Source: a virus
Lineage: Duplodnaviria > Caudoviricetes
Strand: one strand, 5' to 3'
Virus record (IMG/VR): IMGVR_UViG_3300011560_000001
Location: 96,001 to 160,000 of that record
DNA: 64,000 nt
Shown here: positions 1-64,000 of the stretch, in pieces
Position numbering within the stretch: position 1 is the first letter of the stretch
How the letters are laid out: the number at the start of each line of letters is the position of its first letter
Position numbers and translations under genes: made by a program
The notes under the pieces: model-generated
The model's database searches: none
Told to the model about the DNA's origin: nothing
What the model saw: only the letters and a program-made list of their open reading frames with translations

Positions 1-300
1 CTCAATTCGTATATTACCCGACATATGCGTGATGTGAAGAAACGACATCCTGATAAAACGAATAAAGACATTTCCAGTATTCGGGGAAACGTCATTAAGG
101 AGTTGAATCGGGGATCGATGCCGTTCCGTAACTTCATGAATAAACTACGCTTAATCCGTGCAAGGGAAGTCACGTTTACGATTTCCATCACAGATAGCGT
201 AGGATATACAACCACGCATACGAAACGGTATTTTGATGCAACAATTCCTGTTGACGATCCAGATGCTGAATCATTAGGTTCAGAAAACGAAGAAGTTTAA
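1..300 (+). CDS. Hypothetical phage protein, probably 5'-truncated by the window edge
   Basis: Frame 1 is open from base 1 to TAA at 298-300; followed by a hairpin at 316-343. Confidence 0.5.
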   Translation, partial: LNSYITRHMRDVKKRHPDKTNKDISSIRGNVIKELNRGSMPFRNFMNKLRLIRAREVTFTISITDSVGYTTTHTKRYFDATIPVDDPDAESLGSENEEV

Positions 301-315
301 CATCGATGTTGATCT

Positions 316-352
316 TAGCCTACCCACCATTGTGTGGGTAGGCTTTATGCCG
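316..352 (+). terminator. GC-rich hairpin followed by TTTATGCCG (terminator and/or late-promoter module)
   Basis: agcctaccca-ccattgtg-tgggtaggct inverted repeat, then ttatgccg and a T-rich stretch. Confidence 0.65.
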
Positions 353-382
353 TATTTCTTTTTTCTTTTTCAGGAGGACGTG

Positions 383-1450
383 ATGAGTCTTTACGACAAA
401 CTGCCGAGTATAGATACGTCCAAGATCAAAACCATCACCAGCGATTTTTCGACAGGGCGTGATACGCTCCTTAAAGCGGTTAGCGGTACCGCTGTTTCGG
501 CGGCGGATGCGTTAACCAGTTTTCGCAGCAGTATTACGAACAGTATCAATAGTACATTATCGGCGTTAACAGGAAACCTGATTTCCATAAGCGATCTTAA
601 TTCTTTCATCGATATCAGCGGAGGCAAAATCTCCCTGAATGAAAACGCGTTGATGAATAAGATCAAAGATGTTACTGGCCTGAATATATCGTCGACCGAT
701 AACATCCTATCGCAAGTAAAAGACCAGATTTACAGCACCATTAACCAACAATCCAATGGTGCGTTAGGGAAGCTTATCGATAAAGATGGAAACGTTAAGC
801 TTCTCGATAGTCTGATGTCGGGCGATGAGTATTATAAACTGTCGACGATTGTTGATCGGTATCTCGACGATCAAGGGAAAACGCGAACCGAATTCAGCTA
901 CAACGACTATAAGACGAACCGGACGGTTGTCACGTCGTTGATTCGTCAAGCTGCATTAGCGGGTAACTATATCGATGTACGTAGCCTGTATGACTCTGGG
1001 TCAGCGGAGGATAAAGTAGCGATGGCAACCACCTTAGCGGAATCGTTAAGTAGCGTTGGTCTCAACGGCGATTTTCGTACGGCTGCTGTTATCACCGAAC
1101 TCATTACGGCTGAACGTGCCCGCAGTGTTGTCCCTGAACTCATTACGTTGTTGTTTCGTAACTACCGTATCCCATCGTACATTACCCTTAAAGAATACGA
1201 CGCTGAAGCCTCGCGTTTAATTGATTTTGCTGATGCGTTTAAACCTGGATGGGGTAAAACGAACTATCACGGTAACGATGCAGAACTCCTCACGATGTGG
1301 ATGGAAACATCCAGTGGGTTCTATTCTCTTTTCTCCCGCAGTAGGAAATACGCATCTCTTGCTGCGATAGGTAAGAATTATACAACTACCACCACGATGG
1401 CAGGCTTGAAGAAACTTTATCCTGATTTACCGACGGTGTCGTTAGGTTAA
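383..1450 (+). CDS. Putative virion structural protein
   Basis: ORF with SD aggagg ahead of ATG 383; Ser/Thr-rich N-terminus; lies beside the tail module. Confidence 0.55.
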   Translation: MSLYDKLPSIDTSKIKTITSDFSTGRDTLLKAVSGTAVSAADALTSFRSSITNSINSTLSALTGNLISISDLNSFIDISGGKISLNENALMNKIKDVTGLNISSTDNILSQVKDQIYSTINQQSNGALGKLIDKDGNVKLLDSLMSGDEYYKLSTIVDRYLDDQGKTRTEFSYNDYKTNRTVVTSLIRQAALAGNYIDVRSLYDSGSAEDKVAMATTLAESLSSVGLNGDFRTAAVITELITAERARSVVPELITLLFRNYRIPSYITLKEYDAEASRLIDFADAFKPGWGKTNYHGNDAELLTMWMETSSGFYSLFSRSRKYASLAAIGKNYTTTTTMAGLKKLYPDLPTVSLG

Positions 1451-1497
1451 CATAATCCCTCTCCCAACCCAACAGGGAAGGGAGAGGGGGTTTATGC
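1451..1497. terminator. Bidirectional hairpin between convergent genes
   Basis: cataa-tccctctccc...gggagagggg-gtttatg imperfect inverted repeat between the stops at 1450 and 1506. Confidence 0.65.
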
Positions 1498-1505
1498 AGT
1501 GAATA

Positions 1506-3647
1506 TCAGAACGGTCGTTCTGTACGTTTCCATAACAGCCCTGATGCTATCCTGCCAGGCATGGTGTCAGACAACCAGCTAGCAAAATTACCTTTGCTCC
1601 AGAAACTATCGATATCGGCCATGGTTTTATGCATGCGGCGACTTAAATCAGGAATCATGTAAACTTGTTCCGTAAGCGTCAGTGCCGATAATACAGCAAG
1701 ATAGTTGTTGAGCGGCGTATCGTCAGCAAGAAGATCGCTTAAGAAGCCACGAGGATCCAGTTTTGCGATCGATGCGGCTGTCGTTGTGATCGGCATGGCG
1801 ACGATGGACGACAGGTCATAAACACTGAAGCTGACGTCGATACCCAACGGTAAACGCTCGCGTGTTGATGGTACGTTTCCAACATGACGCGTCACGGTGA
1901 TGTTATCGATAAGACCCATTTTAATCTGGACTTTACCTGGAATATAACACTCACACATGAACGGCATCCCGTAGGACGATTTACCGGTAGCCTGAGGTAA
2001 ACCACCTGCAAGGATCGCTAAAAGAGGTACCATGAGGTTCGTAAAGATCGACCAGCGGTCCCCACTCCAGGAACGCAATTCCATCGTCAGATCGGCACGC
2101 GGTAGACTTACTGACGACCCAGAATAGAATTTCGGAATGTCTGCGAAGCCGGAACCCATGAAGGCACCAAAAATACCATCCAGGCCCATCCCGGAAATAG
2201 CGCCATTAACGAGATCGGAACCGGCTTTGATTGCTTCGTCCAGTACAGCCCAACCCGTATTACCACCGGAGAGGGTGAAACGACGTTCGATGTTCGCTTG
2301 CGCGCGGCTATTCATCGTCTGTGCGATAGAACTTTCGGAAGCACTGTTTGAAAACGTTTCGGTTACACTGGTGACAGAATCGACTCGAAAACTGATGAAC
2401 TGAGCACCGTCGGCCAATTCAGCATCCATCAGATCAAGAAACGTAGCTTCTTCGGCTGCGTTCGTTTGCCCGATTCCTTTGCTCTGTACGTTCGCGCCTC
2501 CAGCTGTTGATGCTGCTGTTGAAGCCTGTGTTGTCCCTGACGTCGAATTGCCGACATTGGCTGTTGTGCCCTGACTCTGTGTTGACGTACCACCGTCGGA
2601 GGTAGCCGCCGAGACTTTGAAGTTGGCATCAGCATCCTTGTTGGTGTATGACGCCCTTCCGAATAAAAGGTCGTCCATCGTTTGTTTATTATCACCAGCT
2701 GTCGCACTGTAAACAGCAGACTTCTGTGTGTCGGCGAGATACTGCGTTAGCGTACGGCCGGTTACATCCGATGGAAACGCTCCGCTATCAAGTCGTTTAT
2801 CAAGATCGTTCCAGAACTCCTCGTAAGACGAGTAATCGTTTTCCATCATGGATTGAATACGACGTACCCATGCGTTCTGTATACGCTGACGACGTGTTGC
2901 AATCTGGTAGATATCGATCCCGCCACCTTTCTTATAAATCCCCGGTAGCGTCTTAGAGGCGTAGTTGATGAATTCTTCAACGTTCTGACCACCGATTGAA
3001 TATTGGTGGAGTACGGTACCCCCTTCTTCCACGTAGCCTTTATCTTTACCAGCACCGGCGATAAGACCCATGTTTATCGCTGTTTGGTTTACCAGCGTCT
3101 GGAAAGACGCCCAGTACACGTGCATGGTTGGTACTTGATAGTAATATTGACTGGTAGGCTTACCCAGGAAATATCGACCAATACGTCCAACCATATACAA
3201 GTAAGGTAGTGGTGTGAGGTAAGAAAGAACGGTGGTATACGCTTTGGCTGCGTAATAAAGAATACCGGGATCGCGACCGGTTTTAACCGTTACGGCAACA
3301 TCGGCATCGTAGAAATCAGTAAAGAAGATACTTGCGCCTGTAAAGCGAGGTTTACCGAATCGTAACGTAACGACTTCTTTAAAACTGTTAATGCTTTCAC
3401 TATAGCCCCGACCCATGCCCGTTGATCCCGGCATAACCGCACGTCGGCGTTCTTTGATGTCGGCAAATTTGGTATATTGCGGTGGTGGGTTAAGCACCCA
3501 GTTCCCGCCTAAGGTGGTATCATCGACGTTATCGTAGGAATACGGTGTATGTCTCGCTTTAATCATGTCAGCACTAAGCGTGCTGCTATCGCCCGGTAAT
3601 AAAAACGCCTGTTTGGTGATTAGGGCGTTTTGAACAAGAATACCCAT
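1506..3647 (-). CDS. Virion structural (tail/baseplate-associated) protein, phiKZ gp182-like by position
   Basis: 713-aa ORF directly downstream of the giant tail lysin gene; SD gaggaa; central S/T/G/A low-complexity linker. Confidence 0.55.
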   Translation of the reverse strand: MGILVQNALITKQAFLLPGDSSTLSADMIKARHTPYSYDNVDDTTLGGNWVLNPPPQYTKFADIKERRRAVMPGSTGMGRGYSESINSFKEVVTLRFGKPRFTGASIFFTDFYDADVAVTVKTGRDPGILYYAAKAYTTVLSYLTPLPYLYMVGRIGRYFLGKPTSQYYYQVPTMHVYWASFQTLVNQTAINMGLIAGAGKDKGYVEEGGTVLHQYSIGGQNVEEFINYASKTLPGIYKKGGGIDIYQIATRRQRIQNAWVRRIQSMMENDYSSYEEFWNDLDKRLDSGAFPSDVTGRTLTQYLADTQKSAVYSATAGDNKQTMDDLLFGRASYTNKDADANFKVSAATSDGGTSTQSQGTTANVGNSTSGTTQASTAASTAGGANVQSKGIGQTNAAEEATFLDLMDAELADGAQFISFRVDSVTSVTETFSNSASESSIAQTMNSRAQANIERRFTLSGGNTGWAVLDEAIKAGSDLVNGAISGMGLDGIFGAFMGSGFADIPKFYSGSSVSLPRADLTMELRSWSGDRWSIFTNLMVPLLAILAGGLPQATGKSSYGMPFMCECYIPGKVQIKMGLIDNITVTRHVGNVPSTRERLPLGIDVSFSVYDLSSIVAMPITTTAASIAKLDPRGFLSDLLADDTPLNNYLAVLSALTLTEQVYMIPDLSRRMHKTMADIDSFWSKGNFASWLSDTMPGRIASGLLWKRTERPF

Positions 3648-3664
3648 GTAACATTCCTCAAGAA

Positions 3665-3688
3665 GAGGGCGGGAATCTCCCGCCCTTA
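3665..3688 (-). terminator. Hairpin after the tail lysin gene
   Basis: agggcggga-atc-tcccgccct inverted repeat; minus strand continues into cttctt. Confidence 0.55.
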
Positions 3689-3696
3689 ACTAATGA

Positions 3697-6600
3697 CTAC
3701 TGCGCGTACCTTGTCCGTGTTGGAGAGATTCCTTGCGGACGATTAGGTAGCGACATCGCCTGTTGTTGAGAAGGACTTGCAGAACCCTTACCGATAGAAG
3801 AACCCTTAACGGCTTGGATTAATTCCGAAATAAGTTCATTCGTTCTACCGGTGTTCTTCTCGATGTTCTGCTGCGTGGTCAGCTGCTGTCGGAGAATTTC
3901 ACCTGCGCTACCGTAGAAGTTCTCACTCGCGGCCGATGTTTGTGTCGCAGACTGCGCGACCTGTGCAGGCGTATTCGGAACCGATATCCCTCGATTTGCG
4001 CCAGGGTTTGACGGCAAATCGCTAAGTGCTGGTGTTGATGTCGGTTGTCCTGCCGCAGCTTTCGCTGTTTCGAAACTTCCAGGTGCTGGTGATGCTTCTC
4101 CGGGTGCTGGAGCCGTACCGGCAGCCGCAGACGGTTTAGCTTCAGGGGTGGTAGAAGGTGCCGGGGCTTGCGGATCGTTGCTTACAGTTGGCGTTCCGTT
4201 TGCCTCTTGGGCTGCTTCATTCTTCACCTGCTCGGCGGTAGTCGGTCCTTCAGCTTGATCGCCTGATGTTGATCCCGATAACTCATCCATCATTTTCTTC
4301 AGGGTGCCATTCTTAGCCGCCTGAATCCAATAAGCAGAGCGCTGTTCAACGTCACGTAATCCATTATAGCCACCGTTAACCAGATAACGAACTTGGCGCA
4401 CATCACCCCGTTTCGCAGGATCGCGTAACACATTGCCTCGGTTGAGCCACCACGCGACACTACCTTCCGCCGCACCTTCCGGCGTTTCCAGGTATGATGG
4501 ATCGCTGACAAGATCTTTATTCAAGGTCTTGGACAGACGAGCGTAGTTAGCTTTACCGGTAACCTGAATGAAGCCACGTCCTAAATACTTCGCCCCGTCT
4601 CCTTTCTGCGTGTTCCCTAAGTCTTTACGATTACCGTACACGCGTTCGAACACCGCTTCCGGCCCCATGCTAATCGTCTGCGCTGCATCCTGCACGTCAC
4701 GGAATTTGTAAGGGAAGACCTGTTTAAGACGCTCTGGTGTCTTATAGTTCCCCTCACGTACGTGAGTGTAGTTCCCCGATTCATGTTCGATGTTTGCAAG
4801 GAACATCGCCATTTCCATTGGGTCGGTAATACCGCGTTTCACAGCGGATTTAACAAGCGCACGACGTCCAGCTTCGGGACCTGGTCCCGTTGCAGGTTTC
4901 TGTAAGCCCATGTTAGGCAATCCGGTAAGATCGCCGGTTGACCCCAATCCCGCACTGGAAGTAGCTGAAGCGGTAAAGCTGCTTGCACCGACTTTATTCC
5001 CATTGGGGTTGTAATTCGCTTCGGAGTTACTCATCCCGCCGGTAATGCGAGATTTCTTCTGCCAGACACCGTCTTTCTTCTCGTACCCAGCCTGCTTCAT
5101 CATCAGCTCTTGGATCTTCGATAATTTATCGGTATCCTCTTGCGATGCTTCCGCGTTCTTCTCACGAACCTTCTCTTTATCCGCATATTCTTTTAACAGA
5201 TCGAGCTGACTCTTTGTTGAACTGCTGGTGGTGTTAGCTTCAGTACCGGAGAAACCACAACTATTCCAGGACCATACAGGCTGGAGTGCACCCTTCTCAT
5301 CACGGTATTGCGTTGCGACAAGTGCTTCACCGATTTCCCAACGTTGGCTGTCTTTCAGGTTCTGTACCACGTCAGACAGAAGACCTTGACCGCCCATTTC
5401 GCTAACTTGTTGGTAGTAGGTTAAAAAGACGGGCAGGAAACGGTTATTCATCCAAGCAAACCAGATATCCTGATCCTGCTTGCTGTTAACGTCTCTTCCG
5501 AACTTCGTCGCGAATTTCTTGTAGAGTGTGACAAGATCGCCACCGTATTTAACACCTTTACCTTCAGCGACAACACCGGGTTCTACAGCGTCTTCGAGTT
5601 CCATCAGCACTTTTATCTGGCTTAGCAACGGAACCTTAATACCGTACGCACGAACACGGAGACTGGTGAGTTCATCGATGTACCCGCCAGCAACCCATTT
5701 CCTGCCACGGCGGTCTACGCTTTCAATAACCGCGGTTGCGTCAAGCTTCTGTCGTCCTTTAGCGCCAGCACTGTTGTAACGTTTATCGTTAAAACGTAAC
5801 GACGCTTTCTGACCGCGTAATGCGTTAGGCGCAACAGATTTACGTTGTGTGTCAGACATCCGTGACCAATCAGCAATAGCCTCATCATGAGAGTATTGCT
5901 TAATCTGATTCTGGTACTCTTTCTTGATGGCTTCGAGTTGTTTCAGCATCAAGGTTTTGACGTCTTGACCAGCAATATATCGCGTCGCACCAGAAGAACC
6001 CAACGGGTTAGCTTCGACGTAATACGGACCGTCAGGACTATCGGAAGGCCAGATAAACGCTTCCGACCATTTCACTTTGTTCTCACCGTTTGGATATTTA
6101 TCCATTTCCATGTATTTCTTCTCGTCCGGCATATGCTCTTTCCAGAGTTTGTACGCACGAGCGAAAACAGGAATAAAACGATGCAGATACCAGCGTTTCC
6201 ATTCGTTCATTCGGTCGGAATCTTCCAGAGACAATTCCCAGATTTCGAGAATCTTTTCCGAGTCGGCTTTCGGATCGAATCCGATGGTATCCCCGGTCAT
6301 AACCACGTGGTCGGTGAGGTATGTTTCTGTCGCAAGCAGCTTCTTATTGAAGTCTTTATCGTCCCCTTTTGCACCGTATGCAATAAGACGGAGCTTCTGC
6401 ATCGGGTCTGGCTTCTCGGCGAAATGCTGATAGATCTTCCATCCTGCATAAGCAGCCAATGCACCACCTGCAATAGCAAGCCCAACAGGTGATATAAGGA
6501 ATGCGCCTAATCCCGATAACCCGCCAACAGCGTTCAATGCGGCCCCGCCCGCCATTAACGCACCACGTCCTAACCATCCTGCCGCACTTAGTCCTCCCTT

Positions 6601-9600
6601 GACTAGCGCGCCGGTTCCACTAATGAGACCCTTACCCAACAATCCGGTTAACGATGCTCCGCCGCTTAACACCGCCCCAAGACCACCTAGAATTTTTCCA
6701 AGCGGACTCGCCATGAGTCGTTTACCTAATGCGGTATCGCCAAGCATATCGAAAAGGCTTCCGAGTAATCCTCGTTTCTTCTCCTTTTCTTCTCCTTTAT
6801 TGGAATCTTTGCCGGTGTCATCCTTACCGTTTTCCTTGGCTGCACGTTTACGTTTCAGGTCTTCCAACGATCCTTCTCGAACACCATCGCCATTCCAATC
6901 GCGATAATCCCTATCGCCACCCGGCATACGTTGGTCAAGAAGCTGGTAAATAGCATCGAGACGATCTACCATGCTCGACGTTGTTCCCACCAGTAATGCG
7001 TCAGGTGATTGGAAATTTAATCCCATCCGTCGTAGGCCGTTAACGGTTTTACCTGGAAGGGTTTTAAGGATGTCCTTTGTCTTACGTAACAGCGTTAACG
7101 GTAACGTAAAAGCTTTTACACCGAAGTTGATAAGCTTTTCTTTTAAGCGCCGAATCGCTTTACCGTATTTATCGACAAGTCCTTTCTGCATGTCGGCAAG
7201 CGTAAGTACGACGTTACCTTGTGCATCAACAACATCGCCATCGATGTCTTCAAGATTTTTGATGGTTTGTCCGTCGGAGCGACGGAAATACCCACCCGCT
7301 GCTAACACCATGGATAATAGACGAGGTGTTGATTCTCCCTTGACGTAAACGTCGGGCGTTTTGTCGAGCTGTTTGTAGATCTCAACCGCACCGCGTTTTA
7401 ACATCCGCGGCAGACTTAATACCGTCGTTATTCCATTAAGACCTTCATGCGCCCACGCTTTAAGTCCTGAATTCTCAAAGGCGCGACCAGCGCGAGTGAC
7501 CAACCCTTTCTCGATATCCTCGTTGCTGATTACGATGTTTCCATCCGCATCAACGAGTGGGCCTTTGATATCCTTCATCCGTTTTACGGCTTTTCCTGTC
7601 GCTTCGTCGAAGTATAACCCCTGACGAAGTTTGGCAGCCAGTATGCGTGGTTGGGATTCCCCTTTAACGTAAATGTCAAACGGAACCTGATCAACCTTGG
7701 ATAATGCGCCGAACACAAAACGGTTGAAATCGATAATACGTCTGCCGGAATTTACCAAACTACCTAGTGTACGTTCTGCACCCCAGCGTGCACCTTTAAC
7801 ACCCAACCGTGCGGTATTTTTAATTCCTTTCCAGAGGAGATTACGGCCGCCTTTAAAGAGGTTACGTCCGCCGAGTTTTTGTTTGGCGCGATCGATAAAT
7901 GAAATAGGTGCTGCGCCTTCAGGCACGTCTTCACCATCCAGCGAAACGTTATTAGACCAGTCTTTCTCAGAAATGGCTTTCAGCAACGTAAGCATTTCGA
8001 CACGTTGTTCGGATGCTTCAGACAACGCCTCGAGATAAAGCTCTTGCCACGCTCGATTCTGTTCTTCAAGCGATGTGGTGATAACACCCGTGTCGTTCCA
8101 CCATTTATCGTAGCCGATGTTTTCATCAATGGTTACTGTTCCAGCAGCCTGACGATCGATGTTTGGCAGACCAGAATTTTGGACGTCAACAGTTGATGGT
8201 TTTGCGTCACGATAACCCAGCGCCAGCGCTCTTGTTTCCTGAGAGGTTAATCGCGTATTGACATCATTACGTTCAGCGTACTCTGGTCGGTCGATGTATT
8301 GATCGATTTCAGAGAAATATCGATCGTGATTAACCGAGTAGCTCCCGTCGCTATTTCTCGTTACAATCCCGATCCGTTCCAGATATTGGACATCACCAGT
8401 ACGTTTCAGCAGGTTAAGGTTACGCTGGATATCCGGTTGTAAAGATTTCAGATTACCGTAACGAAGATCGGCTCGGTTACGTTCCGTGTAATATTGCCCG
8501 CGGTTTCCAATGACCTGATGACGTTCGCCCTTATCGTTGACGTCATCACGAATACCATAACGGTCACGAAAGTACGTGGAAAGTTCCTTAATAGCGTCGC
8601 GGTCAATGCTACGATCGAAGTTGCTTTCATCCGTAAAACGAGCCGGGTCGAATGCGATGTTCGCGTCGCTATCTCGTGCCAACTGCTTGGCCAGTGCCTT
8701 CCTGGCTTTTTCCGATAATTGCTTATCGGGATCGATGACCGAGATAACCTCGTTGAAACGGCTTGCGTAATAACCAAATGAACGTTTGTTAAACAGCGTG
8801 TCGTTGACGCTTTGCTCGCGCGTGCGCTGAGACACGAATTGCCCGCTGATGCCGTCATAGATCTCGTAGTCAGGATCGCTGTTTCCGGTGCGGATACCCT
8901 CACTGCTTTTCAGAATGCGTGCAAGAAAGCCTGGAATAACCTCGTTGATGCTGCGGTAGGTTAAACCGTCGAAAGACGTTTGCTCCGCCAATGTTTCAGC
9001 GGTGTCGTTCATCACGCGGAAGTTACGTCCGCTGTCCATGTTGAACGCCCAACGCCCCGCACCGCGTAACAATTGCTTGTAAAACGGATCGTTAAGATTG
9101 AATTCGTTTTTACGAATATCTTCCTGGAGCAGTTTACCGATATTGCGCGTTGTGTAAGCGGCTGCCTCACCACCTTGATCCACGGCTTTTAACGCACCGG
9201 CGAATTTAGCATTGGGATGACGTTTTGCTAAATCACGTAACGCCATCCTGCCTTTATTAGCCATCCATGGTGCGACAGTTGAGCCAATGAACTGACCCAA
9301 CATCTTTCCTTGCATTTCCTTAATATCGCCTTCTGACCCCATACCGTCCATCATGGACATCGAGTCGCGTGCTTCGTTTAAACCGTATAAAGCATCGTTT
9401 GCACCGGACACGACACCTTTTAAAGCGCCTAATGCGTTGGTGGCAAGGTTCTTCTTAACATCGGCAAAGAAACGGTTCTCGAAAGAACTCATCGCATCTA
9501 ACGCATTACCAAAGAAACGTTGGTATGCACTACGACGGAATTCTTCCGACATTTTTGCTTTAGCTGCATCAGGTAAAGCCGTATTCTTCTGGATGTTTTG

Positions 9601-10362
9601 TAATAAACCGATATAGACTTCGGCTAACTTTTTATGCTGGTCGAAACTTGCGCGTTGAATAGCTAAGGAACGATATTTCAGTTCCAGGCTTTTACGCATA
9701 TAGCGCGCAGCAAATTCGTTGTTGAAACCAACCATCTTGGCGACGCCTTCTTGCATCGCACTCATTTGTTTGTTGGTTACAGCGTACCGTTTGTCGGCGA
9801 TATCGTCACGGATACTTTCTTTTGCTTGCTGTTCAGCAAACTGATCCGCGCTTTGGTTTGCTGATTCGCCTAATGCCTCGGCAACCTTGCGGGCGATCTC
9901 ATCGTCCCCCGCGTTCGCCATGCGCTGACGAAGGGTTTCTTCAGCTTGTTTACGTTCGTCTTCTTCCTTGGCTTCTCGCTCCCATTGCTCAAGAATTTTC
10001 TTCGAGAAATCGGGCATGCTCGCACGGTATTTCTTGGTCAGTTGTGCGGCTAACCGTTTTGAGCTTTGGACCTTAGGAAGAACGTCACGAACGGCTTCAT
10101 TGTATAGTTCCTTCGTGGATCCGACGGCGGAATCGATAAGATCCATACCGTCGCTGTAGCCCTTAGGCAATGCGTTTCTGGCGATCTCCTTCATTCTTTC
10201 GTAGGAAGTAAGATCCTCAGCAGCACCTTTAACCGCACCTACCGCAAAGCGTGTTATCGGTTTACGATCGTCTTTGGGTTCGTTAAAATCGAGATCCAGG
10301 GAGAAGTCATCATCCCAGTTATCCCAATTATCATCACCCTCAACACGGGTTTTATCTACCAT
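3697..10362 (-). CDS. Giant tail-associated protein (phiKZ gp181-like) with C-terminal GH19-family (chitinase/lysozyme-like) peptidoglycan hydrolase domain
   Basis: ~2220 aa; GH19 motifs FLANIEHESG, YLGRGFIQVTGKANY, VAWW, VNGGYNGL; Gly/Ala/Leu hydrophobic stretch; start moved to ATG 10362 because SD ggagg sits 5 nt upstream. Confidence 0.85.
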   Translation of the reverse strand: MVDKTRVEGDDNWDNWDDDFSLDLDFNEPKDDRKPITRFAVGAVKGAAEDLTSYERMKEIARNALPKGYSDGMDLIDSAVGSTKELYNEAVRDVLPKVQSSKRLAAQLTKKYRASMPDFSKKILEQWEREAKEEDERKQAEETLRQRMANAGDDEIARKVAEALGESANQSADQFAEQQAKESIRDDIADKRYAVTNKQMSAMQEGVAKMVGFNNEFAARYMRKSLELKYRSLAIQRASFDQHKKLAEVYIGLLQNIQKNTALPDAAKAKMSEEFRRSAYQRFFGNALDAMSSFENRFFADVKKNLATNALGALKGVVSGANDALYGLNEARDSMSMMDGMGSEGDIKEMQGKMLGQFIGSTVAPWMANKGRMALRDLAKRHPNAKFAGALKAVDQGGEAAAYTTRNIGKLLQEDIRKNEFNLNDPFYKQLLRGAGRWAFNMDSGRNFRVMNDTAETLAEQTSFDGLTYRSINEVIPGFLARILKSSEGIRTGNSDPDYEIYDGISGQFVSQRTREQSVNDTLFNKRSFGYYASRFNEVISVIDPDKQLSEKARKALAKQLARDSDANIAFDPARFTDESNFDRSIDRDAIKELSTYFRDRYGIRDDVNDKGERHQVIGNRGQYYTERNRADLRYGNLKSLQPDIQRNLNLLKRTGDVQYLERIGIVTRNSDGSYSVNHDRYFSEIDQYIDRPEYAERNDVNTRLTSQETRALALGYRDAKPSTVDVQNSGLPNIDRQAAGTVTIDENIGYDKWWNDTGVITTSLEEQNRAWQELYLEALSEASEQRVEMLTLLKAISEKDWSNNVSLDGEDVPEGAAPISFIDRAKQKLGGRNLFKGGRNLLWKGIKNTARLGVKGARWGAERTLGSLVNSGRRIIDFNRFVFGALSKVDQVPFDIYVKGESQPRILAAKLRQGLYFDEATGKAVKRMKDIKGPLVDADGNIVISNEDIEKGLVTRAGRAFENSGLKAWAHEGLNGITTVLSLPRMLKRGAVEIYKQLDKTPDVYVKGESTPRLLSMVLAAGGYFRRSDGQTIKNLEDIDGDVVDAQGNVVLTLADMQKGLVDKYGKAIRRLKEKLINFGVKAFTLPLTLLRKTKDILKTLPGKTVNGLRRMGLNFQSPDALLVGTTSSMVDRLDAIYQLLDQRMPGGDRDYRDWNGDGVREGSLEDLKRKRAAKENGKDDTGKDSNKGEEKEKKRGLLGSLFDMLGDTALGKRLMASPLGKILGGLGAVLSGGASLTGLLGKGLISGTGALVKGGLSAAGWLGRGALMAGGAALNAVGGLSGLGAFLISPVGLAIAGGALAAYAGWKIYQHFAEKPDPMQKLRLIAYGAKGDDKDFNKKLLATETYLTDHVVMTGDTIGFDPKADSEKILEIWELSLEDSDRMNEWKRWYLHRFIPVFARAYKLWKEHMPDEKKYMEMDKYPNGENKVKWSEAFIWPSDSPDGPYYVEANPLGSSGATRYIAGQDVKTLMLKQLEAIKKEYQNQIKQYSHDEAIADWSRMSDTQRKSVAPNALRGQKASLRFNDKRYNSAGAKGRQKLDATAVIESVDRRGRKWVAGGYIDELTSLRVRAYGIKVPLLSQIKVLMELEDAVEPGVVAEGKGVKYGGDLVTLYKKFATKFGRDVNSKQDQDIWFAWMNNRFLPVFLTYYQQVSEMGGQGLLSDVVQNLKDSQRWEIGEALVATQYRDEKGALQPVWSWNSCGFSGTEANTTSSSTKSQLDLLKEYADKEKVREKNAEASQEDTDKLSKIQELMMKQAGYEKKDGVWQKKSRITGGMSNSEANYNPNGNKVGASSFTASATSSAGLGSTGDLTGLPNMGLQKPATGPGPEAGRRALVKSAVKRGITDPMEMAMFLANIEHESGNYTHVREGNYKTPERLKQVFPYKFRDVQDAAQTISMGPEAVFERVYGNRKDLGNTQKGDGAKYLGRGFIQVTGKANYARLSKTLNKDLVSDPSYLETPEGAAEGSVAWWLNRGNVLRDPAKRGDVRQVRYLVNGGYNGLRDVEQRSAYWIQAAKNGTLKKMMDELSGSTSGDQAEGPTTAEQVKNEAAQEANGTPTVSNDPQAPAPSTTPEAKPSAAAGTAPAPGEASPAPGSFETAKAAAGQPTSTPALSDLPSNPGANRGISVPNTPAQVAQSATQTSAASENFYGSAGEILRQQLTTQQNIEKNTGRTNELISELIQAVKGSSIGKGSASPSQQQAMSLPNRPQGISPTRTRYAQ

Positions 10363-10607
10363 GTATACCTCCAGTTCGATACGTTCCCATGTTACGTTGG
10401 AACGTGATGCACGAAGTTTACCTTCGGCATTGATAATGTTGAAGCGTAACTTCACACATCGCCCACCTGATAAAATCAGGCAGGTACGTAACCTAATAAC
10501 TTCCTCGCCTCAAGCAAGGAAGCGATGGGTGACGCCATCACCCATTACGTCTCTCGTGTGTTCAGATGATACCGCCGCAGCCGGTGGTGGTAAAGAGGAG
10601 TGTCTCC

Positions 10608-12254
10608 ATGGCTAAAGTCAGAGAGCCGTTTAATATTAGTATTTTACACCTCGATAAACAGCAGTTACGTTTTCTCCCCAAGATCACGAGCATGAGCATT
10701 CGTGACCCAAGCACCGGTAATTTCCACGATGATGGTTTCTATTCTTACACCATCTTTGGTAGTGCGGGCAGTGAAGACCGAGACCGTCGATTTGCGGTGA
10801 TTGAATGTAAAGTTGAAATCCTGCATCCTGTCATTTACGACCGTCTCATTCGATTAAAACACCTCTATGGTGATATCATGTCGGGGAAGGCGTACGCTCG
10901 GTGGGATCCTGAACAACGCGACTTCGTTGCGTCTGATGCGTTAACAGGACAGACAGGGTACGGGTTCTTTGCACAACACGTCGCGGATATTAAGTTCGTT
11001 TCAACGGGTTCAGCTCAACGAGAGCTACGAATCAAGGTTGTCGAAGAGAACATGTTCAAAGCGATGACCCGTCACTTACTGGTTTTACCTGCGGGCTTAC
11101 GTGAAATAGAAGTAAAAGAAGGTGGGTATGAAAGCGAGCAAGAAATCACGGAGTTGTATCGTCGTTTCCTTGCAATTTCTAACACCGTCCCTGATGGATT
11201 AAAAGATTATTCCGATCCCGTTTACGACGGTCAACGCTGGAGCTTACAGAGAACATTTAACGATATCTACGCTTTGTTGTTGGATATGTTCCAAGGTAAG
11301 AAAGGGATCTTCCAAGGGAAGTTCGGCTCACGTCGTGTTTGGAACTCAACCCGTAACGTTATTTCGGCAATTAACCCCACAACGGAGGTACTAGGGTCGC
11401 CTAACCAGCCTTCCTGTACCGCAGTTCAGTTAGGGTTATACCAGATGAGCAAAGCCGCCCTACCCGTGACGCAACATGCGTTACGTACCGGTATTTTGCA
11501 GGAAATATTTGTCCGTGATATTACAGAAGTTGAACTTATCGATACCGAAACGATGGAACGTGAACGCGTCACGCTTGATCCAGACACCATCGATGACTTT
11601 ACGACATGGGACGGAATAGAACGTTTATTGAATACCTTAAGCGATCCCGGTGTGCGTAACGAACCTATCATGGTTAATGGACGATATCTTTGTCTTGTCT
11701 ATGTGAACAATGATTCGTTTCGGTTATTCCGTGGTATGAGTGAATTACCTCCGGAGATGCTTAACAAACCTGGTGCGGATGTTCACCCTATCACGTATAC
11801 CGAATTAGTGTATATCGCAGGATATAAGTACTGGAATAACCTGGCTGCGATGGTAACACGTTATCCGGTATCGGGTATGCAATCCGTCATTCCGTTAACC
11901 TGTTACGCGCGTACAACCGTCGCCGCAAAACCGAAAACCGAACTGGATAGTAACTGGGAACCAATAACGGACGAGCGATTTATTGCATGGGAATACCCAG
12001 ATTGGTTACCTAATGCTTCGTTCGTAGAAACGACTATTGTTCCTGCCCCATACCTCGCCGGACTTGGTGGGGACTTTGATGGTGATACGGTCTCGGTTAA
12101 CGTTCTTTATTCCATGGAAGCCATTGACGAAATTACCAACTCGCACAAGAAGCGAGCTTTCTGGGTAAGTGGTAAAAATAAATTCAACATCGATATTGGT
12201 TACGATACGGTTGCGTTCCTATTACGCAACTTAACGGGACCTCGTGGAGCCTAA
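10608..12254 (+). CDS. Virion RNA polymerase beta' subunit carrying the catalytic motif (phiKZ gp180-like)
   Basis: GGDFDGD catalytic motif, GKKGIFQGKFGSRRV and TRYP motifs typical of beta'; SD gaggag before ATG 10608. Confidence 0.9.
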   Translation: MAKVREPFNISILHLDKQQLRFLPKITSMSIRDPSTGNFHDDGFYSYTIFGSAGSEDRDRRFAVIECKVEILHPVIYDRLIRLKHLYGDIMSGKAYARWDPEQRDFVASDALTGQTGYGFFAQHVADIKFVSTGSAQRELRIKVVEENMFKAMTRHLLVLPAGLREIEVKEGGYESEQEITELYRRFLAISNTVPDGLKDYSDPVYDGQRWSLQRTFNDIYALLLDMFQGKKGIFQGKFGSRRVWNSTRNVISAINPTTEVLGSPNQPSCTAVQLGLYQMSKAALPVTQHALRTGILQEIFVRDITEVELIDTETMERERVTLDPDTIDDFTTWDGIERLLNTLSDPGVRNEPIMVNGRYLCLVYVNNDSFRLFRGMSELPPEMLNKPGADVHPITYTELVYIAGYKYWNNLAAMVTRYPVSGMQSVIPLTCYARTTVAAKPKTELDSNWEPITDERFIAWEYPDWLPNASFVETTIVPAPYLAGLGGDFDGDTVSVNVLYSMEAIDEITNSHKKRAFWVSGKNKFNIDIGYDTVAFLLRNLTGPRGA

Positions 12255-12257
12255 CCC

Positions 12258-15200
12258 ATGGCAAAACTTAAATACCTTGATTACTACCGACAGTTTGGTG
12301 TCAGACGCTACCAAGAGCTACTGTCACCGAGATTACGTTTAGTGCAGCTATTGCAGCTGCCGCGTTATGCTGTCTATCATTACACCGCAACGGATCCATC
12401 ATTGATAGGTCCTCCAGAAAACGAATACATGCTGAGTAAAGAAAATGCTCAACTATGGATTTCGTTTGCTGATGATCTCGCAACCAAACAGGGTGCACCT
12501 CGACGTGATCAGCGATTCCAGCTCCCACGAGCGAAATTGGATTATCGTGCATCACATCGTCGTTTTCGTTTGGTTACCGATCTAAGTACGGTGGAGAAAA
12601 ACATCAACGCTCAGATCGTTGCTAACTACGCGCATCTTAACCACATGTACATCTATCGTCCAACGCTCACCCGTTGGTATGATGAATGGTTCAACGTACG
12701 TAAAACAATTTGGTCGAAAGCCAACGAAATCGCACAGCAAAGCGATCGTCAACACTTTTTGTTGTTCCGTATACCGTCAACATTGCCGAAGATTTCGTTG
12801 ATGCGTACCACGCAACAGGCACCGACCCGCAACAACCTCATGAATTTCGCCACGCCGGAGGAGCTGTCGTTCTTTGACTTCTTCCGCTGGTTGGGAACCG
12901 ATCGTGAGAACAGCACGATGGCTTCATTAGACAGAGCCACGCTGGATAAGCTTAACGTTGTATTTACAGACGGTGTGTACTTCTTTACGCTGAATCTCGG
13001 CTTGCTGGAGGAATGGCGTACCGGGCTTGTAAAGGAAGGGGAAGAACTCGACAAAACGACACTTGAAACCTTCCAGCGTCGTTGGATGATGGCGGTAACA
13101 CGTCTGTGGTCGCAGAGCGCGAATGAAGAAGAACAGAAACAAGAAGAGGAACAGGTTCTTCGTCAAGAGCGAGATATTCTTACCGACAACCCGGATGCGG
13201 AGTACGATGATCGCGACGTCGTGCTTCCTAACGGTGAGGATCTGGCCACTGTTCTTGACCCCGATGAGTTAGAAGCGGAGTTGGTTGGTGGGTCGGATGA
13301 AGACGATGACGCTGATGCATGGAACGCCGTTGTAGAACGCACGTTCGAAGATGTCCGTGAAGTACCCGGGGTAGAAGTACAACCGGATTTCCAACCCGAT
13401 GAAGATCAGGACATTACCGACGATCTCTTCGAAGTCGTTACCGACGATACCGAAGAAGAAAAGGTTGATGTCTTTGATGCAGCAACGTTACCAAAAACAC
13501 ACGGTGAGTATATTCAGTCGTTATCGGATGCGGTGTTGGTACGCGCGAGCGATCTGGCGGATGCGGGTCAGTTAAGCGGCGTCCAATATAAAGCAGCGAT
13601 GCGTAATGCTGACGCTATCCACGAAATCGAAGCACCCGACGGTTCTGGATTAACACTTGCTGAGTATGTTGAAGTTAAACCAAAAGCCGCGAAATTAGCT
13701 CCTGCAAAGGTTATGCCGGAAGCGGATGTTATCGTCGATAAGAGCTTATGTAAATCGACGCTTGCGGTGTGGGATAAACATTACGTCGAACATGTAATGC
13801 AAAAGGACATCGCAGCTGCCGTTGTTGCGGTACAGCAAGCGGGTTACCCTGTTACGGGTTATAAAGTCGAAGATGTTGTTGACGTGATGGGCGATTATCA
13901 AGTCATCACGATTAAACTGGCTCCCGTAGGCGGTGTCCCGACCACGTTCCCGGTGATGCTGCCGAAGGTTCGTAAGGACGGCATTTATGTCGTTAACGGC
14001 ATTAAGTACCGGATGCGTAAACAACGCGTCGATAAACCTATTAGAAAGGTATCGTCATCTGAAGTTGCGTTGAGTACCGCCTACGGTAAGGTGTTTGTTA
14101 AACGTTCAGAGCGCGTCGTTAATAACGCAGGTCGTTGGCTAACACGTCAACTTACGGCGATGTATTACGATAAGTCCTCACCCCTAACCACGTTAAAACG
14201 CGGTAACGTCTTTGATCCGGCTGTCAAAGTTCCGTACTACTTCGCTGTGCTTGCACGCAATTATACCCAAATCCAATTTGCTGATTGGGATATACGTCTC
14301 GATATAAAAACGCTGCCGGAGTTCATTGGGGAAGATCGGTTCAACGAGCAGTTAGCCGAAGGGCTCCTGACGTTTGCGCGTAACACGTTGGGTGAATTCT
14401 TAGCGATCGATGAACGCAATCAGCTCTATATCTGTCAGTCAGGACAAACACCAACACCTGTAGGGACGTTCCCCGATTTCTTTGGGATCAATGCAGCTAA
14501 GATGCCGATCGAAGCCGCCGATCTTGAATTCATGGGTGTACGTATTCCGGTTGGCGTCGTTCTAAGTTATCTGGGTGGACTTACCCCGTTATTAGAACAT
14601 CTTAAAGCAAACTATCGTACTGTTCCTCGCGGCTCTCGTATGGGGTTAGCACCCGATGAATTCGCGGTGAGCTTTGACGACGAAAGTTTGATCTTCAGTA
14701 AAGACGATCGCATGACGACGTTGTTGCTGGGTGGGTTTAACGAGTACCGTAACTACATTGGTTACGCTCGCGGCGCTTTTGACAATCGAGATATCTATTT
14801 TAACGTTGTCGATGGTGCTGGACTTAAGGTTCGTCATTTACGCGAACTTGAACTCATGGAGCGTCTTTTCGTTGATCCGGTAAGCCGTACGTTGCTACAG
14901 AACATGGGAGAACCTACCGATTTCGCCATGTTGTTACTGCGTGCTGTTGAACTGCTTCTGGATGACTGGGCACCTAACACCAACGATGTGAACTACCAAC
15001 GTTTTAAAACGTACGATAAGTTCGCTGAATTGGTGTATAAGGACCTGGTTGGTGCTATTCGTCAGAATGAGAACAGCAGTCAAGGAAATCGCCAGAAAAT
15101 CTCAATCAGTCCGGTGAGCGTTTGGAACCAAATCCTTGACGACAGTGCTTCCATCGTCATTGATGAAACCAACCCAATGCTGGATATCAAGCAAGGTGAA

Positions 15201-15464
15201 GAAGCAACGATGACCGGTATCGGGGGTCGTTCAAAGACATCGCTTCGACGTGCACGCGATCGTGAATACGACAAATCAGACATCGGTGTGGTATCTGAAG
15301 GTACGAAAGACAGTGGGGATGTAGGTATCTCTGCTTATCTTGCACCTAACGCAAACATTGTGTCTGTATACGGTGAAACGAAACCTTACGACGAGAAAAC
15401 GGATGGTAGCTCGTCAATAATGAGTACATCAGCACTTGCAGTACCTGCTGCTGATAGAGATGAT
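12258..15464 (+). CDS. Virion RNA polymerase beta subunit (phiKZ gp178-like), exon 1
   Basis: 1069 codons with beta motifs (DGIYVVNG, GIGGRS, SEGTKDSGDVG); ends ...PAADRDD, matching bacterial beta PFLEHDD(ANR), where the intron starts. Confidence 0.9.
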
Positions 15465-17047
15465 TAAGGCTTCATTGTAAACAGAATTAAGGCTATATTA
15501 CGAAAGTGTAGTTAGTTTCACTGCACAAGAGGAATATAGTCAATGAGTGAGAAGGTATTTAAGACCGTAACGGAATTCCCATTCCTGGAGATATCCATAG
15601 ATGGAACATTGCGTAACAAGGAATCGAAGTTTGAATACTTGCCCATCATCATTGCTGGATATTATCGTTATTCGTTTCGAGGTCATGATGGAACACTGGT
15701 TTACCGTTCCATGCATAGACTTCTAATGTTAACGTTCCGGAACATCGATGATGCGCATTTGCTCCATGTGAACCACAAGGACGGCAACAGACTTAATAAC
15801 TACCTTGATCCCGACGGTAACACCGAGAATGACAATCTTGAATGGGTTACGCAGAAAGAGAACAACCAGCATGCTCGCATTATGAACATGCGTAAACGTT
15901 CAATTGCTGCCTACGGTAAACCTATTCAGGTTCGTGATGTTGATACCGGTGTTGTAACCAGATATCCATCCATGACGGAAGCGGCACGCGATCTTGGTGT
16001 GAATATCGACTTCATTCATCATCGTGTCTATAGAGGCAAACAGCGAGCGTTTCCTGAACGTAAGCAGTACCGCAAAGATTACGGCGATGAACCGTGGCGT
16101 ATTCCTACCAAATACGAGTTAGCAACGTTGACGGATACGGGAAGTAAGGGTGTGATTGCAAGGTCAACGATAACAAAAGAGATTCATCTTTTCGAATCAT
16201 TGACTGAATTCGCGAATCACATTGGTGTTAAGTTATCCACTGCGTCGATGTACGTTAACGACAAGAACCAACCTGTCGTTAATGGTTGTTATCAAGTTAA
16301 GTGGGTTACTGATGAGACGCCATGGCGAGAAGTCGAAGATAGTATCCTGGAGTTGGAGAAGACAACCAACAAACGTGCTATTGTCGTCATTCCTGAAAAT
16401 GATGTACCTCTGTTGTACCTTTCGGCCGTCGATTGCGCTGAAGAAATGGGTATATCTACCACGTTACTCAATTACCGTTTGAAGTCCGATGGGATGACTA
16501 AATTTCCTGATGGAAAACGCTATATTTACTATTCTGTTTACAAAGAGCGGGTCCGTTTATACGGTGACGTATGGACGAGATTCATTGAATTGCGGGGACG
16601 CCCAATGCTGCCTTCAGCCAAAGCGGAAACGGAAACGTTAGACGTGCGAGAAGCGAGACGTATTGCTCGTAAAGCAGGCTTTAAAAATGAAGAGTTGACC
16701 GCGACAAAAGTTCGTGGTCCGCAGGCCAAGGGTAATCCGCAGCCAATCGCCTAAGGATCGTTGTGAAACGTTCTAGGGTGACGGTTCAACGACTAAGGGA
16801 TTCATCCCCCTGTACCCCTCGAGTGAGGCATTCTCCTTGGATAAGAGAATGGCGCTGGATGCGCTGGGAAGAAGTGAACTCTCGTTGAGGTGCTGAAGAA
16901 GCACCGTTTGAAACGAGATGTGATATAGTCTGCTCTTGCGTGAGAACGTAAGCGGGAGGTGATGCGCCTATCATCACCTCCGGGATAAGGCTAACGACCT
17001 TATCTGAACAATCCAGACGCACAGTAATTGTATTTTGCTGGATTTCG
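15465..17047 (+). mobile_element. Group I self-splicing intron (1583 nt) in the vRNAP beta gene, carrying a homing endonuclease
   Basis: Exon ends in U, intron starts TAA and ends in G; core elements P aattgcgggga (~16588), Q aatccgcagc (16734), R gttcaacgacta (16784), S gatatagtc (16922); splicing restores DRDD|PKRLVFIG in frame. Confidence 0.9.
15543..16754 (+). CDS. Intron-encoded HNH homing endonuclease with three C-terminal HTH (NUMOD1/IENR1-like) repeats
   Basis: HRL...HVNHKDGNRLNN...NLEWVTQKENNQHA HNH signature; repeats YPSMTEAARDLGV, FESLTEFANHIGV, YLSAVDCAEEMGI; SD gagga. Confidence 0.9.
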   Translation: MSEKVFKTVTEFPFLEISIDGTLRNKESKFEYLPIIIAGYYRYSFRGHDGTLVYRSMHRLLMLTFRNIDDAHLLHVNHKDGNRLNNYLDPDGNTENDNLEWVTQKENNQHARIMNMRKRSIAAYGKPIQVRDVDTGVVTRYPSMTEAARDLGVNIDFIHHRVYRGKQRAFPERKQYRKDYGDEPWRIPTKYELATLTDTGSKGVIARSTITKEIHLFESLTEFANHIGVKLSTASMYVNDKNQPVVNGCYQVKWVTDETPWREVEDSILELEKTTNKRAIVVIPENDVPLLYLSAVDCAEEMGISTTLLNYRLKSDGMTKFPDGKRYIYYSVYKERVRLYGDVWTRFIELRGRPMLPSAKAETETLDVREARRIARKAGFKNEELTATKVRGPQAKGNPQPIA

Positions 17048-18187
17048 CCAAAGCGTCTCGTATTTATAGGTATCCAACACAACCGCATGATTGCTGCTGA
17101 AGGTTACGATGTACAACCGTGGCGTACTGGTGGCGAGACTGTCATCGCGCATCGTGTTGGTAAACTCTTCGCAGCAGCTGCCCAAGGCGACGGTGTTGTT
17201 AAGAAGGTCACCAAAACTGCGCTTACGATACAATACGACGATCCAGAGTTAGGGGAAGAGGTTTTCCAGCTCGGTACGATAATCGGGAAAGGACCAGGTA
17301 AGTATTATCCTCACGATCTCATTACCGATTATAAAGTCGGGGATCGCGTTAAGGATCAGGATGTGGTGGTCTTCCATCGTCTTTATTTTAAACGCGATTG
17401 GTGGAACCCAGGTCAGGTTGTTTGGCGCGCAGGTGTTCTGTCTCTTGTCGGTATTCTGGATATTCCAGAGACCCACGAGGACAGTTCGTATATCTTCGAC
17501 AATCTTGCTGATCGTCTCGTAACACCATCGATTAAGAGCCGTACGCTCATCGTTGACGCCCATCTCAACATTCGCGGTCTCGTGAAAATCGGCGATCATG
17601 TTGAACCTCGAACGATCCTTGCAACACTGGAAGAACCGATTGCAACCGATCTGAGCGATGAGAGTCAGGAAGCCGTTGAAGCATTACGTCGTATGAGTCA
17701 GTATAACCCACGTGCCGACGTTCATGGTGAAGTTGTACAGATCGATGTATTGTACCGCGCTCAGATTGAGGATATGAGTGAAACCATGGCGGCGCTCGTC
17801 GGTGAAGCGGATAAAGCACGAGCTAAACGCGTCAAGGAACTGAAACTCAACGAAGCAACTACGGGGCGTATCAATAACAGTAACGTGAGAATAGACGGTA
17901 ATCCGTTAGGCGAGAACCAGATCGCCATCCGTATTTTCATGCGTTACGACCTTGGTGCGGGGATGGGTGATAAAGGTACCTTCGCAGCACAAGCGAAATC
18001 CGTTGTCTCTTCCGTGGGTCATGGTGTGAACAAAACCGAAGACGGGCACACCCTTGATGCTATCTTCAGTGGCACCAGTATCGCTAACCGTATCATCGGT
18101 TCACCGGAAGTGGTTGGGACTGTGAATCTTGGTCTCCTCTACGCGACGGAACGAGCTGTTGATATTTACTTTAACGACGCTAAATAA
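17048..18187 (+). CDS. Virion RNA polymerase beta subunit, exon 2
   Basis: Begins cca aag cgt (PKR) right after the terminal G; in frame with the 17087 ORF; beta motifs HEDS and GDKG...AQAKSVVS; spliced protein is 1448 aa. Confidence 0.9.
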   Translation, partial: PKRLVFIGIQHNRMIAAEGYDVQPWRTGGETVIAHRVGKLFAAAAQGDGVVKKVTKTALTIQYDDPELGEEVFQLGTIIGKGPGKYYPHDLITDYKVGDRVKDQDVVVFHRLYFKRDWWNPGQVVWRAGVLSLVGILDIPETHEDSSYIFDNLADRLVTPSIKSRTLIVDAHLNIRGLVKIGDHVEPRTILATLEEPIATDLSDESQEAVEALRRMSQYNPRADVHGEVVQIDVLYRAQIEDMSETMAALVGEADKARAKRVKELKLNEATTGRINNSNVRIDGNPLGENQIAIRIFMRYDLGAGMGDKGTFAAQAKSVVSSVGHGVNKTEDGHTLDAIFSGTSIANRIIGSPEVVGTVNLGLLYATERAVDIYFNDAK

Positions 18188-18222
18188 GAGCAGGGGGCTT
18201 CATGCCCCCGCTCGTTTATTTC
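18188..18222 (+). terminator. Terminator hairpin after the vRNAP genes
   Basis: gagcagggg-gcttcatg-cccc-gctc hairpin followed by gtttattt. Confidence 0.55.
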
Positions 18223-18288
18223 GCTGAACGCAGTACCTTCTTGACGTATGTCAAGAATGCGATGCTCTGACATTAAAAGGAAAAGTGA

Positions 18289-18522
18289 ATGAACCAAGAA
18301 CAACTTAACACGGCTCGGGCAGCGAGCTTTGTTGCGCTGACGAACGCGGTAACGTTGGTTGCTGAGGTCGTACGTCAAACCGTTGGTAACGATGCCGCCG
18401 ATCCTGACGTGAACAAAAAGGTTATGCCGTTGGGATTGGAAGATGCGGTTGCAGCACGCTTAAACAGCCGTCTGGAAACCAAAGAACCCGTAGGTAGTAA
18501 TGCGTTGGAGGGAGCGCAGTAA
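18289..18522 (+). CDS. Small hypothetical protein
   Basis: 77 aa, SD aagga; stop overlaps the next start (taatg). Confidence 0.7.
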   Translation: MNQEQLNTARAASFVALTNAVTLVAEVVRQTVGNDAADPDVNKKVMPLGLEDAVAARLNSRLETKEPVGSNALEGAQ

Positions 18523-20045
18523 TGATCACCAATAAAACCGTTTATGCTGTTGAACCCATTGTCGAAGGGTTTATCAAACGTAATCAAATCGTCGCTGCCA
18601 TTCCGGGCACGCCGTTAGCCGCGGTTTGTGAAACCATGCATTGGAACCAGCCGCCGGAAGACGCGGATGCGTTGGTGCAGCTTAGTGCTGAACGTATGGT
18701 TGTTGCTGAAACACTTGATGAAACCGAAGATGGCGCTGTAGCACCTGCCAGCGAACGCGAGGTTTATATCCACGATGAAGTTTTACAGACCGCAGTTCAA
18801 GACGTGGTGGAAAAAGTGGTGTATGCCAAAGAGTTGGCGCGTAATACCATCCTGCCGAAATGCCGTGCGCTGTACCCGGAACTGGAAAAACGCATCGATT
18901 CGATCATCCTGGCACCGAAACTGATCCCGACGGTAAGCCTGAGTTACTATCCTGAGTTTTATAACTCCGAAGAGTACCAGGCATTAGTTAGCGATTATGA
19001 TCTCAACGGCTTGATTTCGATTAATAACGATTTCACCCCAACCGAAAAGCTCGCATTTATCACCGGCGATAAGCTGCGTACGTTGCTGTATACCGGTAAT
19101 GAAAACCTGGATCGTTTTGTACAGCAAGCAACGGAAGGGATGAGCGATCAGGCGCTGGAAGACATCTACAACTATTTCTTCCGTGGCTCCGCGCCTTCTT
19201 CGAACACCACCGCTTATCTGATTACGTACCCAGATAGCGATAACGTTGCATTCCATGGTTCGCGCGCTGCGGCAACTCCTGCATTCCTCTGCTATATGTG
19301 GGCCGTTAACCTGCTGGAAGATATCCAGGACGGCAACGACATGATGCTTGAAAACTACCGCGCTAAAATGCAACAAGCTCGTGCTGCGGCGATCAACGGG
19401 ATGGCGCGCGTCGGTCGTGATCGTATTCTGCGTATGGAGCGTGGCGAGCTGATTCTTTCTGCGCCGTCAGCTTCCCAGATTCAACGTGCTGAAGACGCGT
19501 CAACGATGACGATTTTCGTTAATGCGGATGTCTACATGGGTTATCTGCAAGAAGGTGGTTCGCCGGAAGCACTAACCGCAGCTGTCCTGTTAGAACGCGA
19601 ACTCATCAGTAAAGACGAACTGTTGGCTAACGGTGCGGGCTTCATGCAGCATTACCGTAACTACATCAACATGAAAGCCAGCCAGCAAGCCGCAAACCGC
19701 TTACGCGCATACGCGTTGGCATTGCAGGGTGTATTTGCTGACCTGATTACGGTGGACCTCGATGAAGATACCCGTAAGAAGGTTATGGAAATCGTACGTG
19801 GTGAAGTTGCTACTCTTACCGATACCGACGTAGCTAATTTCCAGCAGTATTTCCGCACGCTGTACGTGAAAACCATGCATCATGAAGACGCTCAAGGCGT
19901 TAACCGTCTCATCGACGAGATCGATTTGATTATGCGTGAACGTCCTGAACTCACGGTATTCGAAGCAGCGACCATCGCAACAATGCATCTGACCACCGAT
20001 TACGTGGCCCAGCAGCTTTACGTTATCCAGATTAGCGAGGTGTAA
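18522..20045 (+). CDS. Putative virion (head) structural protein
   Basis: 507-aa ORF, translationally coupled, near the prohead protease. Confidence 0.55.
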   Translation: MITNKTVYAVEPIVEGFIKRNQIVAAIPGTPLAAVCETMHWNQPPEDADALVQLSAERMVVAETLDETEDGAVAPASEREVYIHDEVLQTAVQDVVEKVVYAKELARNTILPKCRALYPELEKRIDSIILAPKLIPTVSLSYYPEFYNSEEYQALVSDYDLNGLISINNDFTPTEKLAFITGDKLRTLLYTGNENLDRFVQQATEGMSDQALEDIYNYFFRGSAPSSNTTAYLITYPDSDNVAFHGSRAAATPAFLCYMWAVNLLEDIQDGNDMMLENYRAKMQQARAAAINGMARVGRDRILRMERGELILSAPSASQIQRAEDASTMTIFVNADVYMGYLQEGGSPEALTAAVLLERELISKDELLANGAGFMQHYRNYINMKASQQAANRLRAYALALQGVFADLITVDLDEDTRKKVMEIVRGEVATLTDTDVANFQQYFRTLYVKTMHHEDAQGVNRLIDEIDLIMRERPELTVFEAATIATMHLTTDYVAQQLYVIQISEV

Positions 20046-20756
20046 ATGGCGCTTGTCCGCAACGGTGCTGCGGTGCTTGCGGACTGGGACATACAAGAAG
20101 ATAAATCTGTTGTTACTCGTGGCGGGTGTTCGATTCTGACACCCGTCCGTTACGAGGGATTGGGTTTATCTATCATCGGGAGTGAGAACCGGGTTTGTGC
20201 GTGCTGCCCGATTATTCTTCCTGATGGTCAGTATGGTGTCAGCCACGCATTGACCCAGCTCCATATCGACCCGTCTGACATCCGTGAGATTACCATGGAT
20301 GGTCAGCCGTTTTATGAATTTGTGTTTCTTCCCGGCGACACGGTGTTGGTGTCAACCGATGTCGTGATGCGAAACTCTTTCCCATGGCTGATGTATAACG
20401 AGATCTATACGCTCGGTAAAGTGCCGTGGTGGTACACTGAAAAAGAAAAATATCAGCTGCTCTATACGTCAGCGAAATTGGCTGGTGTTAAATTGAATGC
20501 GGATAGCAGCATCTATTCTGTTCTGGCTTCTATCACCACACGTGACCCCAACGATCGTCGTCGAGCATGGCGTTTGCTTTCGGATGAGGAACGCAGCACG
20601 TTAAAAGCCATCGATATCGGATTACGAAACATTATCGATAGTGGTACAAACACCATCACCAACTTAATGGGTGGCTACGTGAATAACGCAATCGATAGTA
20701 GTTTGGTTTATCCTGCAGATACGATCAGCGAAACAGAAGCGATTCTGAGGGGGTGA
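20046..20756 (+). CDS. Conserved phiKZ-like hypothetical/virion protein
   Basis: 236-aa ORF, SD gaggtg, same operon. Confidence 0.6.
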   Translation: MALVRNGAAVLADWDIQEDKSVVTRGGCSILTPVRYEGLGLSIIGSENRVCACCPIILPDGQYGVSHALTQLHIDPSDIREITMDGQPFYEFVFLPGDTVLVSTDVVMRNSFPWLMYNEIYTLGKVPWWYTEKEKYQLLYTSAKLAGVKLNADSSIYSVLASITTRDPNDRRRAWRLLSDEERSTLKAIDIGLRNIIDSGTNTITNLMGGYVNNAIDSSLVYPADTISETEAILRG

Positions 20757-20757
20757 T

Positions 20758-21489
20758 ATGTTATCGTCTATCGAGACTATTGTCCCAAGAGCGATTATGG
20801 AACGTTGTGCGTGGGTGCCGAGTAAAACGCTTCCTTTCGGTTTATTGCATATCAGCACCGATACCGAACTGAAAACGATGATGCCACGTATCCCTCAACG
20901 CACCTTGCGTATGGAAGACGGGTCGTTTCCAAGGATCTGTGTATCCAGCAGTTTGATGGGGTGTATATACGGATACAGTACCGCAATCAGGCAGTACTAT
21001 TCCGGTGGTCACTTAGCCCATTGGTTAGGTGGGTACGTTATCTATCGTGTTCCGTTTGATATCGCCTTACGCCCACACCGTACGTTGTTATCCGATGTTG
21101 ATATTAGCGACGAACATTGGTTGTTTCACGATCCGCGTTATCCAAACGGGTACCAAACCGAGCGTATCGGAGAATGTTTTATCGCGGCTGTTCCCAAAGG
21201 GAAGATTACAGATAGCGATGGAAAGGAAAACTCTGTTACGACAGAATGTCCGGTGTTTTATATCCATGCGGAGGTTGACAACGTTCCGTTATGGTTGCGT
21301 CAAGGTGAGTTTCTGGTGGTAAAGAAAGGTTATTACCGGATGCAAATTAATCATTACGATCATCGCTTAGGCGTGATGGATTTCTCTAATGTGTCTGTTT
21401 CACGGATAACGTTAGAGAAATATCTGGCAGCCAAAGACGACGCGTTGGTACTATTGGGGCATCAGTGCGCCGGATCGTATGAATGGTGA
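20758..21489 (+). CDS. Hypothetical protein
   Basis: 243-aa ORF; PRIP...PRICVS motif seen in phage hypotheticals. Confidence 0.6.
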   Translation: MLSSIETIVPRAIMERCAWVPSKTLPFGLLHISTDTELKTMMPRIPQRTLRMEDGSFPRICVSSSLMGCIYGYSTAIRQYYSGGHLAHWLGGYVIYRVPFDIALRPHRTLLSDVDISDEHWLFHDPRYPNGYQTERIGECFIAAVPKGKITDSDGKENSVTTECPVFYIHAEVDNVPLWLRQGEFLVVKKGYYRMQINHYDHRLGVMDFSNVSVSRITLEKYLAAKDDALVLLGHQCAGSYEW

Positions 21490-21568
21490 TATAACGCTTA
21501 CGCGTCGCCTTCTTGACGTAAACGTGGGAAGGTAACGCTTTTTTCATTCAGTTGCTTATAAAGGGGTT

Positions 21569-22378
21569 ATGATGCAACCACCAATTAGTAATCTTGTTTG
21601 CACCAGTTATCTTGGTGTGAATAAGAAAGGTATTATCCGTCCTAATGCTGACGGTGCCTACACCTGTATCATAGGCGGATTTAACTGCTTTAACAATACC
21701 GAAGAATATTACGAGCTTGAGCGTTCGAAACCGCTATTCCTGGAAAACAGCTTATTGCAAACAAACGCACGCAATCGTTCGTTGAAAGGGGAATACGGTC
21801 ACCCTAAACCAGAGATCGGTCAGGATGCGACCAGCTTTTTGCAGCGAGCATTACGAATCGAAGAAACGAAGGTAAGCCATTGCTTTTCTAAGATTTGGTT
21901 AGAGGAAGCTGGACGTGATCGTCGTGGTCGTCCTGTCGTGATGGTGATGGGGGATGTTATTCCTTGCGGACCGTACGGTGATCCATTACGTAAAGATTTT
22001 GAAACGCCGCTGGTGAATGTGTGTTTTTCTGTTCGAGCGCTAACCGACCCGCAGATTTGGCAGCGCGAACGTCGTCGTGTTATGACCCGTGTCATGACTT
22101 ACGATTACGTTAACTTGCCTGGGATCGAGTTTGCAACCAAGTATGACTCTCCGACGATGGAAGGGTTTCAGAAAGACGTAGAACAGGAAGCTAAAGCGAT
22201 CATGGATGCGTACGATCTCCCGATTACAGCACCAATGGTTGACGAGCTTGTTATTCGTTCCGGTGGTCAGCACGCGTTAGCCATGTTGTCCGGCGACAGT
22301 CCGGTTATCTTCCTGGATCAGTTACGTAACCACCTACGTTGCGATGTTGTTAAAGCGGGCAGCTTTAATCATTGGTAA
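21569..22378 (+). CDS. Prohead (head maturation) protease, phiKZ gp175-like
   Basis: GEYGHP (His), FSVR (Ser) and TYDYVNLPG (Asp) motifs of the T4 gp21/phiKZ gp175 protease class. Confidence 0.85.
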   Translation: MMQPPISNLVCTSYLGVNKKGIIRPNADGAYTCIIGGFNCFNNTEEYYELERSKPLFLENSLLQTNARNRSLKGEYGHPKPEIGQDATSFLQRALRIEETKVSHCFSKIWLEEAGRDRRGRPVVMVMGDVIPCGPYGDPLRKDFETPLVNVCFSVRALTDPQIWQRERRRVMTRVMTYDYVNLPGIEFATKYDSPTMEGFQKDVEQEAKAIMDAYDLPITAPMVDELVIRSGGQHALAMLSGDSPVIFLDQLRNHLRCDVVKAGSFNHW

Positions 22379-22394
22379 AAAATGTTACGTTATA

Positions 22395-22570
22395 TTGTGT
22401 ACGGAAGTAATCGTTACCGTATTTAGGTGGTTTAGCTCAACTTACATCCTTTTTTGCTATCTTTAATGCCTGCTACCAGGGCCGTTATGGACACCGCGTC
22501 ACATAACGTCCTTCCGTCGTGATGGACGAGCCTCCTTACCCATGTGGGTAAGGAGGTACTTTTTATGCCG
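22395..22570 (+). ncRNA. Candidate structured intergenic RNA ending in hairpin+TATGCCG
   Basis: ~280-nt gap; stems tacgg..ccgta and cgttatggac..gtcacataacg; terminal hairpin cctccttaccca-tg-tgggtaaggagg. Confidence 0.35.
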
Positions 22571-22660
22571 CCATTTTGATGTAAGATCTTACCGGAACTC
22601 ATTATTCTACGGATACATACGCCGTATATGAACTTTATTGTTAAGTAGGAATTTAAAAAG

Positions 22661-23461
22661 ATGCAAGAAGAACGCGATATGCCTAAATCACCGGATGTTA
22701 TTATGCAAGCTTCTGAGAAAGCCACCAAGCTTGCTGTGAGCGTGTATGGGTCATGCCATCAAGAACAGTCTTATGTCGATCTGCTTCATGCGGCTGAGCG
22801 CGCATTAGCGTGGACACTGTATATCCACAAACACGCTTACCAGGCTTCTTTTAATGCGGTTAAAGAAGCTGTTTCACCGATGCTGATTGACCTTGCGGGA
22901 CGTAAAGCAATCGGGACGATATCCACCGAAGAAGAACGCTCGACCCTTCACGAAATCCTGGGCGTGGCCGATGCTTACGGTATTTCACTTGCGGTTATGG
23001 AACCACAGCAGATTACTTTCGATGTGTTGAGCGATCGTGCATCTATCGTGAGACAACAAATTGGTCGCGCGATGGAACATCCGTCATTACCTGCTGTTTT
23101 GACGTATTTTAACACCGTGTATTGGGGCTATACGTTACACCCAGAAATCGCATCACCAGGTTCTGTTATTCCGTGTGTTGATCTGCTCATTCGTCTGTTG
23201 TGTAATACGACCACAGAACCGCTGCGCTCACCGAACGTTCTGTTGACCGATGAAGAATTAGATGAGCTTCGTGCTATCTCCCCGACCGCACGCTGTATGG
23301 TGCAGCTATATCGCTATATTCAGAAAGCTGACGAACAAGACTTCATGTGGGAAGATCCGTCCGAAGAAGATAGCGATGGAGAAGAAGATGCCACACAAAC
23401 GCGCAATTACAAGGTGATTCGTTTCGCGCGGAACGTTGCGGCATTATTGGAAAAAAGTTGA
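22661..23461 (+). CDS. Hypothetical protein
   Basis: 266-aa ORF with SD agga; acidic patch near the C-terminus. Confidence 0.7.
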   Translation: MQEERDMPKSPDVIMQASEKATKLAVSVYGSCHQEQSYVDLLHAAERALAWTLYIHKHAYQASFNAVKEAVSPMLIDLAGRKAIGTISTEEERSTLHEILGVADAYGISLAVMEPQQITFDVLSDRASIVRQQIGRAMEHPSLPAVLTYFNTVYWGYTLHPEIASPGSVIPCVDLLIRLLCNTTTEPLRSPNVLLTDEELDELRAISPTARCMVQLYRYIQKADEQDFMWEDPSEEDSDGEEDATQTRNYKVIRFARNVAALLEKS

Positions 23462-23465
23462 GGTC

Positions 23466-23481
23466 TATATTACCTAACTGA
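23466..23481 (+). promoter_or_regulatory. Early-type (vRNAP) promoter TATATTACCTAACTGA
   Basis: Matches the phiKZ early promoter core TATATTAC; intergenic; shares the extension CTnnnTGA with four other sites. Confidence 0.7.
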
Positions 23482-23596
23482 TAGAACGCAGGGAGTTTAA
23501 GAAGTAAACCTTAACCGACTTGTGTTTTCCCTATGAAGAAAGAATCTTCTGATTTTATCCTTTTGATCGATCGAAAAAACTAATTGGAGTATTAAC

Positions 23597-24076
23597 ATGT
23601 CTGAAGCTGTAGAAACCACCGTAGCGACTGAAACCACTTCTAACGTACGTCCGGAAGTTCAGGCGCTTTCTGATAAAATCGCCGCTGGTATTAAACTGGA
23701 CGAATCTGGTAGCCAGAAGTTAGGCAGTGATTTCCTGGGTACTCTGGTAACGCCGGAAGAAAAAGAAATCCTGGAAAAAGCACAGAAACTGACCACTGAC
23801 ATTGGTCTGGCTCACGGTCTGGCGGTTGGCCGCGTTGGCGCGCAGTTCATGGCGGATAACAAGCAGGTTGACGTTGTTTCTGTGACACTGCCGCTGGGCA
23901 AAGACGTTGTGTCTGCAACCGTTCAACGTAGCGCTGAAGTTGGTTTCGGCTCTAACGAGAAGAAACAGGTTTACGGACGTCTGACTACCGCGTATAAGAA
24001 ATCTTTCCCGACAACTCAGGTTAAGCATATTCGTGACAACATCAGTGCGTATGCGGCCGAGCTGCTGAAAGACTGA
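23597..24076 (+). CDS. Hypothetical protein, probably highly expressed
   Basis: 159 aa; SD ggag; strongly biased codon usage (ctg, ggt, aaa); own promoter and terminator. Confidence 0.8.
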   Translation: MSEAVETTVATETTSNVRPEVQALSDKIAAGIKLDESGSQKLGSDFLGTLVTPEEKEILEKAQKLTTDIGLAHGLAVGRVGAQFMADNKQVDVVSVTLPLGKDVVSATVQRSAEVGFGSNEKKQVYGRLTTAYKKSFPTTQVKHIRDNISAYAAELLKD

Positions 24077-24103
24077 TTGTAACATAACACGTCTCTCTGT
24101 ATG

Positions 24104-24165
24104 ACCCCACCGTAGCCCTGTAATGGGGTTACGGTGGTGGTTATGTTAAGGTTTTATTTTTATCC
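24104..24165 (+). terminator. Terminator hairpin
   Basis: ccaccgtagccc-tgtaatg-gggttacggtgg followed by ttatg and T-rich sequence. Confidence 0.65.
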
Positions 24166-24180
24166 TTTGGGGTTAGCGCT

Positions 24181-24594
24181 GTGTTTTTATACACCCTTCA
24201 ATTGGCCAAATATCGTTGGCTTTCAGACACACGAGCGTTCCTACTGGACACGACGGTGAAAACAGGTAACCCGCTCTTCGCACCTTCATGGGAACTTGTT
24301 ACAGGAATCAAATCAAAAACGTTAACCGAGGATGAATATACCGCAGGCTACTACACGCTTATGCGCAAAAGCTTTGTTGATCATACATCGGAGTGGTTGG
24401 CTTTATTCTCTTATCCGGTTGTGGTGTTAGGGTGTTATTGTCCTGCAGGAAATTTCTGTCATCGTCATTTGCTTACCGATATCCTTGAAAAGATCGCGAT
24501 TCAAGAACGATTTCATTTTGTTAAGGGCGGTGAGATAACCAGTAAGGAACAGCTCGATTCGTTAATCGAGTTTTGGAATAAGGAGTTTGAGTAA
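24181..24594 (+). CDS. DUF488-like protein
   Basis: FAPSWEL...EY...Y and LGCYCP..FCHRHLL motifs resemble the DUF488 family. Confidence 0.55.
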   Translation: MFLYTLQLAKYRWLSDTRAFLLDTTVKTGNPLFAPSWELVTGIKSKTLTEDEYTAGYYTLMRKSFVDHTSEWLALFSYPVVVLGCYCPAGNFCHRHLLTDILEKIAIQERFHFVKGGEITSKEQLDSLIEFWNKEFE

Positions 24595-25133
24595 TGAGTG
24601 TTTTTCTTATCGGCGCAGCAAAACCGAACAACACCGAACTGATGGGTATCGCAGAAGAGTTAGATGAGCACGGCATGATCGTTTACTCTATCGACAAGGC
24701 ACTCAAAAGACTGGAACGATGGCGTAATCTCGTTACAGATACACTGGATCGACGTAGCATGGTCTACGGGTATGTGTTGGAACAGTACGATGTTGCCGAT
24801 AGAGCATCCACCACGCGTTCTGGCGCATTGTTTAAGACGACAATAGGAAGTTACCAGTTTGGCGGATTAGAACTGCTGGAAGCGTTATATAAACTCTCAG
24901 AGGGTATTCATCATGATGATCTCGATGACCTCCGGGAATATGTGAATGAAAGACTTCCATTCGTGATTCCAGACACACAGCTGATGTTATTAACGCAACG
25001 TGAGGAGGAACATCTTTACAAACTTGCCTGTACGGCGATGCGTCATATTCGTCGTTATCGTAATCCTGAATTCATTGAATCTCAAGAATATCCTGACGTT
25101 ATTTTCATTCGTGAAGCTAAGAACAAACAGTAA
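24594..25133 (+). CDS. Hypothetical protein
   Basis: 179 aa; SD aaggag; coupled to the upstream gene. Confidence 0.7.
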   Translation: MSVFLIGAAKPNNTELMGIAEELDEHGMIVYSIDKALKRLERWRNLVTDTLDRRSMVYGYVLEQYDVADRASTTRSGALFKTTIGSYQFGGLELLEALYKLSEGIHHDDLDDLREYVNERLPFVIPDTQLMLLTQREEEHLYKLACTAMRHIRRYRNPEFIESQEYPDVIFIREAKNKQ

Positions 25134-25139
25134 ATAAAC

Positions 25140-25206
25140 CATAAACCTTCCTTCCCTAGCCATCAAGGCCGGGGAAGGAAGGGAGGTTAATATGCTTTTT
25201 TTTTTA
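25140..25206. terminator. Bidirectional terminator between convergent genes
   Basis: ccttccttccc...gggaaggaagg inverted repeat, then tatgc and an 11-T tract. Confidence 0.7.
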
Positions 25207-25208
25207 CG

Positions 25209-26099
25209 TTACACGCGAGGTGTTACGTTTTGATAAGCGTTCGGTACCTCAAAGGTATCGCTGTTATCAAAGTCGAAGGTGTAGCCAACCTTCTGCGCTG
25301 CCACAGCAGGATCGATGTCGCTCAGATAAGCCGGACGGAAATCCGGGTTCACTTTAAGCAGGTTCATCTTATCCAGCAGACGTTGTGCAAAAGCACGCAC
25401 GCCATAGTTGGTCTGTGTTAACGCAGTGAACTGAATGCTCAATTCTACCACGTTTGGCGCGTCGTTCTTGTTACGACGTGATGTCCAGTCGCCGGTGCCG
25501 TGAGGCATCATGTTCGTGCACAGCCAGGCGTTAACCACTTTCTTGTGTTGACGGTCTGGCTCAACGAACAGCATTGTTGCGCTACGATAATCCGCCAGCA
25601 GGTCGGTTGGACCACCGGTGGATACGATAGACGACAACATCGGATATTTGGCATCCGGGTCCATCAACAGATACGTGATCCATTGTTCCAGGAAGTAACT
25701 AACGGAACGGCCTTCTTTCTCGTAGATCCCGAAAGTCGGGTTAGAGCGAGGACGTTTAACGTCAGAGACTTCTTCCTGGATTTCACCGGAACCAGAAACC
25801 GGGACGCTAACGAATTCAACTTCCAATCCACGTTGCAGACCGGTAATCGAATGCGCAACCTCTTCTACCAGCGCCTTCAGATAACCAATCTGTACATCCG
25901 GGTTAGGCAGATAGTTGAAACCACGTGGTGCCTCCAGCAGGAGACAGAACATTTGGTTCGGAATGTAGTTGGCGTTAGCAACGTACGTACCGATATTGCT
26001 GATGTACCCGTTTTGGGCACCCGCACGAATATCGACCATAGCCGCGTTGCTAAGAGCACCAACACCCTGTTCACCGAGTAGGGTATTATCAGGACGCAT
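25209..26099 (-). CDS. Tail tube protein (phiKZ gp30-like)
   Basis: 296 aa directly downstream of the sheath gene; WITYLLMDPD, LFVEPD and AWLCTNMMP motifs. Confidence 0.75.
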   Translation of the reverse strand: MRPDNTLLGEQGVGALSNAAMVDIRAGAQNGYISNIGTYVANANYIPNQMFCLLLEAPRGFNYLPNPDVQIGYLKALVEEVAHSITGLQRGLEVEFVSVPVSGSGEIQEEVSDVKRPRSNPTFGIYEKEGRSVSYFLEQWITYLLMDPDAKYPMLSSIVSTGGPTDLLADYRSATMLFVEPDRQHKKVVNAWLCTNMMPHGTGDWTSRRNKNDAPNVVELSIQFTALTQTNYGVRAFAQRLLDKMNLLKVNPDFRPAYLSDIDPAVAAQKVGYTFDFDNSDTFEVPNAYQNVTPRV

Positions 26100-26114
26100 T
26101 ATGGACTCCTCTCA

Positions 26115-28193
26115 TTACGCCGCTTCTGCTGCTTCGGTGTTACGACGCAGCCCGGTGATGGTAAACGTACCCACGGTCATGCCTGGATCGCCGATAAGGC
26201 TAATATCGCCGTGATAGCTGAAGCCGTTATAACCGTCTTCTTTATCCAGGTAGAAACGTCCCTTAACAGTCACGTGGTCGTTGTAACGACCCGTGGTGTA
26301 TTCCAGGAAGCGTTCACCCATCAGCTTCAGGAACAGCGCTTCATCCATTCCTGTAGTACCGGTGGTTTCTGCCCAGAGACGATAACATACACGGGTCAGA
26401 TCGCAGCCGATGATCACGTTGATCAACGAACGCCATACCGAACGGTCGTTATTGTAGATCGTGCCCCAAGCCGGGAAGAAGTTGGAATTACGGTTGTAGG
26501 TCTGAACATAGTTCAAGCCGTTTTCCCAATCACGATCGCGGACCGTTGCGTTACGATACGTCTTGTTGATTTTACGCATCGTTGTGACAACGTTACCAGG
26601 GTTGTTATCAATGCGGGTACCGCGGATAACACCGTCCGAAGCGCCCATGTAAGTTGCAAGTTTATTAGCAACTTCCAGCGTCAACGGAACTTTACCCAGG
26701 CTTGGTGCTTCGATGCTTTCACCGTATTGCATGAACACAGCAGCACGGCAGGCTGGGGTATTGTAAAGCACGCTTTCTGGATGCAGGCGGTAGTAGTTAC
26801 GTAGCATCGCACCCATGGAGCTTTCTTCATCGACATTCAGTTCCACACCCTTCCAGGTATGGGTTGACGCAATGATCATGACATCCGGACGCAGAGACAA
26901 GACGTTTGCCATCGCTTTCTTCGTGTCGACTTTGTAACCAATGTCATACACGATGGAGAACGGATAGAAAGCCATGTCTTCCAGATCTTCGCCCATTCTG
27001 CCGAACGATTCGAACTGCTGTTTCGCTAACGCGTCGAAGGTATCCCAGTCAACGGTGCCATCGCTACCGTCGATCGCGTAGAAGGTGCTGCCGCCATCAA
27101 AGATAACGCCGCCTTCGTCTGCGTCCAGGACTTCCACCGCGTAGTACGGAATACCGTTGTAGTCAACACCGGTAAGGATGTTCATCTGACCTTCAACGAA
27201 TTCCACGTCGGTCAACAGATGGTTTCCTGCTTCCGCTTTCTCAGCATCATACAGACGCTTAGTCAGCTCGTCGATATTCTTCTGATAGATGTGAAGTTGA
27301 TCCATCGGTGCAAAGATCGGAGTATTCCCCGTTTCATTGTACTCGTAGGCGTCAACAACGACTTTATCAAAGGACAGATCAGTCTCGTCGTCCGGATGGA
27401 TAACACCTGTCTGCAACGCGAACGTTTCTTGTTCCATACCGCTGATGGTACGGATGACCGTCGGTGCGGTACGTGCCGATTTACGTTCAACGAACTGAAT
27501 GCGATACAGGAATGCACCGATGCGTTCGATGATGTCGGTACGGGTCGGATTGCTGCTCAATGCGGTCGGCGCTTCTAAACGCAGACCGATATTGTTACCT
27601 TCCTCACCGCGCCAGCTTAACAGACCATCCAGAATCGGATAGTAGTTACTCTGAGCGTCGTCCGCGGTTGCGGTCATTGATCCGATAGTGACTTCATCTT
27701 TACCGAATTCATGCGGCGAGTCAGCGTCTTTGTCGTGGTTAACGACCCAACGCATTTTGATTTTATTGGTGACTTTGTCGCCGTCCTGAATACGGTTGCC
27801 GTCCTGATCCTTTTTATAGGAACCGTCAGGGTTACGCTGCCAAACCGGAAGAACATCGTCAACCACTTCTACACCGATACGAATACGGGCGTATTTTGCA
27901 TCGGGTGACACCAAACGTTTGGTGAAAATTGCGCTACCGGTTGAAGCCGCTTGACGTGCAATCAGTGTTGCAGGAGAAGCATACTTACTGCGGTAATTCA
28001 ACATTTCGTCACCGTAAACGGTGGACAGGGCGTCCCCTGTTAAAAGCAAGGTATCCTCTTTACCACGACCACCCTGAATGAAAACATACGGGAGGTGAAT
28101 GGGCGTGATCTCAGGGGCGGTTACCGGATCCGTAGTGAGACCCTCTTTAAAGCCCGTGAAAATCGCGCGAGGCGTACTGTTTTTGAGCCTCAT
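26115..28193 (-). CDS. Contractile tail sheath protein (phiKZ gp29-like)
   Basis: ~692 aa; PIHLP, YDIGY and PESVLYNTPACRA motifs; start ATG 28193 with SD aaggag. Confidence 0.85.
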   Translation of the reverse strand: MRLKNSTPRAIFTGFKEGLTTDPVTAPEITPIHLPYVFIQGGRGKEDTLLLTGDALSTVYGDEMLNYRSKYASPATLIARQAASTGSAIFTKRLVSPDAKYARIRIGVEVVDDVLPVWQRNPDGSYKKDQDGNRIQDGDKVTNKIKMRWVVNHDKDADSPHEFGKDEVTIGSMTATADDAQSNYYPILDGLLSWRGEEGNNIGLRLEAPTALSSNPTRTDIIERIGAFLYRIQFVERKSARTAPTVIRTISGMEQETFALQTGVIHPDDETDLSFDKVVVDAYEYNETGNTPIFAPMDQLHIYQKNIDELTKRLYDAEKAEAGNHLLTDVEFVEGQMNILTGVDYNGIPYYAVEVLDADEGGVIFDGGSTFYAIDGSDGTVDWDTFDALAKQQFESFGRMGEDLEDMAFYPFSIVYDIGYKVDTKKAMANVLSLRPDVMIIASTHTWKGVELNVDEESSMGAMLRNYYRLHPESVLYNTPACRAAVFMQYGESIEAPSLGKVPLTLEVANKLATYMGASDGVIRGTRIDNNPGNVVTTMRKINKTYRNATVRDRDWENGLNYVQTYNRNSNFFPAWGTIYNNDRSVWRSLINVIIGCDLTRVCYRLWAETTGTTGMDEALFLKLMGERFLEYTTGRYNDHVTVKGRFYLDKEDGYNGFSYHGDISLIGDPGMTVGTFTITGLRRNTEAAEAA

Positions 28194-28338
28194 TATAACT
28201 CTCCTTAAATTAAGGAAATTGTATGACATAATTGCACACGTGACACAATGTCATAGGCATTACGTAAAATATTACCATTATGCTTAAATCTGTGTGCGTA
28301 ACCCGTTTTCTTACTATGCCGTAATAAAGGAATTATCT

Positions 28339-29286
28339 ATGTTCATCTCTCCTTACGACACAACTGTTGGAACAAAACTCAAAGGGATTGACCGTATTCG
28401 CACCGCAATCGAGGTTGCTTATGTCGGTGGGTTGTTAAGCGCACCAGGAGAAGAAAATGGTGTAAACACCCCCGTCTTAGAAGTTATCGGTAACAAAAAC
28501 ACGTTAGACGATATTCCTTCCTTCGGTCATCCGCTGGTGATTAAAACGGTGATGGATGGACAACGCGTCGTCATCGACCAGCGTGCCTATGCTCGCACAC
28601 CAACCGACACTTCACGCCCAGGATCGCGTACTACCGTCGTTAACGAACGTGAATATAACTTTCTTCAATCACGTGCGTATCTTCAGGTAGGATGGGAATC
28701 CTTGGGCACACGTCCTTTTGAACGTCTTGGTCCTATCCCAATGCGTGTCTTCTGCGATTGGATCAGCGGACAAATTACTCAACGTTTAGGTCTGGATCTC
28801 CAACAACGTCGTGACGTTGCCATCATAACAGCGTGGTACTATCTTTGCTTATTTAAAGATAGCCTTACAAATAATGAAAGACTAACTATGGTGCGCACCA
28901 TCCAGACAACGCTTCGTTACGATTTTGCGAGCATCGGTATCGCAACCGAAAACCTGGGTTATATCCCTAACATGGCAGCTTTCGTAACCGCATTAAAAGA
29001 AAGTAATATTAGTCCCCGTTTGAACACGTTAACCCAAGCGTTGTTGTTTGAAATCACCGCTTACAGCTGGGTTGGGGGTTATAGTAAAGAAGTTGCTGGG
29101 ATTGCTTTAGAGCATCCACCAACATTTATTCTTTTATGCTCTGCTGCCGACCACGACCGTGGTTACCGTGATACCGTGTTGGCTCGTCTCATGGCGGATC
29201 AGCGTCGTATGGCACGTGACGTCAATGATTTCCAAGCCAACATGAAATACCTCCTGGAGGCATGCCGTGGTGTTGAACGCTTCTAA
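28339..29286 (+). CDS. Virion structural protein (phiKZ gp28-like by position)
   Basis: Divergent from the sheath gene; SD aagga; ALEHPPTF motif. Confidence 0.6.
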   Translation: MFISPYDTTVGTKLKGIDRIRTAIEVAYVGGLLSAPGEENGVNTPVLEVIGNKNTLDDIPSFGHPLVIKTVMDGQRVVIDQRAYARTPTDTSRPGSRTTVVNEREYNFLQSRAYLQVGWESLGTRPFERLGPIPMRVFCDWISGQITQRLGLDLQQRRDVAIITAWYYLCLFKDSLTNNERLTMVRTIQTTLRYDFASIGIATENLGYIPNMAAFVTALKESNISPRLNTLTQALLFEITAYSWVGGYSKEVAGIALEHPPTFILLCSAADHDRGYRDTVLARLMADQRRMARDVNDFQANMKYLLEACRGVERF

Positions 29287-31861
29287 TCCTACAGCGCAAT
29301 ACTTGATAAATCATGCTGCGCTGAATGTGAACTGTCGTCCATTAATGGACAACCAGCATCGTATCAAGATGCGCCGTATTACCGGAAAGACCGGTGCCGT
29401 AAAAAACTTTACAGCTTGGCATCGTACATTCAATCTTCCTGACGACACGAATACGTTCCATGTGTTTGTTATCGGACGACATATGGGTGAGGATTTTAAT
29501 GTCGGGGCTGGGCGGTTGTGGTGGCGAGAACTCAGCAAGTTCTGCGAAGTGAAGGGTTCATATTACAACATCTATACCGAGGACGGTAAAGAATTCCCGC
29601 TGACATTGACGTGGACAGGTAATCTGGAAAACGAAACGATGTTGGTCTGTGTGCTAGACCAACCGAATATCGCTGACCTTGGCGTTGGCGATTATTACTG
29701 GCGCACCTATCTCAATGCTGACTTCGCGGAAGGTTATCCAGCATACACGAAACCGACGGGACGTGAAGTGCATGTCCTTGGGGGGATTGTAACCAGTTCA
29801 ACACAGGTTCTGCAGTGGCAACGTCAGCTATACGCATGGCGTAAAAAGATCCAGGAAACCGGAATCGGTTGGACGCATTGCAGCATCAATGGTGAAGCGG
29901 TTGATGATATCCCACCGTCAAGTTTTAAGATCGGTGATAGCATTCAAGTCGTCTATGACGGTACGGTTGTACATCGATATAGCTTCCGTGTAGAAGATCT
30001 TAAAACGTACAACAGCGATCTGGATAAAAAAGTGAAGTATCTTATTCATCCACCGAAAGATGAAGTGGATACTAAAATCCAATATCGCGATGACGTTGAT
30101 ATCTACGTGAAAGGCCCTAACGGAAAAGGACGTTATTACCACACCAACCAGGAAAATAGTATCCGCATGCTCACACATCGCGATTATGGGATTCCTGTCG
30201 ATTATGTCAGCTACTTCGTTGAACGAATTGATGGCGCGGATTCGCTTCGTGATTTAACCCTGGAAGTGGTTGTCCGTGATAGCGGTTTGAAAACGTATTT
30301 AACCTTTGAACATAACCGCATCCACGAATTGTATAAACTTCCAGACGACGTTATCGTCGGTGCGATGTTGGAACAGAACGCCAATATACCTGAGTTCTTT
30401 GCGCGTACGCTTGAAGCCAGTGACTATACGCGTATCATGCGTAATAAGGAAAGCAATATCACGATCGACATGGTGACCTCTGCTTACGGGTATAACGCGA
30501 TGGCGAAACTGGTTGCAGACAGCCCCCAACGTGTTACTGACAAAATGGGTACACTCGCGGCTGAAGTACCGTGGGGGTTGCGTGCAAATGCGACGTTCTT
30601 CGAGTACGATAGTGACGGTCTATTATTGGGTATCACGCAACATCCGGCAGGCCGACATTTTTATCCGCAATATGAAACCACGTCCTACGTTGAGGGTCGA
30701 TCGGGTGTTGGTGGTAGAACGCTTGATTACGTGATGGGTGTTGCCGACGTCCCAATCCGTGAGTGGGCAAGTTACCGTTGCTATAGCGTAAACCTTCGTA
30801 ACGGACAACCTGTTGCGAACACATGGAAGGATGTTACCGATGATGCTTCTGTGGTAACGGAAGAGAACGGGGTAATAAAATGGTCGTTGGATGGAAGAAA
30901 GAAAACCGGTTTAGTGTTGTTCGACACCTACTTCTTAGCATATAAGACCACAATACAACATCGTAACCACACCGTATGGTTGGATGTTACCACGGGTATC
31001 GATGTTGAATACCCGCTGCCTTTCGAACCCGGTCAAATCGAAGTGTGGTTAGGTGACGAGCGGGCAACCAAAAGCTACAGCTTGGTGCGCGATATCGATT
31101 ATATCGTAAAATGGCCAACGATCGTGATCAACGCGAAACGTTATTTCAGTGAAGGGAACACACACACGGTTACCGTGAGATGCACCGGTTTTCCACGCAC
31201 GGACTTAACCGGCGAAGACGTTTACGATACCGGTTGGACGATGCACGGTCAGCTTTCTTACGACGACGTGTTCAATGTTCGTGATGACCATGTTGTTCGT
31301 GTTGTGGTTGGTGGACGTATTTACGATCGTAGCGAAGTGGTTACCGCAGAGGACACGCAATACCCTGCCGACATCAAAGTCAACGATGGGGTGCCTTATG
31401 CGATTTACCATGTTATTGCCCCTATCCGCGGTCTCGTGAACACAGACACGTATTATCTACGCGACAAAAGTCTTGAAACCGATAAACGCGTTGAAGACTA
31501 TATGTCCTTGTATTTCCCTCGTGTGAAGTACGATACGCCGGTAACGATTGAGAACAAATACCAGCTTATCAGTCCAACGCTGATGGCTGTAACGTACGAT
31601 CTCATCAACGGTGTCATCGATCCCGATCCTGATATGCAGGACGTTAAACTGATGGATTTCATGGAGCCGTATAAATGGTTCTATGACTATGATCCTGCGT
31701 TACGTAAATACGATTGGCGGATGGTTTCTATTCATCCACACGACAGTTGGACACCGCTCGAAGTTACGGTTAAACAACTGCGATTCTTAGAACGTGTCAG
31801 TCGTGAGTTCTTGAAAGATCGCGTGGACTTCACGAAGTTTTACACAATCAAAGGTGAGTGA
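29267..31861 (+). CDS. Virion structural/baseplate protein (phiKZ gp27-like by position)
   Basis: 864-aa ORF in the sheath-terminase block. Confidence 0.6.
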   Translation: MVLNASNPTAQYLINHAALNVNCRPLMDNQHRIKMRRITGKTGAVKNFTAWHRTFNLPDDTNTFHVFVIGRHMGEDFNVGAGRLWWRELSKFCEVKGSYYNIYTEDGKEFPLTLTWTGNLENETMLVCVLDQPNIADLGVGDYYWRTYLNADFAEGYPAYTKPTGREVHVLGGIVTSSTQVLQWQRQLYAWRKKIQETGIGWTHCSINGEAVDDIPPSSFKIGDSIQVVYDGTVVHRYSFRVEDLKTYNSDLDKKVKYLIHPPKDEVDTKIQYRDDVDIYVKGPNGKGRYYHTNQENSIRMLTHRDYGIPVDYVSYFVERIDGADSLRDLTLEVVVRDSGLKTYLTFEHNRIHELYKLPDDVIVGAMLEQNANIPEFFARTLEASDYTRIMRNKESNITIDMVTSAYGYNAMAKLVADSPQRVTDKMGTLAAEVPWGLRANATFFEYDSDGLLLGITQHPAGRHFYPQYETTSYVEGRSGVGGRTLDYVMGVADVPIREWASYRCYSVNLRNGQPVANTWKDVTDDASVVTEENGVIKWSLDGRKKTGLVLFDTYFLAYKTTIQHRNHTVWLDVTTGIDVEYPLPFEPGQIEVWLGDERATKSYSLVRDIDYIVKWPTIVINAKRYFSEGNTHTVTVRCTGFPRTDLTGEDVYDTGWTMHGQLSYDDVFNVRDDHVVRVVVGGRIYDRSEVVTAEDTQYPADIKVNDGVPYAIYHVIAPIRGLVNTDTYYLRDKSLETDKRVEDYMSLYFPRVKYDTPVTIENKYQLISPTLMAVTYDLINGVIDPDPDMQDVKLMDFMEPYKWFYDYDPALRKYDWRMVSIHPHDSWTPLEVTVKQLRFLERVSREFLKDRVDFTKFYTIKGE

Positions 31862-31863
31862 TA

Positions 31864-33597
31864 ATGGGAAGAGAGATTACCAATCCGGTGCTTTACGCAC
31901 AACAGCATCCGGATAAACTCGCTATTCAGGATCTCGACAGACGCTATACCACCTATGCGTATAAAGAGATCTATAATGGCGTTGAAGAAGACTGGAAACT
32001 TTACGTTCCCAACGTGGATGATAAAGTTGAAGACTGGGATACGAATGCGGTATACCGTGTTATCGCTGTAGATGATCGTACGAAGCTAAGTACTCTTAAA
32101 CTTATCGGTCAGCTATCTGCTCCGTTCGACGGTCAGGGCGATGGGGCGACAACCTTTGAAGGTATCGACCCGACGTGGTCGTATGACACATGGCGTGTAT
32201 TGATTAATACGAACACGATCCCAGCTACGATGAATATCGATCGTCGTTTCCATCTACATGGTTCGGATATTCGACGTATCGCGGTGTTCCGTGGTTCTGA
32301 TATTAGCGCCAAAGGCGAAATCATCAGTGCGATGTATGACAACAGCGGAAATAAGATCAGTGACTTCATTCCGTGTCAGCTTATCGCTTACAAAGACGGA
32401 ACGAATAAAGCCATCTGGGCACCCCGCGAAGGTTACTGCATTAAGCCCGTCGAAGATTTTGAGCAGGTGATGGTAGTAGGTTATGGTGACGGTCCGCAAC
32501 CGTTATCCATGAAGCGCATGATCGTTCGTATCACTGACTACGTACGCACTCCAGACCAGGGTATTAAATATATTCTGGAAGACGGGGTACGACTGAAGTC
32601 AACATGGCTGAGCAGCAGCGATACCAAACTGCTTGAGTTACCGATCAACGTCAACCTGGACTCCGTTGACCTTCAGGCTGAAGTCACCTACAGTGATGGT
32701 TCCATTAAACATTGGCCGGTTACCGGTAACAAGGTTGTGTTGGATGGCCTTAACGTCTTCACGTCCCAGGTCATCAACAGCAAACATCCGCTAGCGTTAC
32801 ACTACTACCTGGACGACGATGAGGACACATCCTACGCGTTACCTGGCGCAGTGAAACATATCAGTGTCCCTTATACCGTTGTTTCTAAAGAAGCGAAAGG
32901 GGCATACAGTGTTAAACTGTTCTGCTATCCGCAATGGGTATCTGATGCGGTGGGATACGAGTTGGTATTCTGGTTGTATAACGTTGACCGTGAACGATAC
33001 TACAACGTAACCGATAAAGTACAATTGGCGCTGAACAGCCCTGAGTTTAATCCGAAGAAATACGGACAACCTCAGGAATTTGCGTACAACATCTGGTTAG
33101 ATGAAGTCGATCCTACCGTTTACAAGCGCGTACGTCATACGCAGACTATTCGAATGACGTTACTGCAAGCAGGTTCGGCAACATCCGGTGATTACTGGAC
33201 AGTAACGTTCAGCTCGCAAACAACACCGACGACAACGGACGTGTATGGTCGTAATACGAAAGCGCTGTTTACTTACGATGTTGCTGGTAACGCGTATGTT
33301 GACTTGACGAACAAACACTCAGATCTGGGTGAATGGTTGAACCAGCTTTACTACGCGACACATCCACTCTATCTTGAGAAGACGGAATCGAAAGCGCCAG
33401 AACCAACCCATTTTGAAATCATGGTTGGTCCTAACGTACAGAAACGTTTCGAAATCTCACAATGGAATAAGAACAATAACGTCCCAGGTGGTACGGGACA
33501 GGATAACGCTAACCTGTATATCCGCTGGATTAAAGTACAGAATGGCGTTGACCTACATCTTGGTATCACCGCAGTCGTTATTAGTAAAGTCGCATAA
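31864..33597 (+). CDS. Virion structural protein (phiKZ gp26-like by position)
   Basis: ~577-aa beta-rich ORF directly before the terminase. Confidence 0.6.
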   Translation: MGREITNPVLYAQQHPDKLAIQDLDRRYTTYAYKEIYNGVEEDWKLYVPNVDDKVEDWDTNAVYRVIAVDDRTKLSTLKLIGQLSAPFDGQGDGATTFEGIDPTWSYDTWRVLINTNTIPATMNIDRRFHLHGSDIRRIAVFRGSDISAKGEIISAMYDNSGNKISDFIPCQLIAYKDGTNKAIWAPREGYCIKPVEDFEQVMVVGYGDGPQPLSMKRMIVRITDYVRTPDQGIKYILEDGVRLKSTWLSSSDTKLLELPINVNLDSVDLQAEVTYSDGSIKHWPVTGNKVVLDGLNVFTSQVINSKHPLALHYYLDDDEDTSYALPGAVKHISVPYTVVSKEAKGAYSVKLFCYPQWVSDAVGYELVFWLYNVDRERYYNVTDKVQLALNSPEFNPKKYGQPQEFAYNIWLDEVDPTVYKRVRHTQTIRMTLLQAGSATSGDYWTVTFSSQTTPTTTDVYGRNTKALFTYDVAGNAYVDLTNKHSDLGEWLNQLYYATHPLYLEKTESKAPEPTHFEIMVGPNVQKRFEISQWNKNNNVPGGTGQDNANLYIRWIKVQNGVDLHLGITAVVISKVA

Positions 33598-33647
33598 GGT
33601 AATACAACGATGGAGGGTGCTCGGCACCCTCCATCGGAGGAGTTTAT

Positions 33648-35879
33648 ATGTCGATTGTCGATCCGAAGAAAATCATCTTGTTTGAGGAAGATTGGGATTA
33701 TTTTCCTCAAGCTGTTCCACACTGGGAAACAACAAACACAAGTTGGCGTGATTTAGCGATCTTGTATCGTCGTGAATTCGGTGTCCGAAACTCTGCGTTT
33801 TTCATGGCGTTATTAAACCCAAGATTGATTGGTGTCGATCCCCACGCACCGAATTTGACGTCAGAACAGATTCAGATGATCGGTGCGGAATGCTATCTTA
33901 ATCCATGGTACTTCTTCCGTGAAGTAATGCGTGTTCCGGCTAAAGCGGGTGATAACAAAATTTCATTCCGTGCTAACCGTGGTAACATTCCGATGCTCTG
34001 GGGGATATTTACCCGAACGAACTGGTATCAGATACAGATACGTCAGACGGGTAAATCCATGACCATGTTAGGGTTGTTCTGTTATCTAACCTATGTTCGT
34101 AGTCGAAACACCGAGGTTATTCAGTTAACAAAAGACGGTGATGCCCGTACGAAAACGGTAGAAGACGTGCGTAGTATACGCGATCTGTTGCCTGCATATC
34201 TCTGGACGCTGGATAGCCGTGATTCATCGAACAAAGAGAACGTAACCTACACGCGTTTCAAGAACAAGTTATCGGTAAAGATTCCACGTTCGGATAAGAA
34301 ACAAGCAACAAACATCGGTCGTGGTCTAACAACCCCGATATTCCATAGCGACGAAACCGCGTTTACGAAATACATCGAAATTATTGTTCCTGCTGGTATC
34401 GGTGCGATGGGTGCGGCACGCGATGAAGCATTAAGCAACGGCGACCTGACAAGTATCATCTATACAACAACAGCAGGTGAATTGGATAAACGCGAGGGTA
34501 AATGGGCTTATGAAGTTTTCATGCGTTCCGCACCGTTTTCTGAAAGTTTCTTTGACTGTCGTAACGAAAAGCATCTGCATCAGACGGTATTGAACAACGT
34601 ACCATGCGAGCTCAGCAAAGCGACCGTCAGGATCGGGGCACAATGGAACCATGCTCAATTGGGATTCAGTGACGAATGGTTAGCAAAAACCATGAACGAA
34701 ACGGAAGGTGATAAGCTTCAGAAAGACCGTGACTACATGAACATTTGGACCAACGGTTCAGCAGAAAGCCCGTTAACCGCTGAGATGGTTGAGATGATCA
34801 TGGCAGGACAACGTGAAATCGACCATATCGAGATCTCACCTGAAGGCTACTGCATTAACTGGTATATACCTCGAGGTCAAATCGAGACATACATGCAGAA
34901 CAATAAGGTGGTTGCTGGTTTAGATACCAGTGACGCGATAGGTCGTGATGCCATCGGTTTGGTGATGGTGGATGTGGAAACAGCAGAAGTTGTTGCGACA
35001 GGACGTTTTAATAAACTGAGTCTGCTTTCTTTTGCTCGTTGGATGGCCAACTTCATGATGCGTTATAAGAACGTTACGTTGATTCCTGAACGTAAAAGCA
35101 GCGCAATCATGTTGTTAGACGCAATTGAAGAGTTCCTGAGACAAGCAGGTATCGACGTGTTCAAACGCGTGTACAACACCATTGTGGACCGACACGCCGA
35201 TAATCCAGCGATGTTTGAAGACCTGAAGTTACCATTGAGCATGCGTGATGAAAGTTGGTACGCTCAGCGTAAACGGCATTTGGGCTTCACGACGGATGCA
35301 CGCAAACGCATGGAGTTGTATTCCGACATCTTGATGGAAGGTATCGTAGAAACCCGCGGGCAGTTACGCGATAAGATGTTGTGTTCCGAGATTCTTGGGT
35401 TGGTTATCAAAGATGGGCGTGTCGACCACCAGGATGGAATGCACGATGACATGACGTTCGCATGGATGTTAGCGATGTGGTTTATCAAGCGCGCTAAGAA
35501 ACAGATTCACTACGGTATCGATCCGCTTAAAGTCATGAGTCGTTTACCGGCATCTGTGACGGGTGAAATAGATCCGTATGAAGCTTATCTTAACCAACAG
35601 CAGGCGAAGCTACGTCAACGCGTTGCTGAAATCTATGAGCTGCTTAAGACCGAAACCAACGGCCTTATCTTGGATCGGTTGGAGGCGGAGCTTCTTACCT
35701 ATAAAGGAAAAATACGCGGGGAGGATTCAGCGTCTGTCTCTATCGACGCAATGATTACGAAAGCAAGGGAGGAACGAGCGAATACGTATCGTCAAATAAG
35801 TCGCTCTTCGAACGAACGGAATATTTCTCGTAACGCGTGGATGACGATGGGCCAATACCGACCAGGGGGTTTTTTCTAA
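33648..35879 (+). CDS. terL: Terminase large subunit
   Basis: Walker A RQTGKS, Walker B FHSDE, coupling motif TTA, RNase H-like GLDTS and HDD motifs. Confidence 0.92.
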   Translation: MSIVDPKKIILFEEDWDYFPQAVPHWETTNTSWRDLAILYRREFGVRNSAFFMALLNPRLIGVDPHAPNLTSEQIQMIGAECYLNPWYFFREVMRVPAKAGDNKISFRANRGNIPMLWGIFTRTNWYQIQIRQTGKSMTMLGLFCYLTYVRSRNTEVIQLTKDGDARTKTVEDVRSIRDLLPAYLWTLDSRDSSNKENVTYTRFKNKLSVKIPRSDKKQATNIGRGLTTPIFHSDETAFTKYIEIIVPAGIGAMGAARDEALSNGDLTSIIYTTTAGELDKREGKWAYEVFMRSAPFSESFFDCRNEKHLHQTVLNNVPCELSKATVRIGAQWNHAQLGFSDEWLAKTMNETEGDKLQKDRDYMNIWTNGSAESPLTAEMVEMIMAGQREIDHIEISPEGYCINWYIPRGQIETYMQNNKVVAGLDTSDAIGRDAIGLVMVDVETAEVVATGRFNKLSLLSFARWMANFMMRYKNVTLIPERKSSAIMLLDAIEEFLRQAGIDVFKRVYNTIVDRHADNPAMFEDLKLPLSMRDESWYAQRKRHLGFTTDARKRMELYSDILMEGIVETRGQLRDKMLCSEILGLVIKDGRVDHQDGMHDDMTFAWMLAMWFIKRAKKQIHYGIDPLKVMSRLPASVTGEIDPYEAYLNQQQAKLRQRVAEIYELLKTETNGLILDRLEAELLTYKGKIRGEDSASVSIDAMITKAREERANTYRQISRSSNERNISRNAWMTMGQYRPGGFF

Positions 35880-35963
35880 GAGTAGTCCGCAGACTCCCCG
35901 TTAATACCGGCGGGGAGACTATACGTATTATAATACTAACGACGTATAACGTTGAGGTACGCC

Positions 35964-36272
35964 ATGGGCGATTCACTTGATCATGACACACTTGAGCAAT
36001 TACGTATTTTAATCAAACTTGTCGGGCAGCTGGAAACCGACGACAACTTAACAGATAACGCGCATTTTATTTTAAGCGATAAGAACATCCTTGTCGAACG
36101 TATTCAAAATAAATGCCAACGTCTTCTGTTGTATGTGGAAGATCCAGATTGTTTAAGCGCCAGAACAAAACATCTATTCGATGCGGGTATTCGTGTTTGC
36201 GCTCAATCGGAGGATCTTTTCTGTTGGCAAAGAGGCGTATTGTTTACAACTAAGGGTCGCATTGAATTTTAA
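35964..36272 (+). CDS. Hypothetical protein
   Basis: ~102 aa; SD gaggt before ATG 35964. Confidence 0.6.
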   Translation: MGDSLDHDTLEQLRILIKLVGQLETDDNLTDNAHFILSDKNILVERIQNKCQRLLLYVEDPDCLSARTKHLFDAGIRVCAQSEDLFCWQRGVLFTTKGRIEF

Positions 36273-36277
36273 AGCAA

Positions 36278-36462
36278 ACATAGTCCTCCTCTGGGTTCCA
36301 TTCCCAGAGGAGGCTATGAGGCTTGAGCATTTTTGGTCTGTCGAGCACTGTGAGAGAACGACAGTTAACCAGGAGAGGACAAACGACTTACAGGGATGGT
36401 ACTCCTGGGTGAAGCCCTATGCTTCAAATAATAACCAACATCAGTAAAGTTTTACTGTTACG
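36278..36462 (-). ncRNA. Candidate structured RNA (three-way junction plus terminal hairpin) downstream of the 36466-37710 gene
   Basis: Stems ttgagcat/atgcttcaa, ctgtcg/cgacag, ccaggag/ctcctgg; terminal hairpin cctcctctggg..cccagaggagg flanked by cata/tatg. Confidence 0.4.
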
Positions 36463-36465
36463 CTG

Positions 36466-37710
36466 TTAGCGAGACATCACACGTCGAACGTAATAGTTGC
36501 GGCTAAACACCCGAAGCAGGATATACAGAAAGACACCGGTGCGTGTCGCCGCAGCTTCAGCGTCGTTTCTCGCGTTGGTTGCTTTCTTAATGACTTCAGA
36601 GCCGAGTTTACGCAGCTCTAACAGTTTCGGGTTGCTGGTGCGGTTAGACGTATACACGTTACGCATGTAGAATAAGAACGTAAGATCGCGCATATCGACC
36701 TTGTTCAAGATGATATACTCGATAGCATGTTCCATTACAAGCCGCAACATCTGAGAGACCTGCTTTCCGTCTTTTGTTGGCCGCTCTACGTTAGCGCTGA
36801 TGTAGCTTAACGCTCGCTCAAGGGATAGGAGATTGGTAGTATGATGCACGTCGAGGATGACGACCATGAGTTCACGTTTAACGAAACTTGTTCGGTCATA
36901 AGCGATTTCGAACAGATATTGACGATAAGTGGTTTCGTTGCGTTTAATATCGCGGACAGCGAGACCATCGTCTAACTCTACAGTTTGAGAAGACGTGCCT
37001 ATCTTCTTACCTTCTTCGTACATCGCGTAGTACGTATCGGTGATACGGTTGATAACCTTACGGATTCCGGTATTCACATCACGCACAAAACGTTCGGCGA
37101 CGCTATCAGGTTCCAGGGTTGACCAGCGGCTGAAATGTGTACTATTACGCGCGATGATGGCGTTACAGCGTTCGTCGATGTATTCATTCCAGCTATTCAT
37201 GCGCTTGATGCCTGATTTGAGGGTTAACTCATCGTACGCTTTAATAGCGATAGCCGGATCAGCGTTATAAGGATAACGTCGTGCTACCAGACCGCAAATG
37301 AATTTATAATGGAGGACTTGCATTGCTGCAAGCATCCCGGCTTCACGAACCTTTTCTTTTTTGATTTGTTTGCTGTGGAAGATCGCATAAAGCAACCAGC
37401 AGCAACTTAGGTTAAATGCGTTTGAGGCAACACGGTTGGTCTGCGTATTGTAAAAGGGCAGTTTACTCAAGTCGCGTCGTAAGCTTTCTTCATCCATCAT
37501 CAAGACGTCTGAAAACCATGTATCGTTATGTCTTGTTGTGAATCGGATTTTCTGCACGCCTAACAGAACCCCACCGAAAAAACGCATGTGTTCTTGGTCT
37601 TGCGTGCGGAAGCGTGTCGCGTAACGGATAACCTGATTAACAAAATACTCGTCGATGTCAATGCCTTCCGCATGCGCATTAAACACCTGTAAAATAGAAG
37701 ACATGAGCAT
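36466..37710 (-). CDS. Conserved phiKZ-like hypothetical protein
   Basis: 414-aa ORF; HMRFFGGVLLGVQ..F motif; SD gaggga. Confidence 0.7.
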   Translation of the reverse strand: MLMSSILQVFNAHAEGIDIDEYFVNQVIRYATRFRTQDQEHMRFFGGVLLGVQKIRFTTRHNDTWFSDVLMMDEESLRRDLSKLPFYNTQTNRVASNAFNLSCCWLLYAIFHSKQIKKEKVREAGMLAAMQVLHYKFICGLVARRYPYNADPAIAIKAYDELTLKSGIKRMNSWNEYIDERCNAIIARNSTHFSRWSTLEPDSVAERFVRDVNTGIRKVINRITDTYYAMYEEGKKIGTSSQTVELDDGLAVRDIKRNETTYRQYLFEIAYDRTSFVKRELMVVILDVHHTTNLLSLERALSYISANVERPTKDGKQVSQMLRLVMEHAIEYIILNKVDMRDLTFLFYMRNVYTSNRTSNPKLLELRKLGSEVIKKATNARNDAEAAATRTGVFLYILLRVFSRNYYVRRVMSR

Positions 37711-37776
37711 GCTCCCTCAGATGGTAAACGTAATAAAGACTGTCATATCATCGCGAAATGGAGATTAAAATAAACC

Positions 37777-37792
37777 TACATTACCTTCCTGA
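37777..37792 (+). promoter_or_regulatory. Early-type promoter variant TACATTACCTTCCTGA
   Basis: One mismatch to TATATTAC with the same CTnnnTGA extension; upstream of a block of hypothetical genes. Confidence 0.55.
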
Positions 37793-37815
37793 TTACACTC
37801 GCGGAAGGCAATGCA

Positions 37816-38367
37816 ATGCCGTCCATACCACATAGGTCAGACATGAATATAGGATTAGAGTATATCGAATATGCATTAACGTTTAACCTTTTCGAATTGC
37901 ATCGACCCCTTCAATTGGGGTATTTGGTTAACGCCTCGGCAAACGAGGATAACTTCCAACTTCGGTTCACGCCGCCGGGATTACCCGACACGATCGTTAT
38001 CGAGGGCACACTAGACAAACTTCGTGTTTATCTACGTGACCCAGATGACCCTCAGCTTTTTTATCCGGGGTTCGCTTATCTGGTTAAAAACCACGTGTTT
38101 CTCTTTACGGATACCGATATTGACGAGTGGTTTACTGAACAGTTTGCTGAATTCGGTTGTGTTACGGATTGGCGACACAAGGGCATGACGCCCTGCTGGA
38201 TTCCCATTGAACGGTTTTGGGGACACCAACATCAACTCGGTTGTTATACGGTTGTTTTGGAAACCGCTGACTTCTTTGGGCATCGCGTATTACGCAACGC
38301 GAAATACGGTCGCGTCGTGGACCCATCAACGATAATTCATTCAGGTAAATTAAGGATTACAAGATGA
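37816..38367 (+). CDS. Hypothetical protein
   Basis: 183-aa ORF, first of three overlapping genes. Confidence 0.65.
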   Translation: MPSIPHRSDMNIGLEYIEYALTFNLFELHRPLQLGYLVNASANEDNFQLRFTPPGLPDTIVIEGTLDKLRVYLRDPDDPQLFYPGFAYLVKNHVFLFTDTDIDEWFTEQFAEFGCVTDWRHKGMTPCWIPIERFWGHQHQLGCYTVVLETADFFGHRVLRNAKYGRVVDPSTIIHSGKLRITR

Positions 38368-38963
38368 GCTTTGTTCCAACCTTTTCTAACGGCGTTGCGA
38401 GTGCTACGCTTGACGACAACAATGTTACCGTGGAAATCCATCGTGGGTATCTTTCGGTGTATGATAACTCAACCGGTTCGGATGCTTGTATATTCCGCTA
38501 CCGTCTCGATGAAGATCGTTTCCAGATGGGCGCAATCTTCCAGAAGTTTGGTTTGGATTTCGAGACCCGCGTCGTCAGTGCGTTACAACACAACCCGCTA
38601 TGGATGATGTCGGCTGGTTTTACGCGTTGGCTTCACTACGGTGGCGATCCTCAAGCGGGCGTCATTCACTTCTTTCTGGACAACGCCACCTACAACAACT
38701 GCATGGTTGTAGGTATTTCAATTAAACCGGAACAGTTACACCGACTGCTTTGTGTTGATGCGTACATCGATGAAGACACATTGCAAGACGATGCTGATCT
38801 CCTGCAGATGCTTATCAACGGGGATCCGCTAGACTTACGTCAACAAGCACCAACCGAACAAGTATGTTACACACCAACCTTTGCACCTAACCAAGTCCTG
38901 CATGGGCTTGGTGCGCTTTATGCGATGTTGATGGAGGTTTATGTCCCATGCTTCAAAAATTAA
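38364..38963 (+). CDS. Hypothetical protein
   Basis: 199 aa; ATGA overlap; SD aagga. Confidence 0.7.
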   Translation: MSFVPTFSNGVASATLDDNNVTVEIHRGYLSVYDNSTGSDACIFRYRLDEDRFQMGAIFQKFGLDFETRVVSALQHNPLWMMSAGFTRWLHYGGDPQAGVIHFFLDNATYNNCMVVGISIKPEQLHRLLCVDAYIDEDTLQDDADLLQMLINGDPLDLRQQAPTEQVCYTPTFAPNQVLHGLGALYAMLMEVYVPCFKN

Positions 38964-39301
38964 TGATTCCCAGCGTAAACGCGGTCATTGACGATGAGAC
39001 AAAAGCCGTTCACGAATTCGTTGTTTCAGGAAACCATTACTACACCGTAAGCTGGTATCCACCAGACAATCATGTCTTCCTCAAACCGCATATCGAAATC
39101 CGTCGAGGAGACCATGAAGGATTGCTCTTAGGGTATATCCGACTCGACGGAGATAATACCCCACCCCGTTTTGAAAATGTGAATTTACACGATCCGCAAC
39201 AATGGATAAAGATCATTGCTCAATCACGTTTATACAAGACGATGACAAAGAAGGAAGATGTATTCGAATCGTTAAAGGTTCATGCAGAAATAGGCTGTTA
39301 G
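38948..39301 (+). CDS. Hypothetical protein
   Basis: 117 aa; SD ggagg. Confidence 0.65.
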   Translation: MLQKLMIPSVNAVIDDETKAVHEFVVSGNHYYTVSWYPPDNHVFLKPHIEIRRGDHEGLLLGYIRLDGDNTPPRFENVNLHDPQQWIKIIAQSRLYKTMTKKEDVFESLKVHAEIGC

Positions 39302-39309
39302 CATAAAAG

Positions 39310-39490
39310 AGATAAACAGATACTACTACGCCGTCTCGAGTTGTCTCGAGACGGTAAGTTTATACTGTTTTGCTTATTCATTTGAGCAATACTGAATGCT
39401 TACTCTCTCCCTTAAAAAGGAGAGGGCCGGTAGGCCAGTATTACTTGGGAGAATGGGGAGGTGGGGAGCATTATATCTGTTTACTATCTT
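39310..39490. other. Multi-stem structured intergenic element (ncRNA or DNA structural site)
   Basis: 10-bp closing stem taaacagata (39313-22)/tatctgttta (39474-83) enclosing the perfect hairpin ccgtctcgag-ttgt-ctcgagacgg and further stems. Confidence 0.45.
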
Positions 39491-39609
39491 TAGATAGAAC
39501 ATAACCTAATAGAGATAAGAATACGTTATTAACAATACGTAAAACATAACCTCTTTTAGACTTAATATGTCAATTAAACAACATATCAAATATACTAAGG
39601 ATTTCTATC

Positions 39610-40647
39610 ATGGATCAATTACCAGGATTAGATAACATCACCTATTCAGCTTCTCTTGTTCTTAATCGTCACGTCATCGCTGCCACATCAGGTATTGTTC
39701 CACCTCTAGAGAAAACATTACCATCGTTATGCAATCTGTTATTACGGGTTCAGCACACCAGTGTTCCTGTGCATAAGCCTTTTGTTTATCCCGAACGTGA
39801 AGATAAATGGCTTAAGGTTGTTGAAGGACCACTACATTGGACAACAATGCCTGATGAAGCTGATCTCAGCGACACGGAAAAAGATGATGTTTTTGTTAGC
39901 GTACGCAATCTTGTTGCTTTTGTGATCGGTAGCCGTGAGAAAGAACACGATAATCGCGTTAATGAAATCGACACAAAACTCCGTAAGCTGCTTAACGATC
40001 CTGCACGTACTCCTTACGCTACCGAAGAAGTCGATGGTGTTCTGTTCGAGTATTATCAGATTCCTGTTGATGAGACTTTAGGATCAACGATGGTACCAAC
40101 CACACGTTTAGGTCAGGTTACCGATCTGATTCGTAGTGACTGGTTGTATCGTACCCATCCTTTTTTCTTTAAGAAAGGCGATCATCCGCTAATTACTGCA
40201 GCATTCATTGCCGGGTACAATAAAGAAACCGATAAAGGTGAAATTTATCTCGCGGTCTATCGTGGTCATACCCCTATCGGTACGGGCGGTAAGTTACAAT
40301 TTTGGGGTATCGATTTCACCATCTTGGATTGTGGGTTACTGTTACGCAAGAATCGTGCATTAACGCTCCTGGATTATAACTTCCAGGATCTTACCGTCTT
40401 GAACCCGCAGCAGGCTGTTCCTATCATGGAGTATCCTACCAAAACCGGCGTTAAGAATTTCATCGCTGCTGCAGAGGAAAGCCCGTTAGGGACATGGCAT
40501 GTTAGCCTGCAATACAACGGGACCGAATGGTATCGCGATAAACATGCTCCGGAAGTTGATCCTGCTTTAAAAGAGCGTTTATTACGTGAACTTGAACGAT
40601 TTGTAGCAATGGAGAAAATGAACAATGACGTTAACGACGAACAATGA
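39610..40647 (+). CDS. Hypothetical protein
   Basis: 345-aa ORF; SD aagga. Confidence 0.75.
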   Translation: MDQLPGLDNITYSASLVLNRHVIAATSGIVPPLEKTLPSLCNLLLRVQHTSVPVHKPFVYPEREDKWLKVVEGPLHWTTMPDEADLSDTEKDDVFVSVRNLVAFVIGSREKEHDNRVNEIDTKLRKLLNDPARTPYATEEVDGVLFEYYQIPVDETLGSTMVPTTRLGQVTDLIRSDWLYRTHPFFFKKGDHPLITAAFIAGYNKETDKGEIYLAVYRGHTPIGTGGKLQFWGIDFTILDCGLLLRKNRALTLLDYNFQDLTVLNPQQAVPIMEYPTKTGVKNFIAAAEESPLGTWHVSLQYNGTEWYRDKHAPEVDPALKERLLRELERFVAMEKMNNDVNDEQ

Positions 40648-41449
40648 AGACATCAAAGATGCATTCGTGAGCGTTGAACTTGCGGATGTCTCTCTTATTG
40701 TCCGTGGCTATAAACCCGAACCTTATAAACAGGCGAGCGGTTTCAGACTTGCCCGGTCAGCGAGCCATTTAATGCCAGATGAGATGGCGTTAATTACCGG
40801 TAAGATACGTCTGGTTTTTGAACCGAACAATGATGGAAGAATACCCATTAGCACAACGTGCGTGGTCTTCATCGATGATTATCCGTTGGTGCCTGTCGAA
40901 TTGTCTACGGAACATCAATGGAACACCTTACCGATCACTCGTGGTTCATGCCAGAACTTTTCGTCTAAGACACCAATACTCCAAGAGATCTCTTCGTATA
41001 GTGATGGCGAACCGATACACACGTACGCACCGAAGTATTTCGACGACATCATTTTGTTCTTGTTGGATACGGATGATGTTGAAAAATACCTTCCTGAACG
41101 TACGACGTTCGTCAGCCCACGTAAACTGGAGATTGTTCGTGGTCGACCGCTGATGCTGGATCCAACCACCGAACGTCAACTCTTCACGTTGCGTAAGGAA
41201 ACCGATAACGACGGTCGAGAAGTGTGGGAGTTCCGTACGGATTATCTACTGTTAAGTTTTATATTTCCGCAGGATCCGCACGAACCCATTCAGGTTAAGC
41301 CTGGTAAATGGGGAGACGACGCATCGGATGAAGAACGTACATCGATCGCGATGCAGTTGAAGATGATCATTCTTAGCGCATTGCCTCGTTACGAGTGTTT
41401 ACGGGATCGTATTTTCAACTACGTCGATACATCAGAAAGCGATAGTTAA
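40625..41449 (+). CDS. Hypothetical protein
   Basis: 274-aa ORF overlapping the upstream stop. Confidence 0.7.
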   Translation: MTLTTNNEDIKDAFVSVELADVSLIVRGYKPEPYKQASGFRLARSASHLMPDEMALITGKIRLVFEPNNDGRIPISTTCVVFIDDYPLVPVELSTEHQWNTLPITRGSCQNFSSKTPILQEISSYSDGEPIHTYAPKYFDDIILFLLDTDDVEKYLPERTTFVSPRKLEIVRGRPLMLDPTTERQLFTLRKETDNDGREVWEFRTDYLLLSFIFPQDPHEPIQVKPGKWGDDASDEERTSIAMQLKMIILSALPRYECLRDRIFNYVDTSESDS

Positions 41450-41462
41450 TGAATAGGCTACC

Positions 41463-41837
41463 ATGGATAACATCAGCGTTATTCGTGAGTACCGCGCCGC
41501 CATTTATGTCGGTCCAATCGTCGATGTGTTAGATCTTGCTTTACGTTCGCCATTCCCTGAGCCCGATGCACGGCACCTGATGGTTGAATATGTTATTTTA
41601 CAGGCCATCTTTGATTGTGGCCTGTTTTACTCTGACCAGTTAGGTTTGGCGTATTACTTCAGGCCAGAGATAACGCAACTATTACAGGGATTGTCGAGGA
41701 AGGTGCAGACAGACGTTCGTAAATGTGTTGTAGGTCAATTAGAGCCGAATTTCTGGTATCGATATGAATTCGAATTAGAAAGCGCTACATTGGAATACAA
41801 CATGCTCCGGTTGGTGATGATCCGACAAGGAGTTTAA
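41463..41837 (+). CDS. Hypothetical protein
   Basis: 124-aa ORF. Confidence 0.65.
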   Translation: MDNISVIREYRAAIYVGPIVDVLDLALRSPFPEPDARHLMVEYVILQAIFDCGLFYSDQLGLAYYFRPEITQLLQGLSRKVQTDVRKCVVGQLEPNFWYRYEFELESATLEYNMLRLVMIRQGV

Positions 41838-41849
41838 GGAGGATCTTCC

Positions 41850-42149
41850 ATGACGACGAAGAAGAAAGTAATGCCGAAGGCTGCGCACGGTATCTACGAA
41901 TTGTGGTTATTGGATAAACACGGCTATAAGGTCTTAACTAAAGAAGAAGGACGGCATGTTAAAGCAGGACTCATGGTATTACAAGGTGAGTTGTTGCTGG
42001 ATAATGGTACGCTGTTTTTGAACGGAAGGAAAATTGCTGTAAAACAAGGACGTCGATATGAGATTTGTTATCCGTTGCGTCCAGGTGCGATGAAGAATGC
42101 GCTTTACGCAAGTATGCGTGCCGCGATGAAACGGGAAGGGTTGTTATGA
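41850..42149 (+). CDS. Small basic hypothetical protein
   Basis: 99 aa, Lys/Arg-rich; strong SD aaggagga. Confidence 0.7.
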   Translation: MTTKKKVMPKAAHGIYELWLLDKHGYKVLTKEEGRHVKAGLMVLQGELLLDNGTLFLNGRKIAVKQGRRYEICYPLRPGAMKNALYASMRAAMKREGLL

Positions 42150-42682
42150 TGAACGAGAAACCGCAAGTAAAGCTATATAAATCAGGCTACACGACAATAG
42201 AATACATTGAAGGGATTCACAGAAAGAAAGATGCGGCGTATGTGCTGCATTATTCCAAACATCACGATACGCTATTTGCTTTTACCGTAGTAAATATGCA
42301 AAATGTGGGTAGCAGTGATATCGAACGTTGGTTACAAATCCACCCGACCGACGATCGTGTTCAATTTATCGTTACGCCGTATGCTGCGTTTTCTGGTAAC
42401 GCTTATCGTTTTATTGATAGCGAAGACGGTGAATTATTTTTACGTTTGTACATCACCGATATTGCGAAGACAGGATCGACACCGTCACTGATCGTTGATG
42501 AGACAAAGACGCAATACGGTATTCAGTTCGATTGTTTACCGGACGATCTCATTTTCAGTAATAAGCTATCAACCTCGGCCTGTATTATTGCTGCTGATTT
42601 TGCGAACGTGCTGAAAGTGTTCAAACGGCAAATACCTCCCTCGAAAACTCCGAGGGAGGAAGCTGTCGTTAATCAGAAGTAA
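42146..42682 (+). CDS. Hypothetical protein
   Basis: ATGA overlap with the upstream gene gives start 42146. Confidence 0.65.
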   Translation: MMNEKPQVKLYKSGYTTIEYIEGIHRKKDAAYVLHYSKHHDTLFAFTVVNMQNVGSSDIERWLQIHPTDDRVQFIVTPYAAFSGNAYRFIDSEDGELFLRLYITDIAKTGSTPSLIVDETKTQYGIQFDCLPDDLIFSNKLSTSACIIAADFANVLKVFKRQIPPSKTPREEAVVNQK

Positions 42683-43515
42683 CCGGTTTGTAGTCGAATG
42701 GCGCGACGTTTAGTTTGCGGATCGTTCCAGGCAGCAACGCCAGCCCACGTTTCGTTCAGGAATTCCTGATATGTGTTTTCAGCATCGGCAAAGCGATCGA
42801 TGTATTCCTTGAATGCACCGACTTCTTGCCCTTGTGCTGTAACACCTCTATCGAGACGGATAACGGTTCTGTTGTAGATGTCGCTTTGCGTGGCGTATAA
42901 ACAGAGTTTGTAAAAGTCGTTCCAAACCTCCATGCTGAGGTTAGTAAGTTCCGGATCGTGGGCAAGGAAACAACGTAGACTCAGTGGAAATTGTACAGGC
43001 GTGACGTTGTTCACCATGATGGTGTTAGGGGCGATGATATCAACGTTGGCCGTACTAAGAACGTTCATGGGACCGAAAGCGTTCATCCCTTGCTGTAACG
43101 TGTTGCTTGCGGGGTTCCACCCACAAAGCTGACGTTGAAACTGGGTTTGGTTGAAAGCACCCCATTGCCCGTTATAGTTTATTCCGTAGTTGTTCACGCT
43201 CCCTGAGATAATGGATAATGCGGACGTGATATAACGTCCCTGCGTGGCTTCCAACGGAATGTGGAAAACATAACAGTTAATGGTGACTTCTTCGACTGTG
43301 ACACCCGCATCATCAAGAGGGATAACGGTTTGTAGCCCCCCGTAGATATCGATGTCGCCGATAACCCGTTTACGGATTACCCAATCGGTAATGATGTCTT
43401 CTACGGAACGAGGATAGCGATTACGCCAGTCGTAGCGATCGATATAGCAATACTGTAGGATATCTGCCGGTATTGTACGACAGATACGATCTACACTGTG
43501 GTCAATAGCACCCAT
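42673..43515 (-). CDS. Conserved phiKZ-like protein, probably virion structural
   Basis: 280-aa ORF divergent from phuZ; SD aaggggtga. Confidence 0.6.
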   Translation of the reverse strand: MGAIDHSVDRICRTIPADILQYCYIDRYDWRNRYPRSVEDIITDWVIRKRVIGDIDIYGGLQTVIPLDDAGVTVEEVTINCYVFHIPLEATQGRYITSALSIISGSVNNYGINYNGQWGAFNQTQFQRQLCGWNPASNTLQQGMNAFGPMNVLSTANVDIIAPNTIMVNNVTPVQFPLSLRCFLAHDPELTNLSMEVWNDFYKLCLYATQSDIYNRTVIRLDRGVTAQGQEVGAFKEYIDRFADAENTYQEFLNETWAGVAAWNDPQTKRRAIRLQTGYF

Positions 43516-43579
43516 GGGTCACCCCTTTAGCAAAGAAAGATTCATTGTACGTTAAATACATAGTAAATTAGGAGTTCAC

Positions 43580-44560
43580 ATGCAAGAGAACCAAGTACAT
43601 ATTTGGGCTGTTGGTGGTTGTGGTGGCGAAATCGGCTCAGCATTTGAAGGCGAAGTCGCGAAAGGATTACACAGCATGACGTATGTTGATACCAGCCGGG
43701 CTAATCTACGCGATAGCGCACTGGACGACGATCATATCTACATCTTTAAAGATGCGGCGGGTCGTGAGTTAGACGGTTCTGGTAAGAAGCGTGATGAGAA
43801 CGCTGAACTGATCTGCTCGCAAATCCCAGGTATTCTCAATAAGCATACGCCAGGTAAATTTAATATCGTGGTCTTTAGTCTGAGCGGTGGTTCAGGCTCT
43901 GTTGCCGGTCCTGCGTTGGTTGCTAACCTGCTGGAACGCGGTGAACGTGTGGTGTGTTGCATCGTTGCCTCGTTCGATGATGAGCGTCAAACGATCAACG
44001 CCGATCGTACCTTTAAAGGACTGATGGCGGCTGCAGAAGGATTGAAACGTCCGGTGATTGTTAGCTATCACATGAATGGCGAAAATGGGAAATCGGAGCA
44101 GGATGTCAACCTGGACGTGCAGGTTGTTATTAGCCAGCTTTGTGTTCTGTTTTCTGGCGAGAACCGTCGTCTTGACAGCGCCGACCTGGAAAACTTCTTA
44201 AACCATCCGCGTGTTACCGGTTTGGAACCAACGATCACCGAACTTAATACGTTCATGGGATACGATTGGACGAAAGAGAACGATAGTCCTATTGCTTTCT
44301 GTACGCTTTACCCGAAAGACGCGACTAAAGTCATGGGTGTTAACGCTATTTACAGCTGTGATGGTTTTGTGCCTGAAAGCAGCCCGATTCGTGAAGCGAC
44401 GTCGTTTGTTTTAAGTACCGATCGTTTAGGGGGTATTATCAAACAAATCGCTGACGAAGCGAAACGTTACATTGAACATCGTAACGCGCGTCAACAGGCA
44501 CCGAAAGTTGGTGACGAAACTGTAGCGGAAGCGAAGAACAGCGGTTTCTTGCTTTTCTAA
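43580..44560 (+). CDS. phuZ: PhuZ phage tubulin (spindle protein)
   Basis: Tubulin/FtsZ motifs GGCGG, DTS, DGSGK.R, SGGSGS and RLDSAD (T7 loop); hydrophobic C-terminal tail; 326 aa. Confidence 0.93.
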   Translation: MQENQVHIWAVGGCGGEIGSAFEGEVAKGLHSMTYVDTSRANLRDSALDDDHIYIFKDAAGRELDGSGKKRDENAELICSQIPGILNKHTPGKFNIVVFSLSGGSGSVAGPALVANLLERGERVVCCIVASFDDERQTINADRTFKGLMAAAEGLKRPVIVSYHMNGENGKSEQDVNLDVQVVISQLCVLFSGENRRLDSADLENFLNHPRVTGLEPTITELNTFMGYDWTKENDSPIAFCTLYPKDATKVMGVNAIYSCDGFVPESSPIREATSFVLSTDRLGGIIKQIADEAKRYIEHRNARQQAPKVGDETVAEAKNSGFLLF

Positions 44561-44597
44561 CACCGAACCAAAAAGTTCAAGTGAATGGAGATGCGCT

Positions 44598-44798
44598 ATG
44601 TCGCTGTTTATCTGCGAACGTTGCGGTCATGTTGATAGTACTGAACTCGCTTACGAGAATCAGCGAGGCGATGGTCAGTTCGTGTGTACGAAATGCCAAG
44701 GTCGTCAATGGCATGGTTATTTTCCATATCAGCCATACGACCCAGCAAAACACGCACATATCGTCAACCATCCTTCATTGAAATTGGATGGTTATTAA
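44598..44798 (+). CDS. Small zinc-ribbon protein
   Basis: 66 aa with CERC and CTKC; SD ggag. Confidence 0.65.
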   Translation: MSLFICERCGHVDSTELAYENQRGDGQFVCTKCQGRQWHGYFPYQPYDPAKHAHIVNHPSLKLDGY

Positions 44799-44806
44799 GT
44801 TCTATC

Positions 44807-44838
44807 GAGCCTGTCCTTCGGGGCAGGCTTTTATGCCG
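44807..44838 (+). terminator. Hairpin (cUUCGg loop) + TTTTATGCCG
   Basis: agcctgtcc-ttcg-gggcaggct then tttatgccg. Confidence 0.75.
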
Positions 44839-44851
44839 TGTAGGAGAAAGC

Positions 44852-45049
44852 ATGGGAGAGTGGTGGGATAAAATAAGAAAACGATTTAACGATTGGAATC
44901 AGGAACGGGAGGAAGAAATAAAGCGTGCTTGGGACGTCTTGGATCGAAGAGGTACGGTGGTATTCGAAGAGGGGGAAAATGATGCCAGAAACTCTCCTAT
45001 TTCGTTTTACGCCGTATATTTTAACTATTCCCAGATATCGTGTGTATAA
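44852..45049 (+). CDS. Small hypothetical protein
   Basis: SD aggag before ATG 44852; 65 aa. Confidence 0.45.
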   Translation: MGEWWDKIRKRFNDWNQEREEEIKRAWDVLDRRGTVVFEEGENDARNSPISFYAVYFNYSQISCV

Positions 45050-45073
45050 ACAATGGGGACTTAGGAAAAGAGT

Positions 45074-46051
45074 ATGACCAAGAGACTAGCCAGGATCGAT
45101 TTGTACACATTAGCGTCGTGGGTTTCATTACCGCTTATCGATTGCCTGAGTTTGCATCATCAACGCCAACTTTCTCCGAAGGAAAAACTGCAATTAACGG
45201 AATTGTTGGTGGATTTCGATCTTAATCAGAGAATGCCCTGGACTCGACATGATCCTCGATATCGTCATGAATCGTTCGCAGATATTCTCGGTCCGATTTG
45301 GTATCAACCTGACTTTCGAGAAGACTTCGATGTTGTTCAGGGTATGGTAACCGAATATTTGTCTTATCATCACAACAAGCTGTTTGGTAAGAATTGGTCG
45401 GATAACCGTATTTACGGAATAGAGCGTGTGTGCGACTATGTCTATATCGTTGATCTTGGTCGTGTTAAGAAACATCAAACAAAACCAACGCCGTTAAAAG
45501 CATTTGAGTTCCAAGAAACAGAGTATTGCGTTGATCGTAAGTCAGCAACCGAACATGTTGTCCGCGTACGTAATAGTAACCCTCAAGTGATGGCGATGCC
45601 GTCAATTAATATCACGATCAATGTCTGCCCATCTGGCGCGATTGTTGAACGTCCCCAGGAGCTAACAGATGAACAATTTGAATGGCTTGGGCAATTGGAA
45701 GAACTTCGATTGGCTCACGCGAAACGAAAAGCGAAACAACTCGCCAATGAACCCATTTACATTAAACAGGGCATTGCCATTAAGGAACGATTTAAACAAC
45801 GTCGCTCCGTCTTCGGTCCCGTGCAACCCGTACTATATGAGTTTGGGGTTCCCGAGTACCGGATGGACGCTGAGTCGGTGGCGACCGCTTTCTTGGATAA
45901 CGGTGAAATACATCGACAAGGTGCATGTTCTTCGGGTCCTTTTAGACCGGTTCGAGTCCAGCGTCCACGCAGACATCGGCATACTAAGTCGAGAACAGGA
46001 AATGATGACGTGCCACGAAACATGGACAGATCTCATTACCGAACTTATTGA
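45074..46051 (+). CDS. Hypothetical protein
   Basis: 325-aa ORF; 3' end overlaps the next gene by about 150-215 nt. Confidence 0.6.
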   Translation: MTKRLARIDLYTLASWVSLPLIDCLSLHHQRQLSPKEKLQLTELLVDFDLNQRMPWTRHDPRYRHESFADILGPIWYQPDFREDFDVVQGMVTEYLSYHHNKLFGKNWSDNRIYGIERVCDYVYIVDLGRVKKHQTKPTPLKAFEFQETEYCVDRKSATEHVVRVRNSNPQVMAMPSINITINVCPSGAIVERPQELTDEQFEWLGQLEELRLAHAKRKAKQLANEPIYIKQGIAIKERFKQRRSVFGPVQPVLYEFGVPEYRMDAESVATAFLDNGEIHRQGACSSGPFRPVRVQRPRRHRHTKSRTGNDDVPRNMDRSHYRTY

Positions 46052-46298
46052 ACGGGCTGGCGACACAGAACGTATTTTCAATGAAGACGATCCGTCGATG
46101 GAAAGACATGTTGATGCTTACCACGCGGCAGCGTCAGAACTTACGAATCTCACCATGGCACTCGAGCCTGTCTTCGGTAGTGAGTTTATTCACGTATGGG
46201 AACACATGTTGGAAGGGCCTTACAACTGGGCGTTGGAGAGTTACAATGCGGCCACCTTTGTTGCGATCTTTAGAGCAATTTCAGAGAGACGATTCTAA
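45903..46298 (+). CDS. Hypothetical acidic protein (start uncertain: ATG 45837 or GTG 45903)
   Basis: C-terminal part of the 45669 ORF reads as plausible protein. Confidence 0.5.
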   Translation: MKYIDKVHVLRVLLDRFESSVHADIGILSREQEMMTCHETWTDLITELIERAGDTERIFNEDDPSMERHVDAYHAAASELTNLTMALEPVFGSEFIHVWEHMLEGPYNWALESYNAATFVAIFRAISERRF

Positions 46299-46731
46299 GC
46301 CGTCGGCTATTCCGCGTCCAAGTCAGGTTTCGATACACATTCGCACACCACAGACCGGACGTCGGTACATCATCCCGTTATTAAACTACAGTGAATATCT
46401 GTTTTCGATGCTCGATGAGCGATTACCTTATTTCTCACCGAACGGAAATTATGATATTCACACGTTGCTTTACGACACGATTGAACTGTATCTGTACAAA
46501 CGAAATATCTCCGGCCGTGATGTAGACACGCAACTCGAGTTCGTTTTGGATGAAGTTTTCATGCATGAAGACTATGGTCATGATGAGAAGTTCGATTTTC
46601 GTTGTCGTTTATCGGTGATGCGAAGCGAAGTTAACCAGATCCTTCGTACGTGGATCCCACGTGTAGAAGATTGGTGGCATTTCAATTTTACGTTAGATAC
46701 GAGTATGACGTTATGGTTGGTGGTGGAATAA
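46246..46731 (+). CDS. Hypothetical protein
   Basis: SD ggag before ATG 46246. Confidence 0.55.
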   Translation: MRPPLLRSLEQFQRDDSKPSAIPRPSQVSIHIRTPQTGRRYIIPLLNYSEYLFSMLDERLPYFSPNGNYDIHTLLYDTIELYLYKRNISGRDVDTQLEFVLDEVFMHEDYGHDEKFDFRCRLSVMRSEVNQILRTWIPRVEDWWHFNFTLDTSMTLWLVVE

Positions 46732-47225
46732 TACAATCAAAGCCGTCGGCATTTGTGCGTTATCGGCAGAAACCTAATTTTCTTAACGGGAAAGATGATG
46801 GCGTGCGGATATCGGTGTGCTTGGAAACCGTACTGGCGATGTTGTATCAGCATATGGACAAGTATGCTTTCTTCGACCGCATTAACGTATCGGCTTATGA
46901 CGTGCTTCAGTATACGACGTACGAGTACTGGTCGTTACGTATGCAGCGACCATTTCAATCGTGGTATCCGCCGGTATATGAAATGATAAGCGAAGAACTG
47001 TGCCAGGAACTGGTTAGCGTAGATCATGACGGTGAGTATTATGAAGCCATTTATAGTTATGTTGACGCGATCCAGGAAACCGTTAACCTTATATTTCCGT
47101 GCTTTGATTACTCGATGACACAGATGTTAACGGCCAGTGGGTTATTACCGAAGACCGTCGAGAACAACCTCGAACTAGAAGGAATTCATGGATATGTTGC
47201 CTTTTTCAACGTTGAATGTGGTTGA
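46713..47225 (+). CDS. Hypothetical protein
   Basis: In-frame ATG 46713 overlapping the upstream stop. Confidence 0.55.
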   Translation: MVGGGIIQSKPSAFVRYRQKPNFLNGKDDGVRISVCLETVLAMLYQHMDKYAFFDRINVSAYDVLQYTTYEYWSLRMQRPFQSWYPPVYEMISEELCQELVSVDHDGEYYEAIYSYVDAIQETVNLIFPCFDYSMTQMLTASGLLPKTVENNLELEGIHGYVAFFNVECG

Positions 47226-47676
47226 TCGTGGAACAGATACCTATCGTCTGACGGTTACTATCCCCGACTGGTTACAAGCAGAGCTGAACACCATGAATGA
47301 CCCAGAAGATCCGTTGCGTATAACAACGTTGCTGGTATTAGCGTTGCGGTATCTTAATCGTCCTGTCTTGTCACGCGAGGCGTTCGAGAACGCGTATATC
47401 CTCGGATACGTTAAACGTGAAGATACGATATTATTTACGAAGATACAGCTCTGTTTCTTAAATCAATTATGTCTGTTCAATGTCGGTCGTACGACTAACA
47501 CGCATCGTTACGGGTGGGAGGTCGTACAAATCTATCCTACCGTTATGGTAGTATCCAGTTTTCGTCGCGCATTGTGGGACGATCCAGAAAAGACTGTGGC
47601 GTCGTTAATACATACGCCGAACAAGAGAAACACAGGATGGAAAAATACGCCACTGAGCGCCGTCGCCACGTTATAA
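47188..47676 (+). CDS. Hypothetical protein
   Basis: 162 aa; SD aagga. Confidence 0.6.
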   Translation: MDMLPFSTLNVVDRGTDTYRLTVTIPDWLQAELNTMNDPEDPLRITTLLVLALRYLNRPVLSREAFENAYILGYVKREDTILFTKIQLCFLNQLCLFNVGRTTNTHRYGWEVVQIYPTVMVVSSFRRALWDDPEKTVASLIHTPNKRNTGWKNTPLSAVATL

Positions 47677-48035
47677 AACGCGATGACTACTATCTTGAGC
47701 AACTGCTCGAACAGGCGGTTAACGACATCTATAGTCAGGCAGAAGACGATTACTGTTTGTCTGGGTGGGGTACCGAAGGAAGGCAGATGCTGATGAGGAA
47801 TCTACTGCAAGAAATTGCAGATGTTGTCTTATCGGATATCGACGATGACTTTATCGATGAGTACTGCGAGGAGAGATCGTTATCACGATATCTTATCGTG
47901 CGTATTATCGGACGTGTTTATTATCGTGTTGTCCAGGATATGGAGTTCACAAAAACGTTTTATCGTGGCGGAACACTATCATCTATCCGAGTCTGGTCGG
48001 CGTCGACTTTCGGGTATGAATACATTTTTAAATAA
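47637..48035 (+). CDS. Hypothetical acidic protein
   Basis: In-frame ATG 47637 of the 47514 ORF. Confidence 0.55.
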   Translation: MEKYATERRRHVIKRDDYYLEQLLEQAVNDIYSQAEDDYCLSGWGTEGRQMLMRNLLQEIADVVLSDIDDDFIDEYCEERSLSRYLIVRIIGRVYYRVVQDMEFTKTFYRGGTLSSIRVWSASTFGYEYIFK

Positions 48036-48046
48036 AGGATGCTATT

Positions 48047-48460
48047 ATGCCAGCTTCTGATTTAGAAAAGATTGGCTCTGTTGTGAGTTTTGATGTATAC
48101 GCCCCAGAACTTGGGGTTAACTTCAACGGAGTAGAAATTAGCGCGGTGTACAATTATCGTACCGCCGTACGTAACGGTCGCGATGTTGACGCCATTCACC
48201 AACAGATTTATTCCCGGCTCCCGTCTAGTGTACCGAACGATCCGACGAAGTACAATTACGTCGAGGTCATCACAGCTGATGGGGAGTATGTAATTTTAGG
48301 GATTCCTTGGATTAAGGAGAGCACGATCGTCGTTACCAAGACGCTGATCTATAAACCTAGCATCGTTATCGAGGATGCGACCGACATGACAAAAATTAAT
48401 CAAATTCTTAATCAGGCAGGTTACACCAAGATTGTTGCTAACGACTTGATTAATCAGTAA
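48047..48460 (+). CDS. Conserved phiKZ-like hypothetical protein upstream of the DNA polymerase
   Basis: 137 aa; VSFDVYAP and LGIPWI motifs; SD aagga. Confidence 0.7.
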   Translation: MPASDLEKIGSVVSFDVYAPELGVNFNGVEISAVYNYRTAVRNGRDVDAIHQQIYSRLPSSVPNDPTKYNYVEVITADGEYVILGIPWIKESTIVVTKTLIYKPSIVIEDATDMTKINQILNQAGYTKIVANDLINQ

Positions 48461-48494
48461 ACTTTTACATAAAGTACTATATATTTTGAGTGGT

Positions 48495-48700
48495 TAGTGC
48501 CATCAGTGAAATAAGATAGGTTCGTGTTTTTATTCCTTCTTTGGCGAACCATCTTTCGTGTTACAACCTCCCTCTGATCTGGCATCATTGTAACACGAGA
48601 GAAGATCTTGTTTCACGAACATCATCGATATCTTTCAGTCAGTTATTATCCTTTAAACCGATCTGGCTTCGGCTGGATCGGTTCTTTTTATGCCGTCCTT
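48495..48700 (+). ncRNA. Candidate structured RNA with C/U-rich loops, ending in hairpin+TATGCCG
   Basis: 12-bp closing stem 48506-17/48605-16, stems 48519-24/48545-50 and 48556-66/48588-98, then a cUUCGg hairpin. Confidence 0.5.
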
Positions 48701-48757
48701 CTTTTTTAACAGATATACGAGATGATGTAGACAGACTAAATAACTTTTGGAGGATTT

Positions 48758-50911
48758 ATGGAAAATCCGTTCTTTTACGATGAAAACGGATATGGTCGTA
48801 CGTTGGATATGACCAAAGAAGCGGTACAGGATTATACCCTGTTCTTAATGCGCATGCGTGGGATTTCTCAGCAGGAAGCGTTGCAGTTTGTTCTTGATAC
48901 GGTTAGTCCTGGTGGAAAATACGGGATGGTTGATCCCGACTGCCTTGTACTAACACAGCGTACTGAAGGAAACCGAGAAAAAGAAGTCATTAAGTTCAGT
49001 CAGTATTTCAATGATATCAAAGAAAATAATTTAATTATCACACCGGTATGGGCTAACTGTTATCCGCGTGAAACACGTTCCAGCGTGCTAAGCGACTTCG
49101 CGGTTGAAAACGGTAAGTTGCGTAAGAAACAAAAGAAACAAATGTCGATAGCACAAGCACACGGACGTAAAGATGAAGCTGAGTTACACGATAAACGACA
49201 AACCAACACCAAGTTAGATAACAACAGCTTGTCAGGAACCCAGGCGTCCAAGTTTAACCCTTTTTATAATCCGATCGCGCATCCGAGTCTAACGACAACA
49301 TGTCGCTGTGCTTCAGGTTCAGCCAATGCGAACAACGAACGCTTCCTTGCGGGTAATTTCCATTATTACGATTGCGATATCGCTATCGAAAACATCGTAA
49401 GCATCGTCCGTAATAGCGATCGTAAAGCCATTGAGCAGGTAATGGTAAAATACAAACTGCATTACCCTACGCCGGAAGAGGTTTGGGCTAATGTATCGAA
49501 ATGCTTGCATCGATATACTTTCGACCCGGAGAAAGAACTGACCATCCGGGAGCTAATTACCGGTTTAACGCCGTTGGAACGCGCCTGCTATATGTACAGC
49601 AATAACCTGTACTCGTTACGTGAGCTTAATCCTGAATTTGTTCGAGATTTTCTTGACTCGTTATGTGAACTGGCATCCGAACCTGTTGAAACGATGGAAG
49701 AGGCTAAAGCCATTATTGCTTCCATGGATAACAACACGGTCGCTTGGATTACAGCACAATGCACGGAGTTCTTGAACGGGGAAGCGATTTACGTAGCGCT
49801 AGAAAAAGGAAATGAACTTGGCTATCGTCTTACTGCAGCAACGACAAAATTAATGCTGCAACGCATCCAAAGCTACGCTGATTTAATTAAGGCGTTATGG
49901 CGTACCGAGAACCAACCGGCCGGTGTTTATGCTTTTCCGTCAGCAATCCGTGAAGTGGGTGTGTTGTCTGATACCGACTCGACGGTGTTTACCTGCCAGG
50001 AGTGGGTTCAGTGGCGATTTGGAAATATGGAGATCAATCCAATTTCGACGCGCTTAGCAAACACACTTATCTATCTGGTTACGCAGATTACGGTTCATCT
50101 GATGGCGATGTGTTCTGGTAATATCGGTGTAGCGAAAGAGCATATGTACGTAATGGAAATGAAGAACGAATATATGTTCTTAATCCTGTCGTTAACCTCG
50201 ATGGGTAAAAACTATTACGGATACATGACCATGCGTGAAGGGGTTCCTATCAACCCACCGAAGCTGGAATTGAAAGGTCCTGTTATGCGTGATGCGTCAG
50301 CACCAAAAATAATCGTCCAACGTGTTGAACGCATGATGTGTGGTATAATGGATAAGCTGTTACGTAATGAGAAGATCAGCATTCGATTGGTTCTTGACGA
50401 TATTATCTCACTAGAGAATGAAATCGTTGAATCAATGAAACGTGGCGATCCGGATTTCTTAACACGTGTTAAAGTGAAACCACATGTTGCGGTAACGAAA
50501 CAGTCTTACGATATGTGGGAAGAAGTGTTTGCTCAATCGTACGGTCATTGCCCCGAACCACCTTATGTTGGGGTTCGTGTACCGTTGGCGACGAAGAACA
50601 AAACGCTTCTTAACGATTGGATTGATTCCTGGGAGGATAAAGGGTTACAACAACGTTTCCGTGATTGGATTGTACGTAACGATAAGAAAACGATAAGCAA
50701 CTTAACGATACCATTACCGGTGATCGAAGCCTCCGGGCTTCCTGATATCTTTATTCAAGGTATGGATATTCGTCGACTGATCTCTACGCTCGTTCGTTCG
50801 TATTATGCGTTAATGGAAAGTTACGGTATTTTCATCTCGAATAAAAACAATACATTGTTGGCCCAAGACATCGCAGCAAGTTATTTACCGAAGCAAGAAA
50901 CCGCAGAATAA
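48758..50911 (+). CDS. Family-B DNA polymerase, polymerase-domain subunit (phiKZ gp50-like)
   Basis: K...NSLSG (motif B), SDTDS (motif C), KNYYG and LELKG motifs; no exonuclease domain; syntenic with chimallin. Confidence 0.82.
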   Translation: MENPFFYDENGYGRTLDMTKEAVQDYTLFLMRMRGISQQEALQFVLDTVSPGGKYGMVDPDCLVLTQRTEGNREKEVIKFSQYFNDIKENNLIITPVWANCYPRETRSSVLSDFAVENGKLRKKQKKQMSIAQAHGRKDEAELHDKRQTNTKLDNNSLSGTQASKFNPFYNPIAHPSLTTTCRCASGSANANNERFLAGNFHYYDCDIAIENIVSIVRNSDRKAIEQVMVKYKLHYPTPEEVWANVSKCLHRYTFDPEKELTIRELITGLTPLERACYMYSNNLYSLRELNPEFVRDFLDSLCELASEPVETMEEAKAIIASMDNNTVAWITAQCTEFLNGEAIYVALEKGNELGYRLTAATTKLMLQRIQSYADLIKALWRTENQPAGVYAFPSAIREVGVLSDTDSTVFTCQEWVQWRFGNMEINPISTRLANTLIYLVTQITVHLMAMCSGNIGVAKEHMYVMEMKNEYMFLILSLTSMGKNYYGYMTMREGVPINPPKLELKGPVMRDASAPKIIVQRVERMMCGIMDKLLRNEKISIRLVLDDIISLENEIVESMKRGDPDFLTRVKVKPHVAVTKQSYDMWEEVFAQSYGHCPEPPYVGVRVPLATKNKTLLNDWIDSWEDKGLQQRFRDWIVRNDKKTISNLTIPLPVIEASGLPDIFIQGMDIRRLISTLVRSYYALMESYGIFISNKNNTLLAQDIAASYLPKQETAE

Positions 50912-50983
50912 CATAACCCACCACCCCATCCTCCCTTCCCTTACGGGTTGGGAGGATGTGTGGAAAGAAGGAGGTGGTTATGC
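50912..50983. terminator. Bidirectional hairpin between convergent genes
   Basis: catcctccc..gggaggatg stem flanked by cataacc/ggttatg. Confidence 0.6.
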
Positions 50984-52072
50984 ACCAGCAGGAAGAATTT
51001 TTAAGAGGTCGGCAACCTGTGCAATAACTTCACGTCTTAAATCGCCAGGTAACGGAGAGGATTCCCAGTTACCTTCTTTTAGACTCCGGTCGGCAGCACG
51101 GTACAGGTCGTTATCGATTTGACTGCTAAATCCGACGCTTTCAGATACGTTTTGCAATGTGACGAGTTGCTGCCATAATGACAGACAACCCAGATCCCTT
51201 GCCCATCGTGTTTGTCGAAGATCAACGGTGTAGCCCATTCGGGTTGCTTGGTACTGATCCCCGTATAAACTCGGTATCTGTTTAAGCATGTCGGTGTAGC
51301 TTCGTCTTCTTCGTAATAAATGATGCTGTACGGACAGAACGACTTGGTCGAATACGTTATCAAGGTCGTTAACGTAAATTGGTGATTTGAGTGGATTCTT
51401 AGCCGGAGATACCCACAAACAACGGTTACGTACGACAACATCGTTGTGTGAGTATAATGCGTTAACCAACGGAAAACTCGCAAGGAAGCTTGTAACCGGT
51501 TCTTTAACCACCCATTTACCGTCGACGTTATGACCCATGACCAAAGACCACATTCGATACTGTAGCGCTAATAAAGGCACGTCAACCATAATGACCGCAA
51601 ACCCCCGTCCTTCCTCAACCTGCTTTTGGTGAAGAGGAATGTAACGAAGATTTGCGTATGGGTGCGTCACGATTCTAACTGGTGACCAATTACGCCAGTT
51701 GTCAAGAACATCACGTGAAATAAGACGACTTTCACCGGTTGCGATAATAGCTTCGTGCAATCCTGGATAGAAATCACCGTCGAATAACTTACCCGCGTAT
51801 CTTGATGTTGTCAACTTGACACGATTACCCAATTCTGGCGTAAGATCGAGAATCATGTCGTAGTAAGTTTGTACTGAGATGTCGTATCTCATAGGGAGCT
51901 GTGCGAGCAGCAACGCAAGGATGTGATCGCTCTGAACCGCGAAGGTAAAACCTTGATAGTGGTTCTGGATTGTCTGTAGGTTTCTTTGAACTTCGCGTAT
52001 TAGATAGTCTTTCTGAGGGACGGGCTGCACGCCCGATGATGTTCGCGGGAGGTTATTTAAAACACGAAACAT
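50978..52072 (-). CDS. Conserved phiKZ-like hypothetical protein between DNA polymerase and chimallin
   Basis: 364-aa ORF; SD ggag. Confidence 0.7.
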   Translation of the reverse strand: MFRVLNNLPRTSSGVQPVPQKDYLIREVQRNLQTIQNHYQGFTFAVQSDHILALLLAQLPMRYDISVQTYYDMILDLTPELGNRVKLTTSRYAGKLFDGDFYPGLHEAIIATGESRLISRDVLDNWRNWSPVRIVTHPYANLRYIPLHQKQVEEGRGFAVIMVDVPLLALQYRMWSLVMGHNVDGKWVVKEPVTSFLASFPLVNALYSHNDVVVRNRCLWVSPAKNPLKSPIYVNDLDNVFDQVVLSVQHHLLRRRRSYTDMLKQIPSLYGDQYQATRMGYTVDLRQTRWARDLGCLSLWQQLVTLQNVSESVGFSSQIDNDLYRAADRSLKEGNWESSPLPGDLRREVIAQVADLLKILPAGA

Positions 52073-52246
52073 ACGAACTCCGTAAGAAGATGGTAAACGG
52101 ATATGACTTTACTCTCAATAAGAGAAGTAAAAGTTTACAGACATATCCTGATTATATGTAGAAAGAATGTTGCTTCTCGGCAGCGTTCGCCTAGGGGTTT
52201 ATATCGTTCAATGTGGTTACACCAATATTGAAAAAAATTTCAGGGT

Positions 52247-52262
52247 TATATTACCTAGGTGA
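52247..52262 (+). promoter_or_regulatory. Early-type promoter TATATTACCTAGGTGA for chimallin
   Basis: phiKZ early core TATATTAC; A-tract upstream; identical 16-mer at 58067. Confidence 0.75.
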
Positions 52263-52326
52263 ATGAGCGAGTAGAAGCTGATTCAATGACGTCATTTAAT
52301 AAAGTTTAAGAAAAGAGGAATCCCAA

Positions 52327-54222
52327 ATGGGCTTAGACGTACGTAATAACGGTAACGATAATGTAGAAATTCGTGCAGCTGAAACCCGCACCGCACAACG
52401 TGCTGATGAGGCGCTGGAAACCGCTGCAGATTTTGCCGACCGTCCTAAAGTAACTCATACGATGCGTACGATCAACCGTACACTGAGCCGTCGTATCAGC
52501 CGTAATACCGGCTCCGAGCAGGTACTGAATCTCCGTCGTCTGATGGAGAAATATCTGGAAGATACCCAGTTCAAAGACGACTTCATCTTTGTTGCGGTTG
52601 ACCCGAACCAGTACAGCGTACCGTATCCGACCCTGGTTGTTATGAGCGGTGCAAAAGTAGGTGATCATAACCACTTCTTCGGTTACGTCCTGCCGCTGGT
52701 TGCTGGTCTGGCTCCGCTGCCGCGTCGTGAAGAACAAGGTCCGCATGGTAACATTCTGGTACCGCGTACCTGGGTTGATAACCTGAACGGTACGTTCATC
52801 AACGAAGTCATGGCGGCAATGTATTCAGCTATTGGTGGTAAGTCTAACGGTACTGTTCGTATCGCTGGTCTGGCTGTGGTGACCAATGAAATCACCGCTG
52901 AATCCGCGCATCTGGCAACCACCCTGCTGTCTGCTGCAGATAACGCAATCCAAACCGCGATCGAAATCCGTCTCGGTGATAAACTGGGTCTGCCGCAGTT
53001 CAACCTGGGCATGATGGCAAGCGATCAGCCAATCAGCAGCGTTCAGTACAACACCAGCGGTATGCAGGACAGCGATATTGTTGGTAACCCTGTGCGTTCT
53101 GACATCACTGTAACTATCTCTAACCGCATCCGTCAAGCGATGAGCGATTACGATAGTCAACAGCGTCTGGTCGCCACCACCGGTTACATTGACCTGACCT
53201 ACAGCCCGCAGAACCCGACCTTCAACCAAGGCCCTGTTCTGGTTAACGGCTATCCGGTACCGCCGACTGTACAATACCAGCCGCGTTACGTGATGACCAG
53301 CGCTTACCCGCTGGAGCTGGATGCGTTCACACCGAACAGCTTCGTGCTGGGTCTGATTGGTACCATCGCTACACTGAACAGCGGTATGGCGTGGGCACAG
53401 TCTTTAATCAGCAACGCTGCTCGTGGCATCGGTCCTCATAACCCGGGTGCTCTGGCGATGGTACTGGATCCGGAAGTTACCGCACCGCTGGATCTGTCTA
53501 CTCAAACCAACGAGCAGATTTACAAGTTCCTGCAACAGGTACTGTATCCGTCTCTGCTGATTTCTATCGATGTACCGGAAGAAGGTGAATATAGCTGGTT
53601 GCTGCGTATGATCCCTGCAGCTGAGAAGATCTTTACGGGCAACGTTGACGGTAAAGTTCAAGAAATCTCCGAAGGCTATAAAGCACTCTATCGTGCATTC
53701 GATGATACTACCCTGGGTTGCTTCAGCAAGAAATATCAATACGGCCAACCGTTAGTGTACGCTACCGGTAACCGTATCCCGCTGGGTCACTACAACCACC
53801 AGGATGGCCACCGTCACGATATTCGTGATATGGACGATCTGTACATGATGAACATCACTAACCCGGATACCGTAGAAGCTTGGGAAGACAGCTTCGACCG
53901 TACCGATATGTCGATGTCTCAGCGTGTTGTCGCTCGTCACGAAATCATCGATCGTGTTCTGTCTGGTAGCTGGGAACAAACCGGCTGGGCAATGCGTTAC
54001 GATTTCGAACCGAATGCGCTTGCGGCATTGATTGAAGCGGCTGCCGAAGCTGGCTTCACCATCCGTCCTGAGAACATCCAGCATCTGGCAGGTACCGCTG
54101 TTCGTGGTAACGCAGCAGCACGTGCTCGTGGTCTGGGTAACATCTCCGGCAACATCTATGCACGTAGCGATCGTCCGAATGTTGGCGGTAACAACATGGG
54201 TGGGGCATTCAACCTGTTCTAA
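52327..54222 (+). CDS. chmA: Chimallin, major phage nuclear shell protein
   Basis: 631 aa, MGLDVRNNGNDNVEIRAAE...GGAFNLF, recognised as Goslar-type ChmA; canonical position before nvRNAP beta'; highly expressed codon bias. Confidence 0.93.
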   Translation: MGLDVRNNGNDNVEIRAAETRTAQRADEALETAADFADRPKVTHTMRTINRTLSRRISRNTGSEQVLNLRRLMEKYLEDTQFKDDFIFVAVDPNQYSVPYPTLVVMSGAKVGDHNHFFGYVLPLVAGLAPLPRREEQGPHGNILVPRTWVDNLNGTFINEVMAAMYSAIGGKSNGTVRIAGLAVVTNEITAESAHLATTLLSAADNAIQTAIEIRLGDKLGLPQFNLGMMASDQPISSVQYNTSGMQDSDIVGNPVRSDITVTISNRIRQAMSDYDSQQRLVATTGYIDLTYSPQNPTFNQGPVLVNGYPVPPTVQYQPRYVMTSAYPLELDAFTPNSFVLGLIGTIATLNSGMAWAQSLISNAARGIGPHNPGALAMVLDPEVTAPLDLSTQTNEQIYKFLQQVLYPSLLISIDVPEEGEYSWLLRMIPAAEKIFTGNVDGKVQEISEGYKALYRAFDDTTLGCFSKKYQYGQPLVYATGNRIPLGHYNHQDGHRHDIRDMDDLYMMNITNPDTVEAWEDSFDRTDMSMSQRVVARHEIIDRVLSGSWEQTGWAMRYDFEPNALAALIEAAAEAGFTIRPENIQHLAGTAVRGNAAARARGLGNISGNIYARSDRPNVGGNNMGGAFNLF

Positions 54223-54248
54223 TGGAAGAACGTTCGATGTAATCTGAC

Positions 54249-54272
54249 GGGAGGGAGGGCAACCTCCCTCCC
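54249..54272 (+). terminator. Hairpin after chmA
   Basis: ggagggagg-gcaa-cctccctcc perfect stem. Confidence 0.7.
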
Positions 54273-54314
54273 TTATACGTCCTAACGTTCTTTTTCATTT
54301 GTAGGAGATGTCCC

Positions 54315-55565
54315 ATGGCCATCATGCTCGATATCGTGAGTTTCGATAGACAGCTCGCAGAACTTCCCTTTACGCCGATTTTGTTGAACGATTACGATAC
54401 AAAAGTCGTCGAAGAGAAGAAGAAATTAAACAGTTTTATCACCCGTGTTTACTCCAGCGATACGTTGGATATCACGCCACAATGTGGGTGCGGTTTCTAC
54501 AATCGTGGTGAGCTGCTCGGCACGGTGTGTCCAAACTGTAAAACGGTTGTGACCTACCCAGCAGAACAGGAGATTCGTTCGACGGTCTGGGCGCGTGTTC
54601 CTGAAGGAATCGATGCGTTCATTAACCCGTTGGTCCATCTCGTGCTGGCAAGCGAGTTGAATATCAAAAGCTTCGAAACGATGACGTGGCTCATTGATGC
54701 CAGTTACCGTCCAAATGTAAAACGACCCATTGAACTCAAGAACTATCTGGAGCAGCAATTTGATGTATTCGGGATACGGCGTGGCGTAAATAGCTTTATA
54801 CAGAACTTCGATCGCATCATGGAGATCTTGTATAAAGGACCTACGTTACGTGGACCGAAGAACACAGAGAAAGTTGACACGCTACGAGAATTCATCCGTA
54901 TCCATCGTGATAAGTTCTTCAGTCAGTACATCAGCTTTCCTGCAGCCATGATGTTCGTTATCGAGAATACGCCAACCGGTCGTTATGCGGATAGCAAAAT
55001 GGAAGGTGCGATCGATGCTATCGGTACGTTGAATAGTATCTATCACCCAACAACACCTTTGAGCGCCAGAAAGAAAGAAAACTGGATGGCGAAAGTGCAA
55101 TTGAAGCTGCTGCAATACCACGCGGCGATTTTCGATGAGTTCATCGGTAAGAAGAAAGGTATTACACGTAAAAACATATTAGGTACATTACATCCATTCA
55201 CCACGCGTACCGTAATCAGTTCGATAACAGCGAACCATCGTTATTATCATCTGCATTTCCCATACGCACCATTTACTTTAACCAATAAAGAACATATCCA
55301 ATCCAAGTTATTCCATCGCGGTTATTCACCGAGAGCAGCACGTGCGTTCGTTGCGGAACATGTCCGTAATTATCATCCGATGATGAGCGAGCTGCACGAT
55401 GAGCTTATTGCTGATACACCGTTCGATGGGATTGTGTGTGGCTTTGTTCGAAACCCATCACTTGACCGAAGCAGTAACCAATGTCTTGAAATCACCAAGG
55501 TTAAACGCGATCCGCAGGATAACACCATCGGGTTAAGCGTGATGATCCTTAAGGGATACAACGCT
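54315..55565 (+). CDS. Non-virion RNA polymerase beta' subunit (phiKZ gp55-like), exon 1
   Basis: Zn-binding CGCG...CPNC, KKKGITRKNILG, RNPSL motifs; ends ...KGYNA just before the expected DFDGD. Confidence 0.9.
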
Positions 55566-55915
55566 TCAAATGAGGCCCTGCCTTCCGAAAGGAAGAGCTT
55601 GAATTCCGTGAATTGCTGAGACGGGCTAAAGCCACTCTGCCCTTGTGGGAGCCGATAAGGCGGAAATAAGTGAGTGGATGTTGGGAGGCTTCAACGACAG
55701 TCCTGAACCAGGATGCCACCCCAACGTACAATGTTCAATCAGCAGCCTAGCCGCCGATTATCGGTGGAAGGTTCAACGATCATGTCCCTCGAATTCGCTG
55801 AGGGTAGCGCGGAACACCCTTCGTGGGTGATGAGATGATCTCTCCGTCCTGGTAACACCAGGAGCTGCAGGTAATGCTGCGGGTATGGAGTAGCGAACCA
55901 TACTGAAGATACGTG
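55566..55915 (+). mobile_element. ORF-less group I intron A (350 nt)
   Basis: P1 gct|tca..tgaggc with U.G at the splice site; P3 ttccgtg/cgcggaa; P aattgctg, Q aatcagcag, R gttcaacgatca, S gagatgatc; terminal G before gac ttt gac. Confidence 0.88.
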
Positions 55916-55933
55916 GACTTTGACGGTGATGCC
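55916..55933 (+). CDS. nvRNAP beta' micro-exon 2 (18 nt) encoding DFDGDA
   Basis: gac ttt gac ggt gat gcc between two intron cores; joining gives NADFDGDAMNNHIVP, with the same spacing as bacterial NADFDGDQMAVHVP. Confidence 0.8.
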
Positions 55934-56290
55934 AGAGCCATGGCCTTATCTCCTGAAAAGGAGAATATGCATTCCGTGAATTGCTGGAATAGGCTAAAGC
56001 CGTTACGCCTCGTAAGAGGAACCGATAAGGTAGAAACAAGGTAACGGATGTACGCGGCTTCAATGAAAATCCCTTTAATGGGACGCCTACCGTACGTAAC
56101 AATGTCCAATCAGCAGCGAAGCTCCGTTTAGGAGAACGTTCAACGAGTAAGCGGTCTCAAGCGAGATCCAGCGCGGAAGTCCTACGTTCCATTTGGAATA
56201 TGGACATGATATACTCTCAACATCCTGGTAACACCAGGAGCTGCAGGTAATGCTGCGGATACGAAGTAGCGATTCGTATTGAAGATATTG
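55934..56290 (+). mobile_element. ORF-less group I intron B (357 nt), sister of intron A
   Basis: Same core: attccgtgaattgctg, aatcagcagc, R gttcaacgagta, S gatatactc, P3 partner cgcggaa; 36-nt identity with intron A; terminal G before atg aac aac. Confidence 0.85.
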
Positions 56291-56515
56291 ATGAACAACC
56301 ATATCGTCCCAGACATTTGGACTGCGAAACATTTCGGGAGATTCCGACCCGAACTCGGTATGATGGATAATAACGTACCTTTTAAGGTATCTAAGAAATG
56401 TGAACATCAGTCACCGGTTATTTCTACCATTGACTGTTGGTTCAACGAATTCGTGGAGGGCGATGACGTAGAACCTTATCTTGACGAAATAGAAGCAACT
56501 AACAACCATTGCTAA
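56291..56515 (+). CDS. nvRNAP beta' subunit, exon 3
   Basis: MNNHIVPD... continues the catalytic loop; spliced product is 497 aa. Confidence 0.8.
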   Translation: MNNHIVPDIWTAKHFGRFRPELGMMDNNVPFKVSKKCEHQSPVISTIDCWFNEFVEGDDVEPYLDEIEATNNHC

Positions 56516-56530
56516 AGGAGGACGCCTGTA

Positions 56531-57169
56531 ATGGCGCAAATATTTACAGGTGGACGAGACAGTTATCGTGCACTGAGGTTCGGAGAAATGTCCTCCGGTC
56601 TCGATAAAAGCTTCATGGAGTATGGTCACAAGTTGATGAATAGCCTCGGCGGCGCGAGCGAACACGTAAAGCATTTTTACGCTGAATCGTTAGCAACGTT
56701 CGATGCATTCAATCAGATAAACTATGCTGAACTCCGTAAGACTTTGCTGAGACAATCGGAGAACATCTTCCATGACGATGTGGTTATGCCATGTAACACC
56801 GTGGAAGACTTCCGTGCTGCAAACGGCATATCTCGACAACTGATCATGGCGTGCCCTGAATTACGTACGAAGGCCCAGCGTCAGCAGATCGAGGGGTATG
56901 CTGAGTGTTACACCGATCCGTTCAGTACATTCAGTAATGAACTGCATCCGGACTACATGCGTGTAACAGACGGTGTGTTGATGACCGATCCTAAAACAGA
57001 TGAAACGTGGAGTATTTCCTACGAGTTTGACGATCATGAACTCGACCTACCAGAACTGAGTATCGATGATAAAGCAATCACATTAACCAACTGGGACATG
57101 GCGCGTATTCTACTGCAAGTTCCTGATGGCGAAGACTTCACCAACATCGCCGGTGGTAAATTAGGTTAA
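56531..57169 (+). CDS. Conserved phiKZ-like hypothetical protein
   Basis: 212 aa; SD aaggagg; IEGY...Y and DYMRVTDG motifs. Confidence 0.75.
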   Translation: MAQIFTGGRDSYRALRFGEMSSGLDKSFMEYGHKLMNSLGGASEHVKHFYAESLATFDAFNQINYAELRKTLLRQSENIFHDDVVMPCNTVEDFRAANGISRQLIMACPELRTKAQRQQIEGYAECYTDPFSTFSNELHPDYMRVTDGVLMTDPKTDETWSISYEFDDHELDLPELSIDDKAITLTNWDMARILLQVPDGEDFTNIAGGKLG

Positions 57170-57183
57170 TCCATTTAATGGCT

Positions 57184-57218
57184 ACCCTCCCTGCATAAGG
57201 CGGGGAGGGTCTATGCCG
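57184..57218 (+). terminator. Hairpin + TATGCCG
   Basis: accctccctgc-ataag-gcggggagggt then ctatgccg, with no U-tract. Confidence 0.55.
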
Positions 57219-57250
57219 CACGCAATCTTAAATTGAAAACGAGGACAATC

Positions 57251-58048
57251 ATGGGTGTAAAACGCACTTCTCCGGGTTATCGTCGCATTGCGAGCTTAGC
57301 AACCCAAGAGGATATTATTTACCGTATCGAACACGATAAGTTAGAATTTACCATGAACGACGCAGCCAATATCTGCGGGCGTTTAAACATTGAACGAGAT
57401 AGCAGTAATGCGATGTATGTTGCCGCATTGTACTTTAATGGGCAGCTGATCGAAACGAGTTTCAGTGTTGATCGCTTTGAGGATACCAGTAGTAGCGCGA
57501 AATCACTGATGACAAACATGTTCATCCGTACGTATTTACGTACGCGTATCTCACGTTACGTTGGAAACGGTTTATCGGAAACAGAAGAGCATGGCTTACG
57601 TCGCGGACTTTATAAATTGCTTTTAGAACTGCTGCCTACGCGGTATGGTATCACGGTTCCTGATGTGGATGATGCGTACTGGCGTGATACATTGGATTGG
57701 ATGTTGTATCAGATTTCCGAGACGACCTCCGACCTTCGTTATACCCGAAGCCTAAAAGGAGGGAGCTATGCGGTATATCGTAGCCTTCGCTATAATGAAC
57801 AGCAGCATAAAGCGATGATAATTACCCGTCTCGTCTTCACGGTGAAAAGCGGGTTAGGGGACACCGCTAACATAGAACCTTTCTCCGAGAAAAGCCAGTA
57901 TACGACTCACCTCATCGAACCCGTCGATTGTGTTACTGACGATCATACGCTCGATCGCTATGCACGACAGATCTGGCAGACGCTGACGTTACCGCATATG
58001 GACATCGGTCTTCAGTCGTATACGCATCGTGATAGGAGAACACGTTAA
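57251..58048 (+). CDS. Hypothetical protein
   Basis: SD gagga before ATG 57251. Confidence 0.7.
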   Translation: MGVKRTSPGYRRIASLATQEDIIYRIEHDKLEFTMNDAANICGRLNIERDSSNAMYVAALYFNGQLIETSFSVDRFEDTSSSAKSLMTNMFIRTYLRTRISRYVGNGLSETEEHGLRRGLYKLLLELLPTRYGITVPDVDDAYWRDTLDWMLYQISETTSDLRYTRSLKGGSYAVYRSLRYNEQQHKAMIITRLVFTVKSGLGDTANIEPFSEKSQYTTHLIEPVDCVTDDHTLDRYARQIWQTLTLPHMDIGLQSYTHRDRRTR

Positions 58049-58066
58049 TCCAACATTTTTCACGGC

Positions 58067-58082
58067 TATATTACCTAGGTGA
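58067..58082 (+). promoter_or_regulatory. Early-type promoter TATATTACCTAGGTGA
   Basis: Identical 16-mer to the chimallin promoter; intergenic. Confidence 0.75.
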
Positions 58083-58167
58083 TGTACAACATCAATCGAC
58101 TGTATAAGGCATATCACATTGTCCTTATATTGGAAATCAAATCCTAACAAAATCCGAGGATAGTAAA

Positions 58168-58632
58168 ATGACTTTAGCACAAGAAACCCAAATTCTGTTT
58201 ATCCTGTCTCTCATCCTGGGCGCAGGTCTTATCATTTATTTAGCAGTAGCGGGTATGCGGTTACGTGAAGATGATAAACTCTATCAGATGACCGCCAACT
58301 GGTTATTACGTCGTATCAACAAAGACTACGACAGCAGCTACCGTGAATTACTCGACAATCTGTCCAAAGATTGGACTCGCGCTTACGCTTACCCTGTTCG
58401 CCGTATGGCACAGCTGAGCAAGAAGTGGTTCAAAGCCAATCCGCGCACGACAATCAAACTCAACGGTGTGGAACAAGCAAAGGTAATGACTTGGTTACTT
58501 AACTTCGAACAGTATCCTGAAAATTGGAAAGTAGCTAAGATTCGTACAACCCGTTCCCTGGATGAAGTTATTCGTTTGGCGGCAGAGTTGCGCGGTCGTA
58601 ATGTTAACGACGTTATCGCAGCATTGGTTTAA
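58168..58632 (+). CDS. Membrane-anchored hypothetical protein
   Basis: N-terminal TM helix ILFILSLILGAGLIIYLAVAGM; own promoter and terminator. Confidence 0.75.
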   Translation: MTLAQETQILFILSLILGAGLIIYLAVAGMRLREDDKLYQMTANWLLRRINKDYDSSYRELLDNLSKDWTRAYAYPVRRMAQLSKKWFKANPRTTIKLNGVEQAKVMTWLLNFEQYPENWKVAKIRTTRSLDEVIRLAAELRGRNVNDVIAALV

Positions 58633-58641
58633 ATACATCTG

Positions 58642-58693
58642 TGGTCTCTCCCTACCTTCGGGTGGGGAGGGACTACCCATTCTTTTTATTTTT
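58642..58693 (+). terminator. Intrinsic terminator
   Basis: gtctctccctacc-ttcg-ggtggggagggac followed by a T-rich tract. Confidence 0.75.
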
Positions 58694-58749
58694 GTAACTT
58701 TCTACGAATTTCCACCACTCTATGAAATGAAAAGCTTGGGGAGAACAGA

Positions 58750-59199
58750 ATGATTCATTTTGATGGTAATAGCAGCCAGCATTTTTCCTTTGAGGTCGAA
58801 CGCACAAACAATACCTTGGTCGGACGTTTCGGTGATGGTAACACGCCCTTGTTTACCTACACGTACATGCTCAATAATGAACAACCGATGCGAATTAACG
58901 CAACCAACTTCATGGCGGCGTTATGGGTGGTCTACGGACTTAAAGTTGCCAACAGTAAATCGTACGCTTACAATAACTTTTTTCATGCTTGGTGGCAGCT
59001 TGAGTGTTATAATCGATTAAAGATTCCCACACCTAAACATCCGGTGGAGTTGTCCGATATTGTTTATTTGGACTGTGGGTATATCGATATGCATACGCGA
59101 ACATTTTACGCACCACGCACCAATGTATCCACGCCTGTCGAACTGAAGTTAGGGCATATGCCTAACTACGATAGATTGGTTGGAATGAATTACGCTTAA
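58750..59199 (+). CDS. Hypothetical protein
   Basis: 149 aa; SD ggag. Confidence 0.6.
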   Translation: MIHFDGNSSQHFSFEVERTNNTLVGRFGDGNTPLFTYTYMLNNEQPMRINATNFMAALWVVYGLKVANSKSYAYNNFFHAWWQLECYNRLKIPTPKHPVELSDIVYLDCGYIDMHTRTFYAPRTNVSTPVELKLGHMPNYDRLVGMNYA

Positions 59200-59212
59200 A
59201 GAGGAGTTCCTC

Positions 59213-59620
59213 ATGGCATCGAATCCGTTACCTGGACTGTCGAGCTTTTTAACCGCGTCAGGAAAAAAGCTGGATGGGTTAATGACCAATTTCGCAATAT
59301 CGAATTATTCCCAGTCGTATTGCTATCAAGGTTCCATCGTTTCACTACCGTACCTCATTGCAACATCGCAGTATAGCGCACCCAAATTGGAAGATGCGAC
59401 ATACCGGATGTTGTATGATTATTTAATGCGTTATTACGATCGTGTGGAATTGAAAGTCCGTGTCAAGTATATCGATCCGACGACGGAACGTGTCGATCTC
59501 CAGATTGGCGGGATTGTCACAGAGAAAGGTATATCGTACGATTTGGGCGGTGTTCTGCGATCCGAGCGTGGTAATTTTGTCAAGTGGCAGGAGGAAGTAA
59601 ATGAAGGCGCACCAAACTAA
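59213..59620 (+). CDS. Conserved phiKZ-like hypothetical protein
   Basis: 135 aa; SD gaggag; SNYSQS motif. Confidence 0.7.
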   Translation: MASNPLPGLSSFLTASGKKLDGLMTNFAISNYSQSYCYQGSIVSLPYLIATSQYSAPKLEDATYRMLYDYLMRYYDRVELKVRVKYIDPTTERVDLQIGGIVTEKGISYDLGGVLRSERGNFVKWQEEVNEGAPN

Positions 59621-60383
59621 CAGTAACGTTAGCGAAGGAACGGATTTATTGGGGTATCCGGCCGGGGTAGTGGTTGTAAATGAAGAAGAACGTATTCGTC
59701 GCGCTCAGGATCCGTCCATCCCGAAAACACGACCGGACATGTGGCAGGAGCTGGTAGACAACAGCGAGCTTCTACGAAAAGGTTTACAGGAGATGACGCG
59801 CCCCAACATCCTGCCTGAATCGCTGTTTGTTAAACATTTCTTGTATCCGTTCGCAGGAATGTTTTCTCAGGATCCTGAATACGCGGAGATGCTGAGTAAC
59901 AGTACCATTGTTCACGATTGGTGTAAGATAGCAGGTCAGCCACATCGTGCCGTTAATATTGTCGCTGACGGGAATAACAACAAGGTTCTGTTTACGGTAC
60001 CGGCTATCTTTATCAGGACGCGTTCATACATCAATCGTGACCCCAACACGTGTTTCCTCGCGATGGTGGATAAAGCACGTCGACAGTATAACTTCAATCC
60101 TGAAAGCGCAAAAGCGTATGTTGACCATCAGCTTGATCGCTTTGCCCCGAATGAAAGCAAAGACCATGTTGTTGCTGATTACGTGCAATGGCTTCGGATT
60201 TTTGACCATTACAACGTACCTCTTTACGATGTTCGTGATGGTTCGCGTCGTACGGTAAAAGAGCGCGGGTTATTAAATGGATTGAATCTAGCCAGAACAT
60301 CCGCAACAACAGCGTCGGCGAGCAGTAGAAACATGTCGTCTACGACGGGGACTATTAGCAGCAGCGATTTAGAGGAATTCTGA
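59601..60383 (+). CDS. Conserved phiKZ-like hypothetical protein
   Basis: 260 aa; SD ggagga; VLFTVPA motif. Confidence 0.7.
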   Translation: MKAHQTNSNVSEGTDLLGYPAGVVVVNEEERIRRAQDPSIPKTRPDMWQELVDNSELLRKGLQEMTRPNILPESLFVKHFLYPFAGMFSQDPEYAEMLSNSTIVHDWCKIAGQPHRAVNIVADGNNNKVLFTVPAIFIRTRSYINRDPNTCFLAMVDKARRQYNFNPESAKAYVDHQLDRFAPNESKDHVVADYVQWLRIFDHYNVPLYDVRDGSRRTVKERGLLNGLNLARTSATTASASSRNMSSTTGTISSSDLEEF

Positions 60384-61525
60384 TGCGAGACTTCAGTCGA
60401 AATAAAACGCCTGGGGTATTACGTGGAATCAATTTGTCGGATATTCACTTTATCCATCGTCAAACACCGACAGTGAATCTGATTAGCCAGCTACGTTATT
60501 ACATTACAAAAGAAGATCCTGCGCTGCTTGATGTGATTACGTTCAGTGGTGATGTCTTCGATCGTATCACGACGTTTGTGACGAGTGACGTGGTTGCTGT
60601 TCGTGCCTGGGGTACCTGGTTATTACGGTATGCAAGAAAACACGATATTACGTTGATCTTTCTTGAGGGTACCAACTTACACGACCAGAAGCAAAGTCAG
60701 TGGTTCGTTGAACAGAACGAGGTCATGGAGATAGGAGCGAAAGTTCGTTATTACGATGACCTCTGCATGGTTGATGAAGACTTTGGTTTAAAAGTACTTT
60801 ATCTTCCAGATAACTACAGCCACGACCCGGATGTGACGTTGTCGGCTGTGAACCGACTTATTGATGAGAAGGGATCGCCGGACTTCATTCTGATGCACGG
60901 TGCGTTTGAATATCAGCTTCCACCAGAAGCGTTAAAAGCGACATGTGTTCATAGCAGCGATGCGTATAACGCAATGGTGGAGAAGACCCAGGGATGGATC
61001 GTGAGCGGACATATTCACTTACAATCCCAGAAAGGACGTATCATGGTTGGTGGTTCGTTCGGTCGCTTGTCGCATGGCGAAGAAGGTCCAAAGGGGTACC
61101 TCCGTTATACGTTAACAGAATCGTTTAACGACCAATGGGAATTTGTTGAGAACAAGAAAGCAGATGTCTACAAGACGATAAAACTGCACGGTCTTGTTGG
61201 AGATGAAATCATTCGTGTGTTGGAACGGGAATTGGCTCCATTGAAGAAGGGTGATCACATCCGAATACGTTGTGATAAGGAAGACGACGCAGCGAAAACG
61301 TTTCGTTCTATTCCTTCTTTGTATCCAGGTTTTATCTGGACAATTAAAACGGACGCCAAGAACAACCAGTCGTTATTAAAGAACAGTTTTGTCAATAACG
61401 TTATCGAGAAAGGTGGGGACTTGACAAAGGACAACGTTAAGCGTTTGTTGGTCGAACGCATCCGTAATAAATACCCGAACGTTGATGCCTTAAAGGTTTC
61501 TGCTTGGCTTGATACGTTGCCATGA
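60383..61525 (+). CDS. sbcD: SbcD/Mre11-like metallophosphoesterase nuclease
   Basis: SDIH, GDVFD, GTNLHD, MHG and GHIH calcineurin-like motifs; GSF.RL.HGEE. Confidence 0.82.
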   Translation: MRDFSRNKTPGVLRGINLSDIHFIHRQTPTVNLISQLRYYITKEDPALLDVITFSGDVFDRITTFVTSDVVAVRAWGTWLLRYARKHDITLIFLEGTNLHDQKQSQWFVEQNEVMEIGAKVRYYDDLCMVDEDFGLKVLYLPDNYSHDPDVTLSAVNRLIDEKGSPDFILMHGAFEYQLPPEALKATCVHSSDAYNAMVEKTQGWIVSGHIHLQSQKGRIMVGGSFGRLSHGEEGPKGYLRYTLTESFNDQWEFVENKKADVYKTIKLHGLVGDEIIRVLERELAPLKKGDHIRIRCDKEDDAAKTFRSIPSLYPGFIWTIKTDAKNNQSLLKNSFVNNVIEKGGDLTKDNVKRLLVERIRNKYPNVDALKVSAWLDTLP

Positions 61526-61544
61526 TAAGAAGGAGTTGTGGGGT

Positions 61545-62342
61545 ATGAGCGATATGTACGCCCGCACGCTAGGTGATTATCCTTTATCGGTGGGGACGTC
61601 AGCAACATTATCAGCAGTGCAGCACCAGCCAGAAACACCGATGGATTGGTTGTTCAACCTGCGTACTTTAGCGCGCAATTTTGTTGAAAGCTTTGAAGAC
61701 GTCGAGCAACATAAATTACCATTATCGATGATAACGGGGGATTTTCAAAACGAGTTGATGCAGCTGAGACAGTTGGTGAATGAACTCGTTCCCCATATTC
61801 GTTTGCGGATATATGCGCCAACCTATGCGTCAATAAAGCGTGTTTATCCGCACGCTATACACAAGGAGCCACACACCGAAAAACAAAAAGGACTCGCTAC
61901 ACTTTATCGTGGGTTGATGGCGTCTGTAGATCGACTCCCTAATATCGAATCGATGGATTGTAAATTACCCACGATAACCAAAACATCGTATATCACCACG
62001 CACTATGTTTCTGACTTGTTGGCAAGAACCGGTTTTGGTGAACTTATTTTGGTAGAGAGTCATACCGGAACTTTGAAACGAAAACATCAGTGGTCAACCA
62101 AACTTACTGGTGGGGATCGTCCAGAGGTTGCGAACCTCCCATTTACAAAGATGACATTGGGAACGTTCGGTGACCAAGCCGTACAGTTTAACAGCGGACC
62201 GGTGAAAATAAAAAGGATGCTGTTAGATCTTGCGAAACAGAGTCAGTGGAATCCGTTAACAACGGAAGACCGTACACGCTTTGGTGTCAACCAGTTACGC
62301 GACCCCTTCGCAAAACGTTTTCTGTTGGACATGTTCCGCTGA
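61545..62342 (+). CDS. Conserved phiKZ-like hypothetical protein
   Basis: SD aaggag before ATG 61545; NLRTLARN, LVESHTG and LPF...FGD motifs. Confidence 0.7.
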   Translation: MSDMYARTLGDYPLSVGTSATLSAVQHQPETPMDWLFNLRTLARNFVESFEDVEQHKLPLSMITGDFQNELMQLRQLVNELVPHIRLRIYAPTYASIKRVYPHAIHKEPHTEKQKGLATLYRGLMASVDRLPNIESMDCKLPTITKTSYITTHYVSDLLARTGFGELILVESHTGTLKRKHQWSTKLTGGDRPEVANLPFTKMTLGTFGDQAVQFNSGPVKIKRMLLDLAKQSQWNPLTTEDRTRFGVNQLRDPFAKRFLLDMFR

Positions 62343-62415
62343 GGCTGTAATTTTTAACTAATATTAACTATCATCTGAACCAGAAATTGATTCACACTAC
62401 GTAACGAGGCTGAAA

Positions 62416-63204
62416 ATGAGCAATTGGAATTCGGGCAGTAAACCACAAGGAAACATTATTCCTACGGCTTACGACGACAACAACTGGAAACTGTGGGCGG
62501 ACGAAAAAGTTGAGGGCGGTAATTCAGTCCCCTCACTGAAAATTAGCGTTGCTAAGAATCAACCGCGTATCACGGTTTATACAGGTCGTAAAGACCAGCA
62601 GGGTCGCGCTGAAAGCATTTGGGCGCGCATGAGTTCATACGCGTTCTATAACCTGCTTGCGATCCTCGAGCAGGTTGCTAAGGGTAAACCAGGTCAACGC
62701 TTTGCGATGAAGAACGAAAAGGTTATTGATGATCGCAATAACCCAGGTAAGAAGAAACAGATTACCGAAAGTACAACGTGGGTTGGTAAGAATGATGATG
62801 GTTCGGTATACATCGCTGTAACAGCATACCAGAAACCAAACATCCAGTTCGTATTCAAACCACCACGTTTCCACTCTCTGGTTGATGAGTCTGGGCAACC
62901 TTTGCAGATCGGGGTTGTTTCTCCGCTTTGTGCATTGGAATTCGTACGCATCCATCGTGCGGTGTTGCCAAGCATCCTCGCAACCAATTTCGATGGTGAG
63001 AGCCGTAGCGTAAACAATGGCAACAACAGCTATAATCGCAACAATAATAACGGCGGCGGTAACCGTAATGCTGGTAACGGCCAGCACAACGGTAACTCTA
63101 ACGCATCACGTTCGGCCCCAGCTGCCCCTGATACCCGTTGGGATGCACCAAGCGCAAATGACGACGATGATCCGTCTGTAGCCTTTGATGGCTTAGCGTT
63201 CTAA
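62416..63204 (+). CDS. Hypothetical protein with SSB-like architecture
   Basis: Folded N-terminal part, Asn/Gly-rich linker, acidic-aromatic tail DDDDPSVAFDGLAF. Confidence 0.6.
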   Translation: MSNWNSGSKPQGNIIPTAYDDNNWKLWADEKVEGGNSVPSLKISVAKNQPRITVYTGRKDQQGRAESIWARMSSYAFYNLLAILEQVAKGKPGQRFAMKNEKVIDDRNNPGKKKQITESTTWVGKNDDGSVYIAVTAYQKPNIQFVFKPPRFHSLVDESGQPLQIGVVSPLCALEFVRIHRAVLPSILATNFDGESRSVNNGNNSYNRNNNNGGGNRNAGNGQHNGNSNASRSAPAAPDTRWDAPSANDDDDPSVAFDGLAF

Positions 63205-63343
63205 TAATGCTTCAGCTTCGCATTCTGAATCGAAGACTCAGAAGGTAACGCGAATACTTTCCGTTAGTGCAAGGTGTCTCGCTTCGGCGGGATGCCTTGC
63301 ATGCTGAGCGATAACTCAGCCGGAATCCAAAATTATTCACGCT

Positions 63344-63359
63344 TATATTACCTCTATGA
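63344..63359 (+). promoter_or_regulatory. Early-type promoter TATATTACCTCTATGA
   Basis: TATATTAC core with CTnnnTGA extension upstream of the gp68-like gene. Confidence 0.7.
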
Positions 63360-63446
63360 ACAAAGTCATAGAGGCGACATAAATGTTACCTTTGTGGTAG
63401 ACGTCACAGAAGACGTTTCAACAGGGAACCGCGAAAAGAGGTTGTT

Positions 63447-64000
63447 ATGCACATTGTGCCCGTCATTACGACGCAAGGCAAAGAAAAGCTGGATCACTAT
63501 CTCATCAAACATCGTGACGGACGTGCCGTGGAATTTTCAGGCCAAGGCTACATCAAGATTGATGGGGATATGGCTAGCAATCAGATGCGAGAGATTAATA
63601 AGTATCTCGCTTGGATAGAACAAAAGAACCCACGTCGAATCGACGACATCTTCGAAGGGTTCGTTAAAGCACGTGAAGCGATGGATAACTACATTGCTCC
63701 ACAGCAACAAATGGAGGAGTTGAGCCGCGCCGTTGGTGAAATTTACAAACCGATCGTCTATGAAGAGATTCTGGCGTTGTGTAATACCCCAGGTTGGGTA
63801 AAATTACCGCCAGACATGAAAACAACATTAGGTGAGGATGACATACCTGAGAAAACCTATTTACGAAACGATTACGTTGAGTTAACGGCGTTAGCGATCT
63901 ACGTCCGTCTGATGGTGCCGATTTGGGCGGAGTTTCTGATTGATGCAGGGAAAACGTACGGGACGGTACGTAAAGAAGAAGTGGCTATGTCGTTGATGTA
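63447..64000 (+). CDS. nvRNAP promoter-specificity subunit (phiKZ gp68-like), 3'-truncated
   Basis: Frame open from ATG 63447 (SD gagg) to the window end, absent from the ORF track; TYLRNDYVELTALAIYVRLMVPIWAEF motif; expected synteny. Confidence 0.7.
   Translation, partial: MHIVPVITTQGKEKLDHYLIKHRDGRAVEFSGQGYIKIDGDMASNQMREINKYLAWIEQKNPRRIDDIFEGFVKAREAMDNYIAPQQQMEELSRAVGEIYKPIVYEEILALCNTPGWVKLPPDMKTTLGEDDIPEKTYLRNDYVELTALAIYVRLMVPIWAEFLIDAGKTYGTVRKEEVAMSLM

Follow-up and report, generated by a model that had tools for sequence, protein, structure and literature searches.

Tandem group I introns around a predicted 18-nucleotide exon carrying the catalytic loop of a non-virion RNA polymerase subunit in a Goslar-like giant phage

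How can a giant phage make an active RNA polymerase from a gene whose reading frame stops before the catalytic aspartates? The question is raised by a stretch of viral DNA of 64,000 nucleotides (the window), part of a full virus record of 237,533 nt, in which the unspliced ORF of an RNA polymerase gene encodes 434 aa and lacks the catalytic motif. A first-pass annotation, made from the letters alone, had read this gene as split by twin group I introns that leave the active-site codons on a micro-exon, and had expected gene callers to miss that exon; they do, calling the 434-aa ORF, which has no Pfam hit, and mostly no exon 3.

By sequence, the window is assigned to Goslarvirus, as a Goslar-like giant E. 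coli phage: the exon 1 protein matches gp188 of Escherichia phage vB_EcoM_Goslar at 100% identity, and no other GenBank phage exceeds 36%. The interrupted gene is identified as that of the N-terminal beta-prime subunit of the non-virion RNA polymerase (nvRNAP beta-prime-N) because it follows the chimallin gene and matches phrog_2987, as phiKZ gp55 follows gp54; the order of the two adjacent genes is the same as in phiKZ, and in the phrog_2987 profile exon 1 covers positions 1-417 (E 5.5e-115) and exon 3 positions 426-475 (E 4e-5). An intron-free homologue, P0002 (64% identical), matches PDB 7ogp_A, the phiKZ nvRNAP (E 2.8e-79), and at 496 aa, close in length to the predicted spliced protein, the intron-free homologue aligns to chain A of that structure across the catalytic motif. 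Exon 1 differs from seven relatives by 26-103 synonymous and 0-3 non-synonymous codons; change is almost all synonymous, and the gene is therefore in use, under strong purifying selection. A whole-genome search found no second, intact copy of nvRNAP beta-prime-N. Another DFDGD gene, at 10566-12254, was rejected as a back-up copy: it is a member of phrog_2986, a separate PHROG family, adjoins the other RNAP beta gene, and is taken as the virion enzyme.

That other RNAP beta gene (phrog_3148, window 12258-18187) is itself interrupted: a group I intron (Rfam, 51.4 bits at 16529-16952) separates ORF 12258-15467 from ORF 17087-18187 and carries an HNH gene (15543-16754) that overlaps the core. It resembles the intron of PhiPA3 gp210, which lies in the virion beta subunit gene. 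Outside the window, on the minus strand, lie a group I-like core of 47 bits (G000:C1:1028-1548) and a weak one of 12.7 bits (94874-95192).

The layout at the catalytic loop is set out in Table 1. The exon limits proposed in the first-pass annotation (exon 1 reaching KGYNA at 55565, DFDGD(A) at 55916-55933, MNNHIVP from 56291) are all found in the sequence, and its remark that the micro-exon is out of frame with exon 1 holds, given an intron 1 of 350 nt; intron 2, of 357 nt, keeps the frame but contains stops. Past 55565 (T) the exon 1 frame adds 17 residues and then stops. A DFDGD-coding 15-mer would be expected by chance about 5e-5 times in the 725 nt from intron 1 through intron 2, and the exon 3 protein is 64% identical to residues 424-492 of the intron-free homologue P0029. 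Removal of intron 1 alone would restore DFDGD followed by 36 unrelated residues, and skipping of the micro-exon would give an in-frame protein of 491 aa without the catalytic aspartates; the catalytic loop NADFDGD-x-(M/L)N is restored only by the junctions 55565/55916 and 55933/56291. A twintron was considered and rejected, as the introns stand in tandem with coding sequence between them and intron 1 occurs alone in three relatives (L004-L006).

Table 1. Features of the interrupted gene and its upstream neighbour, in window coordinates
Feature	Position	Strand	Remarks
Chimallin (nuclear shell) gene	52327..54222	+	directly upstream of nvRNAP beta-prime-N
Exon 1, nvRNAP beta-prime-N	54315..55565	+	417 codons, ends ...KGYNA; phrog_2987; ATG with AGGAG element 7 nt upstream
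Intron 1, group I	55566..55915	+	350 nt, no endonuclease gene; Rfam match, helices, covariation, intron-minus alleles
Intron 1, P3	55604-55610/55808-55814	+	
Intron 1, P4	55614-55619/55739-55744	+	
Intron 1, P6	55745-55747/55770-55772	+	
Intron 1, P7	55778-55782/55836-55840	+	
36-nt block (P9-P9.1)	55847..55882	+	identical to 56223-56258 in intron 2
Micro-exon	55916..55933	+	18 nt, DFDGDA, all three Mg-binding aspartates; invariant in allele; six-position profile gap
Intron 2, group I	55934..56290	+	357 nt, no endonuclease gene; Rfam match, helices, covariation
Intron 2, internal guide CAUGGC	55939..55944	+	complements last three micro-exon bases and first three of exon 3 (P1 and P10)
Intron 2, P3	55972-55978/56172-56178	+	
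Intron 2, P4	55982-55987/56110-56115	+	
Intron 2, P6	56116-56118/56137-56139	+	
Intron 2, P7	56145-56149/56212-56216	+	
Exon 3	56291..56515	+	74 codons then stop, starts MNNHIVP; phrog_2987; homologue P0029

Enumeration of the junction sets that restore NADFDGD gives a unique solution for intron 1 and leaves many options for intron 2, whose junction is settled because intron-minus relatives read straight through. In L004-L006, which have a lone intron 1 (97-98% identical to that of the window) and no intron 2, DFDGDA runs directly into MNNH; in L010, L071, L077 and L079, which have neither window intron and one upstream intron, NADFDGDAMN is contiguous; and a sister clade (L106-L108, 64% protein identity) is intron-free, its allele matching the predicted spliced junction at 35 of 39 nt. 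The gap in the family profile between exon 1 (ending at 417) and exon 3 (from 424) is exactly six positions. On this comparison of alleles, both junctions predicted earlier, gct/gac and gcc/atg, are fixed independently by natural intron-minus alleles. A 15-nt exon ending in U was rejected, as it drops a residue between DGD and MN common to all homologues, and the alternative intron 2 3' sites at 56281, 56284 and 56293 are excluded by the intron-lacking alleles. The same allele recurs in ten of ten other assemblies, chosen through the exon 1 read-through protein and not through intron 2, with an identical micro-exon, the same C at its end and the same guide, most intron differences falling in peripheral parts; an assembly error at the C (position -1) is thereby rejected.

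That each gap holds a group I core ending in a terminal G, as the first-pass annotation had it, is borne out by drawable helices and covariation, and in part by the covariance-model search for which it had called: over 5.5 kb Rfam RF00028 hits both gaps, but the scores of 26.4 bits (E 0.001) and 28.0 bits (E 0.00035) fall short of the model's gathering score of 50; in a whole-genome search intron 2 scores 31.5 bits and intron 1 has no separate listing. Helices P1, P2, P3, P4, P6, P6a, P7, P9, P9.1 and P9.2 can be drawn in both introns, with the P3-P7 core and the P/Q/R/S order, and hairpins of the kind that a possible IA2 assignment would call for (P7.1 between P7 and P3, with P9.1 and P9.2 extensions) are present. 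Across eight homologous introns 97.8% of alignment cells pair and two-sided changes occur in 15 of 52 pairs, as against 0-2 with slid partners, counts biased towards the structure because it was drawn on intron 2 and because the eight rows represent three related types; the two-sided changes lie in P6 (one) and P7 (two), and also in P6a, P9 and P9.2. The predicted guanosine-binding site, a G-C pair at the start of P7, is invariant in all eight rows, and the terminal G at the two 3' splice sites is G55915, just before the micro-exon, and G56290, just before exon 3, at positions fixed by intron-minus alleles. Covariation of this kind supports, and does not prove, function of both introns. The longest Met-initiated frames, of 50 and 34 aa in introns 1 and 2, leave no room for a homing endonuclease, and no endonuclease-bearing form of the window introns was found at their two sites among the loci read. 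The introns are about 70% identical to each other. The P9.1-P9.2 module at the 3' end of intron 1 (window 55863-55910) is 92-100% identical over 31-48 nt to that of an intron at a neighbouring site (site A below; L003 5559-5604), the rest being dissimilar, as would be expected if modules had been exchanged between intron families.

At the 5' splice site a pyrimidine pairs with a guide G in both introns. Intron 1 has the usual wobble pair, U55565.G55574, and intron 2 has instead a C-G pair, C55933-G55942, counted as the rare form; after removal of intron 1, P1 of intron 2 is predicted to form with a pair probability of 0.90. C-G pairs at the 5' splice site are rare, and in the Tetrahymena ribozyme they lower docking and accuracy; group I introns of fungal mitochondria with such a pair were reportedly described by Hur and Waring in 1995. 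In fungal group I introns C-G is accepted at this position besides U-G (PMC3562157), and the likeness to the fungal mitochondrial cases lies in the cytidine at -1 paired with a guide G (PMC3562157). The window case differs from them in being in a phage, in the active-site codons of a presumably essential gene, and in that near-identical phages have U.G at the very same site, which makes a natural matched pair. Intron 2 may be adapted to a host allele with a GCC codon, because the sister clade carries GCC at this site (site D below), where it reads GCC-ATG without an intron. No donor of intron 2 was found, site D of the sister clade being intron-free, and a search of IMG/VR with the 5' end of intron 2 gave no match; exact 20-nt matches to its start in two bacterial MAGs (L109 362-381; L110 3477-3496), with no BLAST similarity beyond them, are probably chance.

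The window arrangement is one allele of a polymorphic hotspot. Across 37 Goslarvirus contigs there are five insertion sites within 26 nt, of which each phage has one to three occupied. Site A interrupts the Tyr codon, 8 nt upstream of intron 1, B follows NA, B2 follows NAD, C interrupts the Phe codon, 5 nt downstream of intron 1, and D follows DGDA. The window has B+D, with its 18-nt exon, and Goslar C+D, with one of 13 nt; elsewhere A+C leaves 13 nt, A+C+D two exons of 13 nt each and A+B2 11 nt, and B, A and C are each also found as the sole intron. At sites A and C introns occur both with and without an HNH gene. Most of these loci were picked by routes that favour interrupted genes; among ten relatives found by exon 1 similarity alone, none is intron-free and all have at least one intron. 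Three tandem ORF-less group I introns leave two 13-nt exons across YNADFDGDA in L003 (5232-6366), and likewise in L007, L008, L009 and L011, and L080 (about 4745-6500) has a site-A intron with an HNH gene, an 11-nt exon and then an intron after NAD whose P7 is that of window intron 1. Farther away, the motif is intact in 38 of 47 distant IMG/VR relatives and interrupted in nine. Two of the nine, both distant chimalliviruses, have tandem introns whose junctions were placed by eye: L022 (about 5175-6556), with an exon of about 9 nt (FDG) and a second intron starting with the first five bases of window intron 2, and L027 (about 5225-5970), with an exon of about 20 nt.

The closest known system is Goslar itself (MK327938.1), whose gp188 locus shares the identical exon 1 protein and carries a tandem pair of group I introns at the motif. 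In GenBank the core of the first is the only one annotated; beyond it we find a 13-nt exon and another group I intron without an ORF (L001 7691-8058 = 168214-167847), neither of them annotated, and the annotated gp185 starts inside this second intron. The first Goslar intron, which interrupts the Phe codon and carries an HNH gene, is not the same element as window intron 1, and the second lies at the site of window intron 2, with which it is 86% identical, but has U.G. This site-D intron has P1/P2 like window intron 1 and a core like intron 2 (window 55566-55610 versus L001 7704-7750), and in Goslar-type alleles the five 5'-exon bases at site B equal those at site D; the mosaic suggests either movement between sites B and D or recombination of sibling introns.

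In phiKZ, splicing fuses gp55 and gp56.1 into the nvRNAP subunit, and the enzyme is indispensable (10.64898/2026.09.21.753271). The split phiKZ gp55 gene named in the first-pass annotation is a precedent with one intron; a long-read study of phiKZ did not detect the predicted splicing (PMC10914365). The likeness to phiKZ gp55/gp56 (HNH)/gp56.1 consists in an orthologous gene beside chimallin, a group I core inside the NADFDGD codons and a spliced fusion as the subunit. There, however, a single intron with an HNH gene follows the Asn codon, 3 nt upstream of window intron 1 (site B), and the whole of ADFDGD lies on the last exon, without a micro-exon. Closely related tandem phage introns around a very short exon are known from Staphylococcus phage Twort, where orf142, according to a later summary, has three group I introns and a 23-nt exon between two similar IA2 introns, with exon skipping (PMC10136302); orf142 is a tail tube gene and not an enzyme active site, the window exon is shorter, and skipping was seen in Twort. 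Exon skipping has also been documented in a Bastillevirinae phage. Multi-intron RNAP genes occur in Bacillus phage AR9 and the S. aureus MarsHill-like jumbo phages, in the accessible accounts of which a catalytic micro-exon is not described. Jumbo-phage RNAP introns, the phiKZ intron in the motif, tandem phage introns with a short exon, and C-G sites were thus already known separately; in the literature covered, which largely leaves out subscription papers, we found no description of a catalytic micro-exon, of the tandem case or of the multi-site polymorphism. The overall interpretation of the first-pass annotation is supported; it does not mention the C-G site of intron 2, and the arrangement is one allele of a hotspot with close precedents.

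We consider it highly probable that two related group I ribozymes, 18 nt apart, are spliced separately, and that the micro-exon arose as a side effect of repeated invasion by selfish introns, whose accumulation accurate splicing makes tolerable, and does not serve regulation. We infer that the introns are spliced, that most product includes the micro-exon, that the gene is essential to this phage, and the course of its history. Each intron would fold by itself and leave by the ordinary two-step guanosine-initiated reaction, intron 1 using its U.G site and intron 2 its C-G site with a guide matched to the GCC alanine codon, to give a subunit of 497 aa with the NADFDGDAMN loop intact. Two accurate splices would be needed for active nvRNAP, and middle and late transcription would depend on them. 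The introns would have homed repeatedly into the most conserved codons of an essential gene, their endonuclease genes often being lost later, and the ribozymes would persist because a deletion has to be exact to be viable (PMC12908238); shielding from the endonucleases of rivals may help to keep them in place. With identical Tetrahymena introns in tandem, skipping of a short exon is the major route, taken either via a chimeric ribozyme or when the second intron acts at the first junction (PMC10136302). A chimeric ribozyme, and hence exon skipping, is less likely here because P6 and P7 differ between the introns: in cross-pairing P6 keeps one of three pairs and P7 one or two of five, and P3, P4 and the 36-nt P9 block can cross-pair. 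Against separate splicing as a by-product of invasion speak the sub-threshold Rfam scores, the rare C-G site, a hairpin considered below, this cross-pairing of P3, P4 and P9, the lack of an endonuclease-carrying form of either intron among the loci read, and the negative long-read result for phiKZ (PMC10914365).

Tentatively, and compatibly with that explanation, the ORF-less introns may be kept by selection as armour, breaking the target sites of HNH homing endonucleases of co-infecting relatives. HNH-carrying introns do occupy sites A and C in near-identical phages, every one of the ten relatives found by exon 1 similarity alone bears an intron, and an intron HNH enzyme is known to harm a rival chimallivirus by cutting its RNAP gene (PMC11620839; PMC12908238). 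Intron 1 never occurs together with A or C in the 37 contigs, a pattern that equally fits a minimum exon length (the exons would be of 8 and 5 nt) or shared ancestry; moreover, the sister clade and most distant relatives keep the motif intact, and the idea rests on presumed cleavage sites of these HNH enzymes. A broader version, in which the loop codons are a battleground of co-infecting phages, ORF-less introns confer immunity, and the C-G site plus a skippable exon form a ribozyme-timed switch between active and dead enzyme, seems unlikely.

Improbable, too, is the switch taken by itself: an intron pair kept to time the appearance of active nvRNAP, with C-G making intron 2 slow or conditional and skipping yielding a dead 491-aa subunit that assembles. 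Skipping would keep the frame, as it does not with the 11- and 13-nt exons of close relatives; the C-G site is invariant in the allele; and skipping is on record in the Bastillevirinae phage and for the 23-nt Twort exon. Other close relatives do with a single intron, or with U.G at the same site. A canonical U.G would let the intron 2 guide pair with the 3' end of exon 1, as happens on the stepwise route of engineered tandem introns (PMC10136302), but this distal pairing is weak (-2.8 versus -8.5 kcal/mol for the proper one, pair probability 0.01 versus 0.90). In the local fold of the unspliced RNA a 10-bp hairpin (window 55912-55942), in which the end of intron 1 and the micro-exon pair with the guide of intron 2, hides the intron 1 3' site and P1 of intron 2. 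As a selected ordering device it is not supported: among the 64 synonymous versions of the exon the native one takes rank 17, and 35 of the 64 also suppress P1. It may still be a folding trap. A regulatory role is possible but unlikely, because near-identical phages use many other layouts.

It is very improbable that only intron 1 splices, intron 2 being disabled by its C-G pair, and that the enzyme consists of a piece ending in DFDGDA plus 36 junk residues together with a separate 74-aa exon 3 peptide. Removal of intron 1 does suffice to restore DFDGD, exon 3 begins with ATG, and in jumbo phages RNAP subunits frequently come in pieces (PMC7598289). Against this, intron 2 has a guide that matches the junction perfectly, including the C, which points to adaptation and not decay, its core is intact and covarying, C-G is accepted as a 5' site in the fungal introns (PMC3562157), and the break would come right after the catalytic loop, inside the barrel of the established RNAP structure. 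An annotated ORF that stops in intron 1 without the motif might suggest faulty assembly, or a dead gene for which the virion or host polymerase stands in. Both are effectively refuted by the same layout in ten independent assemblies, the unspliced 434-aa product on record on 84 contigs, and the almost exclusively synonymous change in exon 1.

Group I introns favour active-site codons (PMC12908238), and the window is an unusually dense case of this known habit. Every Goslarvirus locus read has the gene interrupted, and existing annotations, that of the model phage Goslar among them, show a shortened subunit that lacks the active site; cloning or modelling of the Goslar nvRNAP requires the spliced sequence. 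At 9-18 nt, these natural exons between group I ribozymes fall below the 23 nt reported for Twort and offer a test of how two ribozymes share a tiny exon without skipping it; with matched introns of U.G and C-G type at one site, the reason for the conservation of U.G can be tested directly. Five sites within 26 nt, occupied with and without endonucleases in culturable phages, make the intron life cycle, and the idea of introns as weapon versus armour, open to experiment.

Follow-up and report, generated by a model that had tools for sequence, protein, structure and literature searches.

A C-G pair predicted at the 5' splice site of a group I intron in the non-virion RNA polymerase gene of a Goslar-like jumbo phage

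Two related group I introns, A and B, break the NADFDGD codons of the non-virion RNA polymerase (nvRNAP) gene in a Goslar-like jumbo phage of Escherichia coli, flanking an exon of 18 nt. Comparison of intron B with its relatives makes it highly probable that it is a functional group I intron with its productive 5' splice site after C55933, this C forming a C-G pair with G55942. Judged from the assemblies compared here, the C-G pair is a fixed trait of a widespread phage lineage, and a sister lineage retains U at the same position. The predicted intron B site would add to a rare variant first reported in 1995.

The window, a stretch of 64,000 nt, comes from a virus record of 237.5 kb with a completeness estimate of 99%, and its phage shares 94% identity with Escherichia phage Goslar across the nvRNAP gene. 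The split gene is a homologue of PhiKZ gp55, the beta' N-terminal subunit of nvRNAP. Exon 1 matches PDB 7ogp_A (PHIKZ055) with a phmmer E-value of 4e-60 in an alignment that stops exactly at ...NA, and both homology to this solved subunit and the NADFDGD catalytic motif identify the product as nvRNAP beta'. A chimallin ORF (52327-54222) adjoins the gene, as in PhiKZ and Goslar. The reading frame breaks at 55565, the DFDGDA codons are isolated at 55916-55933 and MNNHIVP... restarts at 56291, giving the following arrangement:

54315-55565, + strand: exon 1, nvRNAP beta' N-terminal subunit, ending ...KGYNA with gcU55565 (ORF list, phmmer)
55566-55915, + strand: intron A, group I, GCU/UC with GAGGC, terminal G55915 (Rfam RF00028, alignment A2)
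55916-55933, + strand: exon 2, 18-nt micro-exon gac ttt gac ggt gat gcc = DFDGDA, catalytic Asp triad (sequence, intron-less alleles, PhiKZ)
55934-56290, + strand: intron B, group I, 'W-type', terminal G56290 (Rfam RF00028, RNAalifold consensus, pair counts)
56291-56515, + strand: exon 3, MNNHIVPDIW... to the stop codon; Goslar gp185 is the equivalent exon, and PhiKZ chain residues 443-495 correspond (ORF list)

Exon 1 aligns up to residue 436 of 7ogp_A (...NA), and the match to exons 2-3 starts at residue 437 (DFDGD...). The title of that chain names both PHIKZ055 and PHIKZ056.1, two annotated genes joined in one product, and the PhiKZ homologue may also be interrupted near its DFDGD motif. 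We considered a second gene copy that would make intron B dispensable, but a genome search finds the nvRNAP beta' gene as a single copy. A 43-aa ORF spanning the exon 2/intron B boundary has no relatives in a protein search.

Bases 55928-55945 read gatgccagagccatggcc. The first-pass annotation had placed a C-G pair at the splice position of the intron B P1, and this is borne out: C55933 faces G55942 in a helix homologous to the P1 of U-G sister introns. Its description of intron A as canonical is likewise correct (gcu/ucaaaugaggc, with U55565 opposite G), and the pairing it proposed between the CAU 5' of the guide G and the exon-3 AUG, as P10, is verified as complementarity between 55939-55941 and 56291-56293. 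The elements that would define the intron B 5' splice site are:

55931-55934, + strand: P1 5' strand of intron B, G-C-C/A, with the putative 5' splice site C55933/A55934 (alignment A2 columns 13-16)
55941-55944, + strand: internal guide sequence, P1 3' strand UGGC, with G55942 opposite C55933 (alignment, structure)
55939-55941, + strand: P10 guide CAU, complement of the exon-3 start AUG at 56291-56293 (sequence)

All 6 nt of the guide CAUGGC are complementary to the ligated exons GCC-AUG, and the calculated energy of the ligated-exon/guide duplex is -7.9 kcal/mol for intron B versus -3.9 kcal/mol for the Goslar type. The P1 hairpin of intron B, which contains no U-G pair at all, has an energy of -4.6 kcal/mol with C and -2.3 kcal/mol for the same hairpin with U (intron A, -4.4; Goslar, -2.1), a strengthening of P1 by C55933 of ~2.3 kcal/mol. 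GCC and GCU are both alanine codons, and selection at the protein level therefore does not explain C55933.

Taken by itself, a hairpin of 4 bp could be a chance occurrence. The intron B P1 is, however, a 14-nt hairpin with the same length and distance to P2 as in two sister intron types, and this positional homology, a compensatory base-pair change next to the splice site and the pairing of the structure as a whole place it beyond chance. The comparison uses the locus as collected from Goslar, one more IMG/VR contig, eight metagenome contigs and ~19 NCBI/ENA/Logan contigs, from which alignment A2 was made with 24 distinct sequences: 8 W-type (like intron B of the window), 6 G-type (like the Goslar intron) and 10 of the intron-A type. 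The RNAalifold consensus puts P1 at columns 13-16/23-26. Column 15 is C in 8/8 W-type sequences (12 assemblies) and U in 16/16 G-type and A-type sequences, making pair 15-24 a CG in the former 8 and a UG in the latter 16. At the adjoining pair 16-23, both bases have changed in a compensatory manner, with UA in 16 sequences and AU in 8.

With the P3/P7 pseudoknot counted in, the group I structure comprises 90 pairs in 19 helices that are 99.5% paired across the 24 sequences, compared with 36-44% for slid partners. Compensatory changes occur in 32 of the 90 pairs and in 1-3 for the slid controls. The intron family has the core helices P3-P8 in P3/P7 pseudoknot topology, and a terminal G (omega-G) lies right before the 3' exon in 24/24 sequences (G56290 in intron B). 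Pairing of a guide sequence with the end of the 5' exon is also present in intron B (GCCA/UGGC); what is absent is the usual splice-site U at position -1, replaced by a C paired with G. The remaining helices of intron B are placed as follows:

55948-55966, + strand: P2 (consensus structure)
55972-55978/56172-56178, + strand: P3 (consensus structure)
55982-55987/56110-56115, + strand: P4 (consensus structure)
55988-55991, + strand: J4/5, AAUA (consensus structure)
56116-56139, + strand: P6 (consensus structure)
56145-56149/56212-56216, + strand: P7 (pair counts, pseudoknot)
56153-56168, + strand: P7.1 (consensus structure)
56179-56205, + strand: P8 (consensus structure)
56223-56239, 56241-56258 and 56259-56279, + strand: P9, P9.1 and P9.2 (consensus structure)

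Introns A and B are 70-79% identical to one another, and both match Rfam RF00028 (Intron_gpI) specifically, with scores under its gathering threshold of 50 bits. Intron A reaches 26.4 bits (E=2e-4) and intron B 28.0 bits (E=6.6e-5) in a local search, and intron B 31.5 bits in the genome search; long P5 and P7.1 insertions depress the scores. A search with a P9/P9.1 sequence pattern gave no matches. Elsewhere in the window, a further group I intron lies at 16529-16952 (Rfam, 51.4 bits), and a 403-aa endonuclease-like ORF (15543-16754) extends into its ribozyme core, the whole region being 15543-16952. A sub-threshold intron match of 47 bits is found at G000 1028-1548.

The position of the splice junction can be predicted from alleles that have no intron at this site. 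Five of these (L006-L008, L012 and L031) read gac gcg atg or gac gca atg, encoding DFDGDAM, and a sixth (L030) reads gac gct atg with no intron at DA/M; intron A occurs alone in L006-L008. The solved PhiKZ gp55 chain aligns without gaps as DFDGDQL (DFDGDAMNNH versus DFDGDQLNLT). The intron-less alleles and PhiKZ thus require exactly one residue between the last Asp and the Met or Leu, which points to the junction C55933/A56291, in agreement with the earlier argument that cleavage after C55933 gives the correct D-x-M spacing. Alternatives with 0 or 2 residues, and a cryptic site at U55927, are excluded as productive by the same spacing. The C55933/A56291 junction is predicted to be the only one that yields a working enzyme; the predicted spliced product is NADFDGDAMNNH, and the predicted stretch spanning the junction is GACGGTGATGCC-ATGAACAACC. 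On the sequence evidence, the structural reading of the first-pass annotation (site after C55933, C-G pair, P10 of CAU with AUG, product DFDGD-A-M) is supported.

We also considered boundaries shifted by one base (...GC / G-AUG), with GCG in the product as in intron-less alleles, and rejected them, since they would leave U rather than G as the last base of the intron. An intron-less GCC-ATG allele, as expected from precise loss of a W-type intron, was not found in the scan. The GCT of L030 (Logan SRR19373524 contig) is otherwise seen only beside a G-type intron, and is compatible with either precise loss of a G-type intron or a homing site prior to invasion.

The cryptic site deserves attention because it looks canonical:

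55925-55927, + strand: cryptic 5' site GGU, which can pair with GCC 55943-55945 through a U-G wobble (suboptimal fold, Rfam)

Cleavage after U55927 would give DFDG-MNNH. The U55927-G55943 wobble lies six bases upstream, its hairpin is iso-energetic with the homology-based P1 (-14.6 kcal/mol) and the Rfam model aligns the conserved splice-site U to U55927. This register breaks the homology of the 14-nt P1, however, and GGU is not conserved in the exons of G-type genomes (GGG in L009-L011). The product would lose the third catalytic Asp together with the Ala, a dead enzyme encoded by a single-copy gene, and it contradicts both the DFDGDAM alleles and PhiKZ. We therefore consider it very unlikely as the productive site, although cleavage at U55927 may occur as a mis-splicing by-product. 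The cryptic site would mislead automatic annotation: the covariance model picks this wrong U, which would remove a catalytic Asp.

A second way of placing U at position -1 is cleavage after U55930 (gaU/), joined either at 56291 or after G56284. The in-frame products are DFDGD-M and DFDGD-ILM, respectively, and the translations given earlier for these junctions are reproduced as stated. Here the first 60 bases of the intron offer no guide that pairs with GAU and puts a G opposite U55930, the spacing of 0 or 2 residues conflicts with the intron-less alleles and PhiKZ and in all members of the family the intron stops at the final G preceding the exon rather than at the position of G56284. Its probability is minimal. 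C-to-U RNA editing was also considered; nothing comparable is known from phages.

With the site after C55933, splicing can be pictured as follows. The last three bases of exon 2 and the first intron base (GCC/A) would pair with UGGC to form P1, a local 14-nt hairpin just upstream of P2, and exogenous guanosine bound in P7 would attack the C55933-A55934 bond. A56291 of exon 3 would then displace A55934 from U55941, with AUG pairing to CAU 55939-55941 as P10, such that the CAUGGC guide could keep the two exon ends together in a single uninterrupted helix of 6 bp. Entry of the terminal G56290 into the G site would allow the 3'-OH of C55933 to attack the 3' splice site, and the product would be ...GAU GCC/AUG AAC..., encoding NADFDGD-A-MNNH, the active-site motif of nvRNAP beta'. 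We infer both the chemistry at the C55933-A55934 bond and its rate.

A homologous intron occupies the same insertion site (DGDA/M) in Goslar and in five other contigs. In Goslar (NC_048170) it lies between gp186 and gp185 and is not annotated as an intron. Like intron B, this G-type intron has a 14-nt P1 hairpin, a GGC guide and a P10 of CAU with AUG, and the P3-P8 core of intron B is 90-100% identical to it. Unlike intron B, it has U at -1: the site reads gcU/UAAUCAUAGGC, in which alignment pair 15-24 is U-G and pair 16-23, an A-U in the window, is U-A. The Goslar guide also has an additional A between CAU and GGC that the intron B guide lacks. Identity between the two introns falls to 6/12 in the P1-guide region, 15/26 in P2 and 1/4 in the 5' strand of J4/5 (GAAG in Goslar versus AAUA). 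The elements that diverge most between the W-type and G-type introns are P1-P2 and J4/5. Solved group I structures show such elements forming or docking the splice-site helix, with J4/5 docking the wobble pair, and the contacts that J4/5 adenosines make to this pair have been summarised (PMC1891724). The divergence of P1, P2 and J4/5 in W-type introns, seen in a single lineage, may reflect co-adaptation to the C-G pair.

The window by itself is one metagenome-derived record, and a C at this position could in principle stem from faulty sequencing or assembly, or be a defect that arose recently in a dead genome. The sequence gatgcc/agagccatggcc is, however, shared by the window, by 10 long contigs from different samples (L016-L025) and by a shorter one (L026). 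Among these 12 independent assemblies (NCBI, ENA and Logan), the stretch 55928-55958 is identical, even though L016-L025 differ from the window by 9-20 substitutions elsewhere in the 781-nt region. The retention of compensatory changes in the ribozyme core argues against a dead genome, and we regard error or decay as virtually precluded. C-G is the sole haplotype among the 12 sampled assemblies with this exon-1 protein or a near variant, and the exact exon-1 protein of the C-G haplotype is on record in 84 contigs; an exact-pattern scan of IMG/VR with the W-type P1 sequence returned only the window's own record. Since all C-bearing genomes belong to one lineage, the C is counted as a single evolutionary event.

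A separate question is whether a C-G pair permits efficient splicing. As in the proposal of the first-pass annotation that splicing is slow or helper-dependent and thereby rate-limiting, intron B may be too slow on its own and depend on a protein helper, such as an RNA chaperone or a maturase-like protein, or it may act as a regulatory bottleneck for nvRNAP; we consider this possible, although on balance doubtful. Because such a proposal concerns the rate and not the position of the site, it is compatible with cleavage after C55933. Hur and Waring reportedly found in 1995 that a natural C-G intron was cleaved faster and needed less Mg2+ once its C was replaced by U, which favors slowness. By analogy, the ~80-fold faster undocking of P1 observed for C(-1)-G22 in the Tetrahymena ribozyme (PMC1891724) makes slowness plausible for intron B as well. 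Against it, neither intron A nor intron B contains a maturase ORF (ORF list), and the presence of the C-G haplotype in all 12 assemblies argues against a heavy fitness cost. The gain of ~2.3 kcal/mol in P1 and the perfect match of the guide to the ligated exons may also offset the wobble contacts that are lost.

It is conceivable, though rather unlikely in our estimation, that the C-G pair is adaptive. Two sister ribozymes with a GGC guide lie 368 nt apart around the 18-nt exon, and a change from GCU to GCC could insulate the downstream site from the sister ribozyme that has the same guide and reads GCU. If so, the C would shield the downstream site from the upstream or free sister ribozyme and protect the mRNA from mis-splicing, exon skipping or renewed cleavage, and the core of intron B would have been co-adapted to accept a Watson-Crick pair. 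The rebuilt P1-P2, the full guide-exon complementarity and the different J4/5 fit such an adaptation. GCU at both Ala codons (NA, 55563-55565; DA, 55931-55933) is seen in 0/7 haplotypes, too few for significance; in intron-A genomes the second Ala codon is GCC, GCG or GCA, and in G-type genomes the first is GCC or GCA. The adaptive proposal thus draws its hints from the lack of a double-GCU haplotype and from the concentration of divergence from the U-bearing sister in P1, P2 and J4/5.

The site of intron B is one of several in a hot spot. In Goslar-like phages, at least five group I insertion sites fall within ~30 nt encoding G-Y-N-A-D-F-D-G-D-A-M: G/Y (phase 1), NA/DF, NAD/F, DF (phase 2) and DA/M (window 55540-56300, L004, L005, L006, L012, L030 and L031). 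Up to three introns are present simultaneously, separated by micro-exons of 11-18 nt, and some contain HNH/NUMOD endonuclease ORFs (Goslar, L012 and L031-L034), the rest being ORF-less. The family is mosaic: P2 of intron A matches the Goslar type (25/26) and its P9-P9.1 the W type (35/35), and the W type has the P3-P8 core in common with the Goslar type. The P9.2 variant of intron A in L018 is that of intron B in the window (A2 columns 313-380; window 55847-55915 and 56223-56290), and introns A and B of L020 carry one common P9.2 variant. Introns A and B thus seem to trade sequence within a genome, in a pattern suggestive of gene conversion between the tandem sisters.

In the Goslar RefSeq record (NC_048170; L001 1516-4804), the gene appears as two separate proteins: exon 1 is called 'RNA polymerase beta subunit' (gp247) and exon 3 'hypothetical protein' (gp185). 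The label Intron_gpI is given there to the HNH-containing intron alone, and the G-type intron and the 13-nt exon between the two introns are unannotated.

Few features of group I introns are as conserved as the U-G wobble at the 5' splice site, on which textbook models of splice-site recognition are built. A synonymous U/C contrast at one site between sister lineages is a natural experiment on the worth of this wobble in vivo, for which P1 stability, P10 continuity and the J4/5 changes are candidate compensations. The putative exception sits in an essential gene, and since the E. coli phage Goslar can be cultivated, these ideas are directly testable.

Natural C-G 5' splice sites were reportedly described by Hur and Waring in 1995 in two fungal mitochondrial introns, and the title of that report, listed among the references of PMC6468297, raises the question of protein-level selection. 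As predicted for intron B, a C before the 5' splice site pairs with the guide G of the usual U-G wobble in those introns. Intron B differs in residing in a protein-coding gene of a bacteriophage rather than in fungal mitochondria, and in offering for comparison a synonymous C/U change and a U-bearing sister at the same site. In the literature searched, no account of introns in the nvRNAP beta' gene of Goslar-like phages turned up.

According to reviews, the U-G pair is strictly required (PMC6155759, PMC4227781). The 'YNN/NNG' rule for Anabaena circular RNA (PMC12355055) was set aside as evidence on position -1 because it concerns position -3. Group B IStrons, such as BcISt1 of Bacillus cereus, splice after G and not U (PMC4227781). 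They are, as intron B would be, a natural exception to the U before the 5' splice site, but they retain a U-G pair shifted by one base pair, whereas the P1 of intron B has none.

For the clustering of introns, the closest parallels are other phages. Landthaler and Shub are said to have reported, in 1999, a gene of Staphylococcus phage Twort with several group I introns. PhiPA3 has an intron with an HNH endonuclease in an RNAP gene (Birkholz et al. 2024; PMC11620839). Goslar-like phages resemble these systems in having group I introns at catalytic-site codons of essential genes, some with HNH ORFs, and in the presence of related introns within one gene. They differ in the density of the arrangement, with at least five insertion sites in ~30 nt and exons of 11-18 nt, and in having one intron without the U-G pair.
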